Source: a virus. Taken from it: a stretch of DNA of 41,355 nucleotides. The notes beneath the pieces were generated by a model. That model saw only the letters and a list, made by a program, of their open reading frames with translations. It made no database searches and had not been told where the DNA came from. A program made the translations under genes and the position numbers. Of this stretch, positions 1-41,355 are shown in pieces; within the stretch, counting starts at the first letter, position 1, and the number at the start of each line of letters is the position of its first letter. The stretch spans positions 1 to 41,355 of the IMG/VR virus record IMGVR_UViG_3300045988_021954; one strand, written 5' to 3'.

Positions 1-6699: not shown

Positions 6700-8031
6700 G
6701 TGGCGGTGGGCGAGGATGAAAAGGCGCGGATGGAGTTTATCCGAAGCGCGATCAACGAGCACCGCGAATCCCACGCATATAAGACGGCGGCGGATGCTGA
6801 GGAATATTACAACGGCCTGAATCCGACCATTAACCGCTATGAAAAGATCATCTACGATATGCAGGGCCGTGCCCACACGGATATGTGGACGGCAAACCAT
6901 AAGCTGGCCAGCCGCTTCTTCGGCCTAGCGGTGGATCAGGAGGTTTCGTATCTGCTGGGAAACGGCGTGACCTTTGCGGAGAAGGAAACACCGAAAAAAC
7001 TTTGCCCGGACTTCGACCAGGAAGTCATGGATGCGGCGCGTGAGGCGAAAATCGCGGGCGTGTCCTTCGGCTTTTGGGATTTGACGCATTTGCTGGTGTT
7101 CTCCCTGCTTGAGTTCGTTCCCCTCTATGATGAGGAGGACGGTGCGATGAAAGCCGGTATCCGGTTCTGGCAGGTGGCACAGGATAAACCGTTGAGAGCG
7201 ACGCTGTATGAGATTGACGGATTTACCGAGTATTTCCAGCCCAGCGGCGAGGATATGGACGTCATGCAGCCGAAGCGCAGTTATAAGCTGATCGAGCGCA
7301 AGGCGGAGGTCGGCGAAACTGAAATCTATGACGGCGGCAATTATCCGAGTTTTCCCATCGTGCCGCTGAAAAACAATAAGCGGTGTCTATCCGAGATTGT
7401 CGGCAAGCGCAACACCATTGACGCGCTCGACCTTGCGTCCTCCAACATGGTCAACAACGTGGATGAGGGCAACCTGATTTATTGGGTGCTGTCTAACTGC
7501 AACGGCATGGACGATCTCGACGATGCGAAATTTGTGGAGCGCTTGAAAACCACGCATGTTGCCCACGCCAACGGCGACGACGGCGCAAAGGTGGAGAGCA
7601 AGACCATCGAGGCCCCGTATGAGGGGACGAGCAGCACCATTGACATGCTCAAGAAAAAGCTGTACGAAGATTTCCAGAGCTTTGATGCTGCGGCGGTATC
7701 CGCAGGGAACCAGACGGCGACCGCGATCAAGGCCAGCTATGTGCCGCTGGATCTGAAAACGGACAAGTTTGAATCCGAGGTAACGCGGTTTATTGTTGAG
7801 ATTCTTCGTTTGGCAGGCATTGAGGATCAGCCGAGCTACACGCGCAATCAGATTATCAACAAGAGCGAGGAAACGCAGAACATTCTTCTGGGCGCGTCGT
7901 ATTACGATGACGAATACATCACAAAAAAGCTTCTGACCATCAATGGCGACATTGACCAGTACGAGGACATGATGAAACGCAAGGCAGCAGAGGTTATCGA
8001 TTTGACGGAGCAGGTGATTGGCAATGAATAA
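6700..8031 (+). CDS. Portal protein (SPP1 gp6-like)
   Basis: 443 aa directly after terL, with sequence character of SPP1-type portals. The GTG start at 6700 is uncertain; an alternative ATG is at 6730. Confidence 0.8.
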   Translation: MAVGEDEKARMEFIRSAINEHRESHAYKTAADAEEYYNGLNPTINRYEKIIYDMQGRAHTDMWTANHKLASRFFGLAVDQEVSYLLGNGVTFAEKETPKKLCPDFDQEVMDAAREAKIAGVSFGFWDLTHLLVFSLLEFVPLYDEEDGAMKAGIRFWQVAQDKPLRATLYEIDGFTEYFQPSGEDMDVMQPKRSYKLIERKAEVGETEIYDGGNYPSFPIVPLKNNKRCLSEIVGKRNTIDALDLASSNMVNNVDEGNLIYWVLSNCNGMDDLDDAKFVERLKTTHVAHANGDDGAKVESKTIEAPYEGTSSTIDMLKKKLYEDFQSFDAAAVSAGNQTATAIKASYVPLDLKTDKFESEVTRFIVEILRLAGIEDQPSYTRNQIINKSEETQNILLGASYYDDEYITKKLLTINGDIDQYEDMMKRKAAEVIDLTEQVIGNE

Positions 8032-8257
8032 GAAGCAATTATCGGAGAATATTCGCAATGTCAGAAAAACAGCCAAAATGACGCAAGAGCAATTCGGAAA
8101 ATCCTTGGGCGGAACTCGCTTGATGGTTGCACGGTGGGAACTGGGGACAAGAACTCCAAGCCTTGAATATATAGAAAAAATAGCCCGTTGTGTTGGGCGT
8201 TCTCCTGTAGACTTGTTTAATGGGGTATTTGAGGTGAACGGCGATGGCAACGCCTGA
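8024..8257 (+). CDS. XRE-family HTH protein inserted in the head module
   Basis: MNKKQLSENIRNVRKTAKMTQEQFGKSLGGTRLMVARWELGTRTPSLEYIEKIARCVG is a classic HTH_3 pattern. AT-richer than its neighbours. Confidence 0.75.
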   Translation: MNKKQLSENIRNVRKTAKMTQEQFGKSLGGTRLMVARWELGTRTPSLEYIEKIARCVGRSPVDLFNGVFEVNGDGNA

Positions 8258-9260
8258 TTTAGGGCATCAGCTGACCGACAAGGAGCTTGCAAAGCTGGAG
8301 CGGCGTATTGCAAAACTATACCGCGAGGCGGGGGAAGAACTGCAAGCTACCATTGACGCATATTTTGAGCAATTCAAAAAGCGCGACGAGGAAATGAAGG
8401 CGCTGATCGGCACCGTGCAGAACGGTAAGGAATGGACGGAGGCCGACTATAAGCAATGGAGGCTGAACCAGATCGGGCGCGGGGAACGCTATCAGGCCAT
8501 GCGTGACAAGGTGGCGCACCGCGTGACCGATGCAAACGCTGTGGCGGTGTCCTATACCAACGATGCGACGCCCGGTATCTACTCTCTCAACCGCAACTAT
8601 TCGGCCTATACCATCGAACAGGTCGCGGGCAACGTCGGCTTTGACCTGTGGGACGAGCAGACAGTCAAACGCCTGATTGTGGAGCAGCCAAACCTTATGC
8701 CGTACTACCCGCCAAAGCGAGCCTTGAAACGCGGCATTGACCTCGAGTATGGCAAAAAGCAAATCACCAAGAGCGTCACAAGTTCCATCTTGCAGGGCAA
8801 GAGCATCAAACACATGGCGGATGACCTGCAAAAGCGCATTACCACCATGAGCCGCGATTCCGCCATCCGCACGGCCAGAACCGCCGTGACCGGCGCACAG
8901 AACGCCGGACGCATGGACAGCTATGCGGCGGCGCAGAAGATGGGCGTTAACGTCCGAAAGCGCTGGGTCGCTACCAAAGATGGGCGCACGCGCCATGCAC
9001 ACGGTATGGTCGATGGGCAGACCGTTGAATGGGATAAGCCTTTTAATGTCGATGGATATGACATGATGTATCCGGGCGATATGGGTGCGCCGGGATATCT
9101 TGTGTATAATTGCCGATGCACGATGCGGACGGTCGAAAAGGCGGGCATTGAAGCAGAACCGAGAAAAATGCGTGTAAAAAACGCAAATGGCGAATATGAG
9201 GTTGTAAGCGAAATGGCCTTTGCAGAATGGCAAGAATGGGTGAAAAGTCGTGGAAATTGA
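8244..9260 (+). CDS. Head morphogenesis / minor capsid protein (SPP1 gp7, Mu F-like)
   Basis: Position after the portal. C-terminal ...YNCRCTM motif typical of Mu F-like proteins. Confidence 0.8.
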   Translation: MATPDLGHQLTDKELAKLERRIAKLYREAGEELQATIDAYFEQFKKRDEEMKALIGTVQNGKEWTEADYKQWRLNQIGRGERYQAMRDKVAHRVTDANAVAVSYTNDATPGIYSLNRNYSAYTIEQVAGNVGFDLWDEQTVKRLIVEQPNLMPYYPPKRALKRGIDLEYGKKQITKSVTSSILQGKSIKHMADDLQKRITTMSRDSAIRTARTAVTGAQNAGRMDSYAAAQKMGVNVRKRWVATKDGRTRHAHGMVDGQTVEWDKPFNVDGYDMMYPGDMGAPGYLVYNCRCTMRTVEKAGIEAEPRKMRVKNANGEYEVVSEMAFAEWQEWVKSRGN

Positions 9261-9654
9261 AGTTGCAGACCATAGCAATGAAATTGGCAAAGAGCTGCGC
9301 GCGGCGCTTTTACGGGCGTTGGAACGCTGCGGAACTCAAGCAGAAGGATATGCAAAAGACCTTGCGCCTTATGACACGAGCAGACTGAAAAACAGCATTA
9401 CGCATCAGGTCAACGATGACGAAATGTCGGTTATTATCGGCACGGACGTTGAATACGGCGTTTATCAAGAGCTTGGCACTGGTATTTATGCCGAGGGAGG
9501 CGGCGGACGTCCTACGCCGTGGGTGTATCAGGATGAAAAAGGGAACTGGCACTACACGCGAGGCAATAAAGCGCATCCGTTTCTCAAACCGGCGCTTGCA
9601 GATCATACGCGGACTTACAGAAACATTTTTGAGGACGAGCTGAAAAATGGATAA
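9250..9654 (+). CDS. HK97 gp10-like protein (head-tail joining family), unusual position
   Basis: YDTSRLKNSITHQV and VEYGVYQELGTG resemble the gp10-family DTG.L..SI and Y...VE.G motifs. GTG start overlaps the previous stop. Confidence 0.55.
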   Translation: MEIEVADHSNEIGKELRAALLRALERCGTQAEGYAKDLAPYDTSRLKNSITHQVNDDEMSVIIGTDVEYGVYQELGTGIYAEGGGGRPTPWVYQDEKGNWHYTRGNKAHPFLKPALADHTRTYRNIFEDELKNG

Positions 9655-9778
9655 TGAAACCATCAAGGCCATTGAAGCCATTATCAAGCGCGGCAACGAT
9701 GCTGAAATACGACGAAAAGGCGACGGGTACATCGTCTTAGAGGTCAAGAAAACAATCAAATACACAGCTTCCGCGTAA
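9647..9778 (+). CDS. Small hypothetical protein (43 aa)
   Basis: ATG overlaps the previous stop. Product MDNETIKAIEAIIKRGNDAEIRRKGDGYIVLEVKKTIKYTASA. Followed by a terminator. Confidence 0.4.
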   Translation: MDNETIKAIEAIIKRGNDAEIRRKGDGYIVLEVKKTIKYTASA

Positions 9779-9801
9779 TTGGGCGCGGGAAAGGGCAATA
9801 G

Positions 9802-9845
9802 GAGCCAGCTACCGAGTTTTTCTCGTTGGTTGGCTCTTTTGTTTT
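9802..9845 (+). terminator. Rho-independent terminator
   Basis: GAGCCA..ACC / GGTTGGCTC stem followed by TTTTGTTTT. Confidence 0.65.
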
Positions 9846-9928
9846 AGGTAAAACCCGCGAGGTACAGCGGTTTTTATACAACGTTCGCCCCCGAAGAATT
9901 GGGGCCAAGGAAAAGGAGAACGAATAAC

Positions 9929-10552
9929 ATGGCGAAATTTACGAGAGCGGAAATTAGAAATATTCTCGGCGAAGCTTGCACCGAAGAGATCGAAAATCGC
10001 TTGGTTGCGCTGCATCTGGGCGTGGTCGACCCCCTCAAGGACGATCTCACGAAGTACAAGGCGGACGCGGATAAGCTGCCCAGCGTTCAGAAGGAATTGG
10101 ACGACCTCAAGGCAGCGGGTGACGGCGGCTATAAGGAGAAGTACGAGAAGGAACACTCGGATTTTGAAACTTACAAGTCTACCGTGACGGCAAAGGAAAG
10201 CAAGGCGGCGAAGGAAAAGGCCGTCCGGGCTTACTTTGAGAGCAAAAACATCACCGGCGCAAATTTGGACCTTGCCATGCGTGGCTGCGGCGAAGAAATG
10301 GCCGCATTGGAGCTGGACGGCGAGAAGATCAAGGACACTAAGAGCCTTGATGCACTCGTAAACGGCACCTACAAGGGGCTTGTCTCCACCACGCAGACGC
10401 ACGGTGCGAATCCTGCCAATCCCCCGGCGAACACCGGTGGCGCGAAGACCCGCGAGGACATCTATAAGAAGGACGAAAAGGGCCGCTATGTGATGTCTAC
10501 GGCGGAGCGCCAGAAAGCACTTGCCGATCTGATGGCAAGCGAAAACAACTGA
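9929..10552 (+). CDS. Scaffolding protein (phage GP20-like)
   Basis: ATG after AAGGAAAAGGAGAA. Charged helical protein immediately upstream of the capsid gene. Confidence 0.7.
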   Translation: MAKFTRAEIRNILGEACTEEIENRLVALHLGVVDPLKDDLTKYKADADKLPSVQKELDDLKAAGDGGYKEKYEKEHSDFETYKSTVTAKESKAAKEKAVRAYFESKNITGANLDLAMRGCGEEMAALELDGEKIKDTKSLDALVNGTYKGLVSTTQTHGANPANPPANTGGAKTREDIYKKDEKGRYVMSTAERQKALADLMASENN

Positions 10553-10572
10553 TTTTTTGAAAGGAGCTATTT

Positions 10573-11475
10573 ATGGCTGCGAAAACTAACGTAACAACTT
10601 CTGCCCAGTTTACCACTTCCGCCCGTGAGGTGGATTTCGTGTCCCGCTTTGCTGATAACTGGGACGCACTTCGCAACATCATGGGCATTATGCGTCCCAT
10701 CCGCAAGGCCCCCGGCACGAAGCTGGTTTCCTACAAGGCCAGCGTGGACGGCGGCCTCAAGGGCGGCACTGTGGCTGAGGGTGACGAGATCCCCTTCACC
10801 AAGATGAAGGTGGAGCCTGTTGCCTACGGCGACATCGACATTTCCAAGTATGCCAAGAGCGTGACCATCGAGAGCGTGGCAAAGTACGGCGCTGACGTTG
10901 CCGTGGAGAAGACCGACGAGGCTTTCCTCGTGGCCCTGCAGAACAAGGTCCTGACCGACTTCTACACCTTCCTCGGTACTGGCACTCTGAAGGTGACCGA
11001 GAAGACGTGGCAGCGCGCTTTGGCCATGGCTAAGGGCAAGGTGCTGGACAAGTTTGCCGGTCTGGATAAAGACGTGACCGAGGTGGTGGGATTCGCCAAC
11101 ATCATCGACGCTTACGATTACCTGGGCGACAAAGAGATCACCGTTCAGACCATGTTCGGCATCAACTACGTGGAGAACTTCATGGGCTACCGCACTCTGT
11201 TCCTGCTGCCTGAGAAGTACATTGCCTCCAAGAAGGTGATCGCTCTGCCCGTGGAGAACATCGACCTGTACTATGTGGACCCCAGCGACAGCGACTTTGC
11301 CAAGCTGGGCCTGAACTACACCGTGAAGGGCGAGACCAACCTGATCGGCGTTCACGTCGACGGCGATTACAGCCGCGCCACCGGCGATATGTACGCCATC
11401 ATGGGCATGAAGCTGTGGGCTGAGTATCTGGACGGCATTGCCGTGGCTACCGTTGCTGCGGCTGCTGCGGGCTAA
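10573..11475 (+). CDS. Major capsid protein
   Basis: 300 aa after the scaffold. Strong RBS GAAAGGAG. Highly biased codon usage. Ala-rich C-terminus. Confidence 0.85.
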   Translation: MAAKTNVTTSAQFTTSAREVDFVSRFADNWDALRNIMGIMRPIRKAPGTKLVSYKASVDGGLKGGTVAEGDEIPFTKMKVEPVAYGDIDISKYAKSVTIESVAKYGADVAVEKTDEAFLVALQNKVLTDFYTFLGTGTLKVTEKTWQRALAMAKGKVLDKFAGLDKDVTEVVGFANIIDAYDYLGDKEITVQTMFGINYVENFMGYRTLFLLPEKYIASKKVIALPVENIDLYYVDPSDSDFAKLGLNYTVKGETNLIGVHVDGDYSRATGDMYAIMGMKLWAEYLDGIAVATVAAAAAG

Positions 11476-11491
11476 ATAAGGGGGCAGCGTG

Positions 11492-11923
11492 ATGCTTGAA
11501 CAGGTCTTACGGCACTTGAACAACTGGTTCCTTGTGGACATTCACGAGGGCACGTTCACCGTGGAGAATGGCAGCATTGCGCTGCCCTTTCTCCTGACCA
11601 ATCAATATTTCTGCATCTGCGGTTCCGTATTTAACGATGGACTGCACCAGTACCCGGCGACCGACCTTACGGATGAAACCTTTACCGGGACGGTGTGGGC
11701 GCTGGCGGTGCCAAAGGCTGTGGTTGCACTTGCCGAAGATATCGCCGCGTGGCAGGAAAAGAACGGGGAGGCCGTTGCAAGCCCGTATCAAAGCGAGAGC
11801 TTCGGGGGCTATTCTTACGCCAAACGCAGCGCGGGAAGCGACGGCAGCGCGTTGAACGGCTGGCAGGACGCTTTCAGAGACCGGTTAAACGACTGGCGAA
11901 AGCTCAAGGGGGTGGAACCGTGA
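11492..11923 (+). CDS. Head-tail connector / adaptor protein (putative)
   Basis: First gene after the capsid. ATG 7 nt after AAGGGGG. 143 aa. Confidence 0.55.
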   Translation: MLEQVLRHLNNWFLVDIHEGTFTVENGSIALPFLLTNQYFCICGSVFNDGLHQYPATDLTDETFTGTVWALAVPKAVVALAEDIAAWQEKNGEAVASPYQSESFGGYSYAKRSAGSDGSALNGWQDAFRDRLNDWRKLKGVEP

Positions 11924-12279
11924 GTTTACTCGACGATTTTGCAAGCAAATGCGTGCTGATGGAAAAGACGCGAACGCCGGACGGCGCAGGCGGCTACATC
12001 GTTGCGTGGGCCGAAGGCGCGGAATTTCTCAACTATCAAGCGCTCGATACCTCGATGGAGGCCCGCAGGGCGGAAAAGGAGGGTGTGACCTCGGTGTATT
12101 CCGCGCTGGTCAACAAGACCGTCCCCATCGAGTATAACGACTATTTCCGCGACACGTCCACCGGCAACACCTACCGCGTGACCTCAAACCCCGAGGAAAA
12201 GGCCGCGCCGAGGTCTGCGGGTGCAACCATTAAGGCACTGAAATTCTTCACCGCAGAGCGAAAGGAGTTGCCAAAATGA
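11920..12279 (+). CDS. Head closure protein (SPP1 gp16-like, putative)
   Basis: GTGA overlap with the previous gene. About 119 aa. ...TGNTYRVTS... pattern and gene order. Confidence 0.5.
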   Translation: MSLLDDFASKCVLMEKTRTPDGAGGYIVAWAEGAEFLNYQALDTSMEARRAEKEGVTSVYSALVNKTVPIEYNDYFRDTSTGNTYRVTSNPEEKAAPRSAGATIKALKFFTAERKELPK

Positions 12280-12644
12280 CAAAGGACAAGGCGCTCCATG
12301 CGTGGTTTTCTCAATTCCTCCCGGCCTATCCGACCTCCAACGTGCCAGATGATGCGGTTTTCCCGTGGCTGACCTATGAGCTTATCACAGGGTCATGGGA
12401 GAGCGGTGAAATCGCGCTGACGGTCAACCTCTGGTATTACACCGAGAGCGAAGCGACACCCAACGCAAAGGCACAGGAAATCAGCGATGCCATCGGCATG
12501 GGCGGCGTGCTTGTGCCGTATGATGGCGGGGCGATGTGGATCAAGCGAGGATCCCCGTGGTGCCAGAACATCGCGGATGAAAGCGATAAAAACATCAAGC
12601 GGCGGTATCTCAACATTACGGTTGAGTTCCTGTCGCAAAACTGA
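12276..12644 (+). CDS. Tail completion / tail terminator protein (putative)
   Basis: ATGA overlap. 122 aa, immediately before the major tail protein. Confidence 0.5.
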   Translation: MTKDKALHAWFSQFLPAYPTSNVPDDAVFPWLTYELITGSWESGEIALTVNLWYYTESEATPNAKAQEISDAIGMGGVLVPYDGGAMWIKRGSPWCQNIADESDKNIKRRYLNITVEFLSQN

Positions 12645-12659
12645 TGAAAGGGAAAGACT

Positions 12660-13247
12660 ATGAAATTTACCAAGATTCCTTCTGACGCATTTCAGAAGCT
12701 TCAGATCAACGCTGGTATCCTGACGACCGACTTCACGCCTGCGACCGGCGCCATCGGCGAGGCGGGGCAGATCGGCGCAACGACCGGTGGCGTCAACTTC
12801 ACCGCCACGCCGACCTACTCGGACTTTGGCGAGGATATCGACAACTGCCCCAAGAACATGAAAGAGCTGAAAAAGCTCGATTCGTGGGAGGTAAAGATGA
12901 CCGGCACGTTTGTCAATGCGGATACCGCCATTGCAAAGCGGCTGTGCGGCGCGGCGGACATCGGGACGACCGACACGACCAAGGTTACACCGCGCAACGA
13001 CCTCAAGGACGCGGACTTTGACGATATCTGGCTTGTGGGCGATTACTCCGACAAGAACGGCGAAACTAACGGCGGCTTTATCGCTATCAAGCTGATCAAC
13101 GCGCTTTCCACAGGCGGCTTCCAGCTTCAGACAAGCGACAAGGCCAAGGGACAGTTTGCCTTTGAGTTTACCGGGCACTATTCCATGAGCGCGCAGGACA
13201 CGGTTCCCTTTGAAATTTACATCAAGTCCGGCACGGCAGAGGCGTAA
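12660..13247 (+). CDS. Major tail protein
   Basis: 195 aa, beta-rich, RBS GGGAAAG. Followed by a chaperone pair and the tape measure. Confidence 0.75.
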   Translation: MKFTKIPSDAFQKLQINAGILTTDFTPATGAIGEAGQIGATTGGVNFTATPTYSDFGEDIDNCPKNMKELKKLDSWEVKMTGTFVNADTAIAKRLCGAADIGTTDTTKVTPRNDLKDADFDDIWLVGDYSDKNGETNGGFIAIKLINALSTGGFQLQTSDKAKGQFAFEFTGHYSMSAQDTVPFEIYIKSGTAEA

Positions 13248-13643
13248 ATGAGACTTTCCGACATTCAGGGCGAGCGCGTCTTTGACGTCATCGCGGATAT
13301 CATCGACCCGATTGCTAACATTGCGGAGGACGATGCGGCATCCGCGCTGTTCAAGCGCGAGAAGCTGCCCGAGGGCATGACAGCCAAAGAGTTTATGACG
13401 CAGAGGGCGCGAAAAGCGCTCCCCGCGCTGCTCAAGGGCCACAAAGGCGACATCATCGCCATTCTTGCCTCTATTGAGGGAGTGAGCGCAGAGAGCTACA
13501 AGGGTGCGCTGAACCTCGTCAAGCTGATGCGCGACGCGACGGAGCTTTTGACCGATGAGGCATTCAGCGCGCTTTTTCTCTCAGCGCAGAGCGGGAAATC
13601 CTCTGGCTCTGCGCAGGAGAATACCGAGGGCAAAGAAGAATAA
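13248..13643 (+). CDS. Tail assembly chaperone (gpG-like)
   Basis: Acidic 131-aa protein between the major tail and tape measure genes. Confidence 0.6.
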   Translation: MRLSDIQGERVFDVIADIIDPIANIAEDDAASALFKREKLPEGMTAKEFMTQRARKALPALLKGHKGDIIAILASIEGVSAESYKGALNLVKLMRDATELLTDEAFSALFLSAQSGKSSGSAQENTEGKEE

Positions 13644-13663
13644 AGCCGTTCCTGCGGTACTGT

Positions 13664-13909
13664 GTGGCGCGGCTCAATGAAAAAGCAAGAAACGACGCAT
13701 ACCGCATTTATGTGACGGACGCGCTGCGCATTGTGGCCGAAAACACGGCGCGATACGCGGGCGGGAACTATATCAAGGCGCGATACGCGGACATCATTGA
13801 GCCGAAGAAGCAGGACAACAGAACGTGCGAAGAGATTACCGCCGATATTATCGCGCGGTGCGGGCTGACGATAAAAAAAGCCGCCCCTGACGGGGCGGCG
13901 GAGGGATAG
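13664..13909 (+). CDS. Tail assembly chaperone extension (gpT-like; possibly made by -1 frameshift from 13248)
   Basis: Its frame (-1 relative to the gpG-like ORF) is open from 13559 and overlaps the last 85 nt of that ORF. Confidence 0.5.
   Translation: MARLNEKARNDAYRIYVTDALRIVAENTARYAGGNYIKARYADIIEPKKQDNRTCEEITADIIARCGLTIKKAAPDGAAEG
13873..13899 (-). terminator. Rho-independent terminator for the reverse-strand PH-domain gene
   Basis: GCCGCCCC-tgac-GGGGCGGC stem (13880-13899), followed on the minus strand by T7 (13873-13879). Lies inside the + strand chaperone CDS. Confidence 0.75.
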
Positions 13910-13912
13910 GCG

Positions 13913-14296
13913 TTATTTGAGAACGTATTCCGAGATCATGCGGCCGATCTTCCCGATGTCGGTATCGCCTTTGAACTCAAATTTGGCGGTAAAGCCATTG
14001 GAAAACGTCAGGACAAGCTCGCTGTCGGGGATCAGCTCAACAAGGCCGGGTGTCTGGATAGCGAAGAACTGCACCCTGGAAAAGGGCATGGAGCTGAACG
14101 ATTTCCGCTTTCCGGTGATGCCCTGCACGTCAACGGAAATAATGCGCTTGTTGGTGAAGATAAGCTGGTCGCGGATCGTTTTGAACGCGCAGGCGATCTC
14201 TTCGCCCGCGATCAAAAGACCGTTGACCTCGTCGCGGACTTCGGCAATGGGAATAGGCTTTAAGTCAAATGCGGAATCTTTGTTGAAATTGATCAT
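13913..14296 (-). CDS. Bacterial PH-domain protein (bPH / YvbH-like), moron
   Basis: MINFNKDSAFDL...LLIAGEEIACAFKTIRDQLIFTNKRIISVDVQGITGKRKSFSSMPFSRV... matches the bacterial PH-domain pattern. RBS AAAGGAGGG. Confidence 0.75.
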   Translation of the reverse strand: MINFNKDSAFDLKPIPIAEVRDEVNGLLIAGEEIACAFKTIRDQLIFTNKRIISVDVQGITGKRKSFSSMPFSRVQFFAIQTPGLVELIPDSELVLTFSNGFTAKFEFKGDTDIGKIGRMISEYVLK

Positions 14297-14318
14297 GGCA
14301 AAACCCTCCTTTCCTGAA

Positions 14319-14347
14319 ATTGTACTACATAAGCCTTGACTTTTCAA
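14319..14347 (-). promoter_or_regulatory. Sigma-70-type promoter of the PH-domain moron
   Basis: On the minus strand: TTGAAA (14347-14342), 17-nt spacer, TACAAT (14324-14319). Confidence 0.7.
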
Positions 14348-14386
14348 GGGCTTTTCGCCAAAAACACCAAAAAGCGTGGTGAGAAC

Positions 14387-15886
14387 ATGAATTTATTAGA
14401 CCTTTTTGTCAAAATCAGCGTTGACACGAGCGAAGTAGATAAAAACCTCGGGGATACCAAAGAAAAGGCATTGAGCTTTGGCGACGTGCTGAAAGCCAAT
14501 ATTGCAGGGCAAGCCATTGTTGCAGGCGTGAAAGCTGTTGCAGGCGCGGTAAAAAACATTGGCGCAGCAGCGATCCAAAGCTACGGCGAGTATGAGCAGC
14601 TGGTCGGCGGCGTGGAAACGCTTTTTAAGTCCTCTGCCGACACCGTGATGCAGTACGCCGCGAACGCATACCAGACGGCGGGCATGAGCGCCAACGAGTA
14701 CATGACCACCGTGACGGCATTTTCTGCGTCTCTGCTGCAATCGATGGGCGGAGACACGGACGCGGCAGCGGAAAAGGCGAATCTGGCCATCACCGACATG
14801 AGCGACAACGCCAATAAGATGGGCACGGACATGCAGTCCATCCAGAACGCTTATCAGGGCTTCGCCAAGCAGAACTACACCATGCTGGACAACCTAAAGC
14901 TGGGCTATGGCGGCACAAAAGAAGAAATGCAGCGTCTTTTGGACGATGCGAACGCCTTAAATGCCGCGCAGGGCAATTATACCAACTACACCATCAGCAG
15001 CTACGCGGATATCGTAGACGCTATCCATACCGTGCAGACGGAAATGGGCATCACGGGCACGACGCAGCTGGAAGCCAGTACGACGATTCAAGGCTCTATT
15101 GCGTCGATGAAAGCGGCGTATGACAACTTTATCACGGGGCTGGGCGATGAAAACGCCGACATGGCAGAACTCATCACGAACCTTTTGGGCAGCGCCGTGA
15201 CGGTGGCGGAAAATCTCTTGCCGGTCGTTGAGAGGGTCCTTGAAAACATTGGCGTTGTGGTGCAGGAAAAAGGCCCTGAAATGATCGAGAAATTCGTCGG
15301 CTATGCCGTCGAAAAACTGCCGCAGGTCATTGAGCTGGGCATGAAGATGGTGTTGGCGATCGTCAGCGGCCTTGCTGATAATTTGCCGCAGATCGTTCGG
15401 TCGGTGCTTGACATGATGGCGACCATTGTAAAGACCTTTGTTTCTTCACTCCCCGACATCGTAGATGTCGGTAAGCAAATCGTGAAGGGCTTGTGGGAAG
15501 GAATCAAGGCAATGGGCAGCTGGATCAAGAATAAAGTCGGAAACTTTTTCTCCGGAATTGTTTCAGGCGTGAAAAGCAAACTCGGGATCCATTCTCCGTC
15601 TCGAGTATTTGCGGGAATCGGTGAGAATATGGCGCTGGGCCTTGGCGAGGGCTGGGACAACGAGTACGACAGCATCAAGCGCGGCATCACTGGTGGGCTG
15701 GACTTCGGCACAGCACAGATCGGCGCGGAGCAATCTTTCGGCGGTCAGATGCGCAGCGCGCTATCTTCCCTCAGCGGCATGGGCGGTGATATCCACATCG
15801 TTGTGCAGTCCGTGCTTGACGGGAAAATCATCGGCGAATCCGTGAGCAAGTACAATCGGCAAATGCATCGGGCTATGGGGGTGTAA
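14387..15886 (+). CDS. Tape measure protein (499 aa)
   Basis: Largest tail gene, after the chaperones. Ala/Gly/Met-rich helical sequence. ATG after GGTGAGAAC. Confidence 0.85.
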   Translation: MNLLDLFVKISVDTSEVDKNLGDTKEKALSFGDVLKANIAGQAIVAGVKAVAGAVKNIGAAAIQSYGEYEQLVGGVETLFKSSADTVMQYAANAYQTAGMSANEYMTTVTAFSASLLQSMGGDTDAAAEKANLAITDMSDNANKMGTDMQSIQNAYQGFAKQNYTMLDNLKLGYGGTKEEMQRLLDDANALNAAQGNYTNYTISSYADIVDAIHTVQTEMGITGTTQLEASTTIQGSIASMKAAYDNFITGLGDENADMAELITNLLGSAVTVAENLLPVVERVLENIGVVVQEKGPEMIEKFVGYAVEKLPQVIELGMKMVLAIVSGLADNLPQIVRSVLDMMATIVKTFVSSLPDIVDVGKQIVKGLWEGIKAMGSWIKNKVGNFFSGIVSGVKSKLGIHSPSRVFAGIGENMALGLGEGWDNEYDSIKRGITGGLDFGTAQIGAEQSFGGQMRSALSSLSGMGGDIHIVVQSVLDGKIIGESVSKYNRQMHRAMGV

Positions 15887-16252
15887 ATGAATATTACATT
15901 ACGAATTGGCGCGTTGGATGTGCATGAGAAAGTGTCCACTTACAACGTGCGGCGCGAAGTGAGCTATAGCAAGGTCATCACAACAATGGATGACACGGAG
16001 CACGCGGCCCGCTCGAAAGACAGATATATTGTCGAAACATCGTTTTTTCCGATGACAGAAGCAGAATCCACAGAATATTACAATGCGTTGATGGGTGGCA
16101 CCGTGAGCGTGACATTTACCGACCCTTATAGCGGTGCGGACACAGTAAAGACCATGCGCGTAACAAGCGACTTAGAAGCCGCGTTTGCGCTGGTCAGCGT
16201 GGATGGTAACCGGCGCTATAAGGGCGGCTCGGTACAGTTGAGGGAGATTTAA
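15887..16252 (+). CDS. Tail-associated protein (putative distal tail component)
   Basis: Starts 1 nt after the tape measure stop. 121 aa. No motif recognised. Confidence 0.4.
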   Translation: MNITLRIGALDVHEKVSTYNVRREVSYSKVITTMDDTEHAARSKDRYIVETSFFPMTEAESTEYYNALMGGTVSVTFTDPYSGADTVKTMRVTSDLEAAFALVSVDGNRRYKGGSVQLREI

Positions 16253-16956
16253 TGCACAGCGTAAGTGATTTATACTTAACACTGCTTGCTAACCGGAATC
16301 ATCGCGTAGAAACCAAATTAAGCATTGCGGGGGTGGAATATAGTCAAGCGGACATCGTAAAAAACAGCTTACGAGTGTATGGCGGACTGTATTCCACCTT
16401 TGGCATTGGTAATTGTTCGGCGCGGCAAATCGACGTCGAGCTTTACCCAAAAGGCACGATTCCACGGCAGGCGAAAATTGAGGTCTACATGCGGCTGCGG
16501 CTGGGCGAACAGGCGAGCGAATGGATCCCGAAAGGTGTTTTCTATTTTGCAACGCGGAAAACCGACAGAAAAACGGGCGTTTTGAGTGTGCACGGGTATG
16601 ACGCGATGCTCAAAGCGGAGGAGACGTGGCTCGACAGCAGCTATGACGCGGAGACATGGCCGATGCCTGCGGCGACGGCCGTCGCCGACATCGCGGCGCG
16701 CATGGGCGTGGCAGTGGACAGCCGCACGGTATTGGATGCGGCGTTTCCGATGCAGTACCCCGTGGACGACGAGGGCGATATGACGATGCGCGAGGCGCTG
16801 GGGCGTATTGCGGTTGCCAACGCGGGGAACTGGATCATCACGGACGAGGGGAAGCTACTGCTGGTCGGGCTCAACTCCATGCCCGCTGAGACTAATTATC
16901 TTATTACGGAGACCGGCAGCGCCATCACCTTTGGCGGCGTGCGTATCCTCGTGTAA
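16252..16956 (+). CDS. Tail tip / baseplate protein (putative)
   Basis: TAATG overlap with the previous gene. 234 aa. Assigned from position after the tape measure. Confidence 0.45.
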   Translation: MHSVSDLYLTLLANRNHRVETKLSIAGVEYSQADIVKNSLRVYGGLYSTFGIGNCSARQIDVELYPKGTIPRQAKIEVYMRLRLGEQASEWIPKGVFYFATRKTDRKTGVLSVHGYDAMLKAEETWLDSSYDAETWPMPAATAVADIAARMGVAVDSRTVLDAAFPMQYPVDDEGDMTMREALGRIAVANAGNWIITDEGKLLLVGLNSMPAETNYLITETGSAITFGGVRILV

Positions 16957-16966
16957 GGAGGGAAAC

Positions 16967-18052
16967 ATGGACAAAACCTATTTAGGGCGGCGGCTGGCGG
17001 AGTTTTCCCCGGGCATCGCGTCGCAGCCTATTACAAAGGTCGAGCTGCTCGACGAGAACGGCGATGTGGTCGGCGTGTCCGGATCGGACACCGGGCGGAC
17101 GCTGACGGCCCTGCAGCCGGACGGCACGAATGCGATGGCGGCGGCGATCCTCGCCAAAGTCTCCGGCTACAAGCACATCGGCTACGAGGGCAGCGAAGCA
17201 CTGCTTGATCCTGCGGTGGAGCTTGGCGACGCGGTGACGGTAGACGGACTATATGTGCCGCTCATCGCGCTGGACATGACGTTTGATCCGATGCTCGCGC
17301 CGAATATTTCCGCGCCGGACGCGGACGAGATCGACGACGAGTATCCGTACAAATCGCCGACGCAGCGGCAGATCGAGCGCAACATGGCGAAGACCCGCTC
17401 GCTCATCACCAAGACCAGCGAGGCGATCATGCTCAAGGTCGAGGGCATCGACGGCAAGTACACTGAGGTCAAGACCACGCTGGACGGCCTGACGGTGACG
17501 GACGCGAGCGGCACGACCAAGATCAACGGCAGCAGCATCAAGACGGACAATCTGTACGTCGATGCGGCGAATATCAAGGGTACGCTGACGGCCGACCAAA
17601 TCCAAGCAAGCAGTATCAGTGTCGGAGATCTCAAAGACGGATCAAGCTACGCAACGAAAAGCTACGTCGACAGCAACGCGGGCCTGAGCGCAAGCGAGGT
17701 CGACAATGCAATCGCGACGTACATTGACAGCACTTCTATCACAGCGCAGAAGTTGCGCGGCCAGACGGTGGAACTCCTGGCAAACAGCAATACCAAAGTG
17801 GGCGAACTTTCGCTCGTCGAGACGAACGTTGACTATGGTATCGGCATTAAAACCCTCTATGGCGGTATCAAGCTGGAATCGGCGACTAACGTATACCTAA
17901 AAGCCAGCGGTCCCTACGGTGGATTTATCACGCTGTCCAACAACATTGTGTCGCTCGGCGGCGGCGAGCTGTATATCGGCAGCCAGATGTACGGAAATAG
18001 CTTACCGGCCGGTAGCTGGGGAAAACTGTTTTTCCTCCGTTCGGTGAGGTGA
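16967..18052 (+). CDS. Tail tip / fibre protein (putative)
   Basis: ATG after AAGGAGGGAAAC. 361 aa. Ser/Thr/Gly-rich beta-type C-terminal half. Confidence 0.5.
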   Translation: MDKTYLGRRLAEFSPGIASQPITKVELLDENGDVVGVSGSDTGRTLTALQPDGTNAMAAAILAKVSGYKHIGYEGSEALLDPAVELGDAVTVDGLYVPLIALDMTFDPMLAPNISAPDADEIDDEYPYKSPTQRQIERNMAKTRSLITKTSEAIMLKVEGIDGKYTEVKTTLDGLTVTDASGTTKINGSSIKTDNLYVDAANIKGTLTADQIQASSISVGDLKDGSSYATKSYVDSNAGLSASEVDNAIATYIDSTSITAQKLRGQTVELLANSNTKVGELSLVETNVDYGIGIKTLYGGIKLESATNVYLKASGPYGGFITLSNNIVSLGGGELYIGSQMYGNSLPAGSWGKLFFLRSVR

Positions 18053-18055
18053 CGC

Positions 18056-18493
18056 ATGGCAAGTTTTAGCGTCAGCGTTACGGCGACGGGGTCAACGACA
18101 GCCGTTCTCAACGGCACGTTTTACGGAGACAGCTACCACGACCGAGCGCGTGCGATCTACGTGACCGGCATTCTGGGGTACGGGTATTACTTGACTTCGA
18201 ACGAGGATTCCGGCGCGAACAACACGTTTACGGATTCGTTCGACGGACTTACTCCCGGCAAAACCTACGATTGGGAGGCAGTGCTCTGCTATTGGGACAC
18301 CAACCTCAATCAATGGGTGGAGACCAGCTATTCCGACAGCGGATCGTTTACCACAGAGGGCGGCGGCACTACGGGCGGCGCGGTGTACATCTACACGGAT
18401 ATGTGGCGAGCGTATACGCCATACATCTACACGGACACGTGGAGACCCTACAACGCAGAAATCTACACCGACTCTTGGTGGGAGTCGGGATAA
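18056..18493 (+). CDS. FN3-like protein with C-terminal IYTDxW triple repeat
   Basis: LTPGKTYDWEAV resembles an FN3 strand pattern. C-terminus VYIYTDMWRAYTPYIYTDTWRPYNAEIYTDSWWESG. Confidence 0.5.
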   Translation: MASFSVSVTATGSTTAVLNGTFYGDSYHDRARAIYVTGILGYGYYLTSNEDSGANNTFTDSFDGLTPGKTYDWEAVLCYWDTNLNQWVETSYSDSGSFTTEGGGTTGGAVYIYTDMWRAYTPYIYTDTWRPYNAEIYTDSWWESG

Positions 18494-18502
18494 GGAGGAC
18501 CT

Positions 18503-18730
18503 ATGAAAAAGCAGGCAATGCAGATCCTTGACAGCGCATTTAATACGCTGTCTTTGGTGATGATCTCCGCGAACGACGCGGAGAAGATGGCAAAGGTCAA
18601 GGGAGAGCTGAGGCAGGCATATGCGATCCTTGAGCGGCTTGACCAGCAGACGGCGCACGTCCCCGCAGAGCCGCCCGCCAAAGAGGGCAAGACGAAGCTG
18701 GAAAAGGAAAGCGAGGTAACTGATGGCTGA
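18503..18730 (+). CDS. Hypothetical protein (75 aa)
   Basis: RBS GGAGGAC. Helical. Overlaps the next gene start. Confidence 0.5.
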   Translation: MKKQAMQILDSAFNTLSLVMISANDAEKMAKVKGELRQAYAILERLDQQTAHVPAEPPAKEGKTKLEKESEVTDG

Positions 18731-19937
18731 TAAAGCAATTGTTGATAAAGCAATTTCTGACCTCACCCAAGCGTTACAAATCACAAACGAAGACCTGTTT
18801 GTGCTTGAGCAGAGCGGCGAGGCGAAGAAGCTGAGAGGTGAAACGCTGCTGAACTTTGTCACGCTGAGTGTTGTATCGGTCACGGTGACAACGCTACCCG
18901 CTGGAAGCTCGGCAACGGCAACTTACGACAAGTCGACTGGTACGCTGGCGCTTGGCATCCCGCAGGGCAGCAAGGGCGACACCGGCGCGACCGGTGCGAC
19001 TGGCCCCGCAAACGTGCTGACCATCGGCTCGGTCACGTCCGGGAAGGTGGCGAGCGCGACCATTACCGGCGAAGCTCCGAATCAGGTGCTTAACCTTGTG
19101 CTCGAAAAAGGCGACAAGGGTGAACAGGGTAAGCAGGGTATTCAGGGTGAACAGGGTAAGCAGGGTATTCGGGGTGAAATTGGTCCACAGGGCAATCCCG
19201 GCGCAGATGCTCCCACGATTACTGGCATCACCATCCGGCAGAGCGACTATCACCTTATCGTGACGCTGTCGAACGGCACGAGCTATGACGCAGGCTATTG
19301 CCGTGGCGCTTCTGGTGCTGGTACGGGTGACATGCTGGCCTCAGTGTATGACCCTCAAAACAAGCGCCAGGACATCTTTGCATACATTGATAATGCTATC
19401 AAGGATGTCAAGGTAACTACTGACGCAACGCCTACGCAAGGCAGCGCGAACCCTGTGCAGTCGGGCGGCGTGTATTCGGCTCTCACCAATAAGCTGGACA
19501 AGACCGGCAACGGCAGTAACGTCACGGCGGCGTTCACGGCGGCAACCACCCGCGCAAACGTTGCGACGGGCGAAAAGCTTTCCGTGCTGTTTGGCAAGAT
19601 CGCAAAGTGGTTCGCCGACCTCGGCAGTCTGGCCTTTAAGTCTACGGTGGCAAAATCCGACCTTGCAAGCGACGTGCAGGCGAGTTTGGGCAAGGCTGAC
19701 AGCGCTTTGCAGAGTGCGCCGGTCACGTCGGTCAACGGCAAGACGGGCGCGGTCACGGTGAGTGTTCCGACAGTCCCCTCCACCACCTCTCTCATCAAGG
19801 GCAACGGCTCGGGCGGGCTGGTAGCAGCGACGCGTGGCAGCGACTACATCGCATCCGGCAACATTGTTAAGCAGACGCTTGTCGCAACGGAGACCACGCC
19901 CACCGAGAACTACGCGATCAACTGGCTGTTCGGCTAA
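18723..19937 (+). CDS. Tail fibre with collagen-like G-X-Y repeats
   Basis: GSKGDTGATGATGPA and KGDKGEQGKQGIQGEQGKQGIRGEIGPQGNPGA triplet repeats. Confidence 0.75.
   Translation: MADKAIVDKAISDLTQALQITNEDLFVLEQSGEAKKLRGETLLNFVTLSVVSVTVTTLPAGSSATATYDKSTGTLALGIPQGSKGDTGATGATGPANVLTIGSVTSGKVASATITGEAPNQVLNLVLEKGDKGEQGKQGIQGEQGKQGIRGEIGPQGNPGADAPTITGITIRQSDYHLIVTLSNGTSYDAGYCRGASGAGTGDMLASVYDPQNKRQDIFAYIDNAIKDVKVTTDATPTQGSANPVQSGGVYSALTNKLDKTGNGSNVTAAFTAATTRANVATGEKLSVLFGKIAKWFADLGSLAFKSTVAKSDLASDVQASLGKADSALQSAPVTSVNGKTGAVTVSVPTVPSTTSLIKGNGSGGLVAATRGSDYIASGNIVKQTLVATETTPTENYAINWLFG
19119..19172 (+). repeat. 27-bp tandem duplication inside the collagen-like segment
   Basis: ggtgaacagggtaagcagggtattcag / ggtgaacagggtaagcagggtattcgg (26 of 27 identical). 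Confidence 0.9.
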
Positions 19938-19947
19938 GGAGGCGCGC

Positions 19948-20943
19948 ATGGCATTACCAAACGGATACACAAAGCTTGAGTATATCGAGAGCACGGGGAC
20001 GCAGTACATTTCGACAGGAATCACACCGACAGAAAACACAAAAGTTGTGATTGAGTTTAGTTCTTCAAGCTCTTCCGGTGTTGTTTTCGGCCAAGATAGC
20101 GGCTATAAAGTAAATGCTTTTATGTTTGCAATGACAGTCGTCGTCTTTGATTCCACCAAAAAGGATATCTCAATCAGCGCAAACGCAAAGCATACCGTAC
20201 AGGTCGCGCCCAAAGCGTTCAAAGTCGACAATGGATCTTCGCAATACATTTATGCAAATAAGGTGAACGCCGCCTATCCTATGTTCTTATTCGGCAACAA
20301 CCGAAAGGGGAAATTCTCCGAGGGCGTAGCGATGAAACTTTACTCGTTCAAGGTTTACGAGAACGATGTACTCATTGCGGATTATATTCCGTGCAAACAA
20401 GGAAATGCTGTCGGCTTGTACGATGATGTAGCTGGTGCAATGAACCTTCCTTTGGGGGCAGGGGACTTTACGGCCGGGCCGTCTATTTCCGGCACGCACA
20501 GGACCCTCATCAACGGCACGGCCTATGAAGTGACGGGCGGGAAGTGCCTCGTCAACGGCACGGTGTACAACATCAAGAAAGGCAGGACGCTCATCAACGG
20601 GACGGGGTATGACATCAACTTTGAGCCGGATGTGAGCTTGACGTGGTACTTCAACGAAACCATTGATATAACGTCGCAGCCAGACAAATTCTGGGGGTAT
20701 AGTAGCGGGATTGCTGTCAGCTTTGTGTCTGGCTATTATGGCTTTACCTACGACCATCTTATCCGAGGCTACGACGACACTTACGGTGTAAGAACTTTAA
20801 TCTACTATAGAAAGATTAACGAGACCATGGAACTCGCCTACCGAAACGGCTGGCGGGGGGAGGTATACCGCACCATCACTTTTGATGAATTACCCACCGG
20901 TGATCTCTTGACGTGGCTGCAAGCCAACGCCACGCCGCAATAA
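19948..20943 (+). CDS. Putative receptor-binding / tail fibre protein
   Basis: ATG after AAGGAGG. N-terminus MALPNGYTKLEYIESTGTQYISTG. Repeats RTLINGTAYEV / CLVNGTVYNI / RTLINGTGYDI. AT-richer N-terminal half. Confidence 0.5.
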   Translation: MALPNGYTKLEYIESTGTQYISTGITPTENTKVVIEFSSSSSSGVVFGQDSGYKVNAFMFAMTVVVFDSTKKDISISANAKHTVQVAPKAFKVDNGSSQYIYANKVNAAYPMFLFGNNRKGKFSEGVAMKLYSFKVYENDVLIADYIPCKQGNAVGLYDDVAGAMNLPLGAGDFTAGPSISGTHRTLINGTAYEVTGGKCLVNGTVYNIKKGRTLINGTGYDINFEPDVSLTWYFNETIDITSQPDKFWGYSSGIAVSFVSGYYGFTYDHLIRGYDDTYGVRTLIYYRKINETMELAYRNGWRGEVYRTITFDELPTGDLLTWLQANATPQ

Positions 20944-20957
20944 GAAAGGAGCAGCAT

Positions 20958-21785
20958 ATGAGTATCTACGTAAAAGTCAACAACACGGAATATCCCGCTA
21001 CGGTCAACGGCAACCTTGTTGACCGCAACTGGAACGGCCGTGATACCAAAACCATCTATCTGACCATGTCCTACGACGCCGTAGCGGCACTGTTGCCCGA
21101 CAATACCCCGTGGAGCATCGTCCACCGTCTCGCGCTGGACGTGCTGGACGAGCAGGGGAATCCCACGGGCGAGACCAAAGAGGTCGTCAACGAGTACGAC
21201 AACAGCGAGTACAGCCTTGCTGGCGACATCACTGATCATCGCGACGGCACCGTGAGTATCAAGATGGGCAAGCCCACGGAATCCGAGCTTTCGGCGGCGA
21301 CCGTCACGGCGCTGGTCGGCCAGAGCATCACGCCGCAGCGCGCGGCAAGGCTGCGACCGATGATCGAGCAGGCCAGCGCGTCGCTCTCTGACGGTGAGGC
21401 GGCGAAGTCGCCCGAGCTGTTCCCGCGCTGGGCGGATCACATCGGCGAGACCGTCAAGCCCGGCGACCGCCGCAGCGATACGGACGAAAGCGGCGTGCTG
21501 CACGTGTATCGCGTCAACGATGGCCACGGTCACACCACTCAGGCCGACTGGCCTCCGCACAGCACTCCTGCAATGTGGACTATCATTGACCTCGAGCATG
21601 CTGGTACCCAAGATGACCCGATTCCGGCTGCTCGTGGTATGGAGTACACTTACGGTCTTTACTACAAAGACCCTGAGGATACTAAGCTGTACCTGTGCGA
21701 GCGCATGGGAGAGGCCGCGGGCGGGAAGATCGTCCTACAGTATCTGCCGCACGAGCTCGTGGGACAGTATTTCACGGCGGTCTAA
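20958..21785 (+). CDS. Hypothetical tail/lysis-proximal protein with possible carbohydrate-binding-like segment
   Basis: ATG after AAGGAGCAGC. The segment W..H.GE.V.PGD...Y.V....H.....W.P...PA.W loosely resembles CBM5/12-type motifs. Confidence 0.4.
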   Translation: MSIYVKVNNTEYPATVNGNLVDRNWNGRDTKTIYLTMSYDAVAALLPDNTPWSIVHRLALDVLDEQGNPTGETKEVVNEYDNSEYSLAGDITDHRDGTVSIKMGKPTESELSAATVTALVGQSITPQRAARLRPMIEQASASLSDGEAAKSPELFPRWADHIGETVKPGDRRSDTDESGVLHVYRVNDGHGHTTQADWPPHSTPAMWTIIDLEHAGTQDDPIPAARGMEYTYGLYYKDPEDTKLYLCERMGEAAGGKIVLQYLPHELVGQYFTAV

Positions 21786-21807
21786 GGCCGCAGAAAGGGA
21801 GCGGGAT

Positions 21808-22110
21808 ATGGATAATGCAAAGCACTACGATGACGCAGAGATCGCGCTGATCGAAAGTCGGTGCAAGAGCAATACGCATCGAATCAACGAGCTTCAGGAG
21901 CATCAAACGGCACTTGACAGGCTGGCGACTTCGGTCGAGGTGCTGGCGACCAAGCAGGAGACCGTCGAGGGAGACGTCAAAGAGATCAAAGAGGACGTGA
22001 AAGCCATCACGGGCAAGGCGGGGAAACGCTGGGACAGTCTGGTCGACAAGGCTCTCGCGGCGCTGGCGGGCGCGTTTATCGCGTGTCTGCTGTCAGGGGT
22101 GGCCTTATGA
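21808..22110 (+). CDS. XhlA-like lysis-associated membrane protein
   Basis: 100 aa. N-terminal coiled coil plus a single C-terminal TM (ALAALAGAFIACLLSGVAL). Directly upstream of the holins. Confidence 0.5.
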   Translation: MDNAKHYDDAEIALIESRCKSNTHRINELQEHQTALDRLATSVEVLATKQETVEGDVKEIKEDVKAITGKAGKRWDSLVDKALAALAGAFIACLLSGVAL

Positions 22111-22301
22111 AGAAACTAAGAAAGCGGGACAAGTACGTCATCGCGGCAGTGCTCAACCTCTGCTGGTACTGCATTGCGGTGCTCGTATTGACCGCGCATG
22201 ACAAGGTAGTGCCGGACAGCCTGACGGTCGCATGGTTCGCCGCGTGGACAGCGGAACTCGGTCTGCTGGCGGGAATCAAAATCAAGGGAAAGGACGAATA
22301 A
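22107..22301 (+). CDS. Holin (putative, 64 aa, 2 TM)
   Basis: ATGA overlap. Two hydrophobic segments. Charged C-terminus KIKGKDE. Confidence 0.6.
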   Translation: MKKLRKRDKYVIAAVLNLCWYCIAVLVLTAHDKVVPDSLTVAWFAAWTAELGLLAGIKIKGKDE

Positions 22302-22302
22302 C

Positions 22303-22506
22303 ATGAACGAAAGAATCATCAAGCGTATCGCAAACCTTTTGAGCGTCAAGAGCATTGTGACGCTGGTACTGACGGGCGTATTTGCTTACATGGCCGTCAC
22401 GGGCAACATCTCGCAGGACTTCATGACGATCTATGCGGTCATCATCGCGTTCTACTTCGGCACGCAGTCGCAGAAGGCACAGGACGCCATCGACAAGGGG
22501 GCGTGA
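22303..22506 (+). CDS. Holin (putative, 67 aa, 2 TM)
   Basis: Two hydrophobic segments (IVTLVLTGVFAYMAV, MTIYAVIIAFYFG). Polar C-terminus. Precedes the endolysin. Confidence 0.6.
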   Translation: MNERIIKRIANLLSVKSIVTLVLTGVFAYMAVTGNISQDFMTIYAVIIAFYFGTQSQKAQDAIDKGA

Positions 22507-22509
22507 GGC

Positions 22510-23085
22510 ATGGCGAGAGCAGAAGACATTCTTACCGTCGCTAAAAAAGAGATCGGCACGGTGGAGCAGCCGGGCAACCGACAGAAGTACGGCAAAGCCT
22601 ACGGCATGGACGGCGTGTACTGGTGTATGCAGTTCGTGTGGTGGTGCTTCCAGCAGGTGGATAAGCGGCTCTTTTACGGCGGCGGGAAGACCGCAAGCTG
22701 CGGCGAGCTGATGAACTACGCCAAGGCTCACGGGCAGTGGGTCACGTCCGGTTATCAGCCGGGCGACGTGCTCATCTATGACTTCCCCAACACGAAGGTC
22801 AAGACCGACCATTGCGGCATCTGCGAGAGCGTGAGTGGGCAGTACGTGATCGCCATCGAGGGCAATACCTCCAACGGCAACACCGGCAGCCAGAGCAACG
22901 GCGACGGGGTGTATCGCCGCAAGCGCAAGCTGTCGCTCGTGCTGGGCGCATACCGCCCGAAGTATGAGGCGAGTTACCGCGAGGTGCTCAAAAAGCGCGC
23001 GGGGCTGGAAGACAAGACGATGGACTACCTCGCGGCGTACAAGTACGGTGATGACTTAATTCGCAAACTCGCAACGATGAAATAA
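22510..23085 (+). CDS. Endolysin, CHAP-domain peptidoglycan hydrolase
   Basis: Cys motif YWCMQFVWWCF and His motif DHCGICESV...IEGNTS, typical of CHAP / NlpC-type amidases. Confidence 0.8.
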   Translation: MARAEDILTVAKKEIGTVEQPGNRQKYGKAYGMDGVYWCMQFVWWCFQQVDKRLFYGGGKTASCGELMNYAKAHGQWVTSGYQPGDVLIYDFPNTKVKTDHCGICESVSGQYVIAIEGNTSNGNTGSQSNGDGVYRRKRKLSLVLGAYRPKYEASYREVLKKRAGLEDKTMDYLAAYKYGDDLIRKLATMK

Positions 23086-23176
23086 ATGTGCCCGAATCGG
23101 GCACGGAAAGGGAAACGGGCGGGAGACCTGCAACGTCTCCCCTCGCGTGAGCGCTCTGCAAGCCCCGGTGCACAGC

Positions 23177-23422
23177 ATGGACAAGCAGCACCGAGCGATC
23201 CGCGCGCAACTATCCTCTATGGCCCCGCGCAGGGCTATAGCATACATCCAAGCCTATGACCTGCCGCCCGATGAGATGGCATGCCTCATCGAGTGTGACG
23301 TGCGAGGGCATTCCCTCGTGCAGGTCGCCGCTCAGCTCCACATGAGCGTGGACGGCCTCGCCAAGCTGCGCCGCCGGGCTTACCGCAAGCTTGCCGACGG
23401 GCAGAAAGAGAGCACCGACTAA
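23177..23422 (+). CDS. Sigma-70 region-4-like HTH protein (81 aa)
   Basis: LPPDEMACLIECDVRGHSLVQVAAQLHMSVDGLAKLRRRAYRKLA fits the region 4.2 pattern. Start uncertain (GTG at 23147 is possible). Confidence 0.5.
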   Translation: MDKQHRAIRAQLSSMAPRRAIAYIQAYDLPPDEMACLIECDVRGHSLVQVAAQLHMSVDGLAKLRRRAYRKLADGQKESTD

Positions 23423-23440
23423 TCAGTCGGTGCTCTCTTT
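23405..23440. terminator. Bidirectional terminator shared by convergent genes
   Basis: Perfect 16-bp arms AAAGAGAGCACCGACT / AGTCGGTGCTCTCTTT with loop aatc, then TTTT on the + strand. Confidence 0.8.
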
Positions 23441-24013
23441 TTTGACTTCGCTTTGCTTTGATTCCGTCCCGCTCCGGCGCTTGGCGTCCGCGCGATGCTG
23501 GACCTCTTTTCGATGGGCTGCGGCGCACTCAGGGGAGCAGGTAACGGTGGGGGTGCCGGGGACTATCTCCCAGCCACAGACAACACAGACCTTTACGCCG
23601 CTGCGGGATTTTTCGCGGCGTTTTATGTAGTAATCGTGTTCGGCGTTCCAGCTTTTTGACTGCGCGCGGTCGATTTCGCGGACGGCATCCGGGGCGCATT
23701 TTGGACAATACTTTTGCAATCCGGATTGGATGACATACTCTCCACCGCAGATCACGCAGTTATCGATATCTCCCAGATGCCGGGAAAAACCGGTGGACCG
23801 GTACTTTTGCTTCCGGGCCTTCTGCCGCTCTGCCCGACAGGTTGGGCAGTAGCTGGCTCGGGGCCCTCCGATGAAGTTGGCCCCGCAGGTGTGGCAGGTT
23901 CGCGTGCGCAGGGTGGTCGACCGGGATGCGGCAAGGCAGTCATCGCACTTCGCCTGCTCTGCGCGATCGGTGGAAAAAATCTTGCCGCAGGTGATACATT
24001 TTTTAGTCCGCAT
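23423..24013 (-). CDS. Multi-zinc-ribbon protein (196 aa), function unknown
   Basis: ATG 7 nt after AAGGAGA. Four CxxC...CxxC pairs (CITCG..CDDC, CHTCG..CPTC, CVICG..CPKC, CVVCG..CSPEC). Confidence 0.7.
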   Translation of the reverse strand: MRTKKCITCGKIFSTDRAEQAKCDDCLAASRSTTLRTRTCHTCGANFIGGPRASYCPTCRAERQKARKQKYRSTGFSRHLGDIDNCVICGGEYVIQSGLQKYCPKCAPDAVREIDRAQSKSWNAEHDYYIKRREKSRSGVKVCVVCGWEIVPGTPTVTCSPECAAAHRKEVQHRADAKRRSGTESKQSEVKKESTD

Positions 24014-24033
24014 ACACAGTCTCCTTTGCCGCG

Positions 24034-24315
24034 TTATAACAAAAATTTTGCATCTACGCCCAGCGCGTCGGCGATGGCAAGCAGGTTTTTGGCGGTCAGA
24101 TTGCCCGCCTCCGCCTCCCCCAGCTCCACGCGCTGGATCTGGCGGATATTGACGCCGGACTTCTTGGCAAGCTCGGACTGAGTCATGTCTGCCATGCGGC
24201 GCGACCACTCCAGCTTGGTGATCGGGCGGTTATGGCAGTCTCGCCCGTAATTGACCAGCGAGCAGGCGGTGCAGTCCCCGTCTTCGCGCTGGCAGTCGTT
24301 GTATTTTCGTCTCAT
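24034..24315 (-). CDS. XRE-family HTH regulator (93 aa), Aca-like position
   Basis: MTQSELAKKSGVNIRQIQRVELGEAEAGNLTAKNLLAIADALGV is an HTH_3 pattern. Cys-rich N-terminus. RBS GAAGGTGA. Confidence 0.75.
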   Translation of the reverse strand: MRRKYNDCQREDGDCTACSLVNYGRDCHNRPITKLEWSRRMADMTQSELAKKSGVNIRQIQRVELGEAEAGNLTAKNLLAIADALGVDAKFLL

Positions 24316-24331
24316 ATCGTAGTCACCTTCT

Positions 24332-24550
24332 TTAGAGGAGATCGTAGCCCACGAGAGGGAAATTACCGTATTCATCCGGCTCCTGCCCATACACAGGACG
24401 GAGGCGGCGGCCCCCGTCGATGTCCCATTCCTCACCGTTCCAGTAGCGGTCGCCGTACTGCTGGAGCCATTCGCCGAGAGCGGCGAGATTTTCGTCGGTG
24501 GGGTTCTTTATGGCCGCCTCGCGGAGTTCTTCATATCTGTATTCGTTCAT
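24332..24550 (-). CDS. Small acidic protein (72 aa), unknown
   Basis: RBS AGGAGGAGGAA. 16 D/E against 7 K/R. Confidence 0.65.
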   Translation of the reverse strand: MNEYRYEELREAAIKNPTDENLAALGEWLQQYGDRYWNGEEWDIDGGRRLRPVYGQEPDEYGNFPLVGYDLL

Positions 24551-24572
24551 GATGTTCCTCCTCCTGTAAGTT

Positions 24573-24833
24573 TTATAGATCGAGCATAGTCGCGCCGCCG
24601 TTGCGGGCGTCGACAATGTTGTTAATTTCCTCGTAGCAGGTTACGGGGTCCGGCTCGCCGCCCTCCCAGCCGTCGGCGATGGGGTCGCCGCCGGCCTTGA
24701 GCGCGTCCAGCGTCTCAACGACCAGAGCACGGTCCGCGTCGCAGAGGTAGTAGATGCAGGAGCCGTTTTCGTCCATGACAGCGAGGTGCAAACGACCGGC
24801 GTTATCCTCGTAGATACTGTAAGTGTACTTCAT
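24573..24833 (-). CDS. Small acidic protein (86 aa), unknown
   Basis: RBS GGGAGGAAAC. 17 D/E against 5 K/R. First gene after the consensus promoter. Confidence 0.65.
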   Translation of the reverse strand: MKYTYSIYEDNAGRLHLAVMDENGSCIYYLCDADRALVVETLDALKAGGDPIADGWEGGEPDPVTCYEEINNIVDARNGGATMLDL

Positions 24834-24877
24834 TTTTGTTTCCTCCCGGGGTGTTCCCCTCTCTTGTTTACATGCTT

Positions 24878-24906
24878 ATTATACGCTAATATTAGCGTAT
24901 TGTCAA
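24878..24906 (-). promoter_or_regulatory. Consensus sigma-70 promoter with embedded 20-bp palindromic operator
   Basis: On the minus strand: TTGACA (24906-24901), 17-nt spacer, TATAAT (24883-24878). Perfect palindrome ATACGCTAATATTAGCGTAT at 24881-24900. Confidence 0.8.
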
Positions 24907-24940
24907 GAAAAAATCACAGAGTTTTGAAGAAATTTTTGAG

Positions 24941-24988
24941 GGCAAAACGCGGGCATTTTGCGGGCAATTTCCCGCGGCAAAATCGCGG
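24941..24988 (+). promoter_or_regulatory. GGCAA(A/T)..CGCGG repeat cluster upstream of the rightward cargo operon
   Basis: GGCAAAACGCGGG (24941-24953), GGGCAATTTCCCGCGG (24962-24977), GGCAAAATCGCGG (24976-24988), plus the inverted pair GCAAAA / TTTTGC. Confidence 0.4.
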
Positions 24989-25020
24989 TACGATAGGGGC
25001 AACAAAAGGAGGTGCGCGCG

Positions 25021-25143
25021 ATGTACGACCGACTTTTAGCTTTGGGATTTACCGAGCAGATGGCGATGGACATTCTCGCGCTTTTTCCTGACCCTGACGA
25101 GCTGCGCACTTACGTCTATTTCGCGGAGCTTTTCCATGTATAG
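25021..25143 (+). CDS. Small hypothetical protein (40 aa)
   Basis: ATG after AAAAGGAGGTG. Product MYDRLLALGFTEQMAMDILALFPDPDELRTYVYFAELFHV. Overlaps the next start. Confidence 0.45.
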   Translation: MYDRLLALGFTEQMAMDILALFPDPDELRTYVYFAELFHV

Positions 25144-25519
25144 CTATTTCAACCCGAATCCAAACGGGCGCAACGTCAGCGACTGCACCGTGCGCGCGAT
25201 CTGCAAGGCGACGGGGAAGGACTGGGGCGAAGTTTATTTGTCTCTGTGCATACAGGGATACTTGGACGGCGACTTGCCCAATGCAAACGCCTGTTGGGGC
25301 GCATATCTGCGGTCGCTCGGCTATCGGCGCTATATCATGCCGGACACTTGCCCGGACTGCTACACGGTCGGCAGATTTGCTGATGAGCACCCGCGCGGGA
25401 CGTATATTCTCGCGCTTTCTGGTCATGTGGTCTGCGTGCAGGATGGTGTAATTTACGACAGCTGGAACAGCGAGAACGAAATCCCGCTTTATTATTGGGT
25501 CAAAGAAACGGAGGAATGA
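25136..25519 (+). CDS. Hypothetical protein with possible papain-like Cys-His-Asp arrangement
   Basis: SDCTVRAI ... LSGHVVCV ... YDSWNS are ordered as in cysteine-peptidase triads. The assignment is tentative. Confidence 0.35.
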   Translation: MYSYFNPNPNGRNVSDCTVRAICKATGKDWGEVYLSLCIQGYLDGDLPNANACWGAYLRSLGYRRYIMPDTCPDCYTVGRFADEHPRGTYILALSGHVVCVQDGVIYDSWNSENEIPLYYWVKETEE

Positions 25520-25521
25520 AC

Positions 25522-25959
25522 ATGGCATATCCCTATTTCAATCCCTATTATCCGCAGCCAATGCCAGACAACCTCATGCAGATGCGGCAGATGCAGCAGC
25601 CACAAATGCAGCCCATGCAGCAGCCTATGTCGCAGCCAGTGCAACAGAACCCCATCGCACAGGGCGGCGTGCAGTGGGTAAGCGGCGAGCAGGAGGCGAG
25701 AGGCTATCTCATCGCGCCCAACTCTGCTGTGGCGCTGTGGGATTCTACCGCGCCGACTGTGTATCTCAAGCAGGCGGATGCAAGCGGCAAGCCAACGCTC
25801 AAGATTTATGACCTCGTAGAACGCGCAGAAACGCCCCGCACAGCGCCGCAGGAAAAGGGCGTGGAATTTGTCACCCGCAAGGAGTTTGACGCACTGGCGG
25901 CTCTTGTGGGCGAAATAAAGGGCAAGAAGAAGCGCAAGGAGGACGATGACGATGACTAA
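25522..25959 (+). CDS. Q/P/M-rich low-complexity N-terminus protein (145 aa), unknown
   Basis: ATG after ACGGAGGAATGAAC. PYYPQPMPDNLMQMRQMQQPQMQPMQQPMSQPVQQ followed by a globular domain and a KKKRKEDDDDD tail. Confidence 0.6.
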   Translation: MAYPYFNPYYPQPMPDNLMQMRQMQQPQMQPMQQPMSQPVQQNPIAQGGVQWVSGEQEARGYLIAPNSAVALWDSTAPTVYLKQADASGKPTLKIYDLVERAETPRTAPQEKGVEFVTRKEFDALAALVGEIKGKKKRKEDDDDD

Positions 25960-26170
25960 TCCGTTTATGGCCGCGCTGGGCGGCGGGCAGATGCCGGGGC
26001 CGATAAGTGAGCTGATGCAGCTCAAGCAGAAATTCCAACAGTTCCAAAGCGGCTTTCAGGGAAACCCAAAAGAAGAAGTCAATAAGCTCCTGCAATCTGG
26101 TGCGATGAGCCAGCAGGAGTTAAACCAACTGCAATCTATGGCAAAACAGTTTGAGCATTTATTCCATTGA
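25952..26170 (+). CDS. Hypothetical Q-rich helical protein (72 aa)
   Basis: ATG 9 nt after AAGGAGG. Overlaps the previous stop. Confidence 0.5.
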   Translation: MTNPFMAALGGGQMPGPISELMQLKQKFQQFQSGFQGNPKEEVNKLLQSGAMSQQELNQLQSMAKQFEHLFH

Positions 26171-26221
26171 TCTTATCGTGGCCGCGATTTGATAAATAAA
26201 ATTTATGAAAGGAGAGATAAT

Positions 26222-26935
26222 ATGTCTCTTTCCGACGGTGCTCCCATGATGACTATGCCGGTCGCGCCCGCGAACAATTACGGCGGCGGTATGGGTATGT
26301 GGGGCGACAACTGGATCTGGATTATCGTTCTTTTCCTCTTCGGCTGGGGCCGCAACGGATTTGGCAACGGTAACGGCGGCGGTGTGATGGACGGCTACGT
26401 TCTGACCTCTGACTTTGCGAGCGTTGAGCGTAAGCTCGACAGCATTTCGAATGGCATTTGCGATTCCACCTTCGCGTTGAACAATGCCATTACTGGTGGC
26501 TTTGCTACGACCGCACAGGCCATCAACAGCGGCTTCGGCAATGCCGAGCTGTCCCGCGCAAACCAGCAGGCGGCTCTCATGCAGCAGCTCAACGCCATGC
26601 AGATGCAGGCTGCTAATTGCTGCTGCGAGAATCGCGCGGCTATCGCGCAGGTGCGCTATGACATGGCGACGCAGGCGTGCGACACGCGCAACACCGTGCA
26701 GAACGCCACGCGCGACATCATTGACGCGAACAACCAGAACAGCCGCGCGATCCTCGACTTCCTGACGCAGAGCAAGCTCTCTGACCTTCAGGCCGAGAAC
26801 CAAGGCTTGAAGCTGGCGGCAAGCCAGGCGGCGCAGAACAGCTATCTGGTCTCGCAGCTGCGGCCCTCCCCCATTCCGGCCTACACGGTGCAGAACCCCT
26901 ATTGCTGCAACCAGTTTGCCGGTTGCGGCTGCTGA
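26222..26935 (+). CDS. Membrane protein with Gly-rich segment, coiled coil and Cys-rich C-terminus (237 aa)
   Basis: ATG after GAAAGGAGAG. TM WIWIIVLFLFGW, GFGNGNGGG, internal CCC, C-terminal YCCNQFAGCGC. Confidence 0.65.
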   Translation: MSLSDGAPMMTMPVAPANNYGGGMGMWGDNWIWIIVLFLFGWGRNGFGNGNGGGVMDGYVLTSDFASVERKLDSISNGICDSTFALNNAITGGFATTAQAINSGFGNAELSRANQQAALMQQLNAMQMQAANCCCENRAAIAQVRYDMATQACDTRNTVQNATRDIIDANNQNSRAILDFLTQSKLSDLQAENQGLKLAASQAAQNSYLVSQLRPSPIPAYTVQNPYCCNQFAGCGC

Positions 26936-27089
26936 CAACTGCATAGCATAGCTTCTCGGGCACCATATCGGTGACGTTACCGAGATGGTCGGCCCCGTGC
27001 CGACACTGGAAACAACGCGGCGGGGCAATAGCCCTGCCGCTGTATTTTAACCGGGTCGAAATCGACCCCTTTAGAAAGGACTGATTATT

Positions 27090-27512
27090 TTGGCAGAGTA
27101 CACAAATGCAAATATTGTGAGCGTAGCCGCTGGGCAGAACGTTCCCTTGACCGAAACGGCGGTCAATAGCAAGCCCTGTATCTTGCATCGCCAGGGCGCA
27201 GGCATTGTCACGCTGCGCGGCCTCACCAATCAAAACCGCGCTCTGTTTCGGGTCTCCTATGGCGGCAACATCGCTATTCCTACCGGAGGCACGGTTGAGG
27301 CCATCACGGCGGCGCTTGCCATTAACGGAGAGCCGTTGACCAGCGCAACAGCTACCGTCACGCCTGCGGCGGTAGAAAATTACTTTAACATTTATGTTTC
27401 CGCACAGGTCTGCGTCCCGAAAGGCTGCTACCTGACGGTCGCAATGGAAAACACCAGCACTCAGGCCGTCAACTTCGCCAACTCGAATCTGACGGTTGAG
27501 AGAATCGCGTGA
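27090..27512 (+). CDS. Beta-rich protein, possibly C1q/BclA-C-terminal-like fold (140 aa)
   Basis: TTG start after AAAGGA. ...LAINGEPLTSATATVTPAA...VAMENTSTQAVNFANSNLTVERIA loosely resembles the layout of the BclA C-terminal domain. Confidence 0.45.
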   Translation: MAEYTNANIVSVAAGQNVPLTETAVNSKPCILHRQGAGIVTLRGLTNQNRALFRVSYGGNIAIPTGGTVEAITAALAINGEPLTSATATVTPAAVENYFNIYVSAQVCVPKGCYLTVAMENTSTQAVNFANSNLTVERIA

Positions 27513-27525
27513 AAGGAGAATGGAC

Positions 27526-27933
27526 ATGAGCAAGAAAGCAATGTATGATCTGCGCAATATGCTGTGCAACGAACTCGACGAGCTGGCACGTAAGGGCGAG
27601 CTTGGCGCGTGCGATCTCGAAATTGCGCACAAGCTGACGGACACCATCAAGAACATCGATAAGATTGAGATGTTGGAGGACGACGGCTATTCCCGCGATG
27701 AAGACTATTCTCGCCGCTATTCCCGCGACGGAGACTGGCAGTCTGGTATGCGCGGCGCTTATGACCGTGATATGTCCAATGCGAGACGCGGCACGCATTA
27801 TGTGCGCGGCCACTATTCCCGTGATGGTGGTATCGACAACATGAAACGCCAGTTGCAGGAAATGCTGGACAACTCCGACGACGAAAGCATCCGCAGAGCC
27901 ATCCAGCGCTGCATGGACACGATTGAGGGCTAA
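27526..27933 (+). CDS. Hypothetical protein with YSRD repeats (135 aa)
   Basis: ATG 7 nt after AAAGGAG. DDGYSRDEDYSRRYSRDGDW...GHYSRDGG. Confidence 0.6.
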   Translation: MSKKAMYDLRNMLCNELDELARKGELGACDLEIAHKLTDTIKNIDKIEMLEDDGYSRDEDYSRRYSRDGDWQSGMRGAYDRDMSNARRGTHYVRGHYSRDGGIDNMKRQLQEMLDNSDDESIRRAIQRCMDTIEG

Positions 27934-27948
27934 AGTGGGTGCGCCCCT

Positions 27949-28269
27949 ATGGTCGACGAGAATGAGGTCAATCGCTGGATAGCTCGCCTTGAAACAGAGG
28001 AATCGAGTTGGACAAACTATGAGCGCCTTGCCGTGCTGTATGCCATCCGTGACCAGCAAAGCAGCAGCAGGGAGAGGGCTTTGCCAATGGCATACTCCGC
28101 AGCACCCGCGCCGGTTAGCGTCGAAACATACGGCGACAGCGACTTCCTGCGCGCAGTGGCAGATATTCCGCCGGACAAGGCGTGGGAGATCATGGACGAG
28201 CTGATGGACAGTTTGAAAATTGTGAACGAGCGCGTCTATAATAGCGTCATGCGTAAGCTCGAAAAATGA
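27949..28269 (+). CDS. Hypothetical protein (106 aa)
   Basis: Last ORF of the rightward operon. Followed by a terminator. Confidence 0.55.
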   Translation: MVDENEVNRWIARLETEESSWTNYERLAVLYAIRDQQSSSRERALPMAYSAAPAPVSVETYGDSDFLRAVADIPPDKAWEIMDELMDSLKIVNERVYNSVMRKLEK

Positions 28270-28274
28270 GAACA

Positions 28275-28302
28275 CCCCCGTCGTAAGGCGGGGGATTCTT
28301 TT
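28275..28302 (+). terminator. Rho-independent terminator
   Basis: CCCCCG-tcgtaagg-CGGGGG followed by ATTCTTTT. Confidence 0.7.
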
Positions 28303-28342
28303 GGGCATAATTTACCTTTGGGAACACGAAGGTCAAATATGC

Positions 28343-29641
28343 CTAACGTGGCGTTACAAAAAACGCGCCGTCGTCATCTGCATCAATTCTCCGGATGAAG
28401 CGCGTCCAGAATTCCTTTTTTTCTTCTCGCAAGTATGTATCATATTCCGCCAGCCCATTTCGCAGCGCATCAAGGTTTGTCTTCGGCTTTTCCTCTACCG
28501 CTTCAAGGGATTTCTTTAATGTGGTGTACTCTTTCTTGTATTCGTCCAACTCAATCAAGTCGTTAAGATAAAGCGTTTTCAGCTTATCCATTTTCTTTCG
28601 TATCGCGTCCGCGCTTTGCGTGGGCTTTTTTTCTGCCTTTTTATAATAGCGATTGTTTCGCTCGGCAATTCCTTCAAGCTCATGCAATAAATAAGCTTCC
28701 AGCGCATCTTCGCGAATCCTCTTTTTGTGCTGGCACGCGGAGGTGTCAAGCATTCGCGTCCGGCATCGGTAGTAGGTATAGATCTGCTTTGCCGTTTCCG
28801 ACTGCATCGTTTTCCCACACTCTTTGCAATGCAACAAGCCGGAGAACAGATAAACGCGATCTGTCTCAATTCCTGCGCAGCGCTGCGACCGCTGGCGGAG
28901 AATATCATTTACAATGTCAAAATCCTGCTTGCTCACCAGAGCGGGACAGGCATTCTCGATGCCGTACACCTCGCCGATATAAAGCCGGTTCCGGAAATAG
29001 TTTACATATTTGGTATACGCCCTGTCAATGCCCCACGTCTCAAGCATATAGCGCTTTACGCCAAGCACGCTTTGCAGCCTGATATACGCCGCAAACATAT
29101 CTCGCGCGGCATCTGCCGTGCCGTTATCGATCTGGTATTGCCTGCCCTTGATGATATACCCTAAAGGGGCTTTTGACCCTGCCGGTTGGCCTTTTGCGCG
29201 TTTGCCGTCGTTGATAAATTTGATTCGCTCGCTTGTGCGGTCGGCTTCGTCCTGCGCGACGGAAAGCATGATGTTGACCTTTAATCGCCCGGACGCAGTG
29301 CGCGTTTCGTAGTCCTCTTCCGTCGCTTGCCATGTCACGCCGTACTGGTCAAGCCGCGTCTGCACATCGTAGTACCCGGCGACATTGCGAAACCAGCGAT
29401 CGAGTTTAATAAACAAGATCGTGTCTACCTTCCCTGCTTTGCAATCATCCAGCAGCCGCAGGAGCGCGGGGCGCTTTTTGTACGGTTTTCTCGCGGAAAT
29501 TCCCGCGTCCTCGTATATGCCTGCCACGGTCATTTTATTCGCTTTTGCATATCTTATCAGCGCGTCTCTCTGTTCTTGCAGGGACAGGCCATGCCGTGCC
29601 TGTTCCTCGCTCGAGACGCGGATATACAATGCCACTCGCAT
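28343..29641 (-). CDS. int: Large serine recombinase (integrase)
   Basis: N-terminal resolvase catalytic domain VALYIRVSSEEQ..., recombinase domain, and zinc-ribbon CKECGK...YYRC. ATG after GGAGGGGG. Confidence 0.9.
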   Translation of the reverse strand: MRVALYIRVSSEEQARHGLSLQEQRDALIRYAKANKMTVAGIYEDAGISARKPYKKRPALLRLLDDCKAGKVDTILFIKLDRWFRNVAGYYDVQTRLDQYGVTWQATEEDYETRTASGRLKVNIMLSVAQDEADRTSERIKFINDGKRAKGQPAGSKAPLGYIIKGRQYQIDNGTADAARDMFAAYIRLQSVLGVKRYMLETWGIDRAYTKYVNYFRNRLYIGEVYGIENACPALVSKQDFDIVNDILRQRSQRCAGIETDRVYLFSGLLHCKECGKTMQSETAKQIYTYYRCRTRMLDTSACQHKKRIREDALEAYLLHELEGIAERNNRYYKKAEKKPTQSADAIRKKMDKLKTLYLNDLIELDEYKKEYTTLKKSLEAVEEKPKTNLDALRNGLAEYDTYLREEKKEFWTRFIRRIDADDDGAFFVTPR

Positions 29642-30033
29642 CAAATCCCCCTCCAATCAATGTACAAGCACCATGCGGCCAGCAAAACGATAATGACAAA
29701 CATTATAGCAATTACGCCGTTGCGGATACGGACACCGCGCCGCATGATCTCAATGGTATCTGCCTTTGCGTCCACGTGACGTTCCAGCTCATCATTCCGC
29801 GCTTGCAAAGTTTCCTCGGTCGGCGTCAAGTGTTCGGAAATTCCGAACGATTCATCAAGCGATATTCCAATCGCTTTGCAGATCGGCGCAACGGTGTAGA
29901 TGGACGGAGCTTTAGAAAACTTGGAAAAGAAATTCTGCACGGTGGACAGCGGAACGCCGGAAACGTCGGAAATTTCCTGATAGGTCAGTTTCAAATCTTC
30001 TTTACGGATTCTGCACACTTCTTGAATGTTCAT
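29641..30033 (-). CDS. Membrane-anchored XRE-family HTH protein, translationally coupled to the integrase
   Basis: N-terminal HTH LTYQEISDVSGVPLSTVQNF. C-terminal TM VIAIMFVIIVLLAAWCLYI. Its stop overlaps the int ATG. Confidence 0.7.
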   Translation of the reverse strand: MNIQEVCRIRKEDLKLTYQEISDVSGVPLSTVQNFFSKFSKAPSIYTVAPICKAIGISLDESFGISEHLTPTEETLQARNDELERHVDAKADTIEIMRRGVRIRNGVIAIMFVIIVLLAAWCLYIDWRGI

Positions 30034-30195
30034 TTATGCCACCTTAATTTCTTCGATTTTCGCGCCGCGAAGTTGCAAGATAAGGGCTTGTCGAACCACG
30101 TCGAGCGCTGTCTTATTGCAATGTTTCGGTGTTGAATTGCCAAGGTAAAGCGGAGTATGGTCAAAACAAGCAGCGGCGACCGCTTCCCGCTGGCT

Positions 30196-30237
30196 GCAAA
30201 AAGGCCCCGCCGTTTGTTGCAGAGGGCGGCGGGGCCT
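30196..30237 (-). terminator. Rho-independent terminator (minus strand)
   Basis: 11-bp stem AGGCCCCGCCG / CGGCGGGGCCT (30202-30212 / 30227-30237), followed on the minus strand by TTTTTG. Confidence 0.7.
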
Positions 30238-30278
30238 AAATTATGTAGTAAGCATCCAGAACGCCCCATATCTTGTAG

Positions 30279-30307
30279 TTGCAAAAATAGAACGAAAGTG
30301 CTATATT
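30279..30307 (+). promoter_or_regulatory. Sigma-70-type promoter for the rightward small ORFs
   Basis: TTGCAA (30279-30284), 17-nt spacer, TATATT (30302-30307). Confidence 0.6.
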
Positions 30308-30364
30308 AAGTCATGTGATAGAACACCTGTTTTATAGCATGAACTTGAACGGAGGATGGAACGG

Positions 30365-30508
30365 ATGACCGAACAGGTACATACGAACGAGCAATCGGAT
30401 TTGCAGGGATTAAAGGACGAGATCATTCAGAAAATTTCGGAGTTGGCAGATGACCAAGTCGAATCCGTTTTAAGGAGAATGAAATGTTTGCTACAAGAAA
30501 AGCTCTAA
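30365..30508 (+). CDS. Small hypothetical protein (47 aa)
   Basis: ATG after GGAGGATGGAACGG. Product MTEQVHTNEQSDLQGLKDEIIQKISELADDQVESVLRRMKCLLQEKL. Confidence 0.4.
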   Translation: MTEQVHTNEQSDLQGLKDEIIQKISELADDQVESVLRRMKCLLQEKL

Positions 30509-30804
30509 ATGCCCTCCGGGAAGAAAATCTTAGCCTCAAAAGGCAGCTCGCAGAAGCGCAGGAAGCGGCACAAGAGGATAAACTCCGATCTGCTGTCATT
30601 GACAGAGCCGCGCTCCCAAAATGCAAGAGCATCGCGTGTTCCGGTTGCAAGCACGTTGTCGTTCGTTATACGACCTGGGGCGGATGGTACGTCCTCGGCT
30701 GCGGGAAAGACAATCCCTGCAAAGACTACGAGCCGACAGACATTACCCCCGAAAAAGCAGAAGCTATCCGTGAAGCGCTAAACATTCAGTGGCAATATAA
30801 TTAA
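30484..30804 (+). CDS. Hypothetical coiled-coil / Cys-rich protein (106 aa)
   Basis: ATG 6 nt after AAGGAGAA. CKSIACSGCKH...GCGKDNPC. Convergent with the repressor-side genes. Confidence 0.55.
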   Translation: MFATRKALNALREENLSLKRQLAEAQEAAQEDKLRSAVIDRAALPKCKSIACSGCKHVVVRYTTWGGWYVLGCGKDNPCKDYEPTDITPEKAEAIREALNIQWQYN

Positions 30805-31199
30805 CCAGAAAACAAGCAATTCAGCAAAAAACCGAAAATAGCACTTATCAACGCAACAAAGCAATCTCTTGCCGTGATAGATTTCGCAGTTTTACTTTCT
30901 TTCTGCACATAGGCAATATAGTTAGCACCTCTTTGCCGGGCAATACAGCCGCGCTTCCCATCATTTTCAAGCACGTAAATAAAACGATGGTCGGAAAGAA
31001 CATCGACATCATTTTCGTTTTCCGGCGTTACAAGCACAGCGTCTTTCTTAGATTGCTTTAATAGTTTCATTTGCGACCTTGTAAGCGCGATATAGGGAAA
31101 GTCATCTTTTTTGTCTTCCAGATCACGCAGCCAGTCTTGCCGCTCAACTTCCGTTAAATGCCGGTCGCTGGGGTCGGATGGCCTAAATACATAGCTCAT
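30801..31199 (-). CDS. Tail-anchored membrane protein next to the repressor (candidate superinfection exclusion/abortive infection)
   Basis: 132 aa, AT-rich gene. Single C-terminal TM FVALISAIFGFLLNCLF. Co-oriented with and downstream of the repressor. Confidence 0.55.
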   Translation of the reverse strand: MSYVFRPSDPSDRHLTEVERQDWLRDLEDKKDDFPYIALTRSQMKLLKQSKKDAVLVTPENENDVDVLSDHRFIYVLENDGKRGCIARQRGANYIAYVQKESKTAKSITARDCFVALISAIFGFLLNCLFSG

Positions 31200-31228
31200 A
31201 GTACCGCCTTCTTATGTGACAACAAGAA

Positions 31229-31609
31229 TCATCGCAACTCTTGCAATTTTTTGTTGACCTCGTCAAGCACCATTAACAACACATCACGGTCGTTCGTTTT
31301 TTGGACAAGGTTGCGTAATTCATCGGCGCTCAAGCCCTCGATCTTCGGATCGGGGGCTTTTTTTATACCCTCGGCCTCGACCGTCGGGTCGTCAGTCTCG
31401 CCTTTGAGCCATGCGACGGAAACGTGATATTCATCGGCGATCTGATGGAGCTTTTTCTTGTAGGATTGGCTCGTCCCATTTATCCACATAGAGACAATGT
31501 CGCCACTGCCATATCCGATGCTTTGGGCAAAGGTTTTTTGGGACCCTCTTTTTATTTTCCCGTTTTCATGGGGCAGAAGCGACAAAATGCGGGTAAGTGT
31601 AACATCCAT
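31229..31609 (-). CDS. CI-like phage repressor (HTH only, no peptidase domain)
   Basis: SQKTFAQSIGYGSGDIVSMWINGTSQSYKKKLHQIADEYHVSVAWLKG fits the CI-repressor HTH pattern. Divergent from the cro-like gene. Confidence 0.7.
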   Translation of the reverse strand: MDVTLTRILSLLPHENGKIKRGSQKTFAQSIGYGSGDIVSMWINGTSQSYKKKLHQIADEYHVSVAWLKGETDDPTVEAEGIKKAPDPKIEGLSADELRNLVQKTNDRDVLLMVLDEVNKKLQELR

Positions 31610-31648
31610 AACAATCGCCTCAAAAATTTATGCAGTATAACAAAACTT

Positions 31649-31697
31649 ATAAAATTCGGTTAAGCTGATTGACAAACCGAATTTTATGAGTTATCAT
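31649..31697 (+). promoter_or_regulatory. Genetic switch: 13-bp inverted-repeat operator overlapping the rightward early promoter
   Basis: ATAAAATTCGGTT (31649-31661) / AACCGAATTTTAT (31675-31687). TTGACA (31669-31674), 17-nt spacer, TATCAT (31692-31697). Confidence 0.65.
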
Positions 31698-31844
31698 TGT
31701 ATCAAACCAAGCGGAAAAGGGTGCAAAAAACTCAGCCCCCTCAAAAAGCGGCTTTCTACAATTTCTTTTGGCGAAGCTATTGTATCCCCGTTTTTAGAGG
31801 TTGTCAAGCATGAAACCTCATGTTTATGAGTTTTCCGATTGGTG

Positions 31845-32269
31845 TTGACTGCGGCAGGGAAAACATAAGACCGGCAGGAGCGCTATTCCCACCGGCCAAT
31901 GTCCAAATTTGTTTACCCAATGCCCCTTGCAGGCTTTTGCCGCCTGCAATAGCGCTACAGGTTCTTCAGGAGCCTTACCACTTTCGCAGTTTTGGTTCTG
32001 CGCATTGCCTTCTCGCTGGTAAGCCATCGGGAGTACCCGATACGGTGGGATATGATTACTGGCATATCACCGTGAGTTTTAACCTCTTCACTGAGTGCTC
32101 CGCCGTATCAGTTGCTGCATTTAGCCAGTTTAACGCGCTTTGGCACCGCTGTTGCGACCCGACGGGAAGGGAACAGGCAAAATCAAAAGGTTGGTCAAGA
32201 AAACCACCTCCCTTGAATTTGCCCAAAGAGGGCTAACGGCAGTATAGCAAATATCCCTGCCGCAGTCAA
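31845..32269 (+). ncRNA. Candidate structured RNA domain (or IR-bounded element) in the 0.6-kb early leader
   Basis: Perfect 16-bp inverted repeat TTGACTGCGGCAGGGA / TCCCTGCCGCAGTCAA encloses 393 nt with nested helices. No credible ORF. Confidence 0.45.
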
Positions 32270-32302
32270 TGAAATCTCAAATTAGAAACGGAGGTAGAAA
32301 AG

Positions 32303-32521
32303 TTGGATTTGAAAGAGCTGCGAAACCTTGCAAACCTGACGCGAAAGCAGGTTGCGCGAAAGCTGAACATCGATGTGTCCTGCGTGTCGCATTGGGAGCT
32401 GAATGACTGGGCCCCGCCGCAGAAGCACTGGCGCAAACTGGCGAAGATGTACAACGTGACCGAATCGGAAATCAAGATGCTCGCCGACGAGATCAGAGAG
32501 GGCAATAAGGTGGGCGCATGA
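32303..32521 (+). CDS. Cro-like XRE HTH protein
   Basis: TTG start 7 nt after GGAGGT. LTRKQVARKLNIDVSCVSHWEL is an HTH pattern. First gene of the early rightward operon. Confidence 0.65.
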   Translation: MDLKELRNLANLTRKQVARKLNIDVSCVSHWELNDWAPPQKHWRKLAKMYNVTESEIKMLADEIREGNKVGA

Positions 32522-33228
32522 ACGAACTAATTAAAATCACTTATAACAATGACCGCCCTGCGGTTTCGGCGCGAGACTTGCACGACTTCTTAGAAGTCGA
32601 CACCCCTTATCACAAGTGGTTTCCGAGAATGTGCGAGTACGGATTCACCAATGGCGAGGACTTTTTAGTTACGGACAATTTTGTCCCTAACTCAGCAGGA
32701 GGCCCGCAACATCAGAAAGACGCCGTGCTTACCATTGACATGGCGAAAGAGATTTGCATGATCCAGCGCAACGAAAAGGGCAGGCAAGCCCGCCAGTATT
32801 TCCTTCAAATCGAAAAGGACTGGAACAGCCCAGAGAAAGTCATGGCCCGCGCGCTGCAAATCGCAGGAGACAAGCTCAAGAAACTTGAAAGCAAGATCGA
32901 GGCCGACGCGCCGAAGGTGCTTTTCGCCGATGCAGTCAGCGCAAGCAAGACTTCAATCCTCGTCGGCGAGCTGGCGAAGCTGCTGAAACAAAACGGCGTG
33001 GATATCGGGCAGCATCGGCTATTCCGATGGATGCGTGAAAATGGTTATTTGATTCGTCGCAAAGGTCTGGATTTTAATATGCCGACGCAGAAGTCAATGG
33101 ATTTAGGCCTTTTCACCGTCAAAGAAACGGCAATCACGCATTCCGATGGCACGGTGACTGTGAGCAAGACAACGAAAGTGACCGGGAAGGGACAGCAGTA
33201 TTTTATCGAAAAATTTCTTGCAGGGTAA
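32518..33228 (+). CDS. Antirepressor (AntA-like N-terminus plus KilAC domain)
   Basis: PAVSARDLHDFLEVDTPYHKWFPRMCEYGFTNGEDF at the N-terminus. ...LFADAVSASKTSILVGELAKLLKQNG...FRWMRENGYL in the KilAC-like C-terminus. Confidence 0.8.
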   Translation: MNELIKITYNNDRPAVSARDLHDFLEVDTPYHKWFPRMCEYGFTNGEDFLVTDNFVPNSAGGPQHQKDAVLTIDMAKEICMIQRNEKGRQARQYFLQIEKDWNSPEKVMARALQIAGDKLKKLESKIEADAPKVLFADAVSASKTSILVGELAKLLKQNGVDIGQHRLFRWMRENGYLIRRKGLDFNMPTQKSMDLGLFTVKETAITHSDGTVTVSKTTKVTGKGQQYFIEKFLAG

Positions 33229-33336
33229 AGAAATTGCCCCGCCCAATGTTGCAGCATCGAGCGGGGCGGGTGGGACAAATCTCACCACAAGATATTGTGT
33301 CCGTGCTTATTGTAGCACGGAGGGAAGGAAAAGGCA

Positions 33337-33489
33337 ATGAGAAAAAAGCCAGAGTACAAAATCATTTGGGTCACGCCCCCAGACCCTGAAAAGCTGGGGA
33401 CGATCATGGGCGAGATTTACGCACGCGGTCACGGCCTTGAGTTTGTCGGCCTTGTGCCGAACGAAAAGAAGGGAGAAAAGCATGGCTGA
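33337..33489 (+). CDS. Small hypothetical protein (50 aa)
   Basis: ATG after GGAGGGAAGGAAAAGG. Product MRKKPEYKIIWVTPPDPEKLGTIMGEIYARGHGLEFVGLVPNEKKGEKHG. Confidence 0.45.
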   Translation: MRKKPEYKIIWVTPPDPEKLGTIMGEIYARGHGLEFVGLVPNEKKGEKHG

Positions 33490-33637
33490 TACGTTGTTTT
33501 TTGGCGGCATCGCCGCTGCGGTGATCGCGCTCAACGGCTGCGACTTCCCGACAAGTCTTGCCGTCATCGGCGCGTGCGCGGTGTGCAAGGTGCTGTATGA
33601 TTTGCTGCCGTATATCGACAGGGGGTGCAGACGGTGA
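33482..33637 (+). CDS. Small hydrophobic protein (51 aa)
   Basis: ATG after GAAGGGAGAAAAGC. Product MADTLFFGGIAAAVIALNGCDFPTSLAVIGACAVCKVLYDLL... Confidence 0.45.
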   Translation: MADTLFFGGIAAAVIALNGCDFPTSLAVIGACAVCKVLYDLLPYIDRGCRR

Positions 33638-33750
33638 GACGGCACGACAAGCGCACGAGAGAACAGCGCAAGGCAGACGAGGCGATGCTTTTTGCCGGTA
33701 TCTGCCTGCTGCTGGCGGCGGTGCTCATCGCGGTCTCGGCGATGATGTGA
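33634..33750 (+). CDS. Small membrane protein (38 aa)
   Basis: GTGA overlap. Basic N-terminus followed by TM MLFAGICLLLAAVLIAVSAMM. Confidence 0.35.
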   Translation: MRRHDKRTREQRKADEAMLFAGICLLLAAVLIAVSAMM

Positions 33751-33920
33751 TGTACATTTGCGAATGGTGCGGGCTGGCCTTTGACGAGCCCGATGTCTTG
33801 CGCAGGCGCGATAACCTTGACGGGGAGCGCGGCTATGCCCTTGTGACGGAAAAGTTCTGCCCGGACTGCGGCGCAGAGGAAATGTATTTTGAAGAATTGG
33901 AGGAGACCGAAGATGGATAA
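33750..33920 (+). CDS. Small zinc-ribbon protein (56 aa)
   Basis: MYICEWCG...FCPDCG (two CxxC pairs). TGATG-type coupling. Acidic tail. Confidence 0.5.
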   Translation: MYICEWCGLAFDEPDVLRRRDNLDGERGYALVTEKFCPDCGAEEMYFEELEETEDG

Positions 33921-34755
33921 CACCCTGATGAAAGTGACTCAACTCCCCGTGATCGAGGAGCATTTGATGAGCCGGAAGGAGCAGACGGAGCAGCGCGTCG
34001 CAGAGGCAATGAGCCTTGTCTGCACCGACGAGACCTTAACCAGCGTGAAGAACATTCGCGCCGAAATGAACCGCGAGTTTGCCGATGCCGAGACCCAGCG
34101 CAAGGCCATTAAAGCCGCAATCATGGAGAAGTACGACAGCTTCGAATCCGTCTACCGTGAGTGCATCGCCGACCCGTACAAGCGCGCCGACGCAGACCTG
34201 AAAGCCAAGATCGACGCGACGGAAAGCGAGATCAAGAGCCGCTGCGAGGAAATGCTGCTGGGCTATTTTCGGGAGCTGTGCGCGGTCAACGAGATCGACT
34301 TTCTTTCGTTCGGGCAGACCGGCGTTAAGGTCGATATGGCGAGCGCCAGAGCCAAGACGCCGAAGAAGCTCATGGAGCAGATCAAGCTAAAGGTGGACGG
34401 CGTGGCGCAGGACATGAAAACCATCGGCACGATGGGCGAGAACGCGCCGGAGATCATGGTGGAGTACAAAAAGAACCTCGACCTCTCGCTTGCGATCTCC
34501 GTTGTCAACGAGCGTCACCGCCGCGCCGAGGAAGAGCGCGAGGTCGTGAAACGCCGCACGGAAATGGAGGAGGCCCGTGCTGCCGGAGCACCCGTCCGCG
34601 AGGATACCGGCGCAGCGGCCCCGCAGGTCGTCCCGAAGCGCGTGGAGCAGGCGGCGGTCGAACGCCTCACGGTGTCGTTCCGCGTGACCGATACGCGCGA
34701 GCGCCTACGCCTTTTGAAGCAATTCCTTGTCAGCAATGGCTATCAGTACGAATGA
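33913..34755 (+). CDS. DUF1351-like recombination-module protein
   Basis: 280-aa helical protein directly upstream of the annealing protein. N-terminus ...VTQLPVIEEHL... is typical of DUF1351 phage proteins. Confidence 0.55.
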   Translation: MDNTLMKVTQLPVIEEHLMSRKEQTEQRVAEAMSLVCTDETLTSVKNIRAEMNREFADAETQRKAIKAAIMEKYDSFESVYRECIADPYKRADADLKAKIDATESEIKSRCEEMLLGYFRELCAVNEIDFLSFGQTGVKVDMASARAKTPKKLMEQIKLKVDGVAQDMKTIGTMGENAPEIMVEYKKNLDLSLAISVVNERHRRAEEEREVVKRRTEMEEARAAGAPVREDTGAAAPQVVPKRVEQAAVERLTVSFRVTDTRERLRLLKQFLVSNGYQYE

Positions 34756-34776
34756 TTATTTGAGGAGGACATTACG

Positions 34777-35664
34777 ATGAACGAAATGCAGACCTACAAC
34801 AGCACCGAAGTTGTGAGCGCCAAGAGCGTGAACACCGAAATGATGATCTCCCGTCAGGCACAGGAAGTGCAGGCGGCAATGGTCGTCGCCAAGCGTTTCC
34901 CTCGTGACGAGATCGAAGCGAACAACCGCATTCTCAACGCCTGCAAGCGCAAGAGCCTTGCCGAGCGCGCGATCTATGAATACCCGCGCGGCGGCGAGAA
35001 TGTGACCGGCCCGTCGATCCGTCTCGCCGAGGTCATGGCGCAGAATTGGGGCAACCTCGACTTCGGCATTACCGAGCTGGAGCAGAAGAACGGCGAGAGT
35101 ACCGTCATGGCCTACTGCTGGGATTTGGAGACCAACACCCGCCAGACGAAGATCTTCACCGTGCCGCATATCCGCTACACCAAGAAAGGCAGCGTTGCCC
35201 TCACCGACCCGCGCGACATTTATGAAATGGTCGCCAATCAGGGCGCGCGCCGTATGCGCGCGTGCATTCTTGGCATTATCCCCGGCGACGTGGTAGACGC
35301 CGCTCTTGCGGCGTGTACCAAGACGATGATGGGAAAGAGCGATGAACCCATGATCGACCGCGTACGCAAGATGGGACAGGCGTTCAAGGATGACTTCGGC
35401 GTACCGATGGAGTGCCTTGAAAAGTACATCGGCTGCAAGGCCGAAGCGTTCACGGCGCAGAGCATCGTGCGCCTGCGTAATGTGTATACCTCACTGAAAG
35501 AGGGACGCGCGAGCCGCGAGCAGTATTTTGATCTCCCGACCGTCGAAGTGGACGAGACCACAGGCGAGGTCAAGGACGAGCTGCCCGCTCCCGCTGACGC
35601 CCTCGGTACGCCGGACGACGGAAAGACCGGCACCACCAAGCAGGTGAGCATGAATGATCTGTAA
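34777..35664 (+). CDS. ssDNA-annealing recombinase (RecT/Redbeta superfamily, putative)
   Basis: RBS GAGGAGGAC. GPSIRLAEVMAQNWGNL and ARRMRACILGIIPGD segments. Context: DUF1351 upstream, nuclease and SSB downstream. Confidence 0.6.
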   Translation: MNEMQTYNSTEVVSAKSVNTEMMISRQAQEVQAAMVVAKRFPRDEIEANNRILNACKRKSLAERAIYEYPRGGENVTGPSIRLAEVMAQNWGNLDFGITELEQKNGESTVMAYCWDLETNTRQTKIFTVPHIRYTKKGSVALTDPRDIYEMVANQGARRMRACILGIIPGDVVDAALAACTKTMMGKSDEPMIDRVRKMGQAFKDDFGVPMECLEKYIGCKAEAFTAQSIVRLRNVYTSLKEGRASREQYFDLPTVEVDETTGEVKDELPAPADALGTPDDGKTGTTKQVSMNDL

Positions 35665-36328
35665 GGTCAAGGTCATTTCGACCGGCTCCAAGGGGAACGC
35701 CGTACTGCTGAATGATGAAATACTCATTGACTGCGGCGTTCCCTTTCGGGAACTCGAACCATACTGCAAGGGATTGAGGCTCGTCCTGCTGACGCATGTT
35801 CACGGCGACCACTTCAACCCCGAGACCATCAAGCGCCTGCACTTCCTGCGCCCTGCGCTGCGCTGGTGCGTCCCTCCGTGGCTCATGGAACCGATGGGAC
35901 GCATCGGCGTGGACCGCCGCGTGACCGACGAGGGCACGGCAGGCCATGTGCTGTTCTACTCCTGTTCCTTTCTCTACCCCGTCTGTGTGTCCTACAATTC
36001 CATTCCTCACGATGTTCCGAATTGTGCGTGGCATATCGAATTTGCAAACGGCGAGCGCGTGTTCTATGCGACGGACTGCGCCTCGCTGGACGGCATTGTG
36101 GCGCAGGACTACGACCTTTATCTGATCGAAGCCAATTACGGCGAAGAGGAGATACAGGAGCGCATGAAGCGCAAGCTGGAGGCGGGAGAATTCAGCTATG
36201 AGAGCCGCGCGATGGAGAGCCATCTATCCCGCGAGCAGGCGCGCGCATGGCTCGCCCAAAACGCCGCCATCGGCAAGAGCCATGTGCTCTATCTGCACCA
36301 ACACCAAAGCGAGGAGGAATTGAAATGA
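35654..36328 (+). CDS. MBL-fold metallo-hydrolase (putative recombination exonuclease)
   Basis: HxHxDH motif in LLTHVHGDHF. Confidence 0.75.
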   Translation: MICKVKVISTGSKGNAVLLNDEILIDCGVPFRELEPYCKGLRLVLLTHVHGDHFNPETIKRLHFLRPALRWCVPPWLMEPMGRIGVDRRVTDEGTAGHVLFYSCSFLYPVCVSYNSIPHDVPNCAWHIEFANGERVFYATDCASLDGIVAQDYDLYLIEANYGEEEIQERMKRKLEAGEFSYESRAMESHLSREQARAWLAQNAAIGKSHVLYLHQHQSEEELK

Positions 36329-36735
36329 GCATGAATCGAATCTGCCTGATGGGACGCATCGGGCGTGACTTGGAGCTGAAAAAGACGAACAGCGGCGTAT
36401 CCGTTGTGTCGTTCCCTCTTGCCGTTGATCGCAACGGCAAAGAGGGCGGCACGGACTGGATCGACGTTGTCGCATGGCGCGGCACGGCAGAAGTGCTCTG
36501 CAACTACGCCGATAAGGGTCGCATGATCGGCGTCGAGGGGCGCTTGCAGATGCGCGACTGGACGGACAAGAACGGCAACAAGCGCAGGAGCTACGAGGTG
36601 CAGGCTGACAGCGTGTATTTCGCAGACAACAGGCGCTCGGAGGATAACAACACCGCCGCATCGCAATACGCCACAGAGAGCGCCGCAGGCGGCTTTGCAG
36701 AGGTCAGCGAGGACGACGGCGAGCTGCCGTTTTAA
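36325..36735 (+). CDS. ssb: Single-stranded DNA-binding protein
   Basis: OB-fold pattern NRICLMGRIGRDLELKKT...DWIDVVAWRGTAE...GRLQMRDW. Acidic tail DDGELPF. Confidence 0.9.
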   Translation: MSMNRICLMGRIGRDLELKKTNSGVSVVSFPLAVDRNGKEGGTDWIDVVAWRGTAEVLCNYADKGRMIGVEGRLQMRDWTDKNGNKRRSYEVQADSVYFADNRRSEDNNTAASQYATESAAGGFAEVSEDDGELPF

Positions 36736-36746
36736 GGGAGTAGTCT

Positions 36747-37553
36747 ATGGCAAAGAGCGGGATCGATTACTTTCCGCTTGATGTCACATTGAACGCAAAG
36801 TTTGAACTGATAGAAGCAGAATTTGGCTTGACAGGATTTGGTGTAGTCGTTCACTTGCTGCAAGAGATTTACGGCAAGGCGGGTTACTACATTGAATGGA
36901 CAGAGGAGGTTGCGCTTTTGTTCGCCCGCAAGGTCGGGTTGGGTGGGAGCGTCGTTTCCGAAATAATAGAGGCTTCTATCAGACGAGGGATGTTCGACAA
37001 AGAGAAGTATGACAAGTACCACGTGTTGACCTCTAAGGGCATACAAGAAAGGTACTTCGAGGCAGTCAGCCGCCGCAAAACTCTTGAAGTCGATTACAAC
37101 ATCCTTCTGGTTGATGTTGCCCAAATTTTGCCCAATGTTTACATTTATGCGAAAAATGTAAACATTTTTTCAAAAAATGCTGACATCGAACGACAAAGTA
37201 AAGTAGAGAAAAGTAGAGTAGAGAAAAGTAAAGAAGAGTACATATTATGCGCTGAGCCGCAAGCGGCTGACGCGCCACCGGTGATTTCTTTGCCGCTGAA
37301 TGACGGGACTTTTTTCGACGTGTCGGAGAATGATAGGGCCAAATGGTCGCAGCTCTATCCGAACGTTGACGTTCTACAACAGCTCAGAAACATGGCGGGA
37401 TGGTGCGACGTGAACCCTACCAAGCGAAAGACACGCGGAGGGATTAAGCGTTTCATCACCGCTTGGCTTGCCAGAGAGCAGGACAAGGGCGGCAAAGCGC
37501 CGCAAAATAAGCCGTTTGTCTACGACTACGGCAACACGGAGGGAAGCCTATGA
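36747..37553 (+). CDS. Replisome organiser / replication initiator (DUF4373, DnaD-like)
   Basis: N-terminus GIDYFPLDVTLNAKFELIEAEFGLTGFGVVVHLLQEIYGKAGYY is typical of DUF4373 phage replication proteins. Confidence 0.75.
   Translation: MAKSGIDYFPLDVTLNAKFELIEAEFGLTGFGVVVHLLQEIYGKAGYYIEWTEEVALLFARKVGLGGSVVSEIIEASIRRGMFDKEKYDKYHVLTSKGIQERYFEAVSRRKTLEVDYNILLVDVAQILPNVYIYAKNVNIFSKNADIERQSKVEKSRVEKSKEEYILCAEPQAADAPPVISLPLNDGTFFDVSENDRAKWSQLYPNVDVLQQLRNMAGWCDVNPTKRKTRGGIKRFITAWLAREQDKGGKAPQNKPFVYDYGNTEGSL
37117..37230. repeat. Candidate origin of replication inside the organiser gene
   Basis: TTGCCCAA twice, 11 bp apart. 11-bp inverted repeat AATGTTTACAT / ATGTAAACATT. 13-bp direct repeat GTAGAGAAAAGTA twice. 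AT-rich. Confidence 0.5.
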
Positions 37554-38374
37554 ACGTTGACGCATTGATCGACAGCATCGCGAAAAAGGCCGAGCCTGTG
37601 CGTGATCTGGTCGACTACGAGAAAGACGGGCTGCTGTACTGCGGCCATTGCAACACGCCGAAGCAGTGCCGGATCCCCATCGGCGGGAGCGTCCGCCTTG
37701 TCGGCTGTCAGTGCGCTTGCGCGGCGCGAGAATACGAGGCCGAGAAAAAAGCACGCGCTGACCGCGAGAAGCGGTTGCGCATCGAAACGCTGCGTGCTGA
37801 CGGAATCCGCGACAAGAGCCTGACGGCGTGCCGGTTCGACACGGCAACGATGAGCGAGGAAATTGTCAAATGCAAGCGCTATGCGGATGCATGGGACGAT
37901 ATGCGGCGCGAGAACAATGGGCTTCTGCTGTGGGGAAACACCGGCAACGGCAAGACCTTCGCGGCGGCGTGCATCGCCAACGAGCTGATTGATCGCGGCA
38001 TTCCGGCGATGATTACGAGCTTCCCGCGGATACTCAACGCAGGATACGATAAGAAGGGAATCATCGAGCAGGTGCACTATTACCCGCTGATGGTGATCGA
38101 CGATCTCGGCGCAGAGCGCAGCAGTGAGTATGCGATGGAGACGGTTTACACGGTCATTGACGAGCGATACAAGGCCAAGAAGCCGCTGATCGTCACCACA
38201 AACCTGACGCTTGACGAGCTGTGCAGGCCGAAAGACATGACCTATCAGCGCATCTATGACCGCATCCTCGAGATGTGCACACCGCTGGTATTCAAGGGCG
38301 ATAGCATGAGACGCGACAAGGCAAATCAGCGCATGAGGCACGTCAAATCAGTGTTGGCAGGCGGTGCGCCGTGA
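37550..38374 (+). CDS. DnaC/IstB-like AAA+ helicase loader
   Basis: Walker A GNTGNGKT. Walker B LMVIDDLG. N-terminal Cys cluster. Confidence 0.85.
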   Translation: MNVDALIDSIAKKAEPVRDLVDYEKDGLLYCGHCNTPKQCRIPIGGSVRLVGCQCACAAREYEAEKKARADREKRLRIETLRADGIRDKSLTACRFDTATMSEEIVKCKRYADAWDDMRRENNGLLLWGNTGNGKTFAAACIANELIDRGIPAMITSFPRILNAGYDKKGIIEQVHYYPLMVIDDLGAERSSEYAMETVYTVIDERYKAKKPLIVTTNLTLDELCRPKDMTYQRIYDRILEMCTPLVFKGDSMRRDKANQRMRHVKSVLAGGAP

Positions 38375-38577
38375 GCGGGTATCGCGGGGGCATTTTCAAG
38401 TGCCCGTTTTACTCGCGGGACTACCGCGACTATCTCAACTGCGAGGGTGCGCAAGTCAAGCTGCCGAAAGAAGAGCTGGACGAATATACGCGGCGCTACT
38501 GCGCCAACGAAGAATGGCGGCGCTGCCCGATCGCTCGGGCGCTGACGCTGCACTACGAAAGGACGGAGAACCGATGA
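38371..38577 (+). CDS. Cys-rich hypothetical protein (68 aa)
   Basis: GTGA overlap. CPFYSRD...NCEG...YCANEEWRRCP. Confidence 0.5.
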   Translation: MSGYRGGIFKCPFYSRDYRDYLNCEGAQVKLPKEELDEYTRRYCANEEWRRCPIARALTLHYERTENR

Positions 38578-38957
38578 GCGAAAGAAACAGAGACAAGGTA
38601 AAACAGCTTGAGCACGAGCTCGGAAGATATCAGAAAAAAGTCGGCGAGCTGATGAAAGCGAATGCGAAGCTGCGCGAGGATATGAAGGGGCTGAACCAGC
38701 TGCGCATGGCGTTCGATGCTTGGACTATCCAGATCGCGCTTGCCTACGGCGAGGCAGTGAAGGACCCCGACACGGGAGAAGATATCCCACGCATGAAGGC
38801 GATCCACCTCGAAAGGCCGAAGGTGAACCCGCTGCTTGGGCAATACGAGATTCACCAGCGCGTCGATGAGAATAACGTGATGCATATTGCGGTCGGTTTG
38901 CGGGATGATCCCGCGGACAGCAAGGCGGAGGCGCACGATGGCACTGACATCAGCTGA
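38574..38957 (+). CDS. Hypothetical coiled-coil protein (127 aa)
   Basis: ATGA overlap with the previous stop. Confidence 0.5.
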   Translation: MSERNRDKVKQLEHELGRYQKKVGELMKANAKLREDMKGLNQLRMAFDAWTIQIALAYGEAVKDPDTGEDIPRMKAIHLERPKVNPLLGQYEIHQRVDENNVMHIAVGLRDDPADSKAEAHDGTDIS

Positions 38958-39384
38958 CCTTGCACGGCTCGGTCCGCAGGCGCAGAAGCAGGTGCTTGAC
39001 AAGCTGGAAGGCATGAAGAAGCCGAAGAAGAACAAGTACGGCAACCGCAAGGTCGTGCGCGACGGCATCAAGTTTGATTCCGAGCGTGAGGCGGCGCGGT
39101 TTTCCGAGCTGAAAGTGCTGCGCGCGATGGGCAAGATTCGGGATTTGCGGCTGCAAGTGAATTTTACCCTCGTGGAGGGATACACAACTATCGAAGGTGA
39201 GAGAATCAAGCCGATGGTCTACCGCGCGGATTTTACTTACGAGCGGACGACTGAGCCGGACTGCAACGGCACGGTGCACTGGCTGCGCGAGGTCGAGGAC
39301 GCAAAGGGCGCGAAAACGAAAGACTATCTGCTGAAAAAGAAGCTGATGCAGGACAAGTACGGCATCACGATCCGCGAGGTGTGA
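38938..39384 (+). CDS. DUF1064 protein (putative Holliday-junction resolvase/nuclease)
   Basis: NKYGNRKVVRDGIKFDSEREAARFSELKVL...YRADFTY...KGAKTKDYLLKKKL matches the DUF1064 pattern. Confidence 0.75.
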   Translation: MALTSADLARLGPQAQKQVLDKLEGMKKPKKNKYGNRKVVRDGIKFDSEREAARFSELKVLRAMGKIRDLRLQVNFTLVEGYTTIEGERIKPMVYRADFTYERTTEPDCNGTVHWLREVEDAKGAKTKDYLLKKKLMQDKYGITIREV

Positions 39385-39385
39385 G

Positions 39386-39580
39386 ATGAGCTTTGAGCAC
39401 TGCCACAGCTGCAAGCCGCCGACGCGGCACGTAGGTTGTCACGGCGATTGCCCGTACTATCAGGCGGATATCGCCAAGTACAACGAGGCGAAGGAAGAAG
39501 AAGCGCGCCAAACGCAGGAACGCGGTGCCTATTGGGGCGCGCGGCAGTTTAAGACAAGACGCTATCAACGAACGAAATAA
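39386..39580 (+). CDS. Cys/His-rich small protein (64 aa)
   Basis: CHSCKPPTRHVGCHGDCPYY, then a basic tail. Confidence 0.5.
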   Translation: MSFEHCHSCKPPTRHVGCHGDCPYYQADIAKYNEAKEEEARQTQERGAYWGARQFKTRRYQRTK

Positions 39581-39594
39581 GGGAGCAAGAAAAG

Positions 39595-40041
39595 ATGTTG
39601 ACAGAAAAAGAGTTGGGCGAACGGCTCAAAAACGTTCGCGAAGTGCGCCGCATCAGCCAGTTCCGGCTTGGCGAAATGGTGGAATGCGGGCAGGGACATA
39701 TCGGGAAACTGGAAAAGGGTGAGCACTACCCGAAGTTGCCGACGCTGTACAAGATCAGCGAAGCGCTGAATATTTCCGTAAGCGATATTTTGTCGGAATC
39801 TCCGCCATCAAAGGATGGGATGCTTTCGCCGGAGGAAGTCGGCGCAAACATCCGCAAATGGAGAATCATGCGTGGGCTTGGCGTGAAGAAACTGGCGGAA
39901 AAGTCGGGCGTATCGCGCAACAGCATCCGAAACCTTGAGACCGGCAAGTGCATGAGTTTCCTACTGACATATCAGTACATTGCCGAAGCGCTGGGCGTGA
40001 CCGTCGGGACGCTGCTCGGAGAGACGGGCGGTGCGGAATGA
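39595..40041 (+). CDS. Tandem-HTH XRE-family regulator
   Basis: Two HTH_3-like units: ELGERLKNVREVRRISQFRLGEMV... and EVGANIRKWRIMRGLGVKKLAEKSGVSRNSIRNLE... Confidence 0.75.
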   Translation: MLTEKELGERLKNVREVRRISQFRLGEMVECGQGHIGKLEKGEHYPKLPTLYKISEALNISVSDILSESPPSKDGMLSPEEVGANIRKWRIMRGLGVKKLAEKSGVSRNSIRNLETGKCMSFLLTYQYIAEALGVTVGTLLGETGGAE

Positions 40042-40265
40042 TGAAAGCTGTGCCATTTAAGACGGTGGCGTATCCACAACTCAAGAAAGCCTTGCAGTCA
40101 TCGGGAATGACACCGCCGGAGTTGAGCAAGAAGATCGGAGTTTCCCCGCTCTGCGTGTGGCGATGGACAACGGGGAAGAACGAATTCAGCATCGGCGTTA
40201 TCAAGGCAATTCTTGCGGTGACGGGGCTGACATTTGAAGAGGCTTTCGGGGAGGTGCACGCATGA
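40038..40265 (+). CDS. Small HTH-like protein, paralogue 1 (75 aa)
   Basis: ATGA overlap. AYPQLKKALQSSGMTPPELSKKIGVSPLCVWRWTTGK...TGLTFEEAFGE. Confidence 0.6.
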   Translation: MMKAVPFKTVAYPQLKKALQSSGMTPPELSKKIGVSPLCVWRWTTGKNEFSIGVIKAILAVTGLTFEEAFGEVHA

Positions 40266-40516
40266 GCAAGATCGTGAGACCAAAAACGCCGTTTGAGGTC
40301 TTCGCTTATCCGGTGCTCAAGGAAGCGTTGGAAAAGACAAACTACAACCAAACCGAACTGGCGCAATTCCTCGGAACATCGCAGTTTACGGTGTCGGCGT
40401 GGGCACGCGGCGACCGCGATGTGACGGTGCGGCTGCTGCTGGCGCTGGAAGATTTGACGGGGATGACGTTTCGGGAACTGTTTGGAGAATACGAGGGGCG
40501 TCATGGAAGGGTATAG
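40262..40516 (+). CDS. Small HTH-like protein, paralogue 2 (84 aa)
   Basis: AYPVLKEALEKTNYNQTELAQFLGTSQFTVSAWARGD...TGMTFRELFGE is colinear with the preceding gene. Confidence 0.6.
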   Translation: MSKIVRPKTPFEVFAYPVLKEALEKTNYNQTELAQFLGTSQFTVSAWARGDRDVTVRLLLALEDLTGMTFRELFGEYEGRHGRV

Positions 40517-41355
40517 CAATCAGCCGATTCCGAAGGAGGCGGCGAAACAGCTTTTGGCACTCGATTTGGAAGACAAAGAAATCCTAACCTACGAAAAGCT
40601 CGACCAGTGGTATACCGCATGGAATGGAAAGTGCTATGTGTCATTTTCCGGTGGTAAGGATAGCGCGGTACTGGCATACTTGGCGGCGCGTTACCTGTCG
40701 AGCTTCAGGGTGCCGCCGTGGGAGCTGACGCTGGTATTTGTCAACACGGGGCTTGAGTATCCAGAAATCCAGCACTTTGCCAACGATTATGTGGCGTGGC
40801 TGCAAAGGCAGTTCACACGGATCGACGTGCAGCTTGTGCGGCTGAGGCCGAAGATGAATATCCGGCAGGTGTTGACAAAGTACGGTTATCCCGTCATCGG
40901 CAAAAAACAGGCGCGCTTTATCCGCGATTTGCAAAACGCGCACGGGCAAAACGATGCAACGGTCAATCTGTATCTGACCGGATACAACCGGGAGGGCGTT
41001 TACTGTTCGACGATGAAACTGGCGGACAAGTGGCATTATCTCAAGGATGCGCCGTTCCGCATTAGCGAGCAATGCTGCGACGTGATGAAAAAAGCGCCCG
41101 CCAAGCGATACGAAGCTACGAGCAGATGTGTGCCATTTACCGCGATGATGGCGAGCGAGAGCCAGCAGCGCGAAAAAGAGTGGAAGCGCACGGGCTGCAA
41201 CGCCTTTGACGGCAAGCGTCCCATGAGCAAGCCTATGAGCTTCTGGACAGATCAGGACGTGCTTGCGTTTCTAAAGGGCGAAAGCATCCCGTATTGCAGC
41301 GTATACGGGGACATCGTGGCGAGCGACGGGGAAAATGATTATCTGTCAACGCTCG
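40503..41355 (+). CDS. PAPS reductase-like PP-loop protein, N-terminal part (continues at nt 56-291 through the circular junction; 362 aa in total)
   Basis: PP-loop motif VSFSGGKDS. ORF is open to the window end and in frame with 1-291. Not listed in the ORF track because it has no stop in the window. Confidence 0.85.
   Translation, partial: MEGYSNQPIPKEAAKQLLALDLEDKEILTYEKLDQWYTAWNGKCYVSFSGGKDSAVLAYLAARYLSSFRVPPWELTLVFVNTGLEYPEIQHFANDYVAWLQRQFTRIDVQLVRLRPKMNIRQVLTKYGYPVIGKKQARFIRDLQNAHGQNDATVNLYLTGYNREGVYCSTMKLADKWHYLKDAPFRISEQCCDVMKKAPAKRYEATSRCVPFTAMMASESQQREKEWKRTGCNAFDGKRPMSKPMSFWTDQDVLAFLKGESIPYCSVYGDIVASDGENDYLSTL
41301..41355. repeat. 55-bp terminal overlap, copy 2 (circular junction)
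   Basis: Identical to nt 1-55. Lies inside an ORF that reads in frame across the junction. Confidence 0.97.

Follow-up and report, generated by a model that had tools for sequence, protein, structure and literature searches.

An apparently autoregulated accessory cassette with exchangeable acidic cargo in temperate gut phages resembles anti-CRISPR loci

Introduction

Anti-CRISPR genes of the Listeria loci A118, A006 and J0161 form short operons in which acrIIA3 or acrIIA4 and acrIIA2 are followed by acrIIA1, and the N-terminal HTH domain of AcrIIA1 autorepresses the operon. Binding and repression by AcrIIA1-NTD at the conserved promoter palindrome have been shown experimentally for phage A006, in a study whose promoter alignment also includes A118 (bioRxiv 10.1101/787200). 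In A118, the acrIIA3-acrIIA2-acrIIA1(HTH) genes lie between ply and int and are transcribed towards ply. The A118 promoter consists of TTGACT, a palindrome that fills the 17-nt spacer and runs into the -10 element, and TATAGT. The acr-aca loci of Proteobacteria (Aca1, Aca2 and others) combine a strong promoter that contains inverted repeats with small diverse inhibitors and, downstream of these, an HTH autorepressor. Aca proteins can also regulate a neighboring operon (PMC13551039). The C proteins of restriction-modification (R-M) systems, such as C.AhdI, C.BclI and C.Esp1396I, are likewise small XRE HTH dimers with palindromes that overlap their own promoter, and they time expression of the downstream gene. 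Finally, polyvalent proteins have been proposed to act in counter-defense during early invasion, and related mobile elements can encode the same domains as solo proteins (Iyer et al. 2017, PMC5512222).

Here, we describe a leftward operon in a complete temperate phage (IMG/VR record IMGVR_UViG_3300045988_021954), which we analyzed as a single stretch of 41,355 nt, referred to below as the window. An earlier note, made from the letters of the window, had read this operon as an acr-aca-like anti-defense locus. We found no description of the locus in the literature.

Results

Organization of the operon

The operon occupies the accessory region between the lysis genes and the integrase, as the earlier note had proposed, with a CHAP endolysin at 22510–23085 and a large serine integrase at 28343–29656. 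This interval also holds a sigma-70 region-4-like gene that converges on the operon, together with seven rightward genes without assigned function. The features of the operon, in window coordinates, are as follows.

24878–24906, minus strand: consensus sigma-A promoter, with -35 TTGACA at 24901–24906 and -10 TATAAT at 24878–24883, kept in relatives
24881–24900, no strand assigned: predicted operator, the 20-bp palindrome ATACGCTAATATTAGCGTAT
24834–24871, minus strand: conserved leader of about 40 nt, with a predicted transcription start near 24871
24573–24833, minus strand: g1, strongly acidic 86-aa cargo protein, candidate inhibitor (from charge, AF2 model and homologues)
24332–24550, minus strand: g2, acidic 72-aa cargo protein, optional partner of g1 (from charge, homologues and AF2 model)
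24034–24315, minus strand: 93-aa XRE/Cro-type HTH protein (Pfam HTH_3, E 1.7e-9), putative autorepressor, Aca-like in role
23423–24013, minus strand: 196-aa protein with four zinc ribbons (CxxC pairs), frequent companion of the HTH gene
23405–23440, no strand assigned: bidirectional intrinsic terminator hairpin (16-bp stem, -32.7 kcal/mol, z -6.1)

The promoter had been described as a perfect consensus, and it does match at 12 of 12 positions around a 17-nt spacer, the only such match between 22 and 32 kb. The palindrome is also perfect, fills the spacer together with the first 3 nt of the -10 element, and is unique in the window even when three mismatches are allowed (0 matches in 100 shuffles). 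We found no second operator, whether palindrome or half-site, elsewhere in the window. An inverted repeat therefore overlaps the operon's own promoter, which is one of the features by which acr-aca loci are recognized. The arrangement parallels the A118 promoter, whereas Proteobacterial acr-aca promoters carry paired repeats instead of the single predicted operator found here inside the spacer.

Four leftward genes follow this promoter. They are tightly packed, with gaps of 16–22 nt and a Shine-Dalgarno sequence before each, and they end at a terminator hairpin whose stem is followed by a T-run on both strands, so that it is common to the operon and the convergent sigma-like gene. Ahead of the first gene, the leader can form a hairpin (GGGG-AACA-CCCC, 24848–24859) that lies 1–2 nt before the Shine-Dalgarno sequence GGGAGG at 24842–24847. 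Per-sequence folding yielded a stem of 3–5 bp at this site in all 50 distinct leader variants (mean z -3.6), and RNAalifold predicted no consensus structure for 34 leaders. Because its support comes solely from per-sequence folding, we report the hairpin as a side feature.

The last gene encodes the zinc-ribbon protein, and the four ribbons claimed for it are present as CxxC...CxxC pairs (C6/9 with C23/26, C40/43 with C56/59, C86/89 with C103/106, and C143/146 with C159/163) separated by basic helices. The protein probably binds nucleic acid. Distant homologues, among them a fusion to HTH_3, match Pfam DZR_2, DZR and AP2. A zinc-ribbon gene of 136–347 aa follows the HTH gene in approximately 47 of 81 loci and is absent from about 40%.

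The HTH protein

The third gene encodes the 93-aa XRE protein, whose N-terminal region carries a four-cysteine motif (C8, C15, C18 and C27) that is invariant in the alignment. Thus, a small HTH gene lies downstream of small, non-conserved genes in the same operon, as in acr-aca loci. In a profile search, the nearest solved relatives were 434 Cro and C.AhdI (E 1.2e-3), and HipB was also found. A sequence search against the PDB gave no match at E ≤ 0.01. The profile search returned no PDB chain named Aca, and its sole Acr-labeled match was a weak one to AcrIIA15 (E 0.21); no alignment to AcrIIA1 of A118 was obtained. The HTH protein therefore matches no Aca or Aca-like repressor among those with solved structures, nor does it match AcrIIA1.

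The protein also matches the PADLOC Control_protein model (E 1e-3), in keeping with its likeness to R-M controllers. Searches for nuclease and methyltransferase domains found none in the four operon genes, and the only methyltransferase of the window is 23 kb away. We rejected an R-M controller reading because R-M genes are absent from the operon; moreover, the HTH gene is third rather than first, and the cargo turnover described below is unlike that of R-M systems.

A conserved backbone flanks an exchangeable cargo slot

We compared the window with approximately 80 related phage loci from IMG/VR. Promoter and palindrome lie upstream of the HTH gene in 78 of 80 loci; in the remaining two, the sequence stops too near the HTH gene to include this region. 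Two GenBank phages also keep the promoter, the palindrome and the ~40-nt leader in this position, and a pattern scan for the operator returned at least 120 phage stretches. The conserved backbone is therefore the promoter, operator, leader and HTH gene, often with the zinc-ribbon gene.

In contrast, the slot between the leader and the HTH gene is replaced wholesale. We counted at least 15 unrelated cargo families there, arranged in about a dozen ways; most are acidic, and for seven the net charge per residue is -0.10 or lower. The four-gene operon of the earlier note is one of these arrangements, and the 72-aa gene is optional. The exchange is best seen in locus L009, which shows 98.6% identity to the window over the leader, 100% over the HTH protein (amino acids) and 97% over the downstream DNA, yet carries unrelated cargo, so that the exchange lies between identical flanks. 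A conserved regulator beside variable cargo is the pattern on which guilt-by-association searches for acr genes rely. In locus L052, a second operator-bearing promoter drives another acidic gene without an HTH gene of its own, which resembles the control of neighboring operons by Aca proteins.

The operator core CGCTAATATTAGCG is near-invariant across the related loci, and symmetric operator variants are paired with changes in the HTH protein. In all seven loci that have the symmetric operator ACGCCAATATTGGCGT, the HTH recognition region reads IQKVESGEIETGNMAAKTLF instead of IQRVELGEAEAGNLTAKNLL, and no locus with the standard HTH has this operator. Loci L076 and L089 show further operator variants together with further changes in the recognition region. 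The operator therefore co-varies with the HTH recognition region, in approximately three independent events.

We assign the phage coarsely to the Oscillospiraceae (Flavonifractor/Oscillibacter) of the gut. The assignment is coarse because a scan of genome contigs gave only three relevant loci, from a Clostridiales genome, an Oscillibacter genome and a Collinsella MAG that is likely mis-binned.

The acidic cargo proteins

Both small proteins had been described as strongly acidic, and the counts bear this out: g1 has 17 D/E against 5 K/R, and g2 has 16 D/E against 7 K/R. Among the ~51 proteins of the window, which average +0.015 net charge per residue (sd 0.064), g1 is the most acidic at -0.14. 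Its AF2 model is confident (pLDDT 93.7) and has the order beta3-alpha2-beta; the model of g2 is fair (pLDDT 83.4). Homologues of g1 fall into 64 clusters, none of which has a functional name, and those of g2 into 22 clusters. g2 was seen only with g1, and 10 g1 loci lack g2.

We searched Pfam, PHROGs, NCBIfam and PADLOC and found no Acr, anti-restriction or other anti-defense family for g1 or g2, no validated anti-defense family for any protein of the window, and no toxin family for the cargo. Searches of PDB sequences with g1, g2 and the sister cargos C0, C14 and C10 returned chance-level matches only. The earlier note had suggested a search for DNA-mimic or Acr folds. The AF2 models of g1 and g2 match no solved PDB structure, those of Acr proteins and DNA mimics included (the best PDB fold match of g1 in Foldseek had E 0.49). 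Foldseek comparisons of g1 with the PDB and BFVD, and of g2 with the PDB, were uninformative, the best match being an uncharacterized 79-aa protein of a Citrobacter phage (E 2.8e-3). These family, PDB-sequence and fold searches link neither g1 nor g2 to a validated anti-CRISPR. The acidity of g1 does fit DNA mimics of the Ocr, ArdA and AcrIIA2/4 type, and no fold related to a known mimic was found. DNA mimicry needs no shared fold.

A link to polyvalent proteins came from profile comparison. The g1 domain recurs inside P0266, an ArdC-type polyvalent protein (hhalign probability 95.2%, E 2.6e-8) that also carries ArdC-N (E 5.3e-9), a HELGH motif and DUF3991. In addition, P0155 and P0157 match g1 at E 1e-27 within proteins of 467–550 aa that have DUF3849-like regions. 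The g1 domain thus resembles polyvalent-protein domains that also occur solo, but g1 itself matches no Pfam family and stands alone, as an 86-aa protein expressed from a dedicated, apparently repressible promoter. The link implies early action after entry rather than a specific anti-defense activity. We set aside multi-stretch matches of the g1 profile to proteins of ~800–3200 aa, because they cover the profile partially (within positions 19–84) and probably reflect a helical-repeat-like stretch.

Among 17 sister cargo and downstream proteins searched against the same four family collections, nothing functional was found except for C10 and C12, the latter being ParB-like. C10, which comes from a sister locus and not from the window, matches the NCBIfam AcrIIA3 model at E 4.2e-5 with 23.6 bits, below the curated cut-off of 70 bits. 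The similarity covers only ~45 N-terminal residues, and C10 is 30% identical to A118 gp30 over 67 aa.

Discussion

The reading of the operon as an accessory, autoregulated cassette carried by a temperate phage is well supported. We further propose that it works like an acr-aca locus, and on balance we consider an anti-defense role probable. With respect to architecture, the acr-aca-like reading of the earlier note has strong support, to which the conservation in 78 of 80 loci, the swapping of cargo, the operator-HTH co-variation and the design shared with A118 add. With respect to function, the cargo matched no Acr, anti-restriction or DNA-mimic family or fold, and the anti-defense role is one that we infer.

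In design, the A118 acr locus matches the operon most closely. Both have the HTH regulator downstream of small variable genes, in the same position and orientation relative to the endolysin and integrase genes, and C10 shares the N-terminal region of AcrIIA3. The two loci differ in that the window HTH protein is not homologous to AcrIIA1 and has an N-terminal four-cysteine motif in place of the C-terminal Cas9-binding domain, in that a zinc-ribbon gene follows it, and in that g1 and g2 show no similarity to AcrIIA1–4 and the hosts are Oscillospiraceae. The operon shares with the acr-aca loci of Proteobacteria the general plan of strong promoter, small diverse genes, downstream HTH and promoter repeat, but the comparison with solved structures gave no sequence match to PDB chains named Aca.

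We envisage the following course of events. Upon phage entry, the unrepressed consensus promoter would give a burst of cargo transcription, and g1 and g2, being small and very acidic, would most likely bind and block a host defense protein. As the HTH dimer accumulates, it would bind the palindrome in the spacer and -10 element and shut the promoter off save for low-level maintenance expression, in the lysogen too. The zinc-ribbon protein, as a frequent companion, could be a second nucleic-acid-binding regulator. The cargo slot, from the conserved leader to the HTH start codon, would be exchanged by recombination among phages.

In the strongest competing explanation, though clearly a less probable one, the operon would serve as a generic moron or host-takeover cassette, with g1 and g2, expressed from an autoregulated promoter, inhibiting or modulating host housekeeping (transcription, replication or division) or serving in lysogenic conversion rather than against immunity. 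Morons are classically found where this operon lies, at the end of the prophage and between the lysis genes and the integrase, and small acidic phage proteins also inhibit non-defense targets, as T7 Gp2 does. The lack of homology to validated anti-defense proteins in the family and fold searches points the same way, as does locus L091, whose g1 homologue belongs to an ordinary accessory cluster that lacks this HTH. However, the unrelated cargos turn over to an extreme degree next to a regulator that stays the same, and this is better explained by an arms race in which the targets are diverse and strain-specific than by a conserved housekeeping target. The co-occurrence of the g1 domain and ArdC-N in one polyvalent protein, the sub-threshold resemblance of C10 to AcrIIA3, and the design held in common with the validated A118 locus also argue against this explanation.

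It is unlikely that the operon is instead a developmental control module, with g1 and g2 as antirepressors or lysis-lysogeny regulators and the HTH and zinc-ribbon proteins as transcription factors for phage genes, for instance in concert with the sigma-like protein. Antirepressors are small and often encoded away from the immunity region. The operon does encode two putative nucleic-acid-binding proteins, it is faced by the convergent sigma-70 region-4-like gene, and homologues elsewhere have comparable small sigma-like genes nearby. Yet the palindrome is single-copy in the 41-kb genome, so that the HTH protein has no other evident target, and the phage also encodes a CI/Cro-type switch of its own that uses another operator. 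An antirepressor must also fit its repressor, which is hard to square with free exchange of the cargo.

We rejected a type II toxin-antitoxin or abortive-infection module, in which the XRE HTH protein would serve as autorepressing antitoxin against a toxin encoded upstream or downstream, in a higBA-like order, and we regard it as very improbable: although XRE proteins that autoregulate through a promoter palindrome are typical antitoxins, the HTH protein has weak matches to HipB and HigA, and toxin-first order is known in other systems, an antitoxin must fit its toxin, and the reading is largely refuted by unrelated cargo behind an identical HTH, a slot filled by 15 unrelated families, strongly acidic cargo without a toxin-family match in the four collections searched, and a zinc-ribbon gene missing from many loci.

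Returning to the acr-aca-like reading, we offer a broader proposal tentatively, as possible rather than probable. The four-cysteine XRE proteins may constitute a previously unnamed Aca-type repressor family, as compared with Aca proteins of solved structure and AcrIIA1. Their near-invariant operator within the consensus promoter could then flag a recombination hotspot of gut Oscillospiraceae phages that holds at least 15 uncharacterized families of immune inhibitors, including g1 as a new fold and an ArdC-type polyvalent module. A second level of control, acting post-transcriptionally, may come from the zinc-ribbon protein and the hairpin adjacent to the Shine-Dalgarno sequence.

To our knowledge, hardly any anti-defense genes are known from phages of strictly anaerobic gut Firmicutes, since their products are short, evolve fast and lack recognizable domains. 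A conserved regulator with a 14-bp operator core, searchable as plain DNA, offers a cheap and specific handle on candidate genes, and the cargo genes of the cassette are good candidate inhibitors of bacterial immunity. They could be tested in a cultivable relative, Flavonifractor phage Cormatin, which grows on F. plautii. Should the cargo not be anti-defense, the locus would still be a clear natural plug-in expression cassette with fixed promoter, leader and repressor. If even a few of the cargos inhibit CRISPR-Cas, restriction or other systems, they would represent new inhibitor folds, and such inhibitors would help to explain the host range of gut phages and provide tools for editing and phage work in Oscillospiraceae.

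The operon and its setting

The window spans the whole genome of a temperate tailed phage. It encodes terminase, portal, major head and tape-measure proteins and a DnaC-like loader, and carries genes of the CI-like and Cro-like types. Related sequences come from Flavonifractor phage Cormatin, from human-gut 'Bacteriophage sp.' contigs, and from Clostridiales and Oscillibacter MAGs, which points to Oscillospiraceae as the hosts. The earlier note described a leftward four-gene operon whose perfect promoter is overlapped by a palindrome, lying between the lysis genes and the integrase. Every element was found where it had been placed, with the endolysin and integrase genes on either side.

Features of the operon and its surroundings (aa, amino acids)
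22510-23085: CHAP endolysin
23147-23422, + strand: sigma-70 region-4-like gene, 91 aa (Sigma70_r4_2, E 9.7e-6)
23405-23440: terminator hairpin, 16 bp (-32.7 kcal/mol, z -6.1)
23423-24013, - strand: Zn-ribbon gene, 196 aa, four CxxC...CxxC pairs
24034-24315, - strand: HTH gene, 93 aa (Pfam HTH_3, E 1.7e-9)
24332-24550, - strand: g2, 72 aa, 16 D/E against 7 K/R
24573-24833, - strand: g1, 86 aa, 17 D/E against 5 K/R
24848-24859: short G/C hairpin in the leader, stopping 1-2 nt ahead of the Shine-Dalgarno sequence
24883-24878, - strand: -10 element TATAAT, 17-nt spacer from the -35
24881-24900: perfect 20-bp palindrome ATACGCTAATATTAGCGTAT, occupying the spacer and the first three -10 bases
24906-24901, - strand: -35 element TTGACA
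25136-28269: seven rightward genes, PHROG families without known function
28343-29656: large serine integrase

The operon genes are separated by gaps of 16-22 nt, each is preceded by a Shine-Dalgarno sequence, and g1 is the most acidic of the approximately 51 window proteins. The hairpin at 23405-23440 ends both the operon and the convergent sigma-like gene, which lies directly 3' of the endolysin gene; small sigma-like genes also occur near g1 and Zn-ribbon homologues in other loci. On the other side, a conserved 40-aa gene (MYDRLLALGFTEQMAMDILALFPDPDELRTYVYFAELFHV, 25021-25143, + strand) heads the rightward cluster, and the related locus L052 has one too.

Two other regions of the genome were recorded. 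An orphan DNA methyltransferase gene (293-1906, + strand, 537 aa; phrog_116, E 2.7e-67) has no nuclease partner nearby and would give this phage a further means of anti-restriction, separate from the operon and of the classical kind. At 31634-31807, beside the CI-like gene (31229-31609), divergent near-consensus promoters flank an 18-nt inverted repeat (31644-31661 / 31675-31692, 94% complementary). This region looks like the lysis-lysogeny switch, and its operator sequence is not related to the operon palindrome.

A fixed control region with exchangeable cargo

The operon promoter was the only 12/12 consensus match in a promoter scan of 22-32 kb. The palindrome occurs once in the window, even when three mismatches are allowed, and 0 of 100 shuffled sequences contained a match. 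A search for the palindrome and its half-site across the window gave no second operator; some related loci carry one directly upstream of the -35.

Scanning IMG/VR with the HTH protein yielded 80 related loci at 72-100% identity. The promoter and palindrome precede the HTH gene in 78 of them, and in the other two the contig ends too near the gene, leaving just 186 and 210 nt of upstream sequence. The operator core CGCTAATATTAGCG is close to invariant, and conservation extends to the leader, the roughly 40 nt that link the -10 to the start codon. The cargo slot between this leader and the HTH gene is not conserved: no fewer than 15 unrelated families occupy it, arranged in about a dozen ways. 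A 108-aa protein occupies it in 28 loci, and other single-gene cargos are g1 alone and proteins of 128, 65, 133, 115, 106 and 119 aa. Two-gene cargos consist of g1 with g2, 70 with 185 aa, 89 with 64 aa, or 62 with 124 aa. We saw g2 only alongside g1, which stands without g2 in 10 loci. Seven cargo families carry a net charge of -0.10 to -0.20 per residue, compared to a window mean of +0.015.

One comparison is with locus L009, which matches the window at 98.6% identity over the promoter and leader, at 94.7% (DNA) and 100% (protein) over the HTH gene, and at 97.1% over 620 nt downstream, with cargo similarity at random level. The cargo swap is clean. We consider it very probable that the locus is an autoregulated plug-in cassette, in which promoter, operator, leader and repressor are fixed and the cargo is exchanged.

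The Zn-ribbon gene follows the HTH gene in about 47 of 81 loci (136-347 aa) and is replaced or missing elsewhere. Its product has 62 homologue clusters; distant members match Pfam DZR_2, DZR and AP2, one is fused to HTH_3, and the surroundings of some resemble integrative conjugative elements. The protein probably binds nucleic acid. In L089/L090, a g1-HTH-Zn-ribbon cassette (5609-7015) adjoins host histidine-biosynthesis genes, and either sits at the extreme edge of the element or is a remnant. Its third gene encodes one zinc ribbon and a different C-terminal domain, which also occurs in a 475-aa Cys-rich protein of L085.

Per-sequence folding predicted a 3-5 bp G/C stem in all 50 distinct leader variants (mean z -3.6), with varying stem sequences (GGGG/CCCC, GAGG/CCTC, GGGC/GCCC, GGGA/TCCC); RNAalifold called no consensus structure for the leaders. 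Speculatively, the hairpin may serve mRNA stabilisation or translational control. Where the operon faces the divergent rightward genes, just 5' of its -35, (A/T)TGCC(C)GC is repeated four times at 11-13 nt spacing (24938-24980); other loci have three copies of TTTGGTCA at this position instead. The repeats may be sites for another binding factor or phased A-tract bends.

The HTH protein and its predicted operator

Seven loci have the symmetric operator variant ACGCCAATATTGGCGT, and in every one of them the HTH has IQKVESGEIETGNMAAKTLF where the standard HTH has IQRVELGEAEAGNLTAKNLL; the variant is absent from all loci bearing the standard HTH. L076 combines operator ACGTCAATATCGGCGT with an HTH containing IQK...NMTAK. 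In L089, sites of the ACGGTAAT type occur in the spacer and again upstream of the -35, and the recognition region is strongly diverged. Across these approximately three independent events, co-variation provides good but not decisive support for the prediction that the HTH protein uses the palindrome. In L052, a second complete promoter-operator copy (5345-5735, on a contig common with L154) lies downstream of the Zn-ribbon gene and drives a 106-aa acidic gene of the C11 cargo family. Because that gene has no HTH of its own, the arrangement suggests that the single HTH controls the second copy in trans. The sequence TTGACAATACGCCAATATTGGCGTATAAT was also seen in L105, L112, L137, L192, L195, L198 and L211, with AT-rich leaders; the L195 copy precedes an acidic 130-aa gene, with no homologous HTH within 3.2 kb and an apparent second operator copy upstream, as read from ORF translations.

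Profile searches place the HTH protein in the generic XRE/Cro domain family, with 434 Cro, C.AhdI, HipB and C.BclI as its nearest solved relatives. A C-x6-C-x2-C-x8-C(H) motif (residues 8-28; C8, C15, C18 and C27 invariant) precedes the domain in all relatives, including L089, and phage Cormatin has an unrelated N-terminal domain of about 80 aa in its place. No Pfam family covers this motif, which may be a metal site, a redox site or a dimerisation element. The HTH protein had no match among PDB chains named Aca; the one hit of this kind, to AcrIIA15, is weak (E 0.21), and the protein could not be aligned with AcrIIA1. The locus is acr-aca-like, with a regulator of an apparently unnamed type.

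Possible functions of the cargo

The nearest known system is the acr locus of Listeria phage A118, where acrIIA3-acrIIA2-acrIIA1 lies between ply and int, is transcribed towards ply and ends with the HTH-bearing AcrIIA1. Its near-consensus promoter, TTGACT-ACTACGATTATTCGTAG-TATAGT, has a palindrome that fills the 17-nt spacer and enters the -10. In phage A006, the AcrIIA1 N-terminal domain was shown experimentally to bind and repress at a conserved promoter palindrome, and A118 is included in the promoter alignment of that study (bioRxiv 10.1101/787200). The A118 and window loci thus share position, orientation and promoter-operator design, but their regulators are unrelated, and we regard the likeness as analogy rather than homology. 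Aca proteins reportedly also regulate anti-defence operons in their neighbourhood, along with many genes that are uncharacterised (PMC13551039).

The earlier note had proposed structure prediction for DNA-mimic or Acr folds, and neither acidic protein matched a solved structure. The g1 model is confident (pLDDT 93.7, order beta3-alpha2-beta), with a best E of 0.49 among solved structures; among viral models its top match is weak, to a 79-aa protein of a Citrobacter phage that is itself uncharacterised. The g2 model is fair (pLDDT 83.4), and g2 has just 22 homologue clusters. None of the 64 clusters of g1 homologues has a functional name. Among 1.84 billion representative proteins, a profile search picked out 132 g1 relatives, and the domain also lies inside larger proteins: P0155 (550 aa), P0157 (467 aa), P0195 (375 aa) and P0266 (778 aa). 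P0266 combines ArdC-N (Pfam, E 5.3e-9), a HELGH motif, the g1-like domain (hhalign probability 95.2%, E 2.6e-8) and DUF3991, which is how the polyvalent proteins found in conjugative elements and phages are built. The proposed role of polyvalent proteins is to work immediately after entry, for the most part countering host defence; the domains they contain are also known as solo proteins, and a ParB-type domain is a hub among them (PMC5512222). One sister cargo, C12, is ParB-N-like. Another, C10, opens the Cormatin operon and also occurs in an Oscillibacter MAG; its N-terminal 45 residues match NCBIfam AcrIIA3 at E 4.2e-5 and 23.6 bits, against a cut-off of 70, and it aligns with A118 gp30 (AcrIIA3) over 67 aa at 30% identity.

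No homologues of validated inhibitors were found among the window proteins. The architectural reading of the earlier note is well supported, and an anti-defence function is plausible but unproven. We lean towards it as the best-supported role of the cargo because the cargo turns over in an arms-race-like way, many cargo families are acidic, A118 offers a parallel, and indirect links connect g1 to an ArdC-type polyvalent protein, C10 to AcrIIA3 and C12 to ParB. It is unlikely, though conceivable, that the cargo acts instead as non-immune morons or in host takeover, and a developmental or antirepressor role is distinctly improbable. A toxin-antitoxin module is excluded in practice by the identical HTH behind unrelated cargo, and a controller-protein restriction-modification unit by the lack of any such genes in the operon. 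On the anti-defence reading, the cargo genes are new families of candidate inhibitors from a group of phages that has been poorly explored.

What the first reader, a model, noticed from the sequence alone, without database searches (positions are those of the whole stretch)
25021..28302. Rightward 8-gene cargo operon of unknown function
Eight tightly coupled ORFs lie between the lysis genes and the integrase and end at a terminator. None belongs to a standard phage module:
- A 40-aa peptide.
- A protein with a Cys...His...Asp order suggesting a papain-like peptidase.
- A protein with a PYYPQPM...(QPM)n low-complexity head and a KKKRKEDDDDD tail.
- A Q-rich 72-aa helix.
- A 237-aa membrane protein with GFGNGNGGG, an internal CCC and a YCCNQFAGCGC terminus.
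- A 140-aa all-beta protein whose layout loosely recalls C1q/BclA C-terminal domains.
- A YSRD-repeat protein.
- A 106-aa acidic protein.
Cys-rich cross-linkable proteins, Q/P-rich proteins and C1q-like proteins together are reminiscent of spore-surface or exosporium assemblies. That link is speculative. The set could instead be a surface-remodelling, exclusion or defence module.
Basis: inference. Interest (0 to 1): 0.65.

Follow-up and report, generated by a model that had tools for sequence, protein, structure and literature searches.

The report
Conserved gut-phage module, unknown function
The eight genes are real, but they are not strain-specific cargo: they are a conserved, uncharacterised module carried by thousands of gut phages, and one product folds like the bacterial spore-surface anchor proteins ExsF/BxpB.

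Summary
Eight same-strand ORFs (25021-28269) end at a hairpin terminator, and all are under purifying selection (pN/pS 0.08-0.30).

The "cargo" reading does not hold. The same genes, in the same order, occur in the apparently virulent Butyrivibrio phage Ceridwen. P2 to P8 (P8 detected least often) are syntenic in 80 genome and MAG loci, mostly Oscillospiraceae and Lachnospiraceae, usually at the far end of the late operon. Recognisable upstream neighbours are mostly lysis genes.

None of the eight matches Pfam, NCBIfam, PADLOC or, for the six profiles tried, PDB sequences. Six match PHROG families of unknown function.

- **P6 (140 aa):** modelled at pLDDT 93.5. It is a TNF/C1q jelly-roll closest to ExsF/ExsFA/BxpB and the BclA C-terminal domain (TM about 0.7).
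- **P5:** one hydrophobic segment, a long helical rod and invariant CCC and C-terminal Cys/Pro motifs. Its family also occurs in C. perfringens, Bacteroides and crAss-like phages and in viruses assigned to methanogens.
- **P2:** keeps an invariant Cys-His-Asp.

My best guess, at low confidence, is a membrane-anchored, cysteine-stapled P5 rod capped by a P6 trimer, built during lytic growth. A spore-surface role is unlikely. The biological role remains unknown.

The parts
25021..25143 (+). P1, 40-aa peptide gene; overlaps the start of P2 by 8 nt
   Evidence: ORF and GGAGG-type ribosome-binding site. pN/pS 0.11 and intact in 59 of 59 close relatives. A similar motif occurs in the ORF upstream of the P2 homologue in phage Ceridwen (by eye).
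25136..25519 (+). P2, 127-aa predicted cysteine peptidase (Cys17-His97-Asp108)
   Evidence: phrog_3754, E = 1e-35. D16, C17, R20, H97, D108 and W110 are invariant in 40 homologues. Homologues stand alone in Tsamsa-like Bacillus phages (labelled 'putative peptidase'), GBK2 and Lak megaphages. No Pfam or PDB sequence match. Fold not modelled.
25522..25959 (+). P3, 145 aa: Pro/Gln/Met-rich disordered head, a conserved region of about 55 aa that I read as a beta domain (not modelled), a C-terminal helix and a KKKRKEDDDDD tail
   Evidence: phrog_21718, E = 4e-33. Syntenic in 58 of 80 loci. Homologous to C. perfringens phage CPD1 gp036 (hhalign probability 95%). No PDB match.
25946..26170 (+).
   Evidence: phrog_22984, E = 3e-18. 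Syntenic in 43 of 80 loci. A similar protein lies at the same position in CPD1 (by eye).
26222..26935 (+). P5, 237 aa: acidic N-tail, Gly-flanked hydrophobic segment (about residues 26-43), helical rod (about 62-211) with invariant CCC133-135, and a Pro/Cys-rich tail (P217, P219, C229, C235, C237)
   Evidence: phrog_16490, E = 1.5e-38. At least 8000 database clusters. Invariant columns. Charge and hydrophobicity survey. AF2 predicts long helices but with low confidence (pLDDT 49). Homologues in C. perfringens, Bacteroides, crAss-like and Methanomassiliicoccales-assigned viruses.
26936..27089 (+). Structured P5-P6 spacer with a terminator-like hairpin (27017-27040, then a U-run) and a second hairpin
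   Evidence: z = -4.8; none of 200 shuffles folds as well. No Rfam family matches.
27090..27512 (+). P6, 140-aa stand-alone TNF/C1q-fold protein, closest to ExsF/ExsFA/BxpB and the BclA C-terminal domain
   Evidence: phrog_20016, E = 1.6e-51. 520 clusters at 50% identity. AF2 pLDDT 93.5, pTM 0.87. Foldseek against PDB: 9h3d, 7r1m, 8d02, 9h38, 1wck, with E = 6e-7 to 7e-5 and TM 0.64-0.73. BFVD holds stand-alone 130-145-aa viral proteins with TM up to 0.89. Pfam BclA_C hit in 3 of 52 relatives.
27526..27933 (+). P7, 135 aa: N- and C-terminal regions that look helical (not modelled) flanking a Tyr/Ser/Arg/Asp-rich low-complexity middle
   Evidence: phrog_28802, E = 8.5e-10. Syntenic in 62 of 80 loci. 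No Pfam or PDB match.
27949..28269 (+). P8, 106-aa acidic protein with conserved YGDS-F...MDELM...Y motifs
   Evidence: Syntenic in 29 of 80 loci. Homologous to the C-terminal half of a 132-aa CPD1 protein (hhalign probability 89%). No PDB match.
28275..28294 (+). Intrinsic terminator hairpin closing the block (CCCCCG-loop-CGGGGG, then ATTCTTTT)
24834..25020 (.). Divergent regulatory region. It holds a 12/12 sigma-70 promoter on the minus strand (24906..24878) with a 16-bp perfect palindrome (24883-24898) in its spacer. No consensus + strand promoter was found.

Best explanation
The block is a self-contained, vertically conserved accessory module of tailed phages of gut Clostridia. It is not acquired cargo.

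**Shown**
- Seven to eight genes keep the same order in thousands of phages and prophages.
- The module usually forms the last part of the rightward late operon. Where the upstream neighbours are recognisable, they are mostly lysis genes.
- P6 has the ExsF/BxpB/BclA-C TNF-like jelly-roll fold.
- P5 has one hydrophobic segment, a predicted long helical region, and invariant CCC and C-terminal Pro/Cys motifs.
- P2 keeps an invariant Cys-His-Asp.

**Inferred mechanism**
- During lytic growth P5 inserts in the cytoplasmic membrane through its Gly-flanked hydrophobic segment.
- P5 oligomerises, probably as a trimer, into a helical rod of about 20 nm (my estimate from the helix length). The rod is stapled by inter-chain cystine knots or metal sites at the CCC and C-terminal CC..CxC motifs.
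- The conserved Pro-rich C-terminal tail of P5 (RPSPIPAYTVQNPY) docks into the inter-subunit clefts of a P6 trimer. This parallels the way the Pro-rich leaders of BclA and F-Anchor dock into ExsF/BxpB trimers.
- The P2 peptidase trims one component, as the BclA N-terminus is trimmed on attachment.
- The disorder-rich small proteins P1, P3, P4, P7 and P8 act as chaperones or adaptors.

The partner proteins lack signal peptides. The assembly is therefore either built on the cytoplasmic face of the membrane or completed when holin lesions open.

Its purpose is most likely an envelope-level function around the time of lysis, such as egress, masking of cell debris or exclusion of other phages. It is not a change to the spore or cell surface of the lysogen.
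For: **Conservation and synteny**
- All eight genes occur in the same order in phage Ceridwen.
- tblastn detects P2 in 54, P3 in 58, P4 in 43, P5 in 73, P6 in 80, P7 in 62 and P8 in 29 of 80 genome and MAG loci, always in the same order and strand.
- The block is under purifying selection.
- IMG/VR holds more than 576 relatives of P6.
- The P6 and P5 families each comprise about 8000 or more clusters.

**Position**
- Of 100 upstream ORFs from 38 loci, most match no Pfam family. The largest recognisable class is amidases, CHAP, GH25, M23 and holins.
- In L088 and L093 the endolysin match lies about 460 nt upstream of P2.
- Downstream lie integrases and repressors, or replication genes.
- In another phage lineage the module follows the tail-fibre genes, directly or after three unannotated genes.

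**Lytic carriers**
- The Ceridwen paper (PMC7372960).

**P6 fold**
-.

**ExsF/BxpB docking precedent**
- PMC12357932 and PMC10470788.

**P5 features**
-.

**P2 triad**
-.

**Homing endonucleases**
- They sit inside or beside the module in many relatives. From general knowledge, homing endonucleases tend to target conserved genes.

**Composition**
- G+C content is not atypical.
Against: - No experiment or multimer model links P5 to P6. The docking step is an analogy.
- The P5 tail does not match the exosporium-leader model, and no NCBIfam family matches any of the eight proteins.
- The AF2 model of P5 is unreliable (pLDDT 49). Its oligomeric state and membrane topology are unknown, and the charge bias is weak.
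- In C. perfringens phage CPD1 and Bacteroides phage C3_41T2LP the P5 gene lies among recombination and early-type genes rather than after lysis genes.
- In those phages the gene after P5 is not detectably homologous to P6.
- P2 is absent from the CPD1 stretch examined and from the Bacteroidota-type module. It occurs alone in other phages.
- In this window the block has its own regulatory region next to an XRE-type regulator, so expression from the prophage is not excluded.
Confidence: 0.35

Rival explanations
1. Virion accessory. P5 is a trimeric fibre shaft and P6 its knob, or P6 is a capsid cement or decoration protein. The pair is mounted on the particle to bind host or gut surfaces, and the small proteins act as assembly chaperones.
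For: - TNF-like knobs are common in phage receptor-binding and decoration proteins. Foldseek hits include the cyanophage A-1(L) tail-fibre receptor-binding domain, the phi812 central spike knob and BFVD entries labelled fibritin or tail fibre.
- A TNF-fold cement protein in phage KHP30 and a TNF-fold tail tip are described in PMC13517437.
- Annotators labelled P5 homologues 'spike protein' or 'viral fiber'.
- In cr52_1, vir335 and the DNA polymerase III phages the genes lie beside tail genes.
- P5 occurs across hosts with very different envelopes, which fits an environment-facing or particle function.
Against: - The block lies outside the head-tail module, downstream of the lysis genes, in this window, Ceridwen and Dulem virus 33. 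In CPD1 and C3_41T2LP the P5-like gene lies among early-type genes.
- A very hydrophobic 13-17-residue segment in P5 is unusual for a fibre anchor.
- No homology to any PHROG structural family.
- No proteomic evidence was found.
Confidence: 0.2
2. Lysis or egress accessory in the strict sense. P5 acts as a holin-like, T4-T-like or spanin-like membrane effector or timer. P2 is an extra wall or S-layer peptidase released through holin lesions. The other proteins are regulators.
For: - The module lies next to lysis genes in many Clostridia phages.
- In cr52_1 it lies next to a LysB/FtsL-like gene.
- The P5 architecture (short N-tail, one TM segment, long helical domain with Cys, Pro-rich end) parallels T4 holin T and lambda Rz/Rz1 (own knowledge).
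- All partners lack signal peptides, as canonical endolysins do.
Against: - The window already encodes an XhlA-like protein, a possible holin ORF and a CHAP endolysin.
- No holin or spanin family matches.
- The known or assigned hosts here are mostly Clostridia, which are generally monoderm and need no spanin (own knowledge).
- In CPD1 and C3_41T2LP the genes are not near lysis genes.
- A TNF-fold trimer has no known lysis role.
Confidence: 0.15
3. One reading: lysogenic-conversion cargo expressed from the prophage. It would remodel the cell or spore surface (exosporium-like), or act as a superinfection-exclusion or defence module.
For: - The block sits in the classic moron slot between the lysis genes and the integrase. 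It has its own terminator and a divergent regulatory region next to an XRE regulator.
- Integrases follow the module in at least 10 of 43 loci.
- P6 has the fold of exosporium proteins.
- A membrane protein could block DNA entry by other phages.
Against: - The complete block is present in the virulent phage Ceridwen and in non-integrating phages.
- G+C content is normal.
- Conservation is far higher than the patchy distribution typical of morons.
- Hosts include taxa I know as non-sporulating: Butyrivibrio, Bacteroides and methanogens.
- No BclA-like collagen protein, exosporium leader or ExsY/CotY was detected.
- No PADLOC match.
Confidence: 0.12

Closest known systems
ExsF/ExsFA/BxpB and the BclA C-terminal domain (exosporium basal-layer anchor and nap of the Bacillus cereus group; TNF/C1q superfamily, Pfam PF18573)
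   Same: P6 is a stand-alone protein of about 140 aa. Its confident model superposes on ExsF, ExsFA and BxpB (TM 0.67-0.73) and on the BclA and F-BclA C-terminal domains. Some family members hit PF18573. As in the exosporium, it is encoded alongside Cys-rich and Pro-rich partners.
   Different: Sequence identity is only 11-14%. The window protein itself does not reach any Pfam threshold. No collagen-like partner, exosporium leader peptide or ExsY/CotY lattice protein is present. The module is encoded by phages, including phages of hosts I know as non-sporulating. Trimerisation and peptide docking are untested.
TNF-fold knobs and cement proteins of phages (for example the phi812 central spike knob, the cyanophage A-1(L) tail-fibre receptor-binding domain and the KHP30 cement protein)
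   Same: Same fold class. It is commonly the distal trimeric head of a viral fibre or a capsid-surface trimer.
   Different: Here the domain is a separate small gene far from the head and tail genes. It is preceded by a membrane-type protein rather than fused to a fibre shaft.
Bitopic phage membrane proteins with long helical ectodomains and functional cysteines (T4 holin T, lambda i-spanin Rz)
   Same: P5 shares the layout: a short N-tail, a single hydrophobic segment, two long helices with a hinge, and conserved cysteines near the end. The comparison with these proteins rests on my own knowledge.
   Different: No sequence or family match. The known or assigned hosts here are mostly Clostridia, which are generally monoderm. 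The CCC and CGCGC motifs and the Gly-rich flanks are not features of those proteins.
C39-type and other papain-like cysteine peptidases
   Same: P2 has an invariant Cys, then His about 80 residues later, then Asp, in a domain of about 125 aa. The spacing is that of C39 leader peptidases (own knowledge). Bacillus phage homologues are labelled 'putative peptidase'.
   Different: No Pfam, NCBIfam or PDB sequence match. The fold was not modelled. No ABC transporter or double-glycine substrate was identified.

Membership tests
TNF/C1q-like BclA_C / ExsF-BxpB superfamily (P6) | Ten- to eleven-strand jelly-roll of the TNF type | tested here: met
   AF2 pLDDT 93.5 and pTM 0.87, all beta. Foldseek top hits are 9h3d, 7r1m, 8d02, 9h38 and 1wck, with E = 6e-7 to 7e-5 and TM 0.64-0.73.
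TNF/C1q-like BclA_C / ExsF-BxpB superfamily (P6) | Sequence match to Pfam PF18573 at the curated threshold | tested here: inconclusive
   The window protein has no hit at E < 1. Three of 52 diverse family members hit BclA_C, best E = 7e-7. The family profile finds no PDB chain.
TNF/C1q-like BclA_C / ExsF-BxpB superfamily (P6) | Homotrimer that binds a partner peptide in its inter-subunit clefts | not testable with these tools
   Only monomer prediction was available. The docking precedent comes from PMC12357932 and PMC10470788.
   No Pfam or NCBIfam hit for any of the eight proteins. The same block is carried by a phage of Butyrivibrio fibrisolvens, and P5 by phages of Bacteroides and by viruses assigned to methanogens. 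That these hosts do not sporulate is my own knowledge.
Papain-like / C39 cysteine peptidase (P2) | Conserved catalytic Cys, His and Asp/Asn in that order | tested here: met
   C17, H97 and D108 are invariant in 40 of 40 homologues.
Papain-like / C39 cysteine peptidase (P2) | Profile or structural match to a peptidase family | tested here: not met
   No Pfam, NCBIfam or PDB sequence hit.
Known anti-phage defence systems | Match to a PADLOC model | tested here: not met
   No hits for any of the eight proteins at E < 1.
Moron / lysogenic-conversion cargo | Patchy distribution, atypical composition, absence from lytic relatives, own promoter and terminator | tested here: not met
   Syntenic in 80 diverse loci. 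Present in virulent Ceridwen. G+C is 0.55-0.57 against 0.46-0.60 across the window. Only the terminator criterion is met.
Holins / spanins | Match to a holin or spanin family; for spanins, a host with an outer membrane | tested here: not met
   No Pfam or PHROG lysis family matches P5. The loci come mainly from Oscillospiraceae and Lachnospiraceae, which are generally monoderm (own knowledge).

The most novel reading that the evidence does not exclude
P5 (phrog_16490) marks a previously undescribed, gut-virome-wide apparatus. It would be a membrane-anchored, cysteine-knotted helical fibre that recruits a variable beta-sandwich cap: ExsF/BclA-like P6 in Clostridia phages and other beta-rich proteins in Bacteroidota, crAss-like and methanogen-assigned viruses. 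It would also recruit Tyr/Arg/Asp-rich and peptidase partners. On this reading it is a viral counterpart of the exosporium nap-anchoring principle. It would serve a step common to infection of monoderm, diderm and archaeal hosts, such as tethering particles or genomes at the membrane, or coating lysed-cell membranes.
Probability: 0.25. Interest if true: 0.85.

Novelty: categorically new. Interest (0 to 1): 0.6.

Why it matters
The module is one of the commonest multi-gene blocks of unknown function in human and animal gut phages. The P5 and P6 families each comprise about 8000 or more sequence clusters. None of its proteins belongs to a described family or system.

The work yields several usable leads:
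- a confident fold for one member (ExsF/BxpB-like);
- clear sequence signatures for P5 (CCC and the Cys/Pro tail);
- a candidate peptidase;
- three cultured phage-host pairs that carry P5 homologues: Ceridwen with Butyrivibrio fibrisolvens DSM 3071 (the whole block), CPD1 with C. perfringens (part of it), and C3_41T2LP with Bacteroides uniformis (a P5-like gene with different partners). Together these make the function directly testable.

If P5 and its partners build a membrane-anchored fibre, that would be a new structural element of phage infection shared across host phyla. It would also extend the ExsF-BclA anchoring principle beyond spores.

The result has a practical consequence for prophage annotation. 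These genes should not be counted as lysogenic-conversion cargo.

Tried and rejected
**Family and database scans**
- Pfam, NCBIfam and PADLOC scans of all eight proteins gave nothing significant.
- Profile searches of the P2, P3, P5, P6, P7 and P8 families against PDB sequences gave only chance-level hits.
- The Rfam scan of the block gave nothing.

**Structure prediction**
- AF2 of P5 with an 89-sequence alignment gave pLDDT 49 and pTM 0.19. I ran no fold search on it and draw only secondary-structure conclusions.

**Homology claims dropped**
- I first read CPD1 gp040 and the Bacteroides and crAss beta-rich proteins as P6 equivalents, and the CPD1 132-aa protein as a P7-P8 fusion.
- hhalign supports only P3 to gp036 (95%) and P8 to the C-terminal half of the 132-aa protein (89%).
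- It does not support P6 to gp040, P7 to the N-terminal half, or any Firmicutes-type partner to the Bacteroidota-type partners.
- Those equivalences are therefore positional only.

**Stop-codon recoding as a marker of late genes**
- TAG is recoded throughout the related DNA polymerase III phage. It is not enriched in the module, so it is uninformative.

**Searches that failed or were empty**
A smaller alignment and a single protein were used instead.
- A literature search for virion proteomics of the C. perfringens phages carrying the module found nothing usable.

**Ideas considered and dropped**
- A bacteriocin or RiPP cluster, because no transporter or maturase is present.
- Ena-type spore appendages, because no DUF3992 or DUF4183 hit was found.

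Full report
**1. The observation**

The window is a complete-looking temperate siphovirus-type genome. It encodes a methyltransferase, large terminase, portal, minor and major head proteins, tape measure, a tail fibre with a short collagen-like run, an XhlA-like protein, a CHAP endolysin, a serine integrase and a DnaC-like loader.

- P1, 40 aa
- P2, 127 aa
- P3, 145 aa, with a Pro/Gln/Met-rich head and a KKKRKEDDDDD tail
- P4, 72-74 aa
- P5, 237 aa, with GFGNGNGGG, CCC133-135 and a YCCNQFAGCGC end
- P6, 140 aa, with a TTG start confirmed by the conserved MAEYT N-terminus of homologues
- P7, 135 aa, with YSRD repeats
- P8, 106 aa, acidic

A hairpin terminator at 28275-28294 closes the block. 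Genes overlap or are separated by 2-51 nt. The exception is a 154-nt P5-P6 spacer that carries a strong terminator-like hairpin and folds far better than shuffled controls (z = -4.8).

Among 80 IMG/VR relatives that are 92-99% identical in P6, all eight ORFs show purifying selection. pN/pS is 0.08-0.30, and the 40-aa P1 scores 0.11.

One correction to the context. A Sigma70_r4-like gene and a leftward cassette that includes an HTH_3 regulator lie between the endolysin and P1. The divergent intergenic region holds a perfect sigma-70 promoter on the minus strand with a 16-bp palindrome in its spacer.

**2. What the proteins are**

None of the eight matches Pfam, NCBIfam or PADLOC. P2 to P7 match PHROG families, all labelled 'unknown function'.

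*P6.* The family has 520 clusters at 50% identity, nearly all stand-alone proteins of 135-157 aa. Three of 52 diverse members hit Pfam BclA_C, best E = 7e-7. An AF2 model built on 141 sequences is confident (pLDDT 93.5, pTM 0.87, all beta).

Foldseek against the PDB puts ExsF (9h3d), ExsFA (7r1m, 7r5i), BxpB (8d02), the F-BclA C-terminal domain (9h38) and the BclA C-terminal domain (1wck) on top. E-values run from 6e-7 to 7e-5 and TM from 0.64 to 0.73. TNF ligands, C1q domains and some phage fibre or spike knobs follow. BFVD contains many stand-alone viral proteins of 130-145 aa with the same fold (TM up to 0.89), some named 'BclA protein'.

*P2.* D16, C17, R20, H97, D108 and W110 are invariant in 40 homologues. 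This fits a papain-like or C39-like cysteine peptidase. No profile or PDB sequence match supports the assignment, and the fold was not modelled.

*P5.* It has an acidic N-tail of about 25-35 residues that is poor in Lys and Arg. A single hydrophobic segment follows, flanked by Gly-rich stretches. AF2 then predicts two long helices (62-101 and 109-211), though with low confidence (pLDDT 49). Invariant residues include CCC133-135, S201, Q202, Q205, P217, P219 and the C-terminal cysteines.

*P3, P4, P7 and P8.* These are small and rich in low-complexity sequence, and have no PDB relatives.

**3. Distribution and context**

The decisive result is conservation. Butyrivibrio phage Ceridwen has 40.8% G+C. 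It was observed only in lytic growth and its authors judge it virulent (PMC7372960). It carries recognisable homologues of all eight genes in the same order, with an endonuclease-like ORF inserted between P6 and P7.

In 80 loci from genomes and MAGs, P6 identity to the window is 42-86%. The loci are mainly Oscillospiraceae, Lachnospiraceae and other Clostridia. tblastn finds P2 in 54, P3 in 58, P4 in 43, P5 in 73, P7 in 62 and P8 in 29, always in the same order and strand. The misses are explained by contig ends and by short low-complexity queries.

Most ORFs within 2.6 kb upstream match no Pfam family. The largest recognisable class is lysis genes: Amidase_2 and Amidase_3, CHAP, GH25, M23, PG-binding domains and four holin families. 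In L088 and L093 the endolysin match lies about 460 nt upstream of P2. Downstream lie tyrosine integrases (10 ORFs from 43 loci), HTH regulators, replication or recombination genes, or host genes at prophage ends.

In a different phage lineage with DNA polymerase III alpha, NrdD and dUTPase, the module follows the tail-fibre genes and closes the rightward operon. It does so directly in L167/L168 and after three unannotated genes in L169-L171. G+C content of the block is unremarkable.

The block is therefore a conserved phage module, not acquired cargo. In this window it has probably been separated from the late operon by the leftward cassette, because L088 and L093 have the endolysin immediately upstream of P2.

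**4. Wider reach of P5**

The C-terminal part of P5, from the CCC motif onward, is found well beyond Clostridia phages:
- C. perfringens phages such as CPD1
- the cultured Bacteroides uniformis phage C3_41T2LP
- many crAss-like phages, where annotators called it 'spike protein/glycoprotein' or 'outer capsid protein/viral fiber'
- viruses assigned to Methanomassiliicoccales

In CPD1, homologues of P3 (hhalign 95%) and P8 (89%) accompany it.

In the Bacteroidota-type loci P5 heads a different but equally syntenic set. The set comprises a beta-rich protein, a 177-aa protein, a YDRDYDR-rich protein, a DUF7841 protein and a PolyVal metallopeptidase. B177, the DUF7841 protein and PolyVal are each found in 77-80 of 80 loci. 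These partners are not detectably homologous to P3, P6, P7 or P8. I therefore treat the parallel (beta-rich protein after P5, a Tyr/Arg/Asp-rich protein, a small peptidase) as positional only.

Endonuclease ORFs sit inside or beside the module in Ceridwen, Dulem virus 33, CPD1 and C3_41T2LP, and in 33 of 80 Bacteroidota-type loci. From general knowledge, this is typical of very conserved phage genes.

**5. Most likely mechanism**

Shown:
- a conserved lytic-cycle-compatible module;
- an ExsF/BxpB-like fold for P6;
- a membrane-type protein, P5, with predicted helices, a Cys-rich pattern and a conserved Pro-rich tail;
- a conserved Cys-His-Asp protein, P2.

Inferred by analogy with the exosporium:
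- In the exosporium, ExsF/BxpB trimers bind the Pro-rich N-terminal leaders of the trimeric fibres BclA and F-Anchor in their inter-subunit clefts. This happens after proteolytic trimming, and the assembly is tied to Cys-rich proteins (PMC12357932; PMC10470788).
- P5 would form a membrane-anchored oligomeric rod stapled through its CCC and CC..CxC motifs.
- Its C-terminal tail would be capped by a P6 trimer.
- P2 would process a component.
- The disorder-rich proteins would assist assembly.

Because the partners lack signal peptides, the complex would form on the cytoplasmic face of the membrane or be completed through holin lesions. Its usual position downstream of the lysis genes suggests a role at or after lysis. 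I give this composite model about 0.35.

The statement that the block is a conserved phage module rather than cargo I hold at about 0.9.

**6. Rivals**

- **Virion fibre or cement (0.2).** The TNF fold and several tail-proximal contexts favour it. The position of the genes outside the structural module, the very hydrophobic segment in P5 and the lack of proteomic evidence count against it.
- **Strict lysis effector (0.15).** Adjacency to lysis genes and a T4-T or Rz-like layout favour it. The presence of a separate holin and endolysin set, generally monoderm hosts and non-lysis contexts in CPD1 and C3_41T2LP count against it.
Its slot next to the integrase and its own regulatory region favour it. 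Presence in virulent phages, hosts I know as non-sporulating, and the absence of BclA, ExsY or PADLOC matches count against it.

**7. Comparison with known systems, and novelty**

P6 is a new, very divergent member of the TNF/C1q BclA_C-ExsF superfamily, with fold membership met and the sequence threshold inconclusive. The module as a whole matches no described phage, spore or defence system. Every other component lacks a curated family.

It is abundant and conserved, and for P5 it spans host phyla. I therefore rate it as lying outside known kinds of system, while stressing that its function is unproven. Interest is moderate to high (0.6). A specialist would not be surprised by unknown genes after a lysis cassette. 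A seven- to eight-gene, strictly syntenic block with an exosporium-anchor fold is a better lead, particularly as its Cys-knotted membrane rod is shared with crAss-like and methanogen-assigned viruses. Cultured phage-host systems are available to test it.

Noticed in passing
window 24878-24906: A 12/12 consensus sigma-70 promoter lies on the minus strand (TTGACA, 17 nt, TATAAT). A 16-bp perfect palindrome, ACGCTAATATTAGCGT (24883-24898), sits in its spacer. The site is in the divergent region between the leftward HTH_3 cassette and P1 and looks like an operator. No consensus + strand promoter for the block was found.
   Followed up: partly
window 26936-27089: The P5-P6 spacer is strongly structured (z = -4.8). 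It has a 10-bp GC-rich hairpin followed by a U-run (27017-27040), then a second hairpin. This could be an internal terminator or attenuator that splits the block into P1-P5 and P6-P8. Spacer length varies from about 10 to about 360 nt in relatives.
   Followed up: partly
L001 8449-9312; L002 7876-8427; L083 4017-4667; L172 3763-4383; 33 of L173-L252: HNH-type or other homing-endonuclease-like ORFs are repeatedly inserted inside or beside the module. The commonest position is next to the P5 gene.
   Followed up: partly
L167-L171 (for example L168 1-11009): A related phage lineage with DNA polymerase III alpha and NrdD reads TAG as a sense codon. Its tail-fibre genes carry 11-19 in-frame TAG codons. 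The module genes carry 0-2, and some replication-side genes carry 1-2.
   Followed up: partly
L253 4632-5555 (Caudoviricetes sp. vir335); also vir215: P5-family proteins (phrog_16490) are encoded by viruses assigned to the archaeal order Methanomassiliicoccales. This is unexpected for a protein otherwise seen in phages of Firmicutes and Bacteroidota. The host assignments were not checked.
   Followed up: no
L172 4482-7727 and L173-L252: The Bacteroidota-type module is P5-like, a beta-rich protein, a 177-aa protein, a YDRDYDR/RRRRR-rich 77-aa protein, a DUF7841 protein and a PolyVal metallopeptidase. The 177-aa, DUF7841 and PolyVal genes are each found in 77-80 of 80 IMG/VR loci. A metallopeptidase stands where the Firmicutes-type module has the Cys-His-Asp protein P2.
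   Followed up: partly
window 23147-23422; MAG loci in alignment A10: A 91-aa protein with a Sigma70 region-4 domain follows the endolysin in the window. Among ORFs upstream of the module in MAG loci, Sigma70_r2 and HATPase_c_2 each match two ORFs and STAS one. Together these would make a partner-switching-like set, but I did not check that they share a locus.
   Followed up: no
window 18723-19937: The tail-fibre protein has a short collagen-like G-X-Y run (GDKGEQGKQGIQGEQGKQGIRGEIGPQGNPG). No link to the ExsF-like P6 was tested.
   Followed up: no
window 25136-25519 homologues (L165, L166): P2 homologues occur as single genes among small early-type genes. They are found in Geobacillus phage GBK2 (just upstream of the recombinase, RecT and SSB genes), in Tsamsa-like Bacillus phages and in Lak megaphages. 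P2 is therefore more mobile than the rest of the block.
   Followed up: partly

What the first reader, a model, noticed from the sequence alone, without database searches (positions are those of the whole stretch)
31700..32302. 0.6-kb untranslated early leader containing a 393-nt domain closed by a perfect 16-bp inverted repeat
About 600 nt lie between the early promoter and the cro-like gene, and the only long ORF (31820-32236) reads as nonsense. TTGACTGCGGCAGGGA (31845-31860) pairs perfectly with TCCCTGCCGCAGTCAA (32254-32269), plus two flanking G-U pairs that are possible only on the + strand. Nested inside are:
- AGCGCTATT / AATAGCGCT (31879-31887 / 31948-31956).
- An 8-bp hairpin TTGCAGGC-ttttgcc-GCCTGCAA (31927-31949).
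- ATCGGG-agta-CCCGAT (32026-32041).
- CGGTGGGATATG / CATATCACCG (32043-32054 / 32063-32072).
A 12-codon ORF (MKPHVYEFSDWC, 31810-31848) stops inside the 5-prime arm of the closing helix, so its translation could modulate folding. Possible interpretations are a large regulatory or antitermination RNA in the early transcript, a MITE-like insertion with 16-bp terminal inverted repeats, or an invertible segment acted on by the serine recombinase. With the late leader at 3903-4590, both major operons begin with long structured leaders.
Basis: partly seen in the sequence, partly recalled or inferred. Interest (0 to 1): 0.75.

Follow-up and report, generated by a model that had tools for sequence, protein, structure and literature searches.

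The report
Swappable FuFi-1 RNA cassette, opposite strand
The supposed 0.6-kb empty leader holds a self-contained gene on the opposite strand for a known orphan RNA (FuFi-1), sitting in an inverted-repeat-bounded slot of the phage lysis/lysogeny switch where related gut phages carry other small genes.

Summary
The 16-bp perfect inverted repeat (31845-31860 / 32254-32269) is real. It is the longest perfect inverted repeat within 1 kb anywhere in the window.

The "nested hairpins" are not features of the early (+) transcript. They belong to a full-length FuFi-1 RNA (Rfam RF02986, 128.9 bits) on the minus strand, 32023..31865.

Comparison with about 60 loci shows FuFi-1 is only the 3' half of a roughly 370-nt RNA (about 32233..31865). 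This RNA has its own promoter, whose -35 box is the right repeat arm. It also has a covarying 5' domain, a Shine-Dalgarno-like box with a 12- or 22-codon mini-ORF, and an intrinsic terminator that ends at the left arm.

The unit lies between a cro-like gene and a repressor-like gene. It runs co-directionally with the repressor and antisense to the early lytic transcript.

In related human-gut phages the same two arms enclose other cargo, always in the same orientation:
- FuFi-1 subtypes
- two unannotated, strongly folding small-RNA candidates
- a 43-aa protein (phrog_5079)

One relative lacks the cassette and both arms.

Arm mismatches are mostly G·U-compatible on the + strand. The arms therefore most likely pair in the read-through early transcript and loop out the antisense cargo. 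This is an inference, not shown.

The inverton reading is not supported, and a classical MITE is unlikely. FuFi-1's function remains unknown.

The parts
31229..31609 (-). Repressor-like (cI-like) gene, 126 aa, downstream of the cassette and co-directional with it
   Evidence: ORF. PHROG transcriptional regulator/repressor families phrog_8 (6.5e-08) and phrog_4. No Pfam hit at 0.01.
31644..31692 (.). 18-nt operator-like inverted repeat overlapping the spacer of the early promoter
   Evidence: repeat I1 (94% complementary, 13 nt between arms). The same motif is conserved in relatives (sequences).
31669..31697 (+). Early rightward promoter (PR-like), TTGACA-17-TATCAT. It is the only good + strand promoter upstream of cro.
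   Evidence: 11 of 12 matches. Conserved in relatives.
31779..31807 (-). Conserved minus-strand promoter TTGACA-17-TACAAT, face to face with the early promoter
   Evidence: 11 of 12 matches. Both hexamers are conserved in 83-85% relatives and in empty-site relatives.
31817..31830 (.). Palindrome CTCATGTTTATGAG (operator-like), between the left arm and the minus-strand promoter
   Evidence: Read. Conserved as CTCATnnnn(A/G)TGAG in relatives. Its role as an operator is inferred.
31845..31860 (.). Left arm of the inverted repeat. It starts at the last U of the FuFi-1 terminator tail.
   Evidence: Conserved with co-varying changes in relatives.
31865..32023 (-). FuFi-1 RNA core (Rfam RF02986), full length
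   Evidence: 128.9 bits against a gathering score of 59.6, E 5e-28, model positions 1-175. Helices covary, with G·U on this strand.
31869..31897 (-). Intrinsic terminator hairpin of the FuFi-1 unit (11 pairs, then UUAUGUUUU)
   Evidence: Covarying stem, columns 501-511 with 519-529.
31879..31956 (-). Loop-loop (kissing) pairing of FuFi-1: 31956-31948 pairs with 31887-31879
   Evidence: 88.3% of cells paired against 37-58% when slid. Covariation score 0.574 against 0.10-0.23. 0 of 500 shuffles reach it.
32024..32233 (-). Conserved 5' domain of the RNA, not covered by the Rfam model. It includes helices 32164-58/32031-25, 32150-47/32137-34, 32112-10/32037-35 and 32108-04/32044-40, plus a long-range pairing of 32171-69 with 31918-16.
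   Evidence: Alignments A1 and A2. RNAalifold finds 50 of 62 pairs with compensatory changes. 92.2% paired against 31-46% when slid, 0 of 500 shuffles. Coordinates.
32130..32198 (-). Mini-ORF (TTG start, 22 codons, MTNLLILPVPFPSGRNSGAKAR), preceded by the SD-like AAGGGAGG at 32214..32207
   Evidence: A start codon (TTG, GTG or ATG) sits at the aligned position in 30 of 33 sequences that have the domain. Lengths fall into two classes, 12 and 22 codons. Translation is not shown.
32221..32233 (-). 5'-terminal hairpin GCCCUCUUUGGGC at the predicted transcript start
   Evidence: Present with changed stem sequences in all lineages of A1. Coordinates.
32241..32269 (-). Promoter of the cassette: TTGACT-17-(TG)cTATACT. 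Its -35 box and the first 10 spacer bases are the right arm.
   Evidence: 10 of 12 matches, with TG extension. A -35/-10 pair at the same place occurs in all 26 sequences of A1 and in every cargo type.
32254..32269 (.). Right arm of the inverted repeat
32303..32521 (+). cro-like HTH gene. It is reached only by transcription through the cassette.
   Evidence: HTH_3, 6.6e-11. PHROG regulators. No other + strand promoter found in 31700-32302.

Best explanation
Positions 31845-32269 are an autonomous small-gene cassette (a 'moron') read on the minus strand.

Layout of the cassette:
- A sigma-70-type promoter at 32269..32241.
- A roughly 370-nt structured RNA, about 32233..31865, whose 3' 159 nt are a canonical FuFi-1 RNA.
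- A 5' 210 nt that form a covarying domain carrying a Shine-Dalgarno-like box and a mini-ORF.
- An intrinsic terminator.

Position. The cassette occupies a slot in the lysis/lysogeny switch, between the cro ribosome-binding site and the operator/promoter cluster. It runs co-directionally with the repressor and convergently with the early lytic promoter. Every early transcript that reaches cro must therefore be made through the cassette, as its antisense.

The slot. It is bounded by two inverted 16-18-nt arms. Related gut phages carry different cargo between the same arms.

What is shown:
- the identity and strand of the RNA;
- its extended architecture;
- the promoter and terminator motifs;
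- the genomic context;
- cargo replacement;
- the fixed orientation.

What is inferred:
(a) The arms pair in the + strand early transcript as a stem of 16-18 bp or more. This stem loops out the antisense cargo and brings the two halves of the ancestral short cro leader together. It possibly creates a double-stranded site for RNase III.
(b) Expression of the cargo from the prophage opposes early lytic expression, by convergent transcription and by full-length sense/antisense pairing.
(c) Because FuFi-1 is so conserved, it also has an unknown function in trans.
For: Identity and strand:
- The Rfam FuFi-1 hit is on the minus strand at 128.9 bits.
- Core helices show G·U on that strand, 219 cells against 44 A·C cells.
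- The loop-loop pairing covaries.

Extended RNA:
- Unit length is constant at 382-386 nt in most of 58 unique loci.
- Five extra helices are 92% paired against 31-46% when slid, with 0 of 500 shuffles reaching the observed values.

Promoter and terminator:
- Both are found in the window and are conserved in all lineages.

Context:
- In 10 lineages tested, 6 of 10 downstream co-directional ORFs are Cro/C1-type HTH. A further 8 of 10 adjacent oppositely oriented small ORFs are also Cro/C1-type HTH.
- The flanking genes in the window are annotated.

Cassette slot:
- Similarity to other phages stops at the arms. It runs from 32277/32269 to 31845 in the window, at 94% and 77% identity, with unrelated flanks.
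- The same arms enclose cargo types A-F. Type D is also FuFi-1 (95 bits), while types A, B and C have no Rfam match.
- An independent metagenome set shows one arm junction with cargo B (16), C (7) and D/E (9).
- The empty-site relative L148 lacks the unit.

Stem on the + strand:
- A-U to G·U to G-C series are seen between lineages.
- About 12-14 G·U-compatible events fall on + against 3-4 on minus.
- Flank duplexes are more stable on + in 43 of 59 loci.
- Unrelated arm sequences occur at equivalent positions in L104 (27 nt, perfect), L122 and L085.
- The + leader fold contains the helix, z = -4.65.
Against: - There are no expression data of any kind. Promoters, transcript ends and read-through are all predictions.
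- About half of the FuFi-1 lineages have no flanking inverted repeat. The stem therefore cannot be essential to FuFi-1 itself.
- The G·U counts are small and partly non-independent. The upstream arm is also constrained as a -35 box, which biases which arm can change.
- A + strand stem has no demonstrated role.
- Arm conservation across cargo types could also reflect use as recombination anchors.
- FuFi-1 copies outside prophages exist (L121 and L126, beside rplM-rpsI). The RNA is therefore not purely a switch-region antisense device.
- The discoverers reported that FuFi-1 is rarely in 5' UTRs and shows no self-cleavage. Its function is unknown (PMC5737381).
Confidence: 0.6

Rival explanations
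1. The 393-nt domain is a structured regulatory or antitermination RNA of the early + strand transcript, and the nested hairpins are its own functional elements.
For: The + strand leader folds well (-210 kcal/mol, z = -4.65) with the closing helix. The outer arms fit + strand pairing.
Against: - The interior is a full-length minus-strand FuFi-1.
- Interior helices carry G·U on the minus strand, 219 against 44. Five of these are in the window itself and would be A·C on +.
- The interior is replaced by unrelated cargo in relatives.
- No Rfam family hits the + strand.
- The uORF is not conserved.
Confidence: 0.04
2. The unit is a DNA-level mobile element. The arms are terminal inverted repeats of a non-autonomous, MITE-like cassette that carries variable cargo and is moved by a transposase or recombinase acting in trans.
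For: Homology is bounded by the arms. Identical termini carry at least 6 cargo types. A close relative lacks the unit and both arms. Other FuFi-1 lineages have unrelated perfect repeats at the same places (L104, 27 nt).
Against: - There is no target-site duplication.
- There is one copy per phage genome, always at the same site and in the same orientation.
- The indel relative to the empty site is offset. It includes 13 nt beyond the left repeat end and leaves CAA(T) of the other arm.
- The upstream arm is a functional-looking -35 box shared by all cargo promoters.
- Mismatch asymmetry favours RNA pairing.
- No transposase is in view.
Confidence: 0.12
3. The arms are short conserved boundary ('linker') sequences. 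They serve as anchors for homologous or recombinase-assisted exchange of cargo between co-infecting phages. Their inverted relationship is a by-product, for example of a duplicated promoter segment.
For: Cargo-specific sequence begins inside the promoter spacer, right after the arm, and ends at the terminator tail right before the other arm. The 13 nt left of the upstream arm resemble the sequence upstream of the next minus-strand promoter. The mosaic is 94% identical inside with unrelated flanks.
Against: - Exchange needs direct homology between genomes, not an inverted relation within one genome.
- Inverted arms with unrelated sequences recur in L104, L122 and L085.
- L060 and L011 extend the inverted repeat outward with lineage-specific sequence.
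- Both points indicate selection for complementarity itself.
Confidence: 0.15
4. The segment is an invertible promoter switch (inverton), flipped by a recombinase such as the serine recombinase at 28343-29656.
For: Inverted repeats flank a promoter-bearing segment. A serine recombinase gene lies 2.2 kb away.
Against: - All related contigs, roughly 100 across 6 cargo types, have the cargo co-directional with the repressor.
- Inverted-junction 24-28-mers give 0 hits in IMG/VR. They also give 0 hits in metagenomes, against 35 native junctions.
- The recombinase has the large-serine-integrase architecture, Resolvase plus Zn_ribbon_recom.
Confidence: 0.02
5. The two arms are DNA sites for one regulatory protein. 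Binding at both ends loops the DNA and controls the cargo promoter or early transcription.
For: One arm overlaps a -35 box. Phage switches often use distant operators.
Against: - The arms are not themselves dyad-symmetric in most relatives (CTGCGGCGG).
- They do not resemble the operator repeat at 31644-31692.
- Arm spacing varies from 169 to 426 bp.
- Perfect 18-27-nt complementarity exceeds what a protein site needs.
- The transition bias fits RNA pairing.
Confidence: 0.05

Closest known systems
FuFi-1 RNA motif (Rfam RF02986; Weinberg et al. 2017, PMC5737381)
   Same: The sequence is a full-length match at 128.9 bits. It has the same helices, the same invariant stretches (GCAGAACCAAAACUGC, GGGUAAACAAAUUUGG), the same loop-loop pairing and a 3' intrinsic terminator.
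   Different: - Here the motif is the 3' half of a roughly 370-nt unit. The conserved promoter, 5' hairpin, SD-like box, mini-ORF and five further covarying helices are not in the 175-position Rfam model.
- The unit has a consistent placement in prophage switch regions, antisense to the early operon.
- In one clade the unit is framed by inverted arms.
- I could not read the discovery paper's supplement. I therefore cannot say how much of the context was already noted there.
Morons of temperate phages: autonomous units with their own promoter and terminator, inserted between genes (concept of Hendrix and colleagues; from my own knowledge)
   Same: The unit is self-contained with a promoter and a factor-independent terminator. 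It is present or absent, or replaced, among close relatives. It is predicted to be expressed from the prophage.
   Different: - The cargo is mostly non-coding RNA.
- The unit lies inside the leader of the first early gene, so lytic transcription must read through it antisense.
- All cargo types share one -35 box.
- The slot is framed by inverted arms.
Antisense and convergent-promoter control in phage switches: lambda OOP, P22 sar, coliphage 186 pR/pL (from my own knowledge)
   Same: A prophage-side transcript is made convergently against an early lytic transcript. Face-to-face promoters are also present here (31807..31779 against 31669-31697).
   Different: - Those RNAs are short, and their sequence is dictated by the gene they overlap.
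- FuFi-1 is long and ornate, and it is conserved across phages with unrelated flanks.
- Antisense action alone therefore does not explain it.
- No interference has been measured here.
RNase III-processed leader stems of phage early transcripts: the lambda N leader and T7 early sites (from my own knowledge)
   Same: A long double-stranded stem sits just upstream of the ribosome-binding site of the first early gene. The right arm ends 33 nt before the cro start.
   Different: Here the stem would enclose about 170-430 nt of antisense cargo. Cleavage is entirely hypothetical and could not be tested with these tools.
MITEs and invertons
   Same: Perfect inverted repeats flank a short non-coding or promoter-bearing segment.
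   Different: There is no target-site duplication, a single copy, a fixed site and a fixed orientation.

Membership tests
FuFi-1 RNA (RF02986) | Covariance-model score at or above the curated gathering score, over the full model | tested here: met
   128.9 bits against 59.6, model positions 1-175, minus strand 32023..31865.
FuFi-1 RNA (RF02986) | Model helices are kept by compensatory changes on the strand of the hit | tested here: met
   RNAalifold on 35 sequences finds core pairs with many double changes. G·U falls on the sense strand, 219 against 44.
FuFi-1 RNA (RF02986) | A Rho-independent terminator at the 3' end (PMC5737381) | tested here: met
   Hairpin 31897..31869 followed by a U-rich tail. 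The stem covaries.
FuFi-1 RNA (RF02986) | Occurrence in Firmicutes or Fusobacteria | tested here: inconclusive
   Related copies occur in Lachnospiraceae, Oscillospiraceae, Eubacterium and other Clostridia genomes. The host of this window itself was not determined.
Moron (autonomous phage transcription unit) | Own promoter and own terminator flanking the cargo | tested here: met
   Consensus-type promoter at 32269..32241 and a terminator at 31897..31869. Both are conserved in all cargo types. This is sequence evidence only.
Moron (autonomous phage transcription unit) | Absent or replaced in otherwise similar phages | tested here: met
   L148 lacks the unit. Cargo types A-F occupy the same slot.
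Moron (autonomous phage transcription unit) | Expressed from the repressed prophage | not testable with these tools
   This needs RNA-seq or a Northern blot of a lysogen.
MITE / non-autonomous transposon | Terminal inverted repeats | tested here: met
   16-18-nt perfect arms.
MITE / non-autonomous transposon | Target-site duplication flanking the repeats | tested here: not met
   The flanks are GATTGGTG| and |TGAAATCT, with no direct repeat. The comparison with the empty site shows offset edges.
MITE / non-autonomous transposon | Multiple copies at different sites | tested here: not met
   There are two arm copies, that is one unit, in the window. There is one unit per contig in 90 IMG/VR contigs, always in the switch region.
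Inverton (invertible promoter) | Both orientations are observed | tested here: not met
   0 inverted junctions in IMG/VR. 0 in metagenomes against 35 native junctions. These are assembled contigs only; raw reads were not examined.
Inverton (invertible promoter) | A dedicated invertase acts on the repeats | not tested
   The only recombinase seen is a large serine recombinase of integrase type at 28343-29656.
cis-antisense RNA of a phage switch | A transcript overlaps and opposes an early lytic transcript | tested here: inconclusive
   The geometry is met by predicted promoters and by gene context in 10 of 10 lineages. Transcription and any effect are not shown.

The most novel reading that the evidence does not exclude
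The inverted arms define a previously undescribed kind of exchangeable slot for small genes in the lysis/lysogeny switch of gut Clostridia phages.

The cargo is expressed from the prophage. It can be FuFi-1, two new sRNA candidates or a 43-aa protein.

The arms form a double-stranded RNA clamp in the lytic read-through transcript. This clamp loops out, or lets RNase III excise, the antisense copy of whatever cargo is present. Cargo can then be swapped without disabling cro expression.

Under this reading FuFi-1, so far an orphan 'sophisticated' RNA, is a prophage immunity or superinfection-related RNA. Its real unit is about 370 nt, with a translated or translation-sensing mini-ORF.
Probability: 0.25. 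Interest if true: 0.8.

Novelty: new variant of a known kind. Interest (0 to 1): 0.6.

Why it matters
FuFi-1 was singled out in 2017 as one of a few widespread bacterial RNAs whose conservation suggests a sophisticated biochemical role. In the papers I could search, nothing about its function has been published since.

This locus gives three concrete handles:
- The natural unit is about twice as long as the Rfam model and includes a conserved mini-ORF. Earlier biochemical tests of the motif may therefore have used an incomplete RNA.
- In phages the unit sits at a defined place in the lysis/lysogeny switch, antisense to the early operon. This predicts phenotypes in lysogeny maintenance, induction and superinfection.
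- Nature has already done cargo-swap and deletion experiments in closely related human-gut phages.

The inverted-arm slot is also a compact example of how temperate phages may accommodate exchangeable small genes inside an essential leader.

Tried and rejected
- **Phage GenBank records.** blastn of 31600-32320 found one weak partial hit, in the cro part only, on an unannotated record. It gave no help.
- **tRNA and tmRNA scan.** None found in the window.
- **Other Rfam families.** Searched at E up to 10 across 31500-32400. Only chance-level miRNA and CRISPR-repeat hits appeared. Nothing hit the + strand interior or the 5' domain.
- **The left arm as a + strand promoter.** The TTGACT is present, but no -10 box lies at 16-18 nt in any cargo type (sequence reading).
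- **A cro promoter between the right arm and 32303.** Only 33 nt are available, and the scan found none.
Neither is conserved.
- **Generalising cargo swapping to the L104 lineage.** The L104 arm sequence occurs in only that one contig, so there was nothing to compare.
- **An early filter error.** My first FuFi-1 filter required GGTAAAnAAATTT and missed GAGTAAAC variants. This was corrected.
- **An orientation error.** My orientation heuristic flipped L011 and L060. I re-read their signs by hand.
- **Supplementary text of the discovery paper.** It is not held in the library.
- **The 22-aa peptide.** I did not search protein databases with it, because gene callers rarely report products that short.
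Full report
**1. What is in the sequence**

The region lies between two divergent regulator genes.
- One is a repressor-like gene at 31229-31609 on the minus strand (PHROG repressor families).
- The other is a cro-like HTH gene at 32303-32521 on the plus strand (HTH_3, 6.6e-11). It is followed by an antirepressor gene (ANT/AntA).

It is the longest perfect inverted repeat within 1 kb in the 41-kb window, and the 16-mer has no third copy.

The only good plus-strand promoter upstream of cro is TTGACA-17-TATCAT at 31669-31697.

**2. The interior belongs to the other strand**

A scan against Rfam gives a full-length FuFi-1 RNA (RF02986) on the minus strand at 32023..31865. The score is 128.9 bits against a gathering score of 59.6, E 5e-28. 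Its last helix is an intrinsic terminator at 31897..31869.

- The pairing 31879-87 / 31948-56 is a loop-loop contact. It covaries strongly across 35 sequences: 88% paired against 37-58% when slid, and 0 of 500 shuffles reach the covariation score.
- The hairpin at 31927-49 is stem P2b with neighbouring bases.

The strand is settled by wobble pairs. Across 53 unique sequences the core helices have 219 G·U cells on the FuFi-1 strand and 44 A·C cells.

The discovery paper describes FuFi-1 as a highly conserved motif with a 3' terminator. It reports that the motif is rarely in 5' UTRs, shows no self-cleavage and has unknown function (PMC5737381). I found no later paper that mentions it.

**3. The gene is about twice as long as the Rfam model**

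I collected FuFi-1 loci from viral contigs and genomes. The genome copies come from Lachnospiraceae, Oscillospiraceae, Eubacterium and other Clostridia. I aligned 26 and then 35 diverse units.

All phage-borne copies share the following, in order:
- a -35/-10 promoter pair (in the window TTGACT-17-TGcTATACT, 32269..32241);
- a 5'-terminal hairpin (32233..32221);
- an AAGGAG box (32214..32207);
- a start codon;
- a conserved stretch;
- the Rfam core.

The length from the predicted start to the terminator is 382-386 nt in most of 58 unique loci.

RNAalifold finds 62 pairs, 50 of them with compensatory changes. I tested separately the five helices that lie outside, or reach outside, the Rfam model. 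They are 92.2% paired against 31-46% when slid. The covariation score is 0.50 against about 0.1, and 0 of 500 shuffles reach the observed values.

One of these helices joins CCC/CUC at 32171-69 to GGG/GAG of the near-invariant GGGUAAAC at 31918-16.

The stretch after the AAGGAG box reads as a mini-ORF.
- TTG, GTG or ATG occupies the aligned start in 30 of 33 sequences that have this domain.
- Lengths fall into two classes, 12 and 22 codons.
- The peptide pattern is M-T-K-L-L-x-L-P-[AV]-x.

Whether the mini-ORF is translated is open, because the same bases take part in RNA pairing.

**4. Context**

In every phage lineage examined, the unit is co-directional with a repressor-type gene downstream. 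It is oppositely oriented to an adjacent small Cro/C1-type gene (ORF maps). Pfam confirms HTH_3/HTH_26 for 6 of 10 of the former and 8 of 10 of the latter.

Early lytic transcription must therefore cross the unit antisense. Two genome copies (L121, L126) are chromosomal, lie next to rplM-rpsI and lack the 5' domain.

**5. The inverted repeat marks a cassette slot**

Three observations changed the picture.

First, similarity between the window and phages with unrelated flanks stops at the arms. It corresponds to window 32277/32269 down to 31845, at 94% identity in L060 and L011 and at 77% in L008, L017, L096 and L103.

Second, I fetched 69 loci through the repressor protein. In them the same arms, at the same distance from the repressor gene, enclose different cargo:
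- canonical FuFi-1;
- a FuFi-1 subtype with a roughly 95-nt insertion (95 bits), plus a truncated form of it;
- a 355-nt FuFi-1 subtype;
- two unrelated units of about 120 nt with no Rfam match, which fold with z = -6.1 and -7.4 and carry terminators;
- a unit encoding a 43-aa basic protein (phrog_5079, 2e-10).

Every cargo uses the TTGACT of the upstream arm as its -35 box. Each brings its own -10 box 17 nt later and ends in a terminator whose U-tail abuts the downstream arm.

Metagenome contigs give the same result. Of 35 contigs holding one arm junction, 32 could be classified: 16 carry cargo B, 7 carry C and 9 carry D/E.

Third, one close relative, L148, is 99% identical on the repressor side yet lacks the cassette and both arms. 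Its cro ribosome-binding site runs straight into the operator-like palindrome. More distant relatives (L157, L168, L187) have the same short layout.

**6. What the arms do**

*Inversion is not supported.*
- All related contigs have the same orientation.
- Inverted-junction sequences give 0 hits in IMG/VR.
- They also give 0 hits in the metagenome collection, against 35 native junctions.

*A classical MITE is unlikely.*
- There is no target-site duplication.
- There is one unit per genome, at one site.
- The indel relative to L148 is offset from the repeat ends.

*Selection for complementarity itself is indicated.*
- Changes occur in both arms together: GCAGGGA/TCCCTGC in the window against GCGGGGA/TCCCCGC in the 18-nt perfect version.
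- L060 and L011 carry lineage-specific outward extensions of the repeat.
- Unrelated repeats occur at equivalent positions in L104 (27 nt, perfect), L122 and L085.

*The mismatches point to the plus strand.*
- Intermediates such as L003 and L101 are G·U on + and A·C on minus.
- Over all arm pairs I count about 12-14 such events against 3-4 of the opposite kind. I corrected L011 and L060 by hand because my script had flipped them.
- The interior helices show the opposite bias. A general mutational asymmetry therefore does not explain both.
- Flank duplexes are more stable on + in 43 of 59 loci, by 5-22 kcal/mol in the repeat-bearing clade.
- The + leader fold contains the helix.

I therefore think the arms most likely pair in the read-through early transcript. 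That pairing would loop out the antisense cargo and restore the short-leader geometry seen in empty-site phages. I put this at roughly 0.4-0.45.

The caveats are real:
- The counts are small and partly non-independent.
- The upstream arm is also constrained as a -35 box.
- About half of the FuFi-1 lineages have no such repeat.
- No role for the stem is demonstrated.

**7. Likely mechanism, with shown and inferred steps marked**

Shown by sequence comparison:
- an autonomous minus-strand RNA gene;
- its extended structure;
- its fixed place and orientation in the switch region;
- exchange and loss of cargo among relatives.

Inferred:
- The cargo is expressed from the prophage.
- It opposes early lytic expression through convergent transcription and sense/antisense pairing.
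- The arms insulate cro expression from the insert at the RNA level, possibly through RNase III.
- FuFi-1 has an additional trans function. This is suggested by its conservation across phages with unrelated flanks and by the chromosomal copies.

**8. Verdict**

- The central object is a member of a known but functionally orphan RNA family.
- As far as I could check, three things are new: the longer unit, the switch-region placement and the inverted-arm slot with exchangeable cargo.

I rate the finding as a new variant of a known kind, with interest 0.6.

Noticed in passing
window 4192-4286 (+): A skipping-rope RNA (Rfam RF02924, 45.6 bits against a gathering score of 36.7) lies in the 730-nt gap 3865-4591, upstream of terS-like (4592-5023) and terL-like (5429-6664) ORFs. 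It is another orphan motif from the same 2017 study. No DUF3800-like gene was obvious nearby.
   Followed up: partly
L143:2089-2279 and L159:2088-2280 (and many relatives): Two unrelated units of about 120 nt occupy the same inverted-arm slot in related phages. Each has its own -10 box and terminator. Neither has an Rfam match at E <= 0.05. Both fold very stably (z = -6.1 and -7.4). They are candidate new phage small RNAs.
   Followed up: partly
L164:1976-2280 (and L167, L175, L176, L185, L188, L195): The slot can instead hold a gene with a Shine-Dalgarno box for a 43-aa basic protein, MAKNSVRTSKTVASKASKALSSGKTSKTTKTIAASALSNRRSK. It matches phrog_5079 (unknown function), E 2e-10.
   Followed up: partly
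window 32130-32214 (-): A conserved AAGGAG box and a mini-ORF lie inside the FuFi-1 5' domain. The start codon varies among TTG, GTG and ATG. There are two length classes, 12 and 22 codons. Codon 10 covaries with the GGG of the invariant GGGUAAAC. This could be a translated leader peptide or pure RNA conservation.
   Followed up: partly
window 31779-31807 (-) against 31669-31697 (+); palindrome at 31817-31830: A conserved minus-strand promoter (TTGACA-17-TACAAT) faces the early promoter about 70 nt away. Just upstream of it is an operator-like palindrome, CTCATGTTTATGAG. A second, weaker minus-strand promoter at 31663..31634 abuts the repressor gene. The layout recalls the face-to-face promoters of coliphage 186.
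   Followed up: partly
L121 and L126: FuFi-1 copies in Lachnospiraceae and Acetatifactor genomes lie in a chromosomal, non-phage context (next to rplM-rpsI and a cardiolipin-synthase-like gene). They lack the phage-type 5' domain.
   Followed up: no
L192:about 1900-2400: In this relative an unrelated insert of about 400 nt, with no Rfam match, follows the minus-strand promoter upstream of the repressor gene. The switch region may therefore have a second variable spot.
   Followed up: no
window 34857-34875 / 35834-35852: A 19-nt, 95% complementary inverted repeat with 958 nt between its arms lies in the early gene region.
   Followed up: no
L254:774-1115: A hybrid cargo has the FuFi-type promoter and FuFi-1 terminator, but the interior is replaced by about 250 nt of unrelated sequence. 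It looks like a rearranged or decayed cassette.
   Followed up: no
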